A program made the position numbers and the translations under genes. From an uncultured Steroidobacteraceae bacterium (lineage in GTDB: Bacteria > Pseudomonadota > Gammaproteobacteria > Steroidobacterales > Steroidobacteraceae), in NCBI GenBank assembly GCA_955652795.1, contig CATPBQ010000102.1:1-24376 (forward strand): a DNA stretch of 24,376 nucleotides. The letters are read 5' to 3'. The notes under the pieces are model-generated. The model searched no databases, was not told the origin of the DNA, and saw nothing but the letters and a program-made list of their open reading frames with translations. This document shows positions 1 through 24,376 of this stretch, piece by piece; within the stretch, counting starts at the first letter, position 1; each line of letters opens with the position of its first letter.

Positions 1-435
1 AACGGCCGCTACGGACCGTACATCACCGATCGCAAGAAGAACGCCAAGATACCGAAGGACCGCGACCCGAAGGCGCTCACGCTCGAGGAATGCCGCGCGC
101 TGCTCGCGGCCGCGCCGGAACGCGGCGCACGATTCGGACGCTGGGGCAACGCCAAGCGTGCCGCAACTCCCGCGCCTGCCGCCGCCGAGGGCGCGCCGGC
201 GGGCGCGGCCGAGGCGCCCGCGGCCGCGGGGAAAATCGGCAGCCGCCGGAAAAAGACCCCGCGGACGGCCGCTGCGCAGCCCGCGGCCGGCACCCCGGGC
301 CCGCAGGCGACGCGCGCCGGGCCGTCGGCGAGAGCCAAGGTCGCCGCCCGCACGGCGCGCAAGACGCGCGCGCGTGTCAAGGTTGCGGCCGCCGCACCCG
401 CGGCCCGCGCCGGCCGCGCGCGCCGCGTGAAGTAA
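1..435 (+). CDS. topA: DNA topoisomerase I, C-terminal end (partial, 5' truncated by window edge)
   Basis: Frame +1 is open from base 1 to TAA at 433-435. It reads NGRYGPYITDRKKNAKIPKDRDPKALTLEECRALLAAAPE, the TopA C-terminal repeat pattern, then an Ala/Arg/Lys-rich tail. Not in the ORF track because the start lies outside the window. Confidence 0.85.
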   Translation, partial: NGRYGPYITDRKKNAKIPKDRDPKALTLEECRALLAAAPERGARFGRWGNAKRAATPAPAAAEGAPAGAAEAPAAAGKIGSRRKKTPRTAAAQPAAGTPGPQATRAGPSARAKVAARTARKTRARVKVAAAAPAARAGRARRVK

Positions 436-442
436 CGCCGCT

Positions 443-1288
443 TCAGGCCCCCGCCAGAAACCTCTCAATCGCCGCGACGCACTCCGGCTCATCGAGCAGC
501 GGCGCGTGCCCGCGATTGGCGACCGTCAGGACCTCGAGGTCGGGCTTGGTGCGCTGCATGCGTTGCAGCGTCGCAGCGCTCAGGATGTCCGAGTGCGCGC
601 CGCGGATGGCAAGCGTCGGCACGTGCGCGAGCGCGCCCCAGAAGGGCCACAGATCCGGCGCGGCTGCCGAGGTGTTGCGCAGCGGCTCGCGTATCAGCGG
701 ATCGGCATCCACTTCCGGCACGCCCTGCGCGTTGGCGCGGTAACTCAGGCGCGCGATCTCATCCCAGCGCGCATCGCTCAGGTTGGGCCATGCGGATTCG
801 TAGTCGGCGCGGACCTGCGCGGCCGCCTCGGGCCAGCTGCGCACGGGAGCGGCTCGGCCGGCGTAGCCGCGGATGCGTTCGAGCCCTCGGGGATCCACTT
901 CGGGGCCGACGTCGTTGAGCACGATGCGTGACACGAGCTTCGGTTGCGTCGTCGCCAGCAGCATCGCCATGAGACCGCCCATGGAGGTGCCGATGATGCT
1001 CACCCGGGCGGCGCCCAGACCTGCCAGCAGCGTCAGTACGTCCTGCAGGTAGACCGGGATCTGGTAGTTGTTGAAATTCGGATCGCGCGCCGAAAAGCCG
1101 CGGCCGCGCACGTCGGGCACGATGACGCGGTAGCGCGCCGCCAGCCGCAGCGCCAGCTCGCCGAAGTCGCGGCTGTTGCGCATCAGTCCGTGCAGGCACA
1201 GCACCACCGGCGCATCCGCGGCGGCGGCGGCGTACACACGGCTGTAGAGCCTCAAGCCATCGTGGCTGTCGAACCAGTACTCGGCCAC
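443..1288 (-). CDS. Alpha/beta-fold hydrolase (esterase/lipase-like)
   Basis: HGL oxyanion motif (CLHGLMRN), nucleophile elbow GTSMGG, C-terminal RGHAP His. The start is probably GTG at 1288 (GAAAGGGG upstream) rather than the track start at 1321. Confidence 0.88.
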   Translation of the reverse strand: MAEYWFDSHDGLRLYSRVYAAAAADAPVVLCLHGLMRNSRDFGELALRLAARYRVIVPDVRGRGFSARDPNFNNYQIPVYLQDVLTLLAGLGAARVSIIGTSMGGLMAMLLATTQPKLVSRIVLNDVGPEVDPRGLERIRGYAGRAAPVRSWPEAAAQVRADYESAWPNLSDARWDEIARLSYRANAQGVPEVDADPLIREPLRNTSAAAPDLWPFWGALAHVPTLAIRGAHSDILSAATLQRMQRTKPDLEVLTVANRGHAPLLDEPECVAAIERFLAGA

Positions 1289-1370
1289 TGCGCGGCCCCT
1301 TTCATGCTTTAAGCTCGTCAAGCCTCCCAGGCCAAGTGATACATTTCATCAGTCCGGACAACCGCAGGCA

Positions 1371-2231
1371 ATGAAGTACCGCCACAGCTTCCACGCCGGC
1401 AACTTCGCGGACGTGCACAAGCACGTGACGCTGCTCGCGCTGCTGACGGCGCTGAAGAAGAAGGACAAGGGCTTGCTCTACCTCGACACCCACGCCGGCC
1501 GCGGCAGCTACGACCTGTCGAGCCCATCGCTTGAGGCGGCCGCCGGCATCGGGCGCTTCGCGAGCGCGCAGCACAGTGCGCCGGAGTTGCGCGAGTACGC
1601 GGCGCTGCTGGCGCAGTTTCGCGCCCGCCACGGGCAGCGGTATCTGTATCCGGGTTCGCCGCTGATCGCGGCGAGCGCGCTGCGGCCGCAGGATCGTGCG
1701 GTGCTCATCGAATTCCTGGGAGCGGAAGCGCACGCGCTGGAGGCGTCGCTCAGCGCTCTGGCGCAGGGGCGCAGCGATGCCCCGCGCAGCATGCGGGTCG
1801 AGCGTGGCGATGGCTTCGAGCGCTTGCGGGCCTGGTTGCCGCCGCCCGAGCGGCGCGGGCTCACCTTCATCGACCCGCCGTACGAGCAGACCCAGCAGGA
1901 CTTCGGGCACGTCACGGCCGCACTCGCCGAAGGATTGCGCCGCTTTCCCAGGGGCGTGTTCGCGGCCTGGTATCCGATCAAGGACGAGCGCCGCACCGCC
2001 ACCTGGCATGCCGCCTGCGCGCGCACCCTGCAGGCGCCGACGCTGGTGTGCGAGCTATGGCTGTATCCGCGTGATTCGCAGGTCGGGCTCAACGGCTCGG
2101 GAGTGCTGATCGCGAACCCGCCCTACCTCACGCTCGAGCGCCTGCAGGCCTGGCTGCCGGAGCTCAAGTCCTGCCTCGCGGTGGGGCTTTCCGCAGGCGC
2201 GAGCGCGCGGATGCTGTCACAATTGGGCTGA
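1371..2231 (+). CDS. rlmJ: 23S rRNA m6A2030 methyltransferase RlmJ
   Basis: N-terminal YRHSFHAGNFADVHKH, THAGRG, YPGSP, catalytic DPPY and WYPIK motifs. Confidence 0.93.
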   Translation: MKYRHSFHAGNFADVHKHVTLLALLTALKKKDKGLLYLDTHAGRGSYDLSSPSLEAAAGIGRFASAQHSAPELREYAALLAQFRARHGQRYLYPGSPLIAASALRPQDRAVLIEFLGAEAHALEASLSALAQGRSDAPRSMRVERGDGFERLRAWLPPPERRGLTFIDPPYEQTQQDFGHVTAALAEGLRRFPRGVFAAWYPIKDERRTATWHAACARTLQAPTLVCELWLYPRDSQVGLNGSGVLIANPPYLTLERLQAWLPELKSCLAVGLSAGASARMLSQLG

Positions 2232-3067
2232 TGCAGACCGCGCTGGATCAGTACGGGGTCGTCGGCCATCCGGTTGGTCACAGCCTCTCGCCGTTCATTC
2301 ACGGCATGTTTGCCCGCGACAGCGGTCAGAACATCAGCTATCGCCTGTACGACGTGGCCCCGGGTGAGTTTCACGCGCGCGTGCGCGAGTTCTTCGCGCA
2401 GGGCGGCCGGGGCCTGAACGTCACCCTGCCTCACAAGATCGCGGCCGTGGACGTGGCGCACGAGCTGACGCCCCGGGCCGCGCACGCCGCGGCGGTGAAC
2501 ACGCTCGCGGCGCGGGCCGAGGGCATCCTCGGGGACAACACCGACGGCGCCGGCCTGGTGCGCGACCTGTGCGACAACCTCGGTCTGGTCATTGCCCAGC
2601 GCCGCGTGCTCGTCATCGGCGCGGGCGGGGCGACCCGCGGAATCCTGGGCCCGCTGCTGGGGCTGGCACCGGAGCTGGTGGTGATCGCCAATCGCACACC
2701 GCAGCGTGCCAAGGCTCTCGCCAAGGCGTTTACCGACCTGGGCGCCGTCCAGGGCGTCGGTTTCGCACAGCTCGAGGCCGCGCCGTTCGACCTCATCGTC
2801 AATGCGACATCCGCAAGCCTCGCCGGCGACCTTCCGCCCTTCCCGCCAGCGGTCGTTGGTCCGCAGACGGTGTGCTACGACCTGGCCTACGGCAAGTCCG
2901 CGACCGCCTTCCTCGAGTGGGCCACGCGGCAGGGGTGCGCGCGGGCGCTGCAGGGCTGGGGCATGCTGGTGGAGCAGGCCGCGGAGTCGTTTCGTCTGTG
3001 GCGCGGCGTGCGTCCCGCGACCGCGCACGTGCTGGCCGCACTCAAGGAGCGTGGCGGGAGCGCCTGA
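2231..3067 (+). CDS. aroE: Shikimate dehydrogenase
   Basis: HSLSPFIH, NVTLPHK, NTDGAG, GAGGA, NATS and MLVEQAAESF motifs. TGATG stop/start overlap with rlmJ. Confidence 0.95.
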   Translation: MQTALDQYGVVGHPVGHSLSPFIHGMFARDSGQNISYRLYDVAPGEFHARVREFFAQGGRGLNVTLPHKIAAVDVAHELTPRAAHAAAVNTLAARAEGILGDNTDGAGLVRDLCDNLGLVIAQRRVLVIGAGGATRGILGPLLGLAPELVVIANRTPQRAKALAKAFTDLGAVQGVGFAQLEAAPFDLIVNATSASLAGDLPPFPPAVVGPQTVCYDLAYGKSATAFLEWATRQGCARALQGWGMLVEQAAESFRLWRGVRPATAHVLAALKERGGSA

Positions 3068-3071
3068 GTGT

Positions 3072-4424
3072 TCAGCGCATGGTGACGAATTCTTCCGCAG
3101 AGGTCGGATGGATCGCCACCGTGTCATCGAAGTCCTTCTTGGTCGCCCCCATGCGCACCGCGACCGCAAACCCCTGCAGCATCTCGTCCGCGCCCGCTCC
3201 CACGACGTGCAGGCCGACGATGCGCTGCTCCGGGCCTGTGGTCACGAGCTTCATGTTACAGCGCGGCTTCGCCGTGGTGAGGGCGTGATAGAGGGGCACG
3301 AAGCTGGATCTGAACACCGTGATGTTGGCGGCACCGTAGCGCTCGCGGGCCGCCTTTTCCGTGAGCCCAACGGTGCCGATCGGCGGACGGCCGAAAATCA
3401 CCGTTGGAATGTTCTCGTAGTCCAGGTGCCGGTCGCCCTGCCCGCCAAACAGCCGGTCTGACAGCCGCCGGCCTGCCGCGATCGCCACCGGCGTGAGCTG
3501 CGCGCGCCCCGCCACATCCCCGATGGCATAAATGCCCTGCGCGCTGCTCGCCTGATAGCTGTCGGTGGCGATGAAGCCCTGGATATCGAGCGCCACGCCG
3601 GCCTTGCCAAGCGCGAGGTCCTCTACCGCCGCCACACGTCCGATGGCCCAGAGCACGCAATCGAACGGGCCCAGACGCCTGCCGTCGCGCGCGGCGAGCT
3701 CGAGCGCGCCGTCGGCGCCGCGGGCCAGCGCCGCAGGTGAGGCGTGCATGACGATGTCCACGCCCTCGTCGCGCAGCATGGTGAGCGTCACCTCTCCGAG
3801 CATGTCGTCGAAAGTGTTCAGCGCCGTGTCGCCGCGCAGCACCAGGGTGGTGTCGGCCCCGAGAGCGGCGAAAATGCCGGTGAGCTCGACGGCGATATAA
3901 CTGCTGCCCACGACCGCGACACGCTGCGGACGCTTGGTGAGCTCGAAGAATCCATCCGAGGTGATGCCGAGCTCGGCACCGGGAATCAGCGGCCGGTGCG
4001 CTCGCCCGCCGGTGGCGATGATGATGTGCTCGGCCGCGAGGCGACGCCCGGCGGCAGTGACAGCGTGCGCATCGACAAAGCTCGCCCGGGCGCGCAGCAG
4101 CTCGATCTTGTGCCGCGCCAGGTTGGCGGCGTACAGGTCGTTCAGCCGCAGGATGTAAGCGTCGCGCTTCTGCTTCAGCAGCGCCCAGTCGTGCCCCGCG
4201 ACCTCCAGCCGGAAACCGTAGTCCGTGGCATCGTGCAGCGTCCCGCCCAGATCGGCCGCGTTCCAGGTGATTTTCTTCGGCACGCAGCCGGCGTTGACGC
4301 AGGTGCCCCCGAGGCGGCCGGATTCCACCAGCGCCACGCGGGCGCCATATTCGGCCGCGCGTTGGGCTGCGGCCAGCCCGCCGCTGCCGCCGCCGATCAC
4401 CACCAGGTCGAATTTGTCGCTCAT
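3072..4424 (-). CDS. gor: Glutathione-disulfide reductase
   Basis: GGGSGG FAD motif, redox disulfide [10 protein letters not shown]-terminal [12 protein letters not shown]; 450 aa. Confidence 0.95.
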
Positions 4425-4549
4425 ACACCCTCGAGCGCTCGCGTGAACACCATGTTATATGAGGATGCGGGACTGCGGTTCCATCCCCGTTACGCCGGGC
4501 GCTACCGAAGGCCGCTACAATGGCGCTGAAGTTCACGCCACGAGAGCGC

Positions 4550-6586
4550 ATGGAAAACCCCCTCCTGGGCCAGGAACCCCTGCCGCAGTTCCTGCGGATC
4601 CGTCCCGAGCACGTCGAACCGGCGGTGCGGGAAGTGCTGACGCAGAACCGCGCGCGCATCGAGGAACTCGCCTCGCTCCCGATACCCACCTTCGCGACGC
4701 TGATCGAGCCGCTGGAGGAGCTGCAGCACCGCGTTTCGCGCACCTGGTCGCCGGTGAGTCACCTGAATGCGGTGCTGAATTCCGATGCGCTGCGCACCGG
4801 TTACAACGCCTGCCTGCCGCTGCTGTCCGCCTACCAGACCGACCTGGCGCAGAGCGAACCGCTGTTCCAGGCCTATCGCACCATCGCCGACCAGGAGCGC
4901 GCCGCACTCGCCCCGGTGCAGCGCCAGGTGATCGAGCATGCGATGCGCGACTTCCGCCTCGCCGGGGTGGGTCTGCCGGCCGAACGCAAGGCGCGCTTCA
5001 AGTCCGCGATGCTCGAGCTCACGCAGCTGCAGGCAAAGTTCGAAGAGAACGTGCTGGATGCCACCAACGCCTGGACCTGGCAGGTCGCGGATCCGCAGCA
5101 GCTGCGCGGACTGAACGACATGATCATCGAGCAGGCGCGGCGCCGGGCGTACGAGCGCGGCGTGGCGGGCTGGATCCTCACCCTCGACCAGCCGACCTAC
5201 GTTGCGGTGCTCACCGACGCCGAGTCCGAAACTCTGCGCCGCGCCTTCTACGAGGCGTGGATGACGCGCGCCTCGGATTGCGGTCCGGGCGCCGGCCGCT
5301 GGGACAACTCGGCGGTGATGGAGGACATCCTGCGCCGGCGCCACGAGGCGGCGCGGCTGCTGGATTTTCGCGATTATGCGCAGTACGCGCTCGCGACCCG
5401 CATGGCGCACAGCGTCGAGGAAGTGCTGCAGTTCCTGCACGAGCTCGCGCGCGCGGCGCGCCCCGCGGCGCTGGCGGAATTCGCCGAGCTCGAAGCGTTC
5501 GCCGGCCGCAAGCTCGCCGCCTGGGACCTCGGCTTCTATGCCGAGCGGCTGCAGCGTGAGCGTTTCTCGGTGTCCCAGGAGGAACTGCGACCGTACTTCC
5601 CGCTGCCGCGGGTGCTCACCGGGCTGTTCGAGGTCGCCGAGCGGCTGTTCGGCGTGAGCATCCGCGAGCGCGCCGGTGCGCCGCTGTGGCACCCGGACGT
5701 GCGCTTCTTCGACATCACCGGCGGCGCCGGCGAGGCGGTCGGCAGCTTTTATCTGGACGCCTACGCGCGCCCCAACAAGCGCAGTGGCGCGTGGATGGAC
5801 GAGTGCGTCGGCCGCAAGCACCTGCGGACCGGGGCGGCGCTGCCGGTTGCCTACCTGGTGTGCAATTTCCTGCCGCCCGCACGCGCGCGGCCCGCGCTGC
5901 TCACCCACGATGACGTGCTCACCCTGTTCCACGAGTTCGGCCACGGCCTGCACCATCTGCTGACACGCGTCGACTATCCGAGCCTCGCCGGCATCAACGG
6001 CGTGGCCTGGGACGCGGTGGAGCTGCCGAGCCAGTTCCTGGAGAACTACGCCTGGCACCCGCAGGTTCTGCAGCGCATCTCCGGGCACTTCGACGGCGGC
6101 GCGCCGCTGCCGGCGCAAACACAGTCGCGGCTGATCGCCACGCGCAGCTTCCACGCGGGGCTGCAGATGATGCGGCAGCTGGAATTCGCACTGTTCGATT
6201 TCCGCATCCACACCGAGTATTCGCCCGAGCGCGGCGGGCGGGTGCTGCAGATCCTGCGCGAGGTCAGGGGCGAGGTCGCCGTCGTGCCGGTGCCGGAGTG
6301 GAACCGCTTTCCGAACAGCTTCGGCCACATTTTCGCCGGCGGGTACGCCGCCGGCTATTACAGCTACAAGTGGGCGGAGGTGTTGGCGGCGGATGCCTTT
6401 GCCGCGTTCGAGGAAAGCGGCGTGTTCGACCGGCCGACTGCACAGCGCTTTCTGGACACGATCCTCAGCCGCGGTGGCAGCCGTGACGCCCTCGAGGCGT
6501 TCATCGAGTTTCGCGGCCGCCGGCCGGACGTGGCGGCGCTGCTGAAGCAGCACGGCATTCTTGCCGCGGGCGAGCACGCCGCGTGA
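4550..6586 (+). CDS. prlC: Oligopeptidase A (M3 metallopeptidase)
   Basis: HEFGH zinc motif, WDAVELPSQFLEN, GGYAAGYYSYKWAEVL. The start is likely ATG 4550 (MENPLL, GAGAG upstream); the track starts at 4520. Confidence 0.93.
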   Translation: MENPLLGQEPLPQFLRIRPEHVEPAVREVLTQNRARIEELASLPIPTFATLIEPLEELQHRVSRTWSPVSHLNAVLNSDALRTGYNACLPLLSAYQTDLAQSEPLFQAYRTIADQERAALAPVQRQVIEHAMRDFRLAGVGLPAERKARFKSAMLELTQLQAKFEENVLDATNAWTWQVADPQQLRGLNDMIIEQARRRAYERGVAGWILTLDQPTYVAVLTDAESETLRRAFYEAWMTRASDCGPGAGRWDNSAVMEDILRRRHEAARLLDFRDYAQYALATRMAHSVEEVLQFLHELARAARPAALAEFAELEAFAGRKLAAWDLGFYAERLQRERFSVSQEELRPYFPLPRVLTGLFEVAERLFGVSIRERAGAPLWHPDVRFFDITGGAGEAVGSFYLDAYARPNKRSGAWMDECVGRKHLRTGAALPVAYLVCNFLPPARARPALLTHDDVLTLFHEFGHGLHHLLTRVDYPSLAGINGVAWDAVELPSQFLENYAWHPQVLQRISGHFDGGAPLPAQTQSRLIATRSFHAGLQMMRQLEFALFDFRIHTEYSPERGGRVLQILREVRGEVAVVPVPEWNRFPNSFGHIFAGGYAAGYYSYKWAEVLAADAFAAFEESGVFDRPTAQRFLDTILSRGGSRDALEAFIEFRGRRPDVAALLKQHGILAAGEHAA

Positions 6587-7176
6587 CGCCGAAGCCCAGC
6601 GCGCCGCGGCTGCCGGCACCGTTGCTGCTGCTGTGCGCCCTGGCCACGCCGGCAGCGCGCGCCGAAACCCTGTACGTCGTCGAGCAACTGGTCGTCAACG
6701 TGAACAGCGCCCCGGACGCGAGCGCTGAGCGCATCGCCACGGTGAAGAGCGGCGATCGCCTGGAAGTCATCGAGCGGGTGCGCGATGAGGTCCACGTACG
6801 GCTCACCGGCGGCAAGGATGGCTGGGTCAGGGCGAGCTACCTGTCGGCGGACGAGCCGCTGCGGCCGCGGCTCGCGGAACGCACCGCGGAAGTGGCGCGG
6901 CTCAAGGAGGATGTGAGCCGCCTGCAGGCGCAGCTCGACACCGCACGCACCCCTGCCTCAGCGTCCGCGCCCCCGGCGCCCGCGCTCTCCGTAGAGGACC
7001 CCGCCGGAGCGCCGCAGGGGGGGCTGTTTGCCAGCGCGGCGCCGGAGCATCCCCGGCACGTGTGGCCGTGGGCGCTCGGTGCGGCGCTGCTGGCCCTGTG
7101 CATCGGGTTTGCGCTCGGAGCCCTGGTGCTCGACCGGCACATCCGCCGCAAGTATGGCGGCCTGCGCATCTACTAG
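6583..7176 (+). CDS. SH3-domain protein with signal peptide, coiled coil and C-terminal TM anchor (YgiM/HtrG-like)
   Basis: Signal peptide ending ARA-E, SH3b-like segment (SGDRLEVIE...GKDGWV), coiled-coil stretch, C-terminal hydrophobic helix followed by RHIRRKYGG. GTGA overlap with the prlC stop. Confidence 0.75.
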   Translation: MTPKPSAPRLPAPLLLLCALATPAARAETLYVVEQLVVNVNSAPDASAERIATVKSGDRLEVIERVRDEVHVRLTGGKDGWVRASYLSADEPLRPRLAERTAEVARLKEDVSRLQAQLDTARTPASASAPPAPALSVEDPAGAPQGGLFASAAPEHPRHVWPWALGAALLALCIGFALGALVLDRHIRRKYGGLRIY

Positions 7177-7189
7177 CTTAGCTAAGCTA
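7174..7189. repeat. Perfect 16-bp palindrome TAGCTTAGCTAAGCTA
   Basis: Self-reverse-complementary; begins at the SH3 gene TAG stop; built from 5-bp (T/A)AGCT units. Confidence 0.85.
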
Positions 7190-7347
7190 AGCGAGTTGCG
7201 TGGCGCGCAGCAGGCCGGCAGGAATCCAAAGTGTGCGCCGTTTCGCTGTGCCTGGACGCTGGAACTGCCTAGACTGGGCTTCAACGCACCGGTCAGGCCA
7301 GTCAGGGGACGGGGCCGGCCTGCGCGTATCTTCAGCCTCCATCGACC

Positions 7348-8352
7348 ATGACCAGTACCCGGCGCAGCGATTTTGACGTTACCAACAGCGTGCAGGTGAG
7401 CTCACCCGCGGCGGTGCTCGCCGCGGTCGAGGCGCTCTACCGGCCGACGTGGCCGGGGCTGTCCATGGACCCGCTGGCGCGCGCCTTCGAGCATTTCGAA
7501 CGCCTGTTCGCCGGCAAGATTGCCGGATACCACGGCGTCGACACCGTCTACCACGACCGGCAACACACGCTCGACATAACTCTGGCGCTCGCGCGCCTGC
7601 TCGTGGGCTATGAACGGCAGCAGGACGAGGCCACCCGCCTGGGGGGCGCGCGCGCCCTGGTCGGCCTGGTGACCGGCCTGTTTCACGACGTGGGCTATCT
7701 GCGCCGCACCGACGAGCGCGACTCGCGCAACGGCGCCGAGTTCACCCGCACGCACGTGTCGCGCGGCGCGCGCTTCCTGGAAGCTTACCTGCCGGTGCTG
7801 GGCTTCGGGGCCTGGGTGCCGGTGGCATCGGAGATCATCCACTTCACCGGTTACGAAGTGCCGTTCACGCGCATCGAGGAGACGGTCTCCGATCCGCGTG
7901 ACATAACGGTCGGCCACCTGCTCGGCACGGCGGACATGATCGCCCAGATGGCCGACCGCTGTTACCTGGAGAAATGCCGTGACCGGCTGTATGCCGAGTT
8001 CGTGCTCGGCGGCGTCGCCCTGCCCTTCAGCCAGGGCAACCCCCAGGTGAAGTACGCCTCGGGGCTGGATCTGCTGCGCCAGACGCCGGAGTTCGTGGCG
8101 GAGGTGCGCAGCAAGCGACTCGATGGGGATTTCCATGCAGCCTACCGCTACCTGGAAATCCTCTACGGCGGCGGCAACCCCTACATGGAAGCCATCGAGC
8201 GCAACATCGAGTACCTGCGCCAGGTCCTGCGCAGCGAGAGTTGGCAGCTGCTGCGGCGCCGGCCGCCCATTTTCGCGGCCACCACCGATCCCATGGCCAC
8301 GATGCGCGGCCTGATGCTCGGGCATATAAAGAGAGTCTGGTCCGGCAACTAG
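7348..8352 (+). CDS. HD-superfamily metal-dependent phosphohydrolase
   Basis: YHDRQH (from 7549), FHDVGY (from 7681) and distal TADMIAQMA. No canonical HD-GYP HHE...GYP motif. Confidence 0.78.
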   Translation: MTSTRRSDFDVTNSVQVSSPAAVLAAVEALYRPTWPGLSMDPLARAFEHFERLFAGKIAGYHGVDTVYHDRQHTLDITLALARLLVGYERQQDEATRLGGARALVGLVTGLFHDVGYLRRTDERDSRNGAEFTRTHVSRGARFLEAYLPVLGFGAWVPVASEIIHFTGYEVPFTRIEETVSDPRDITVGHLLGTADMIAQMADRCYLEKCRDRLYAEFVLGGVALPFSQGNPQVKYASGLDLLRQTPEFVAEVRSKRLDGDFHAAYRYLEILYGGGNPYMEAIERNIEYLRQVLRSESWQLLRRRPPIFAATTDPMATMRGLMLGHIKRVWSGN

Positions 8353-8385
8353 GCGCCTAGCCTTAAGTCCCAGGCGGCGGTTAAT

Positions 8386-10944
8386 ATGAATCCCCAAACG
8401 AAAGGGGATCACACGCCGCGGGACATGCGTATCTCGCGGCGGGCGTATACGTACGTGACTGCCGCCAGCTTCAAGTTCAAATATTCAGGGGCCGCCTTCC
8501 TGGTGGTGGTGCTCGCCGCGGCTGCGGTGGGTACCGTGCTGCTCGTGCGGGACCAGGCCGACACGCGCACTCTGAGCGCACTCGCCGAGCGTGCCGCGCG
8601 CGAGCGCGTCGATCCCGAGCTGCAGGCCCGGGCGCAGAGCATCGCCGCGCACGTGGCGGATTCAATCGCCGGAGCCGTGCGCGCCGGGGACAGCAGCGGT
8701 GTGGTGCACAGGCTGCAGCCCTTCATCGACGATGCCACGGTGGCCGCCATCAGCGTGACGGCCCGCTCGGGAGCGCGGATTTTCGACTGGCGGCGCAGCG
8801 CCGGCGCGACCCCTGGTGCGCTCAGCGCCCGGGTCACCGATCCGGTGCGCACCTTCGTGGAGCACATCCCCGGCGCCGCGACGCCCGAGACGCTCGCCTC
8901 CGTCACCGTGGTGCTCGAGCAGGCCGCGCCGGTGCCCGAGGTGACCTTAAGCGGACGGCTGGAAGCGGAGAGCGCTGAACGCAATCGGCTCACGTGGCTC
9001 CTGGGCCTTGCGCTCGCCGCGGCGGGCGGGCTCGCCGGCGCCGCCCTGGCCTGGCGCCTCACCCGGCAGCTGCAGCGGCCGGTCGACTCGCTCATCAAGA
9101 GCGCCGATCGTATCGGCCAGGGCGATTACACCCGCCCGGTCGAGGTGCGCCGGCATGAGGCGCTCGCGGACCTGCAGCAGGCGCTCGAGCGCATGCGCGG
9201 GCGGTTGCGCCTGTCCACCATCAACAAGAATTACCTGCACAGCGTGCTCAACAGCATGACCGATGCGGTGTTCGTCACCTCCCCGGACGGGGTCATCAAG
9301 ATGGCAAACTCGGCGGCCTGCAAGCTGCTCAGTTTCGCCGAAGAGGAACTCCTCGGCCGCAGCATCATTGCGGTGCTCGAGGAGCGTGAGCGCGCCGGCT
9401 TCGATCTGCTGCAGGCGGCGCAGGAGACGCGCGAGACGGTGGTGCGCACGCGCAGCGGTCAGACGATCCCGGTGTCGTTCACCGGCTCGCGCATCGACAG
9501 CGACGACCCGCAGTTCCAGGGCAACATCTTCGTGGCGCGCAACATCACCGACCGCAAGCGCGCCGAACGCCGCATACGCTATCTGGCGCGCTACGACGCG
9601 CTCACCAAGATCCCGAACCGCATGCAGTTCCACCATCTGCTGCAGCAGACCATCGCGCGTGCGCTGCGCAGCGGCCAGGTGGTGGCGGTGCTGTACCTGG
9701 ACATGGACCGCTTCAAGGAAGTCAACGACACTTTCGGCCACGGCGCCGGCGATCGCACGCTGGAAGTGCTGGCCGAGCGCCTGACGCGCTCGCTGCCGAA
9801 GGAGACCGTGGTGGGACGGCTCGCCGGGGACGAGTTCGCGCTGTTCGTGGATGGCCTGCCGTCCGATGCCGACAACCGCGGACCGATTGCGCAGCTGGCA
9901 CGCTCGCTCCTGACCGAGGTGTGCCGCCCGTTCCAGCTTAACCAGAACGAGGTGTTCCTCACCGCGAGCGTCGGCATCGCCTTCTGCCCGCGCGATGCGG
10001 AGAACGTCATCGACCTGATCCGCAACGCGGATGCGGCCATGTACTACTCCAAGCAGAACGGCGGCAACACCTTCGCCTTCTACTCCCCGGAGATGAACGC
10101 CGCCGCGGTCGAGCGGCTGATGTTGAAGAGCAAACTGCGGCGGGCGCTGGAACGCGACGAGCTGGAGATCCGCTACCAGCCCAAGGTAGACCTGCGCAAC
10201 GGCCACATCATCGGCGCCGAGGCGCTGTTGCGCTGGCGCCTGCCCGGGCACGGCGACATTCCGCCCTCGCATTTCATTCCGCTGGCCGAGGAAACCAACC
10301 TCATACTGGATATCGGCGAGTGGGTGCTGAACCGCGTGTGCCTCGATTACCGCCAGATGCAGAGCAAGGGCGGCGACCCGGGACGCATCTCACTTAACCT
10401 GTCGCTCAAGCAGCTGCGCCAGGCGAGTTTCATCCTGCGCTGCCGCTCGGTATTCCGCCGCCACCAGGTGTCCCCGACCGCGTTCGAGCTGGAGATCACC
10501 GAAACCACCCTGATGGCGGATCCGCAGCGCACCGTGCGGCTGCTCGATGAGCTGTACGCGATGGGCCTGCACCTGTCGATCGATGACTTCGGCACCGGCT
10601 ACTCCTCGCTGTCGGCGCTGCAGCAGTTTCCCATCGGCACCCTGAAAATCGACCAGTCCTTCGTGCGCGACGCGACCGACGATGCCGGTGATGCGACCAT
10701 CGTGCGCACCATCATCGAGATGGGACGCAGCCTCGGCATGGAAGTGATTGCCGAGGGTGTCGAGTCGCAGCGGCAGCTGGAATTCCTGCGCAGCAACGCC
10801 TGCCACTACGGGCAGGGGCGGCTGTTCGGCGAGCCGTGCACCGCGGAGGACCTGCTGGCACTGCTCGCGCGCCAGGCCGCAGGCGGCGCACCCTTCGCAC
10901 ACCTGCTGCACCGGGCCGACGGGGCGGCTTCCCGCTCGGCCTGA
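8386..10944 (+). CDS. Membrane-bound HAMP-PAS-GGDEF-EAL c-di-GMP signalling protein
   Basis: Two hydrophobic TM segments around a periplasmic region, HAMP, PAS (LNSMTDAVFVTSPDG), RYDALTKIPNR, AGDEF at 9823-9837, and EAL motifs EALLRW, LEITE, DDFGTGYSSL, LKIDQSF, AEGVE. Start uncertain (8386 or ATG 8425). Confidence 0.92.
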   Translation: MNPQTKGDHTPRDMRISRRAYTYVTAASFKFKYSGAAFLVVVLAAAAVGTVLLVRDQADTRTLSALAERAARERVDPELQARAQSIAAHVADSIAGAVRAGDSSGVVHRLQPFIDDATVAAISVTARSGARIFDWRRSAGATPGALSARVTDPVRTFVEHIPGAATPETLASVTVVLEQAAPVPEVTLSGRLEAESAERNRLTWLLGLALAAAGGLAGAALAWRLTRQLQRPVDSLIKSADRIGQGDYTRPVEVRRHEALADLQQALERMRGRLRLSTINKNYLHSVLNSMTDAVFVTSPDGVIKMANSAACKLLSFAEEELLGRSIIAVLEERERAGFDLLQAAQETRETVVRTRSGQTIPVSFTGSRIDSDDPQFQGNIFVARNITDRKRAERRIRYLARYDALTKIPNRMQFHHLLQQTIARALRSGQVVAVLYLDMDRFKEVNDTFGHGAGDRTLEVLAERLTRSLPKETVVGRLAGDEFALFVDGLPSDADNRGPIAQLARSLLTEVCRPFQLNQNEVFLTASVGIAFCPRDAENVIDLIRNADAAMYYSKQNGGNTFAFYSPEMNAAAVERLMLKSKLRRALERDELEIRYQPKVDLRNGHIIGAEALLRWRLPGHGDIPPSHFIPLAEETNLILDIGEWVLNRVCLDYRQMQSKGGDPGRISLNLSLKQLRQASFILRCRSVFRRHQVSPTAFELEITETTLMADPQRTVRLLDELYAMGLHLSIDDFGTGYSSLSALQQFPIGTLKIDQSFVRDATDDAGDATIVRTIIEMGRSLGMEVIAEGVESQRQLEFLRSNACHYGQGRLFGEPCTAEDLLALLARQAAGGAPFAHLLHRADGAASRSA

Positions 10945-10985
10945 AGGCGGTTTGCGGCCACGGTCGCCCCGGCAGAGCGTGTGTC

Positions 10986-12446
10986 GTGAGAATTCGCCGC
11001 GGCCGGCTCCTCACCCTGTGCGTGGTTGCGGCCTGGCTCACAACCGCCTGGTGGCAGGCGCACAAGCCCCTGCCTGCCGGCACGCATATCGCCTCCGCCG
11101 TGTGCGCCGTGCCGGCGGACGAGGTGAGCTTCATCGCCGACATCACCGCCGCGGATGCCTGGGGGCGCGCGGTCGTGAGCCACGGGATCTTCGACCAGGT
11201 TCTGGAGGTGGTGCGCCACGCACGCCGCTTCATCGTGCTCGATTACTCGCTGTTTGCAGGCACAGCGGCTGCAAGCGCTCCACAGCGGCGCATCGCCGCA
11301 GAGCTCGGCGATGCGCTGCTCGCGCGGCGGCGCGCGCTGCCTGAGCTGAAAGTGCTGTTCATCACCGATCCGGTGAACGAGGGCTACGGGGCCGCGCCCT
11401 CGGCGGAGCTGCAGCTGCTGCGCGACGGCGGTGTCGAGGTCGTGCTGACGGATCTGGATGCGCTGCGCGATTCCAACCTGCTGTACTCGAGCCTGTGGCG
11501 GCTGGCGCTGCGCTGGTGGGATACGCCGGCGAGGCCCCTGGGGGTCGAGACGCGGCGCCTCAACTTCAAGGCCGACCACCGCAAGGTGCTGATAGCAGAC
11601 GACGGCCGGGGCGGACTGGCGGCGGTGGTGGCTTCGGCAAACCCGGACGACGGCGAGAGCGCCTGGTCGAACGCGGCCGCGCGCGTCAGCGGCGCGGCAC
11701 TCGCCTCGCTCCTGGCGAGCGAGCTGGCGGTAGCGCGTTTCTCAGGCTGGCGCGGACGCGGCGACGCCTATTCGCCCGCGCCGGCTTCAGTCCCGGGGCC
11801 GGCGCCGGACTGCGCTGCCGATTCCGCGGGGGGCCTGGCGGCGGGCAGCAGCGCCCGCGTGCAGGTGCTCACCGAGGGCGCAATCCGCGCCGCGCTCCTC
11901 GAGCGGATGGCTGCCGCGGGGCGGGGCGACTCGATCGATGTGGCGATGTTCCATCTCGCCGACAGCGGCGTAGCCGAGGCGCTGCTGGCGGCCGCCAGGC
12001 GCGCCGTCAGCGTGCGCCTCATTCTCGATCCGAACGAGGACGCGACCACCGGCAGCTCCGGCATTCCAAATCAGCCGGTGGCGAGTGAACTCGTGGCGCG
12101 CGGCGGCGGGACGATACACGTGCGCTGGTATCGCACGCATGGCGAGCGTTTTCATGACGCCATGGTGATGATCTACGGGCCGCAGCGGCTGTGGCTGACG
12201 CTCGGTTCGGCCAACCTCACGCGGCGAGCTTTGAACGACTACAACCTCGAGGCGAACGTCGCCATCGAGGTGGCGCGCAGCGCGCCGCTGGCGCAGCAGA
12301 CGCTCGGTTATTTCGACACGCTGTGGAGCAACCGAGCGGCGCTCGGCATCGAGTACACCGCCGATTTCGCCGTATTCGCGAATCCGGCGCAGTCGGACTA
12401 CTGGCTCTGCCGGCTGATGGAGGGCGTGGGCCTGTCCTCGTTCTGA
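10986..12446 (+). CDS. Phospholipase D superfamily protein (exported or membrane-anchored), second HKD motif degenerate
   Basis: First HxKxxxxD intact (HRKVLIAD at 11577). The second site reads FHDAMVMIYG before GSANLT. Start likely GTG 10986 (MRIRRGRLLTLCVVAAWL, signal/anchor-like); the track start at 10836 lies inside the upstream gene. Confidence 0.82.
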   Translation: MRIRRGRLLTLCVVAAWLTTAWWQAHKPLPAGTHIASAVCAVPADEVSFIADITAADAWGRAVVSHGIFDQVLEVVRHARRFIVLDYSLFAGTAAASAPQRRIAAELGDALLARRRALPELKVLFITDPVNEGYGAAPSAELQLLRDGGVEVVLTDLDALRDSNLLYSSLWRLALRWWDTPARPLGVETRRLNFKADHRKVLIADDGRGGLAAVVASANPDDGESAWSNAAARVSGAALASLLASELAVARFSGWRGRGDAYSPAPASVPGPAPDCAADSAGGLAAGSSARVQVLTEGAIRAALLERMAAAGRGDSIDVAMFHLADSGVAEALLAAARRAVSVRLILDPNEDATTGSSGIPNQPVASELVARGGGTIHVRWYRTHGERFHDAMVMIYGPQRLWLTLGSANLTRRALNDYNLEANVAIEVARSAPLAQQTLGYFDTLWSNRAALGIEYTADFAVFANPAQSDYWLCRLMEGVGLSSF

Positions 12447-13096
12447 GCAGCACGCTCGGCAGCGGCACGCACCGCCTGCGCGGCCTGCTGCGACACCGCG
12501 CCCAGGGCGGCGCCCGTGGCCTGCTCGAAGGCGGAGACCACGTCGCTCAGGCGGTTGGCGGTGGCAAGCGCGGCGCCGGAAACCACGAACGTCGCCACCA
12601 CATCGCGCCCTGCGCGCGTGCCGACGATGCAGTCGAGCGTCACGTGCACCTCGGGAACTGCACCCCCGGCGGTGTAGTCGGCCTCGAAGCGGCGCACCGC
12701 GATCTGCAGCAGGTAGTCGGACGGGAACGGGCTGGCGGAATCCTCCACCGACGTCCACGCGCCCGAGGCGCGCAGCGTTTCGACCGCGAGCGCCTCGAGC
12801 ACGTCCGCAACCGGACCCGGCCAGCGGCTGCCGGCGTAGAAGTTCATCCGGTGATCCGCCTGCACCAGCATGATGTGCGGGGAGTCGAGCCCGGGGGCCG
12901 CCAGCGGATGACCGACCCGCAGGGAGGCCGCCACGGCCGCGGTGGCCGGCGCGCCGTTGCCAGCCGCGGCGGCCGGCGCGCGCAGGTAGTACGTCTGCTC
13001 GGGGTGCGCGGTGCTGTGGAACAGCCCGGAGCAGCCGCCGGTCAGGATCGTGCACAGCAGCGGCACGGCGCGCATCGCCACTAGCGCAATTCTCAT
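12398..13096 (-). CDS. PqiC-like ABC transport auxiliary lipoprotein
   Basis: Hydrophobic N-terminus with lipobox-like LTGGC, then fold-typical segments (APGLDS, RW, VRRFEADY). ATGA overlap with the MCE gene; last gene of the MlaE/F/D-type operon. Confidence 0.75.
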   Translation of the reverse strand: MRIALVAMRAVPLLCTILTGGCSGLFHSTAHPEQTYYLRAPAAAAGNGAPATAAVAASLRVGHPLAAPGLDSPHIMLVQADHRMNFYAGSRWPGPVADVLEALAVETLRASGAWTSVEDSASPFPSDYLLQIAVRRFEADYTAGGAVPEVHVTLDCIVGTRAGRDVVATFVVSGAALATANRLSDVVSAFEQATGAALGAVSQQAAQAVRAAAERAAQNEDRPTPSISRQSQ

Positions 13097-14028
13097 CGTG
13101 GGATCTCCACCCCGCGCTCCTGCGGCTGATAGATGAGCTGGGCGGGATTCTCCCGCAGGCTGTTCGAGAGCGCGCGAATGTCCTCGGCCGCCTCCCGGCC
13201 CTCACGCGCAAACCGCTCGAGCTCCGGCAGCCCGTCGCGCGTGAACGAACGCACGTCCGCGCGGTTGTCGGCGATCACTGTGTCGAGCTGCTCGCTGGCG
13301 CTCGCCAGGTGGTCCGCAATGCTGTGCATGCGCTGCGCGGCCGCCCGCACGTCCGGCCCGGCCGTATCGATCAACGCATGGGTGCTGCGCGCGGAGGCGG
13401 CCAGCTCGGCGCTGGCGCCGCGCAGCTCCGCGACCAGGGCATTGAGGTCGCGCATGGTCTGCGGCAGCTTGCTGCTGGCCTCATCGAGGCTGCCCAGCGT
13501 GCTGGAAACCGCGTGCAGATTGGTGTCGTTCAGCAACAGGTCGGCCCGCTGCACCACATCACCGGCCGCTGCCACCAGCTCCGGGAGACTCGCGAGGAAC
13601 ACATCAAAGCGCGACGGCCCCGAACGGATCACGGGGAACTTCAGGCCCGCCACCGCCGGCGCCAGGAGCTTGTCGCTGCGAGCCTCGAACAGGTCGATGT
13701 ACAGCAGCCCCGTGACTCCCTGCAGCTGCAGCTGCGCGACGGTGTGCGCCGATATCGGCGTGGTCGCATCGATGTCGACGATCACCTCGACGCGGCTGGC
13801 ATCGCGCGGGTCGATGTGCATGTCGACCACGCGGCCGACACCGACACCGAGGTAACGCACCGCCGCGCCCCGCTCGAGGCCGCTGACGCTGCCGCTGAAG
13901 TAGATCTCGTAGCGGTTGTAGTTGCGGTGCTCGCGGGCGTCGGAATACCAGTAGACGAACAGCGCTCCCAGCAGCGCCACCAGCAGCACGAAGGCACCGA
14001 CCGCGGCGTAGTTCGCTTCACGTTCCAT
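13093..14028 (-). CDS. MCE (MlaD/PqiB-family) protein with helical C-terminal region
   Basis: N-terminal TM (AAVGAFVLLV), SVSGLERGAAVRYLGVGVGRV, LQGVTGLLYIDL, long helical region, ENPAQLIY end. Confidence 0.88.
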   Translation of the reverse strand: MEREANYAAVGAFVLLVALLGALFVYWYSDAREHRNYNRYEIYFSGSVSGLERGAAVRYLGVGVGRVVDMHIDPRDASRVEVIVDIDATTPISAHTVAQLQLQGVTGLLYIDLFEARSDKLLAPAVAGLKFPVIRSGPSRFDVFLASLPELVAAAGDVVQRADLLLNDTNLHAVSSTLGSLDEASSKLPQTMRDLNALVAELRGASAELAASARSTHALIDTAGPDVRAAAQRMHSIADHLASASEQLDTVIADNRADVRSFTRDGLPELERFAREGREAAEDIRALSNSLRENPAQLIYQPQERGVEIPR

Positions 14029-14785
14029 GCGCGGCTCCCAGGCGCGCGCGCGCGCGCGCGCCGTGGAAGTAGGCCCTGATCCACGGGTGTGGATGGTCGA
14101 CGATGCCTTCCAGGGTGTCGGATTCCATGCGCCGGTCCACGATCACCCCGACACGATTGCAGGTACGGAAGATGGTGTCCAGATCATGGGTAATCATGAC
14201 AATGGTGAGCCGCAGCTGTTTCTGCAGGTATAGCACCAACTCGTCGAACTCGGCCGCGCTCACCGGATCGAGCCCGGAGGTGGGCTCATCGAGAAACAGC
14301 AGGCTTGGATCGAGCGCCAGCGCGCGGGCGAGCGCGGCCCGCTTCACCATGCCGCCGGAGAGCTCGGCGGGGTACTTTTGGGCCGCGTCGGCGGGCAGCC
14401 CGACGAGGCGGATCCTCAGCAGCGCCAGCTCCTCGAGGGCTGTCGGGCCGAGCTCGAGGTGCTCGATCATGGGCAGCTGCACGTTCTGCAGCACGGTCAG
14501 TGCCGAGTACAGGGCGCCCTGCTGGAAAGTGACCCCGTAGTGCGCCTTGACGGAGCGCAGCTGCGCGTCGCTCATTTGCGTGATGTCGCTGCCGGCGATG
14601 CGCACCACCCCGGCGAGCGGGCGCTGCAGGCCGAGGATGGTCCGCAGCAGCACCGACTTGCCGGCGCCGGAACCGCCGACGATGCCAAACACCTCGTCCT
14701 CGCGCACTTCCATGTCGAGCCCGTCGTGGACCACCTGGGTGCCGAAGCGGTTCACCAGCCCCTGCACCTGCAGCACCGGATACAT
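14018..14785 (-). CDS. MlaF-family ABC ATP-binding protein
   Basis: Walker A GGSGAGKS, signature LSGGM, Walker B FLDEPTSGLD, ITHD. True start ATG 14785 (MYPVLQVQGL) by TGATG overlap with the permease; the track extends upstream to 15052. Confidence 0.9.
   Translation of the reverse strand: MYPVLQVQGLVNRFGTQVVHDGLDMEVREDEVFGIVGGSGAGKSVLLRTILGLQRPLAGVVRIAGSDITQMSDAQLRSVKAHYGVTFQQGALYSALTVLQNVQLPMIEHLELGPTALEELALLRIRLVGLPADAAQKYPAELSGGMVKRAALARALALDPSLLFLDEPTSGLDPVSAAEFDELVLYLQKQLRLTIVMITHDLDTIFRTCNRVGVIVDRRMESDTLEGIVDHPHPWIRAYFHGARARARLGAAHGT
14041..14062. repeat. (GC)10 dinucleotide tract forming a perfect 22-bp palindrome
   Basis: G(GC)10C read directly. It lies in the 3' end of the MlaF-like gene (encodes ARARAR), just upstream of the MCE gene RBS. 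Confidence 0.9.
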
Positions 14786-15906
14786 CAGACGTCCATCTCC
14801 ATGAACAGCACCGCGAACAGGGCGTCTGCGAGTATCACAAAGAAGATAGCCTGCACCACCGCGACCGTGACCAGGCGGCCGAGTTCGCGCGCCGAGCCGC
14901 GCACCTGCATGCCGCGATAACAACCAGCCAGGGCGATGAGCAGTGCGAACACCGGCGCCTTGATCACGCCGACCCAGAAGGTACTGGGCGAGATCGCCTC
15001 GATGACGCGGTTCGCGTACTGACTGAGAGGCATGTCGAGCAGGTAGCGGCACAAGAGTGCGCCGCCGGTGAGTCCGATGAGATCGGCGATGACGGTGAGC
15101 AGCGGCAGCGCGATCGTAAGTCCCAGCACCCGTGGCAGCACCAGCAGTTCGAACGGATCGACGCCGGTCGCGGTCAGCGCATCGACCTCCTCGTTGAGCT
15201 GCATGGAGCCGAGCTCGGCCGCAAACGCGCTGCCGGAGCGGCCGGCGACGATGATGGAAGTCAGCAGCACTCCCAGCTCCCGCAGCACCCCGATGGTGAC
15301 CAGATCGACCACATAGATCTCCGCGCCGAGCCCGCGCAGCTGTCGCGCGCTCATGTAGGCGATGATCACGCTGATGAGGAACGCGATCAGTGCCACGATG
15401 GGCATGGCGGTCATACCCGTGTCATACACGTGGCGGGCGATCGCAATCGGCCGCAGGCGCCGTGGGCGCGCCAGGCTCGACAGTAAGGTCGCGCTCGCGC
15501 GGCCGATGAAGGCGAGTCCCTGCATCAGGTCCCGGCCGGCACGCACCGCGGGGCGGCCGATCGCGGCGAGCGCCCGCTCGGCATCAGGGGCCGCCTCTGC
15601 CGGCGGCACGCCCGTCGTGCTGACCTCCTTGAGGGTCTCCTCGAGCAGGCGCAGCTGATCCGGTGGCGTGGCCCGGAACGTCACCGCGGCACCGGCCGCG
15701 CGCGCGCGGCTCACGAACTCGCGCAGTGCCCAGGCGCCCGACAGATCGAGCGCCGTGAGTTGCCGCGTCGCAATCGACACTTGCCGCGCCGCCGCAACAT
15801 CGACCGCGGCCAGAGCGCTCTCGATGGCGGTGAACCGCTGCGCGACCCACTCGCCCGTCAGCTCGAGCTCCAGGCCCTGGTCGGTGCGCCGAACCTCGAC
15901 GCTCAT
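14785..15906 (-). CDS. MlaE-family ABC permease with N-terminal STAS-like domain
   Basis: LRELGVLLTSIIVAGRSGSAFAAELGSMQLNEEVDAL is the MlaE signature. N-terminal LDLSGAW is STAS-like. Confidence 0.9.
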   Translation of the reverse strand: MSVEVRRTDQGLELELTGEWVAQRFTAIESALAAVDVAAARQVSIATRQLTALDLSGAWALREFVSRARAAGAAVTFRATPPDQLRLLEETLKEVSTTGVPPAEAAPDAERALAAIGRPAVRAGRDLMQGLAFIGRASATLLSSLARPRRLRPIAIARHVYDTGMTAMPIVALIAFLISVIIAYMSARQLRGLGAEIYVVDLVTIGVLRELGVLLTSIIVAGRSGSAFAAELGSMQLNEEVDALTATGVDPFELLVLPRVLGLTIALPLLTVIADLIGLTGGALLCRYLLDMPLSQYANRVIEAISPSTFWVGVIKAPVFALLIALAGCYRGMQVRGSARELGRLVTVAVVQAIFFVILADALFAVLFMEMDV

Positions 15907-15927
15907 GATGGGAGCGGGCGCGACGGA

Positions 15928-16410
15928 TCAGCGTTTGGCGTGCAGATGCGCCTCGAGGAACCACAGATACTGGTCGTTGTCGCGCGAGATGCCGGTGAAC
16001 AGATCGGCGCTGTCGGCATCCCCGAGCCTGGCGGCGGCGTCGATCGCGGCGCGCACCTTGGCCCCGAAGTCGGCGAGTGCGGCCGACAGCGCATCGACAT
16101 GGGCAAGGCCTTCGCTGATGTCCTCGGGGTAGGCACGCAGACTCGTGCCGCGGCTCACCGCGGCGATCGTGCCGTGCGCGGTGCCGCCGAGAGCGGTGAC
16201 GCGCTCGGCCAGCGTGTCGATGTGCTCCTCGACGTTCTCGGCCACCTTGTCGAACAGCTCGTGCAGGGCGATGAAGTTCGGGCCCTTGACGTTCCAGTGT
16301 GCGTGTTTGCTTTGCGCGCCCAGGTCGATGGCATCCGCAAGACGTGCGTTCAGCAGCTCGATCACCTTGGACCGGGTGTTGGCCGGCAGGTCGTTCCGGG
16401 TGTCAAACAT
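15928..16410 (-). CDS. dps: Dps, DNA starvation/stationary-phase protection protein
   Basis: HWNVKGPNFIALHELFD...DTLAER ferroxidase motifs, WFLEAH end. ATG 16410 has AAGGAG 6 nt upstream (the track starts at 16437). Confidence 0.93.
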   Translation of the reverse strand: MFDTRNDLPANTRSKVIELLNARLADAIDLGAQSKHAHWNVKGPNFIALHELFDKVAENVEEHIDTLAERVTALGGTAHGTIAAVSRGTSLRAYPEDISEGLAHVDALSAALADFGAKVRAAIDAAARLGDADSADLFTGISRDNDQYLWFLEAHLHAKR

Positions 16411-16464
16411 GGAGGTCTCCTTGATGCATGGCCGCATTTGAACATCCGTACACGCCGGCGGCCA

Positions 16465-16501
16465 ATCGCCTGTCCGGATCGCGATGATAAGCGCGATCTA
16501 T
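16465..16501 (-). promoter_or_regulatory. Putative OxyR (LysR-type) binding site upstream of dps
   Basis: Minus strand reads ATAG-N7-TTAT-N7-ATCC-N7-CGAT, matching 12/16 bases of the OxyR consensus ATAG-N7-CTAT-N7-ATAG-N7-CTAT with exact spacing. It ends 54 nt before the dps ATG. Confidence 0.6.
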
Positions 16502-16581
16502 CGCCGGAGTCTTGTGGGAAAGGCTTACCTGGGCGGGCCGCTGCGGCGCAACCGCAGGCGGCGCGGGGCCTGCGGCCCGTG

Positions 16582-17526
16582 TCAGGTGTCGTCGCGGTAG
16601 CGACGGATGCGGATCGCGGCGAACACCAGCGCCGCGGTGATCGCCAGCCCCAGCCACAGGTCGATGTCGCTGAACGCGGCGCCGAAGCGCAGTTGACCGA
16701 ACACCGAGGCGAGCGCGCCCGCACGCCCGCGGCCCAGATGCGGGGCCGGGAAGAGTGTGTGCCAGATCCCGTAGGTGCGGTAAGCGAGTAAATTCCACAG
16801 ATAGGTCGTCCCGAAGGCCATGCGCTCGAGCAGCGGCGCCAGCACCACCGGAACGGTGGCCCACAAGAACGGACTGCGCCGCGCCCAGGCCGAGACCACG
16901 AGCAGGTAGGCGGCGAACGGCGCATACCACAGCACACCGACAATGACGCACGCCAGCAGCGCCATCTCACCCTTGAGCCAGGCAAGCGTGTCCCAGCCCG
17001 GGATCGGGGGCAGGCGTCCGAAGGCGGCGTTCAACTCCCAGATGCCGACAAAGCTCAGGGACACCAGCAGCCCGAGCGCAAAGACGCCAAGCGGCACCAC
17101 CAGCAGCGCGACCAGGAGCTTCGACAGGACGGTCAGGTTGTCAGACACCGGTAAGGACTTCCAGAAGAGGATGCTGCGGTCCTTGCGCTCCGCGTACAGG
17201 CAGTCCAGCAGGTAGAAACTCAGCACAATCAGCGTCACGAGGGACAGTGGCATCGACACGGCGCTTTGCATGACGCTGAACATCGTCATGCCCTCGGAGC
17301 CGTCGTGGTGCATATCCGCGTGCGTCAGGCGGTACTTCACGCTCGCCACGAAAGCGCTGACCACCATCAGCGCCGCGACTACCAGCGGTGCGATCCACAG
17401 CGCGCGGTGCTCCCAGAACTCGCGCCGCACCAGCATGGCAAGCGTGCTGCCAGCTCCGATGCGGGCGGCCGGCGTGGACTCGCGCGGGGCTTCCCCGGTG
17501 GCAGCCTCTGCAAAGTGACTGTTCAT
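16582..17526 (-). CDS. ABC-2-type exporter permease
   Basis: About six hydrophobic segments, RREFWEH near the N-terminus, ERKDRSILFWKSLPVSD loop. ATGA overlap with the ATPase stop. Confidence 0.82.
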   Translation of the reverse strand: MNSHFAEAATGEAPRESTPAARIGAGSTLAMLVRREFWEHRALWIAPLVVAALMVVSAFVASVKYRLTHADMHHDGSEGMTMFSVMQSAVSMPLSLVTLIVLSFYLLDCLYAERKDRSILFWKSLPVSDNLTVLSKLLVALLVVPLGVFALGLLVSLSFVGIWELNAAFGRLPPIPGWDTLAWLKGEMALLACVIVGVLWYAPFAAYLLVVSAWARRSPFLWATVPVVLAPLLERMAFGTTYLWNLLAYRTYGIWHTLFPAPHLGRGRAGALASVFGQLRFGAAFSDIDLWLGLAITAALVFAAIRIRRYRDDT

Positions 17527-18383
17527 GTGCTTGGCGTCCCCTGCATCTTGGCGACGAACAGGTCGGCGATCGAGGGCGTGCGTAACTCGCCTAACGCGCC
17601 CAGCTCTGCGGCCGAACGACCCTCGAAGAGCATCGCCACACGCCCGAACACCTCGCGCTCGTAGAACGGTTTCAGCGCGCGTGCCTGCGGCGCCTGTTCC
17701 GCGGCCAGCGTCAGCTGCTGGTAGCGGCTGCCGAGGTCCTCGACGGAGGAACTCAGCGCCACGCGGCCGTGGTTGATGAAGATCACGTCGGTGAACAGGT
17801 TCTCGACTTCCTCCACCTGGTGAGTCGTGAGCAGGATGGTGCGCTCCTTGTTGAAATAGTCATTCAGCAGCGTGTCGTAAAACTTGCGCCGGTACAGCAG
17901 ATCAAGACCGAGGGTGGGCTCATCGAGCACCAGCAATCGCGCATCGATCGCGAGGATCAGCGCCAGGTGCAGCTGCGTCACCATGCCCTTGGAGAGCTCG
18001 CGCACGCGGCTGCTGGGGCGGATGTCGGTCTTGCTCAGAAATTCCGCGGCGCGTGCGCGATCGAAGCGCGGGTGCACGCCGCTCACCACCTCCAGCGCCT
18101 GGCTCACGCGCAGCCAGCGCGGCAGCACGGCCACGTCGGCCATGAAGCACACCTCGCGCATCAGCGCGTCGCGCTGCGTGCGCGGATCGAGTCCGAGCAC
18201 GGTGAGCTCGCCGCTGAAGGGGGTGAGTCCCAGCACCGCCTTGAGCGCGGTGGTCTTGCCGGCACCATTCGGACCGATGAGGCCGACGATGCGTCCGGGC
18301 TCGACGCTGAAGTTCACGCCATCCAGCGCACGGGTCGCGCCGTAGGCCTTGGCGAGTCCGCGCGCTTCAATTACTGCTGTCAT
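17523..18383 (-). CDS. ABC transporter ATP-binding protein (YtrB-like)
   Basis: Walker A GPNGAGKTT, signature LSKGM, Walker B LVLDEPT, H-loop TTHQ. Likely start ATG 18383 (MTAVIEARGL), inside the gntR 3' end. Confidence 0.9.
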   Translation of the reverse strand: MTAVIEARGLAKAYGATRALDGVNFSVEPGRIVGLIGPNGAGKTTALKAVLGLTPFSGELTVLGLDPRTQRDALMREVCFMADVAVLPRWLRVSQALEVVSGVHPRFDRARAAEFLSKTDIRPSSRVRELSKGMVTQLHLALILAIDARLLVLDEPTLGLDLLYRRKFYDTLLNDYFNKERTILLTTHQVEEVENLFTDVIFINHGRVALSSSVEDLGSRYQQLTLAAEQAPQARALKPFYEREVFGRVAMLFEGRSAAELGALGELRTPSIADLFVAKMQGTPST

Positions 18384-18795
18384 CTTCTTCACCTGGTGCG
18401 GCCGCACCGGCCGGATGCCCCGGCCACTTGGCCGCAGGCGCTGCGGCGCCCACGCGCTGCAATTCTTCCTGGGACAGGCCCAGGCGCTGAATGGTGGCGT
18501 ACACTTTCGGCCATTCCTCCTCGAGGAAACGCTGGCGCTCGTCCTTCATCAGCGCCTTGCGGGCGCCTGAGCTGACGAACATGCCCAGGCCGCGCCGCTT
18601 CTCCACCAGCTGCTCGTCGACGAGCTGCTGGTAGCCCTTGAGCACGGTGAGCGGATTCAGGCGGAAGTCCGCAGCGACACTGCGGACCGAGGGCAGCGGG
18701 TCTCCTTCCTTGAGCACTCCTTCGAGGATCATCGCTACCACCCGGTCTCGCAGTTGCCGGTAGATCGGCAGGCTGTCGTCCCACTGCGAATCCAT
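18367..18795 (-). CDS. GntR-family regulator, YtrA subfamily (short C-terminal domain)
   Basis: PIYRQL...LKEGDPLPSVRSVAADFRLNPLTVLKGYQQL...KRRGLGMFV winged HTH, short C-terminus, directly upstream of ABC genes. Likely start ATG 18795. Confidence 0.9.
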   Translation of the reverse strand: MDSQWDDSLPIYRQLRDRVVAMILEGVLKEGDPLPSVRSVAADFRLNPLTVLKGYQQLVDEQLVEKRRGLGMFVSSGARKALMKDERQRFLEEEWPKVYATIQRLGLSQEELQRVGAAAPAAKWPGHPAGAAAPGEEDDSSN

Positions 18796-18833
18796 GGTCG
18801 TTTGCACGGCGCCTGTGGCGGGGTATTAGCCGA

Positions 18834-19034
18834 CTAATCTACCAAAACGGCCGGCTCAGGCTGGCCAAACCAGCCGTGATCCGACTGCAGCGCCAGCACG
18901 TGTCGGGGATCCGCCTGCGTGCCCGGTGCAACGGAGGTCGACTGCAGGAAGGCGACGCTCAGAAGCACTGTGATGAGGACCGCGGCCACGCCGCAGGTGA
19001 CGCTACGATAGAGGGCGGAAGCGAGGGTGTTCAT
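18834..19034 (-). CDS. Small hydrophobic peptide 2 (66 aa), paralog of 19079-19237
   Basis: AAGGAG RBS 6 nt upstream of ATG. MNTLASALYRSVTCGVAAVLITVLLSVAFLQSTSVAP plus a 29-aa tail; one hydrophobic helix. Confidence 0.8.
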   Translation of the reverse strand: MNTLASALYRSVTCGVAAVLITVLLSVAFLQSTSVAPGTQADPRHVLALQSDHGWFGQPEPAVLVD

Positions 19035-19078
19035 GGTCGACTCCTTGATTGTTCTGGTGTGGCTCGGTTCCCGTGAAC

Positions 19079-19237
19079 TCAGGCGCGCTGGGCCTGCTCG
19101 GCGGCGACGGTGCGGCTGGCATGGAAGGGGGCGGCGGATGTGGACTGCACGAAGCTCAGGCTGAGCACAAAGGTGATCAGGACTGCGGCGGCGGCACAGG
19201 TCACGTCACGGTAGAGGGTGGAAGCGAAGCGGTTCAT
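19079..19237 (-). CDS. Small hydrophobic peptide 1 (52 aa), not in the ORF track
   Basis: Translated by hand: MNRFASTLYRDVTCAAAAVLITFVLSLSFVQSTSAAPFHASRTVAAEQAQRA-TGA. AAGGAG RBS 6 nt upstream; 25/37 N-terminal residues identical to peptide 2. Confidence 0.8.
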   Translation of the reverse strand: MNRFASTLYRDVTCAAAAVLITFVLSLSFVQSTSAAPFHASRTVAAEQAQRA

Positions 19238-19314
19238 GGTCATCTCCTTGGGTGTCGGGTTGTGGACTCTTGGGCTGTCTCGTCTGCGGATGGCTGCCTG
19301 GGCTGCCTCCCTTG

Positions 19315-19361
19315 GTGATGTACATTAGTATAACACTACTCAAGTGTCAAGCTATTACACT
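19315..19361. promoter_or_regulatory. Putative YtrA-type operator region
   Basis: Imperfect 22-bp palindrome GTGATGTACATTAGTATAACAC (19315-19336) over the -10, and AGTGT-N9-ACACT (19343-19361) over the -35. Confidence 0.55.
19322..19350 (-). promoter_or_regulatory. Sigma70-type promoter for the peptide-gntR-ABC operon
   Basis: Perfect -35 TTGACA (19350-19345), 17-bp spacer, -10 TAATGT (19327-19322), inside a short AT-rich island. Confidence 0.7.
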
Positions 19362-19383
19362 AAATCAGTCTCAAGGGGTCATC

Positions 19384-19430
19384 CGCGGTGCCGGGCGGTC
19401 TCCACGCCTTTGGAGAGCGCCGGCGCCGCG
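19384..19430. repeat. 47-bp intergenic inverted repeat (hairpin) between divergent promoters
   Basis: 18 Watson-Crick pairs plus 1 G-U, with one mismatch, one bulge and a 6-nt loop (CGCCTT). Confidence 0.7.
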
Positions 19431-19525
19431 ACGGTTTGAGCCCCGTGGCGCGGCCAGTGACCTAAGTGCTGCGGTCAGACGCTAGAATTCCTGGCTCTTT
19501 TTTTGAAAAGCACGAAGCACCCGCC

Positions 19526-20506
19526 ATGAAATCTGCCGTGAACGTTGCGATCACCGGCGCCGCCGGACAGATCGGCTATGCCCTCGCCTTCCGGGTCGCC
19601 GCAGGGAGCCTCTTCGGGCCCGACACACCCGTGAACCTGCATCTGCTCGAGATCACCCCGGCGCTCGCGGCGCTGCAGGGCATGGTGATGGAGCTGCACG
19701 ACTGCGCGTTCCCAACACTCAACAAGGTGGTGCCGACCGACGATGCGCGGGTCGCGTTCCGCGACTGCCAGGCGGCGCTGCTGGTCGGCGCGCGCCCGCG
19801 CGGACCGGGCATGGAGCGCAAGGACCTGCTGCTCGCCAACGCGCAGATCTTTTCCGTGCAGGGCCGGGCGCTCAACGAGGTCGCCGACCGCAACGTGAAG
19901 GTGCTGGTGGTCGGCAATCCCGCCAACACCAACGCGCTCATCGCCAAAACCAACGCCCGCGATCTCAATGCGCGCAATTTCACGGCGATGACGCGCCTCG
20001 ATCACAATCGTGCGCTGTGGCAGCTGGCGGAAAAGACCGAGACGCATGTCAGCGACATTCGCCGCATGACCATCTGGGGAAATCATTCGGCAACCCAGTA
20101 CCCCGACCTCTCGCACGCCGAGGTGAGGGGTAAGCCGGCAAAGTCCCTCGTGACCCAACAGTGGATCGAGGAGACGTTCATTCCGGTGGTACAACAGCGC
20201 GGCGCGGCCGTCATCAAGGCGCGTGGCGCCTCTTCGGCCGCCTCGGCCGCCTCCGCCGCGATCGACCATGTGCACACCTGGCTCCATGGCACGAGCGCGG
20301 GCGACTGGGTCAGCATGGGCGTGCCGTCGGACGGCAGCTACGGCATCCCCGACGGCGTCATCTACTCGTATCCGGTCACCGTCAACCACGGCGAGTACCG
20401 GATCGTGCCGGGTCTCAGCGTGGATGACTTCAGCCGCAAGCGCATGGAGGCGACTCACGCCGAGCTGCGCGAGGAGCGCGAGGGGGTCAAGAGCCTTCTC
20501 GCCTGA
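19526..20506 (+). CDS. mdh: Malate dehydrogenase (type 2, GAAGQI class)
   Basis: [49 protein letters not shown]. Start ATG 19526; candidate -10 TAGAAT at 19483-19488. Confidence 0.96.
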
Positions 20507-20532
20507 AGTTTCGTGCGCCGCGCCCGGCAAGC

Positions 20533-20538
20533 TATAGT
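20533..20538 (+). promoter_or_regulatory. Candidate sigma70 -10 element for fadE
   Basis: TATAGT with a weak TTCGTG 17 bp upstream, and GGAGG RBS at 20559-20563. Confidence 0.35.
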
Positions 20539-20570
20539 CGGGTGAAGCCGCGCGACGCGGAGGAAGCTTG

Positions 20571-23108
20571 ATGTTGGGCGCTATCGTCTCCCTGATGCTC
20601 GTGGTGGCGGCCGCCTACGCGGTCACACAGGTGGGCGGCGTCATCACCCTGCTGTTCATCGCCGCGGTGCTGTTCCTCGCTTACCGGCGGCTGTCGCTGC
20701 TCGCCTTTACCGTGACGTTCACGGTGCTGCTCACCGCCTACACGCTGCTGGGCGCCCCCGCCGGGATCTGGAAGGGGTTCTTAGGTGTACTGCTCGCGGG
20801 GCTGTGGCTCCTCAACGTGCGGCCGCTGCGCAAGGCGCTGATCACACGCCCGTTCATGAAGACCTACCTCAAGCTCCTGCCCACCATGTCGCAGACCGAG
20901 AAGGAGGCACTGGAGGCGGGCACCGTGTGGTGGGACGGGGAGCTGTTCACCGGCGCGCCGCACTGGCCGAAGCTGCTGGCCGCAAAGCCTCCGCAGCTCT
21001 CCGCGGCCGAGCAGGCCTTCCTCGACGGCCCGTGCGAGGAGCTGTGCCACATGCTCGATGACTGGAACATCACGCACGAGCGCGGCGACCTGCCGCCGCA
21101 GGTGTGGGAGTTCCTCAAGACCCGGGGCTTCTTCGCGATGATCATTCCGAAGAAGTACGGCGGCCTGGAGTTCTCCGCGTACGCGCACTCGTGTGTGCTG
21201 GCCAAGATCTCCAGCCGCAGCACCACCACCTCCTCCACGGTCGCGGTGCCCAACTCGCTCGGACCCGCGGAGCTGCTGAACCACTACGGCACCGAGGAAC
21301 AGAAGAACTACTACCTGCCGCGGCTGGCACGCGGGGAGGAAGTGCCGTGCTTCGCGCTCACCGGACCGCGCGCCGGCTCGGACGCCGGTTCCATTCCCGA
21401 CACCGGGGTAGTGTGCCGCGGCATGTGGCAGGGGCGCGAGATCGTCGGACTGAAGCTCAACTTCTCCAAGCGCTACATCACCCTCGCCCCCGTGGCCACC
21501 GTCATCGGTCTGGCGTTCCGCATGTTCGATCCCGAACGGCTGCTGGGCGGCAAGACCGACATCGGCATCACCTGCGCGCTGATCCCGCGCGGCACCCCGG
21601 GGGTGAGCATCGGGCGCCGCCATTTCCCGCTCAACATTCCGTTCCAGAACGGACCCATCCTGGGCAAGGACGTGTTCGTGCCGCTGGATTTCATCATCGG
21701 CGGGCCGCGCCTGGCGGGCAGCGGCTGGCGCATGCTGGTCGAGCAGCTGTCGGTCGGGCGCTGCATCTCGCTGCCCTCCAACGCCACCGGCGGCGCGAAG
21801 GCGGGCGTGTGGGCGACGGGCGCCTATGCGCGTATCCGCAGCCAGTTCAACACGCCGGTGGGCAAGTTCGAAGGGGTCGAGGAGGTCATCGCGCGCATGG
21901 TGGGCCTGACCTACACCATGGACGCCGCGCGCTCGGTGACCGCCGGCGCGATCGATGGCGGCGAGAAGCCCTCGGTACCCTCCGCGATGCTCAAGTACCA
22001 CGTCACCGAGATGGGCCGCCAGGTGGCCAACGACGCCATGGACGTGCACGGCGGCAAGGGTATTTGCCTCGGGCCGAGGAACTATCTCGGCCGTGGCTAC
22101 CAGATCGTGCCGGTGGCGATCACGGTCGAGGGCGCCAACCTCCTCACGCGCAACCTCATCATCTTCGGCCAGGGCGCCGTGCGCTGCCATCCGTTCGTGC
22201 TGCGCGAGATGACCGCCGCCCGCAATCCCGATCGCGCCGCGGGCGTGGATGAGTTCGACCGCGCCCTGTTCGGACACATCGGCTTCAGCATTTCCAATGC
22301 CGTGCGCTCGCTCATCATGGCTCTGACCCACGCGCGCTTCACCCACGCGCCGGTGCAGGATTCCACGGCGCGCTACTACCAGCACATCGTGCGCTTCAGC
22401 GCCTCGTTCGCGTTCGCGGTGGATGTGGCGATGTTGACGCTCGGCGGTTACCTGAAGAAGAAGGAAAGCCTGTCGGCGCGGCTCGGGGACGTGCTGTCGT
22501 GCATGTATCTGGCCTCCATGGTGCTCAAGCATCACGAGAACCAGGGCCGTCAGGAACAGGACCTGCCGATCGTGGAGTGGGCGTGCCGCAACCTGCTGTA
22601 TCACGCACAGGAGCAGCTGCATGGTTTCCTGCGCAACTTCCCCAACCGGCCGCTGGCCGGCGCAATGCGCGTGCTCATCTTCCCGCGCGGTCGCGTGTAC
22701 TCGGCGCCCGCTGACCGCCTCGGGCGCAAGGTTGCAGGTCTGGTGACCAGTCCGACCGAGGCGCGCGAGCGCCTGTGCCGGTACATTTACCGCACGCTCG
22801 AGCCCACCAACCCGCTGGGACTGCTGCAGGAAGCGCTGCTGCTCGCGGTGCAGCTCGAGCCGCTCGAGAAGCGCATCCGCGTCGAGGGGGTCAAGACCGG
22901 CAAGGTCACCGCCCTGGATCTGCCGGGACGCATCCAGCAGGCGCTCGCCGCCGGCATCGTTTCGGAAACCGAGGCCGCGGCGTTGCGCGACTACGATCGC
23001 AAGGTGATGGATCTGATTCACGTCGATGACTTCGAGCCGCACGAGCTCGGCGCCCTGAGCGCACCGGCGTCGCAGTCGGCCGCGAGGTCCAGCGCGCACG
23101 TCGCATGA
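20571..23108 (+). CDS. fadE: FadE-type long acyl-CoA dehydrogenase with N-terminal TM segments
   Basis: MSQTEKEALEAGTVWW, VPNSLGPAELL, FALTGPRAGSDAGS, SVGRCISLP, ITVEGANLLTRNLIIFGQGAVRCHP. ATG 20571 is 7 nt after GGAGG (the track uses TTG 20568). Confidence 0.92.
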   Translation: MLGAIVSLMLVVAAAYAVTQVGGVITLLFIAAVLFLAYRRLSLLAFTVTFTVLLTAYTLLGAPAGIWKGFLGVLLAGLWLLNVRPLRKALITRPFMKTYLKLLPTMSQTEKEALEAGTVWWDGELFTGAPHWPKLLAAKPPQLSAAEQAFLDGPCEELCHMLDDWNITHERGDLPPQVWEFLKTRGFFAMIIPKKYGGLEFSAYAHSCVLAKISSRSTTTSSTVAVPNSLGPAELLNHYGTEEQKNYYLPRLARGEEVPCFALTGPRAGSDAGSIPDTGVVCRGMWQGREIVGLKLNFSKRYITLAPVATVIGLAFRMFDPERLLGGKTDIGITCALIPRGTPGVSIGRRHFPLNIPFQNGPILGKDVFVPLDFIIGGPRLAGSGWRMLVEQLSVGRCISLPSNATGGAKAGVWATGAYARIRSQFNTPVGKFEGVEEVIARMVGLTYTMDAARSVTAGAIDGGEKPSVPSAMLKYHVTEMGRQVANDAMDVHGGKGICLGPRNYLGRGYQIVPVAITVEGANLLTRNLIIFGQGAVRCHPFVLREMTAARNPDRAAGVDEFDRALFGHIGFSISNAVRSLIMALTHARFTHAPVQDSTARYYQHIVRFSASFAFAVDVAMLTLGGYLKKKESLSARLGDVLSCMYLASMVLKHHENQGRQEQDLPIVEWACRNLLYHAQEQLHGFLRNFPNRPLAGAMRVLIFPRGRVYSAPADRLGRKVAGLVTSPTEARERLCRYIYRTLEPTNPLGLLQEALLLAVQLEPLEKRIRVEGVKTGKVTALDLPGRIQQALAAGIVSETEAAALRDYDRKVMDLIHVDDFEPHELGALSAPASQSAARSSAHVA

Positions 23109-24085
23109 GCACGGCGCCGCCTGTCAGCATCGCGTCGGACGCGCTGCCGGTCGCAGCGGGAGTCACGGCTGCCGGGGTTGCGGCCGCGGTGGCCCCGCCC
23201 GCGGTGCGCTGCGCGAACTGCGGCGCGCCGGTCACGGGCCGCTACTGCAGCGCCTGCGGCCAGCGGCTCGAGCCACCGGTGCACACGCTGTGGCACTTCG
23301 CGCAGGTGGCGACCGAGGACCTAACGCACGCCGACTCGCGCCTGTGGCGTACGCTCGCGGCGCTGCTGTTCAAACCCGGCTATCTCACCGCGCAGTTTCT
23401 CGCCGGACGGCGCGCGAGCTATCTGCCCCCGGTGCGGCTGTACCTGGTGCTGTCGGTGGTGTTCTTCATCTGGGTGAGCGCCAGCCAGTCGAAACTGCAG
23501 GTCGTGCAGCTCGACAGCGAGCGCGCCGCCCCCGCCGCCAGGGTCAGCACCCCCTTTGATCCGGCACTGCCCGGGGAATCTGCGCAGCAGCGCACTGAGC
23601 GGCTGTGCCGCGATGCGGTCTACCAGGGACCGTGGCAGCAGCGGCTGGCGCCCCTCCTGTCCCGCGCCTGCCGCAAAGTGGTGGAGGACCACGGGCGCTC
23701 GATGCGCGAGGCGTTCCTGCACAACCTGCCGCGCGCGATGTTCGTGTTCCTGCCGCTGCTCGCGGGCGCCATGATGCTCATGTACTGGCGGCCGCGGCAC
23801 TACTACGTCGAGCACCTGCTGCTGTTCGTGCACAACCATGCGTTCGCGTTCGTGCTGCTGCTGCTGGCCGCCGCGGTGTCGGCGCTGCTGCCGTTCGCCG
23901 TGGGGTGGGTAAGCTTCGCGCTCTGGCTCTACACACCCTGGTACGTGTACCGCTCCATGCGCCTGGTGTACGGGCAGGGTCGCTGGCTCACCATCGCGAA
24001 GCTCCTGGTGCTGAGCCTCTTTTACCTGCTGAGCGGCGCGCTGATGCTCGGGCTCAACGTCGCGTACAGCGCCCTGACGCTGTGA
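23105..24085 (+). CDS. DUF3667-like membrane protein with N-terminal zinc ribbon
   Basis: CANCG...YCSACGQ, PGYLTAQFLAGRRASYLPPVRLYL, YYVEHLLLFVHNHAF, several C-terminal TM helices. ATGA overlap with fadE. Family assignment is from recalled motifs. Confidence 0.75.
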   Translation: MSTAPPVSIASDALPVAAGVTAAGVAAAVAPPAVRCANCGAPVTGRYCSACGQRLEPPVHTLWHFAQVATEDLTHADSRLWRTLAALLFKPGYLTAQFLAGRRASYLPPVRLYLVLSVVFFIWVSASQSKLQVVQLDSERAAPAARVSTPFDPALPGESAQQRTERLCRDAVYQGPWQQRLAPLLSRACRKVVEDHGRSMREAFLHNLPRAMFVFLPLLAGAMMLMYWRPRHYYVEHLLLFVHNHAFAFVLLLLAAAVSALLPFAVGWVSFALWLYTPWYVYRSMRLVYGQGRWLTIAKLLVLSLFYLLSGALMLGLNVAYSALTL

Positions 24086-24138
24086 AACTATTGTCGGTCG
24101 GAAGTTCTGTAAAGGAGATATCTGTGAAGGAGATGCTC

Positions 24139-24376
24139 ATGCGTACATTGATCATTGCTGCCCTGATGCTCGCCGCCCCGCTCGCCGGCGCCCAGACCCC
24201 CGCGGTCGCGCCGGAGCGCACCGCCTCGCCCCCGAGCGCCGAGGTCTACATCATCAGTCCCAAGGACGGCGCCACCGTGCATGCACCGGTGCTGGTGCAG
24301 TTCGGCCTGAAGGGCATGGGGGTTGCGCCGGCGGGAGTGAAGTTCGAAAACACCGGCCATCACCACCTGCTCATCG
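24139..24376 (+). CDS. DUF4399-like secreted protein (partial, 3' truncated)
   Basis: AAGGAG RBS; MRTLIIAALMLAAPLAGA signal peptide, then VYIISPKDGATV...VQFGLKGMGVAPAG...TGHHHLLI running off the window end. Not in the ORF track. Confidence 0.8.
   Translation, partial: MRTLIIAALMLAAPLAGAQTPAVAPERTASPPSAEVYIISPKDGATVHAPVLVQFGLKGMGVAPAGVKFENTGHHHLLI

What the first reader, a model, noticed from the sequence alone, without database searches (positions are those of the whole stretch)
16582..19361. Candidate undescribed peptide system: two tandem paralogous membrane peptides heading a YtrA-GntR/ABC exporter operon
Seen: one promoter, then peptide 1 (52 aa), peptide 2 (66 aa), GntR, ATPase and permease, all on the minus strand with 44- and 38-bp gaps, then overlaps, and no terminators. 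Both peptides have near-identical initiation regions (CAAGGAG-atg/tcg-ACCATGAAC), showing duplication of a whole translation unit. Established: YtrA-subfamily GntRs autorepress ABC operons, and the B. subtilis ytr operon responds to cell-wall stress and begins with a small ORF. Inference: the peptides are substrates or accessory subunits of the transporter and/or the ligand of the short-domain GntR, forming a self-contained peptide export/sensing circuit. No modification enzymes or peptidase are encoded in the operon.
Basis: partly seen in the sequence, partly recalled or inferred. Interest (0 to 1): 0.85.

Follow-up and report, generated by a model that had tools for sequence, protein, structure and literature searches.

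The report
Membrane mini-protein array heading YtrA-ABC operon
Two real, related genes for tiny single-helix membrane proteins sit in front of a self-repressed ABC pump operon in a soil Steroidobacteraceae genome; this echoes the little-understood YtrG protein of Bacillus subtilis, comes in arrays of one to four genes in relatives, and its last gene overlaps control signals for the pump genes.

Summary
On the minus strand lie pep1 (52 aa), pep2 (66 aa), a YtrA-type GntR, an ABC ATPase and an ABC-2 permease.

Both peptides are genuine genes: dN/dS is about 0.27 in the membrane helix and GC3 matches the neighbours. They belong to a small unannotated family (169 clusters among 1.84 billion representatives). 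Every named hit is a Steroidobacteraceae or unclassified Gammaproteobacteria metagenome-assembled genome.

Relatives carry 1-4 peptide genes, always directly upstream of the orthologous gntR. Other genera of the family carry unrelated-looking single-helix ORFs at the same position.

Two claims fail. There is a second, family-wide promoter-like element (TGsTAnnnT) just upstream of gntR. There is also a terminator-like hairpin plus U-run inside the last codons of pep2. These overlap the invariant C-terminus WFGQPEPAVLVD, so its conservation is not clean evidence of peptide function.

The architecture (small monotopic membrane protein, YtrA, ABC) is already known from B. subtilis ytrGABCDEF, whose YtrG is still poorly understood. 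Whether the peptides are partners, cargo or regulatory ORFs is unresolved.

Verdict: a new variant of a known kind, of moderate interest. First-reader notes of this scan describe similar mini-ORFs ahead of YtrA-ABC operons in other genomes; I did not test them.

The parts
19315..19350 (-). Promoter P1 with overlapping palindromic operator. -35 TTGACA 19350-19345; 17-nt spacer; -10 TAATGT 19327-19322. ACACT (19347-19343)-N5-AGTGT (19337-19333), and a 22-bp palindrome GTGTTATAC-TAAT-GTACATCAC at 19336-19315. Predicted transcription start near 19315.
   Evidence: Sequence. Conserved in about 60 related loci as TTGACACTnAAGTAGTGTTsTACTAGAGTAyAwCAC. The same GTGTTATA..TAnAACAC palindrome lies directly upstream of gntR in peptide-less relatives and in other families of the class. 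Unique in the assembled genome. The longest RNA-library contig of a relative reaches 66 nt upstream of position 19249, about 19315 if the relative's leader has the same length. The promoter scan tool did not call it, because TAATGT matches only 3 of 6 positions. GntR binding is inferred.
19079..19237 (-). pep1: short-form monotopic membrane mini-protein, 52 aa (SD AAGGAG at 19249-19244). Conserved helix core YRDVTCAAAAvLIT..SLSFVQSTS, then a variable Ala/Gln-rich tail.
   Evidence: ORF. 53 homologues of 49-58 aa. dN/dS 0.28 in the core and GC3 0.87. Against pep2, dN is 0.21 and dS 1.36, so the duplication is old. No Pfam or NCBIfam family above threshold.
18834..19034 (-). pep2: long-form monotopic membrane mini-protein, 66 aa (SD AAGGAG at 19046-19041). 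Same helix core, a variable 21-aa linker, and an invariant C-terminus WFGQPEPAVLVD.
   Evidence: 127 homologues, nearly all 64-70 aa. dN/dS 0.27 in the core. AlphaFold2 gives one helix over residues 3-33 (pLDDT above 90 for residues 11-30) and a low-confidence tail. Conservation has helical periodicity of 90-100 degrees. It is always the peptide gene nearest gntR in arrays of 1-4.
18838..18868 (-). Terminator-like hairpin inside the last codons of pep2 (ACGGCUGGUUUGG-CCAGC-CUGAGCCGGCCGU), followed by UUUUGGUAGAUU.
   Evidence: The scan tool flags 18868-18851. The minimum-free-energy fold is, with an unremarkable z-score of -1.28. RNAalifold gives an 8-bp consensus stem, and 86 of 92 unique relatives have a stem ending at the U-run. 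Codon use fits base pairing: Pro(-8) is CCC 49, CCT 44, CCG 2, whereas Pro(-6) is CCG 82. Function as a terminator or attenuator is inferred.
18825..18851 (-). Internal promoter-like element P2: GCCGTTTTGGTAGATTAGTCGGCTAAT. Extended -10 with TG at 18844-18843 and TAGATT at 18841-18836. It overlaps pep2 codons 62-66 and the stop codon.
   Evidence: The last five codons plus stop (GCC/GCT, GTT TTG GTA GAT TAG) use rare AT-rich codons and are invariant in DNA across 97 unique relatives, except the Ala third base. TGsTAnnnT lies 29-64 nt upstream of the gntR ATG in 55 of 71 unique regions across the family, including where the peptide ORF ends earlier; control density is 0.002 per 100 nt. Unique in the genome. 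Promoter activity is inferred.
18367..18807 (-). YtrA-subfamily GntR repressor: 146 aa from GTG 18807, or 142 aa from ATG 18795.
   Evidence: PF00392 E = 3.9e-12 over residues 16-78. The best full-length short-type NCBIfam hit is PmtR, below its cut-off. The nearest solved structures are all short YtrA-type proteins of 113-134 aa: 3tqn at 4.7e-35, also 6sbs (YtrA_Sa) and 2du9. Orthologues at 60% identity or more occur in about 90 of 121 family genomes.
17523..18407 (-). ABC ATPase of the DrrA/PmtA-like ABC-2 exporter class. It overlaps the end of gntR.
   Evidence: PF00005 at 9.9e-21. TIGR01188 (drrA) at 5.9e-41 and PmtA at 4.8e-34, both below their cut-offs. 72-84% identical across the family.
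16582..17526 (-). ABC-2 type permease, 314 aa, with an ATGA start/stop overlap with the ATPase.
   Evidence: ABC2_membrane_5 scores 23.7 bits against a cut-off of 25. Sources name relatives 'ABC-2 type transport system permease'. The AlphaFold2 model has pLDDT 75; its best PDB folds are NosY (7znq_Y, TM-score 0.46/0.52), then ABCG transporters.

Best explanation
**What is shown.** This is a self-repressed YtrA-type GntR/ABC-2 exporter module. Between its operator-covered promoter P1 and gntR it carries a tandem array of genes for small monotopic inner-membrane proteins: two genes here, one to four in relatives. The layout matches B. subtilis YtrG in ytrGABCDEF. The proteins are under purifying selection, occur only at this locus, and are conserved along one face of the helix. 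The array varies in number. A conserved promoter-like element and a terminator-like hairpin overlap the 3' end of pep2.

**What is inferred.**
- The topology is N-terminus in the cytoplasm and tail in the periplasm, judged from the charge distribution read directly from the sequence.
- GntR binds the P1 palindromes and keeps peptide synthesis off until the module is triggered.
- Once made, the peptides insert into the inner membrane and act through the conserved, small-residue-rich helix face (C14, A18, I21/T22, F29, T33).
- They act as partners or ligands of the ABC-2 transporter and tune its activity. Through the ATPase they would also set the free pool of the repressor, as shown for MbrR/MbrAB.
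- The last codons of pep2 also serve as regulatory sequence. The hairpin and U-run limit read-through from P1. The extended -10 (P2) gives gntR and the pump a basal, peptide-independent transcript.
For: **Real genes**
- dN/dS is 0.27-0.28 and GC3 is like the neighbouring genes.
- 127 long-form and 53 short-form homologues exist.
- RNA-library contigs of a relative span leader, peptide, gntR and ATPase.

**Strict linkage to the module**
- All peptide-profile hits in 22 family genomes are directly upstream of the orthologous gntR-ATPase-permease.
- There are no other copies in the window's own genome.
- Nearly all of the 62 other family loci examined carry a single-helix ORF of 26-116 aa at the same position.

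**Membrane helix with an interface**
- AlphaFold2 predicts a helix over residues 3-33.
- Conservation has a periodicity of 90-100 degrees.

**Regulation**
- P1 and its palindromes are conserved.
- The same palindrome precedes gntR where no peptide gene is present.
- Evidence for P2 is; evidence for the hairpin is.

**Classification and precedents**
- The GntR is of the YtrA type.
- The transporter is of the ABC-2 type.
- Published precedents: YtrG is a functional monotopic membrane protein of the ytr operon (PMC13729164, PMC13729185); MbrR is sequestered by its ABC ATPase (bioRxiv 10.64898/2026.02.18.706565); PmtR is released from DNA by PSM peptides (PMC5080381).
Against: - No direct evidence shows any contact between peptide and transporter.
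- The peptide profile against the permease profile shows no similarity, unlike the reported YtrG-YtrF similarity.
- The mirror-tree partial correlation between peptide and permease is -0.02 across 24 loci, although power is low.
- Copy number varies from 1 to 4, and other genera carry unrelated-looking sequences. This is unusual for a stoichiometric subunit.
- Some relatives of the module lack any such ORF.
- Translation, topology, GntR binding, P2 activity and termination are all untested.
- The RNA contigs come from a relative, and DNA carry-over cannot be excluded.
Confidence: 0.42

Rival explanations
1. **Cargo and inducer, as in the PSM/Pmt system.** The peptides are the pump's own substrates. 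They are hydrophobic peptides that the ABC-2 transporter extracts from the inner membrane. Their accumulation releases or sequesters the GntR, giving a self-inducing export loop.
For: - Tandem arrays of 1-4 fast-evolving paralogues resemble peptide-product loci.
- The GntR and ATPase give their best short-type NCBIfam hits to PmtR and PmtA.
- Precedent exists for peptide-responsive YtrA repressors (PMC5080381; bioRxiv 10.64898/2026.02.18.706565).
- The peptides are the first products of the repressed promoter.
Against: - The PmtR and PmtA hits are far below their cut-offs: 49.9 against 200 bits, and 117.9 against 350 bits.
- The helix is uniformly hydrophobic over about 20 residues, not amphipathic like PSMs (read from the sequence; helix).
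- The conserved part is the membrane helix and the variable part is the tail.
- No outer-membrane export component is encoded nearby.
- No peptide-permease co-evolution signal was found.
Confidence: 0.2
2. **Cis-regulatory ORF.** The main job of the last (long-form) ORF is regulatory. A ribosome translating through the hairpin to the TAG stop inside P2 decides whether P1 transcripts terminate or continue into gntR-ABC. The invariant C-terminus may act as a nascent-chain arrest or monitoring motif, read out when the membrane helix emerges from the ribosome, as with MifM, SecM and VemP (recalled from memory).
For: - The layout is an N-terminal membrane helix, a linker variable in sequence but fixed in length, and an invariant extreme C-terminus. 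The tail after the helix is 33.4 +/- 1.8 aa, and 117 of 177 sequences have exactly 33; short forms have 22 +/- 6.8.
- The hairpin and U-run lie inside the ORF, upstream of its stop codon.
- The Gln codon sits in the hairpin loop yet never varies, and the residues W, F, G, Q, P, E, P do not vary despite third-base changes.
- The gene nearest gntR is always the long form.
Against: - The residue invariance can be explained by the overlapping RNA/DNA constraints alone.
- The hairpin does not cover the gntR ribosome-binding site, unlike MifM and SecM.
- The hairpin's z-score is only -1.28.
- Other genera have ORFs that stop before the P2 element.
- The short forms and the helix core are themselves under purifying selection, which a pure leader ORF does not need.
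- The long-form sample was retrieved through the FGQPEPAV pattern, which narrows its diversity.
Confidence: 0.15
3. **Stress-induced membrane-active peptides, like type I toxins.** The peptides have a function of their own, and the co-regulated pump provides tolerance or immunity.
For: - They are small hydrophobic single-helix proteins under tight repression.
- They turn over fast between genera.
- YtrG was examined as a possible toxin because of the same features and showed moderate antibacterial activity as a synthetic peptide (PMC13729164).
Against: - YtrG turned out to be protective rather than toxic in vivo (PMC13729164).
- No antisense RNA or antitoxin feature was seen, and there is no Rfam match.
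- The conserved helix face suggests a specific partner rather than general membrane damage.
Confidence: 0.1
4. **Exported precursors.** The conserved N-terminus is a cleavable signal or leader sequence, cut after QSTS, and the variable tails are released as periplasmic or secreted peptides (RiPP- or pheromone-like).
For: - The pattern of a conserved N-terminal part and divergent tails, with several precursor genes in a row, holds (scan note e1-5315884).
- Small residues at -3 and -1 (S-T-S) precede AAP/VAP.
Against: - The hydrophobic stretch is about 20 residues and is modelled as one continuous helix through residue 33. By general knowledge this is longer than typical signal-peptide cores.
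- Specific helix positions (C14, T22, F29, T33) are nearly invariant across genera.
- No maturation enzyme, peptidase or dedicated leader-cleaving transporter lies in the conserved neighbourhood.
- The short-form tails are low-complexity Ala/Gln/Ser runs.
Confidence: 0.07
5. **Not genes.** The ORFs are chance reading frames in a long leader region, conserved only through regulatory RNA or DNA.
For: - Part of pep2 (the last 13 codons) does carry RNA/DNA-level constraints.
- No annotation or family model exists.
Against: - dN/dS is 0.27-0.28 with dS of about 0.7 in the helix core, where no RNA structure is predicted.
- Shine-Dalgarno sequences are conserved at the right spacing.
- GC3 is 0.77-0.87.
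- There are 169 representative clusters of small proteins with the same frame and length.
Confidence: 0.03

Closest known systems
Bacillus subtilis ytrGABCDEF operon: YtrG, YtrA, and the ABC transporters YtrB2CD and YtrE2F2
   Same: - The first gene encodes a small monotopic membrane protein. YtrG is 45 aa, with its N-terminus in the cytoplasm and C-terminus outside (PMC13729164).
- It is followed by a YtrA-type GntR autorepressor and ABC transporter genes.
- A palindromic operator lies at the promoter.
- YtrG is not part of either published transporter model, yet its deletion has a phenotype (PMC13729185, PMC13729164).
   Different: - No sequence relationship was seen. The published YtrG fragments (basic N-terminus MKHKKRNKRN; VLVMIGF) have no counterpart here.
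- This host is a Gram-negative Steroidobacteraceae.
- Here there is one ATPase and one ABC-2 permease, instead of two ATPases, two permeases and a MacB/FtsX-like YtrF.
- The peptide genes come as arrays of 1-4 paralogues.
- The peptides show no similarity to the permease, whereas YtrG resembles the first membrane segment of YtrF.
- An internal promoter-like element and hairpin separate the peptides from gntR; by contrast, the ytr papers note the lack of a secondary promoter before ytrEF (PMC13729185).
MbrR-MbrAB 'extruder-repressor' module of Streptococcus salivarius (bioRxiv 10.64898/2026.02.18.706565)
   Same: - A YtrA-family repressor is encoded with its own ABC ATPase and permease.
- A palindromic operator lies at the promoter.
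- The paper proposes that membrane peptides engaging the transporter control the repressor through the ATPase. This is a plausible route by which the peptides here could act.
   Different: - The Mbr system senses foreign bacteriocins and encodes no peptide of its own in the operon.
- It was described for Bacillota.
- An interaction between the GntR and ATPase of this window was not tested.
PmtR-PmtABCD and phenol-soluble modulins of Staphylococcus aureus (PMC5080381)
   Same: - A GntR-type repressor of an ABC exporter is released by small self-made peptides.
- The best short-type NCBIfam hits of the window's GntR and ATPase are PmtR and PmtA.
   Different: - The hits are far below the equivalog cut-offs.
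- By general knowledge, PSMs are amphipathic, are not membrane-spanning, and are encoded elsewhere in the genome.
- Pmt has two ATPases and two permeases.
Regulatory nascent-chain 'monitoring substrates' MifM, SecM and VemP (recalled from memory, not checked in papers here)
   Same: - The upstream ORF is small, with an N-terminal membrane or signal segment, a spacer, and a highly conserved C-terminal motif.
- An RNA hairpin lies near its end, just ahead of genes for a membrane machine.
   Different: - The downstream genes are a repressor and an ABC pump, not a secretion or insertion factor.
- The hairpin lies inside the ORF and does not mask the downstream ribosome-binding site.
- No arrest has been shown, and the C-terminal conservation is confounded by DNA/RNA signals.

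Membership tests
YtrA subfamily of GntR regulators | N-terminal winged helix-turn-helix of the GntR family | tested here: met
   PF00392 E = 3.9e-12, residues 16-78, 46.1 bits against a cut-off of 27.
YtrA subfamily of GntR regulators | Very short C-terminal domain, giving a total length of about 120-150 aa | tested here: met
   The protein is 146 aa (142 from the ATG). All best PDB matches are short GntR proteins of 113-134 aa: 3tqn at 4.7e-35, 3ic7, 6sbs (YtrA_Sa) and 2du9.
YtrA subfamily of GntR regulators | Encoded with an ABC transporter and autoregulated through a palindromic operator at its own promoter | tested here: inconclusive
   Gene linkage and conserved palindromes over P1 are shown. 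DNA binding cannot be tested with these tools.
ABC-2 (type V) exporter | ABC ATPase of the DrrA/NodI/PmtA class | tested here: met
   PF00005 at 9.9e-21. The best NCBIfam hits are drrA, PmtA, GldA and NodI, all as sub-threshold relatives.
ABC-2 (type V) exporter | Permease with the ABC-2 membrane fold | tested here: inconclusive
   ABC2_membrane_5 scores 23.7 bits, just under the cut-off of 25. Foldseek's top hits are NosY and ABCG transporters at probability about 1.0, but E = 0.016 and TM-score is 0.46-0.52. Source names read 'ABC-2 type transport system permease'.
YtrG-like leader membrane protein | Small single-pass membrane protein encoded as first gene of a YtrA/ABC operon | tested here: met
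   ORF positions, the AlphaFold2 helix and linkage in all loci examined. The published description of YtrG is in PMC13729164.
YtrG-like leader membrane protein | Sequence homology to B. subtilis YtrG | tested here: inconclusive
   Only fragments of YtrG quoted in PMC13729164 were available (MKHKKRNKRN, VLVMIGF), and neither occurs in pep1 or pep2. The full sequence was not compared. No Pfam or NCBIfam family links them.
Pmt/PSM system | Equivalog-level match to PmtR and PmtA | tested here: not met
   PmtR scores 49.9 bits against a cut-off of 200, and PmtA 117.9 against 350.
RiPP precursor cluster | Modification enzyme and/or leader peptidase in the conserved neighbourhood | tested here: not met
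   The neighbours are mdh, an acyl-CoA dehydrogenase, DUF3667, Dps and Mla/MCE genes. Synteny in relatives shows only mdh, the peptides, gntR and the ABC genes.
Intrinsic terminator | GC-rich hairpin immediately followed by a U-run | tested here: inconclusive
   The scan tool flags 18868-18851. A 13-bp stem is followed by UUUUGG and recurs in 86 of 92 relatives. However, the U-run has only four U's, the z-score is -1.28, and no 3'-end data exist.
Translation-arrest 'monitoring substrate' (MifM/SecM type) | Ribosome stalling at the conserved C-terminal motif, relieved by membrane insertion | not testable with these tools
   Only the layout is compatible: helix, a spacer of about 33 aa, and an invariant end.

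The most novel reading that the evidence does not exclude
The long-form gene may be a translation-coupled switch. Its fixed-length spacer places the membrane helix at the ribosome exit just as the ribosome reaches the invariant WFGQPEPAVLVD-stop segment. That segment is also a terminator hairpin with a U-run and the -10 of the next promoter. Successful membrane insertion, or its failure, would then decide whether transcripts from the repressed promoter run on into the repressor and pump genes. This would be a MifM/SecM-like monitoring ORF wired to a YtrA-ABC envelope module. The upstream short-form copies would act as the membrane ligands.
Probability: 0.12. Interest if true: 0.85.

Novelty: new variant of a known kind. 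Interest (0 to 1): 0.52.

Why it matters
- **An open question about YtrA repressors.** YtrA-type repressors have no proper ligand pocket, and how their ABC modules sense the envelope is unsettled. The role of the small membrane protein YtrG in the B. subtilis model operon is only starting to be studied.
- **The arrangement is not confined to Bacillus.** Across one Gram-negative family, the slot between the operator and gntR almost always holds one or more fast-evolving single-helix membrane proteins. In one clade they form arrays of 1-4 paralogues.
- **Comparative material.** Hundreds of natural variants are available, with a conserved helix face and a fixed spacer. They could be used to ask what such peptides do.
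- **A caution for small-protein annotation.** The most conserved peptide motif here overlaps a promoter-like element and a hairpin. Residue conservation alone would have been misread as peptide function.

Tried and rejected
- **Pfam, NCBIfam and Rfam.** The peptides have no family above threshold. The 18300-19500 region has no Rfam match.
- **Peptide similar to the permease's first membrane segment, as YtrG is to YtrF?** BLASTP gives E = 86. hhalign of the peptide profile against a 29-sequence permease alignment gives probability 0.2%. Rejected.
- **Mirror-tree test on 24 unique complete loci.** The partial correlation between peptide and permease, given the ATPase and GntR, is -0.02 (permutation p = 0.59). 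This gives no support, though power is low.
- **Sigma-54 reading of the P2 element.** Rejected by reading the aligned sequences: half of the loci have TGC instead of the required TGG, and the GC spacing is off by one.
- **P2 as a second GntR operator.** It contains no ACACT/AGTGT half-site, read. Not supported, but not excluded.
- **Pure protein-level reading of WFGQPEP.** I inferred this at first from dN = 0 and dS = 0.63. I weakened it after seeing that the synonymous changes are the ones that keep hairpin pairs.
- **TonB-box resemblance of LPEVVVTAxR repeats in peptides of other genera.** Pfam found nothing. A motif scan of the window's own genome gave only 4 hits, one of them in a long ORF. 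Left as an untested lead.
- **Search for cultured carriers.** All 50 species-level genomes with the long form are metagenome-assembled.
- **RNA evidence.** Only Logan contigs of a 90-95% identical relative were available, so no read-level 5' or 3' ends could be obtained.
- **The search for related loci with the diverse alignment A3.** The call failed because the alignment has no stretch conserved enough.

Full report
**1. The observation**

On the minus strand the window carries five genes in a row:
- pep1, 19079-19237, 52 aa
- pep2, 18834-19034, 66 aa
- a GntR gene, 18367-18807
- an ABC ATPase, 17523-18407
- a permease, 16582-17526

There are 44 bp between the peptide genes. There are 26 bp from pep2 to the GTG start of gntR, or 38 bp to the ATG at 18795. 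GntR and the ATPase overlap, and the ATPase and permease share an ATGA overlap.

Both peptide genes have AAGGAG six bases before ATGAAC. For pep1 this means the second ATG is the usable start. The two products are 68% identical over their first 37 residues (E = 1e-16) and unrelated after that.

**2. Are they genes?**

Yes, on four lines of evidence.
- The long form has 127 homologues in the 5.8-billion-protein collection, nearly all 64-70 aa. The short form has 53, of 49-58 aa.
- Across about 55-60 unique orthologous sequences, the 29-codon helix core has dN/dS 0.27 (long form) and 0.28 (short form), with dS about 0.7.
- GC3 is 0.77 and 0.87, like the neighbouring genes.
- The window's two copies differ by dN 0.21 and dS 1.36, so the duplication is old.

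A profile of diverse members found only 169 representative clusters among 1.84 billion, almost all small proteins of 42-104 aa. No Pfam or NCBIfam model matches above threshold. Named hits are Steroidobacteraceae or unclassified Gammaproteobacteria metagenome-assembled genomes from soil.

AlphaFold2 gives one confident helix over residues 3-33 and a low-confidence tail. Conservation along the helix has a periodicity of 90-100 degrees. The near-invariant positions are C14, A18, I21/T22, F29 and T33. This is the pattern of a helix-helix packing face. From the charge distribution read in the sequence, I infer that the N-terminus is cytoplasmic and the tail periplasmic.

**3. Linkage and arrays**

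In 121 genomes of the same GTDB family, the peptide profile hit 22. Every hit lies immediately upstream of an orthologous gntR-ATPase-permease. The window's own genome has only these two copies.

The GntR orthologue, at 60% identity or more, is present in about 90 of the 121 genomes. I fetched or already held the upstream regions of about 60 more loci. Nearly all carry a single-helix ORF of 26-116 aa at the same position, but of several sequence types that do not align with one another. A handful have none; there the P1-type palindrome sits directly before gntR.

Outside the family, scattered families of the class keep the three-gene core and the palindrome, with or without such an ORF.

Within the window's clade the number of peptide genes varies.
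- Among 49 species-level genomes, 26 have one, 17 have two and 6 have three.
- Metagenome contigs reach four.
- The copy next to gntR is always the long form, and extra copies are short forms. These loci were retrieved through the FGQPEPAV pattern, so this sample is biased towards long-form carriers.

**4. The core module**

- The GntR has the PF00392 DNA-binding domain and a short tail. Its closest solved relatives are all 113-134-aa YtrA-type proteins.
- The ATPase belongs to the DrrA/PmtA/NodI class.
- The permease scores just under the ABC2_membrane_5 threshold. Its model resembles NosY and then ABCG transporters. This points to an ABC-2 (type V) exporter, although the fold match is weak.
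- The neighbours are mdh (divergent), an acyl-CoA dehydrogenase, DUF3667, Dps and an Mla/MCE system. No peptidase or modifying enzyme is present.

**5.

*Promoter P1.* P1 reads TTGACA (19350-19345), 17 nt, TAATGT (19327-19322). In relatives the -10 is TAGAGT. P1 is conserved almost base for base and is covered by two overlapping palindromes: ACACT-N5-AGTGT and the 22-bp GTGTTATAC-TAAT-GTACATCAC. The pattern-scan tool did not call it, because the window's -10 matches only 3 of 6 consensus positions. The palindrome is unique in the assembled genome, which is 76% complete.

*A second signal, P2.* The last five codons and stop of pep2 (GCC GTT TTG GTA GAT TAG) are identical in DNA in 97 unique relatives, apart from seven with GCT for Ala. 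They use codons that are rare for this GC-rich genome.

Across the whole family a core TG[G/C]TAnnnT lies 29-64 nt before the gntR ATG in 55 of 71 unique regions. This includes loci where the peptide ORF ends earlier. The control density in coding DNA is 0.002 per 100 nt. The invariant positions (TG, then T, A and the final T) are those of an extended -10 promoter, so I read it as an internal promoter, P2.

This explains why peptides of unrelated types end in LVD, LLQ, LVQ, LVR or LLK: they read into the same DNA element.

*A hairpin.* Immediately upstream, codons for H-G-W-F-G-Q-P-E-P-A fold into a 13-bp hairpin that is directly followed by UUUUGG. The scan tool flags the site as terminator-like. 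In 86 of 92 unique relatives a stem ends at the U-run.

The synonymous variation I first took as proof of peptide-level selection (dN 0, dS 0.63) is the kind that keeps base pairs.
- Phe is TTT or TTC, opposite a G.
- Glu is GAG or GAA, opposite a U.
- Pro(-8) is CCC 49, CCT 44 and CCG only 2, whereas Pro(-6) is CCG 82.

The conservation of WFGQPEPAVLVD is therefore confounded by RNA and DNA constraints. Some peptide-level constraint may remain, because the Gln codon lies in the loop yet never varies. Across the family, the 48 nt before P2 fold somewhat better than control coding windows (-17.0 against -14.5 kcal/mol, p = 4e-4).

*Transcription.* Contigs from three soil RNA libraries match a 90-95% identical relative with a single peptide gene. 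They span the leader, the peptide gene, gntR and the ATPase. The longest reaches 66 nt upstream of position 19249. That is about 19315, the predicted P1 start, if the relative's leader has the same length. This fits read-through transcription from P1. However, contigs do not prove a single transcript, and DNA carry-over cannot be excluded.

**6. Mechanism**

*Shown:*
- real membrane mini-proteins tied to this locus
- a conserved helix face
- an operator-covered promoter
- a conserved internal promoter-like element
- a hairpin with a U-run overlapping the last ORF

*Inferred:*
- GntR represses P1.
- The peptides act in the inner membrane as partners or ligands of the ABC-2 transporter.
- The transporter state feeds back on the repressor.
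- P2 gives basal expression of the repressor and pump.
- The hairpin limits read-through.

*Published precedents:*
- YtrG is a 45-aa monotopic protein, the first gene of ytrGABCDEF, and has a deletion phenotype (PMC12772383, PMC13729185, PMC13729164).
- MbrR is sequestered by the ATPase of its own ABC transporter when peptides engage the pump (bioRxiv 10.64898/2026.02.18.706565).
- PmtR is released from DNA by PSM peptides (PMC5080381).
- Sulfolobus YtrA regulates membrane-protein genes (PMC6746942).

*Against a stoichiometric-subunit reading:*
- Copy number varies, and the sequence type is replaced between genera.
- The peptides show no similarity to the permease.
- No co-evolution signal was found, though power is low.

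The rival explanations are cargo/inducer, cis-regulatory ORF, toxin-like effector, exported precursor and non-gene. Each is scored in its own section.

**7. Comparison and novelty**

The architecture is that of ytrGABCDEF, so the kind is known. New here are:
- a distinct, unannotated peptide family in a Gram-negative lineage
- tandem arrays of 1-4 paralogues with a long form always last
- family-wide occupancy of the operator-to-gntR slot by unrelated single-helix ORFs
- overlap of the last ORF with a hairpin and a promoter-like element

First-reader notes of this scan describe tandem mini-ORFs or a 58-aa membrane peptide ahead of YtrA-ABC operons in other genomes. I did not test them. They suggest the pattern may be general.

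**8. Verdict**

This is a new variant of a known kind, of moderate interest. All carriers found are uncultured, which limits direct experiments.

Noticed in passing
window 18825-18851 (-): Dual coding. The last five codons and stop of pep2 are identical in DNA in 97 unique relatives apart from the Ala third base, and they use rare AT-rich codons. They coincide with a family-wide TGsTAnnnT element upstream of gntR. Peptides of unrelated types in other genera therefore share C-terminal LVD, LLQ, LVQ, LVR or LLK because they read into the same DNA signal.
   Followed up: yes
L067:1658-1984(-), L068:636-965(+), L074:1636-1974(-), L061:627-917(+), L060:609-941(+), L076:1644-1988(-): In other genera of the family, the ORF upstream of gntR is 95-116 aa. 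It has a membrane helix followed by one or two repeats of L-P/G-E-[IV]-V-V-[TV]-A-x-R. From memory, this resembles the TonB box at the start of TonB-dependent receptors. Pfam found nothing, and a scan of the window's own genome was uninformative.
   Followed up: partly
L186, L188-L191 (other families of the class); L082, L087, L090, L098 (same family): The 22-bp palindrome GTGTTATAGTT..TAnAACAC is conserved directly upstream of gntR over class-level distances, including in loci without any peptide ORF. It is probably the ancestral autoregulatory operator of this GntR-ABC-2 module.
   Followed up: partly
window 18889-19137, in RNA-library contigs X15, X16 and X19: A close relative (90-95% identity) present in soil metatranscriptome assemblies has a single peptide gene. 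On the window it appears as a junction that skips 247 bases, with 44 other letters between: a pep1-like N-terminal part joined to a pep2-like C-terminal part.
   Followed up: partly
window 16438-16581 (-): The scan tool found no terminator-like site on the minus strand between the permease stop (16582) and the dps start (16437). In relatives (L001-L003) the gene after the permease is a convergent MFS gene instead, so dps is not a conserved part of this operon.
   Followed up: no
long-form peptides, residues 34-54: The linker between the helix and the C-terminal motif varies in sequence (dN/dS about 0.7) but is nearly fixed in length. The tail after the helix is 33.4 +/- 1.8 aa, and 117 of 177 sequences have exactly 33. 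Short-form tails range from 13 to 42 aa.
   Followed up: partly
other genomes (scan notes e1-4230410 and e1-4081498): First-reader notes of this scan report three tandem paralogous mini-ORFs, and an unannotated 58-aa membrane peptide, at the head of YtrA-ABC operons in unrelated genomes. These are possibly the same general architecture. I did not check them.
   Followed up: no
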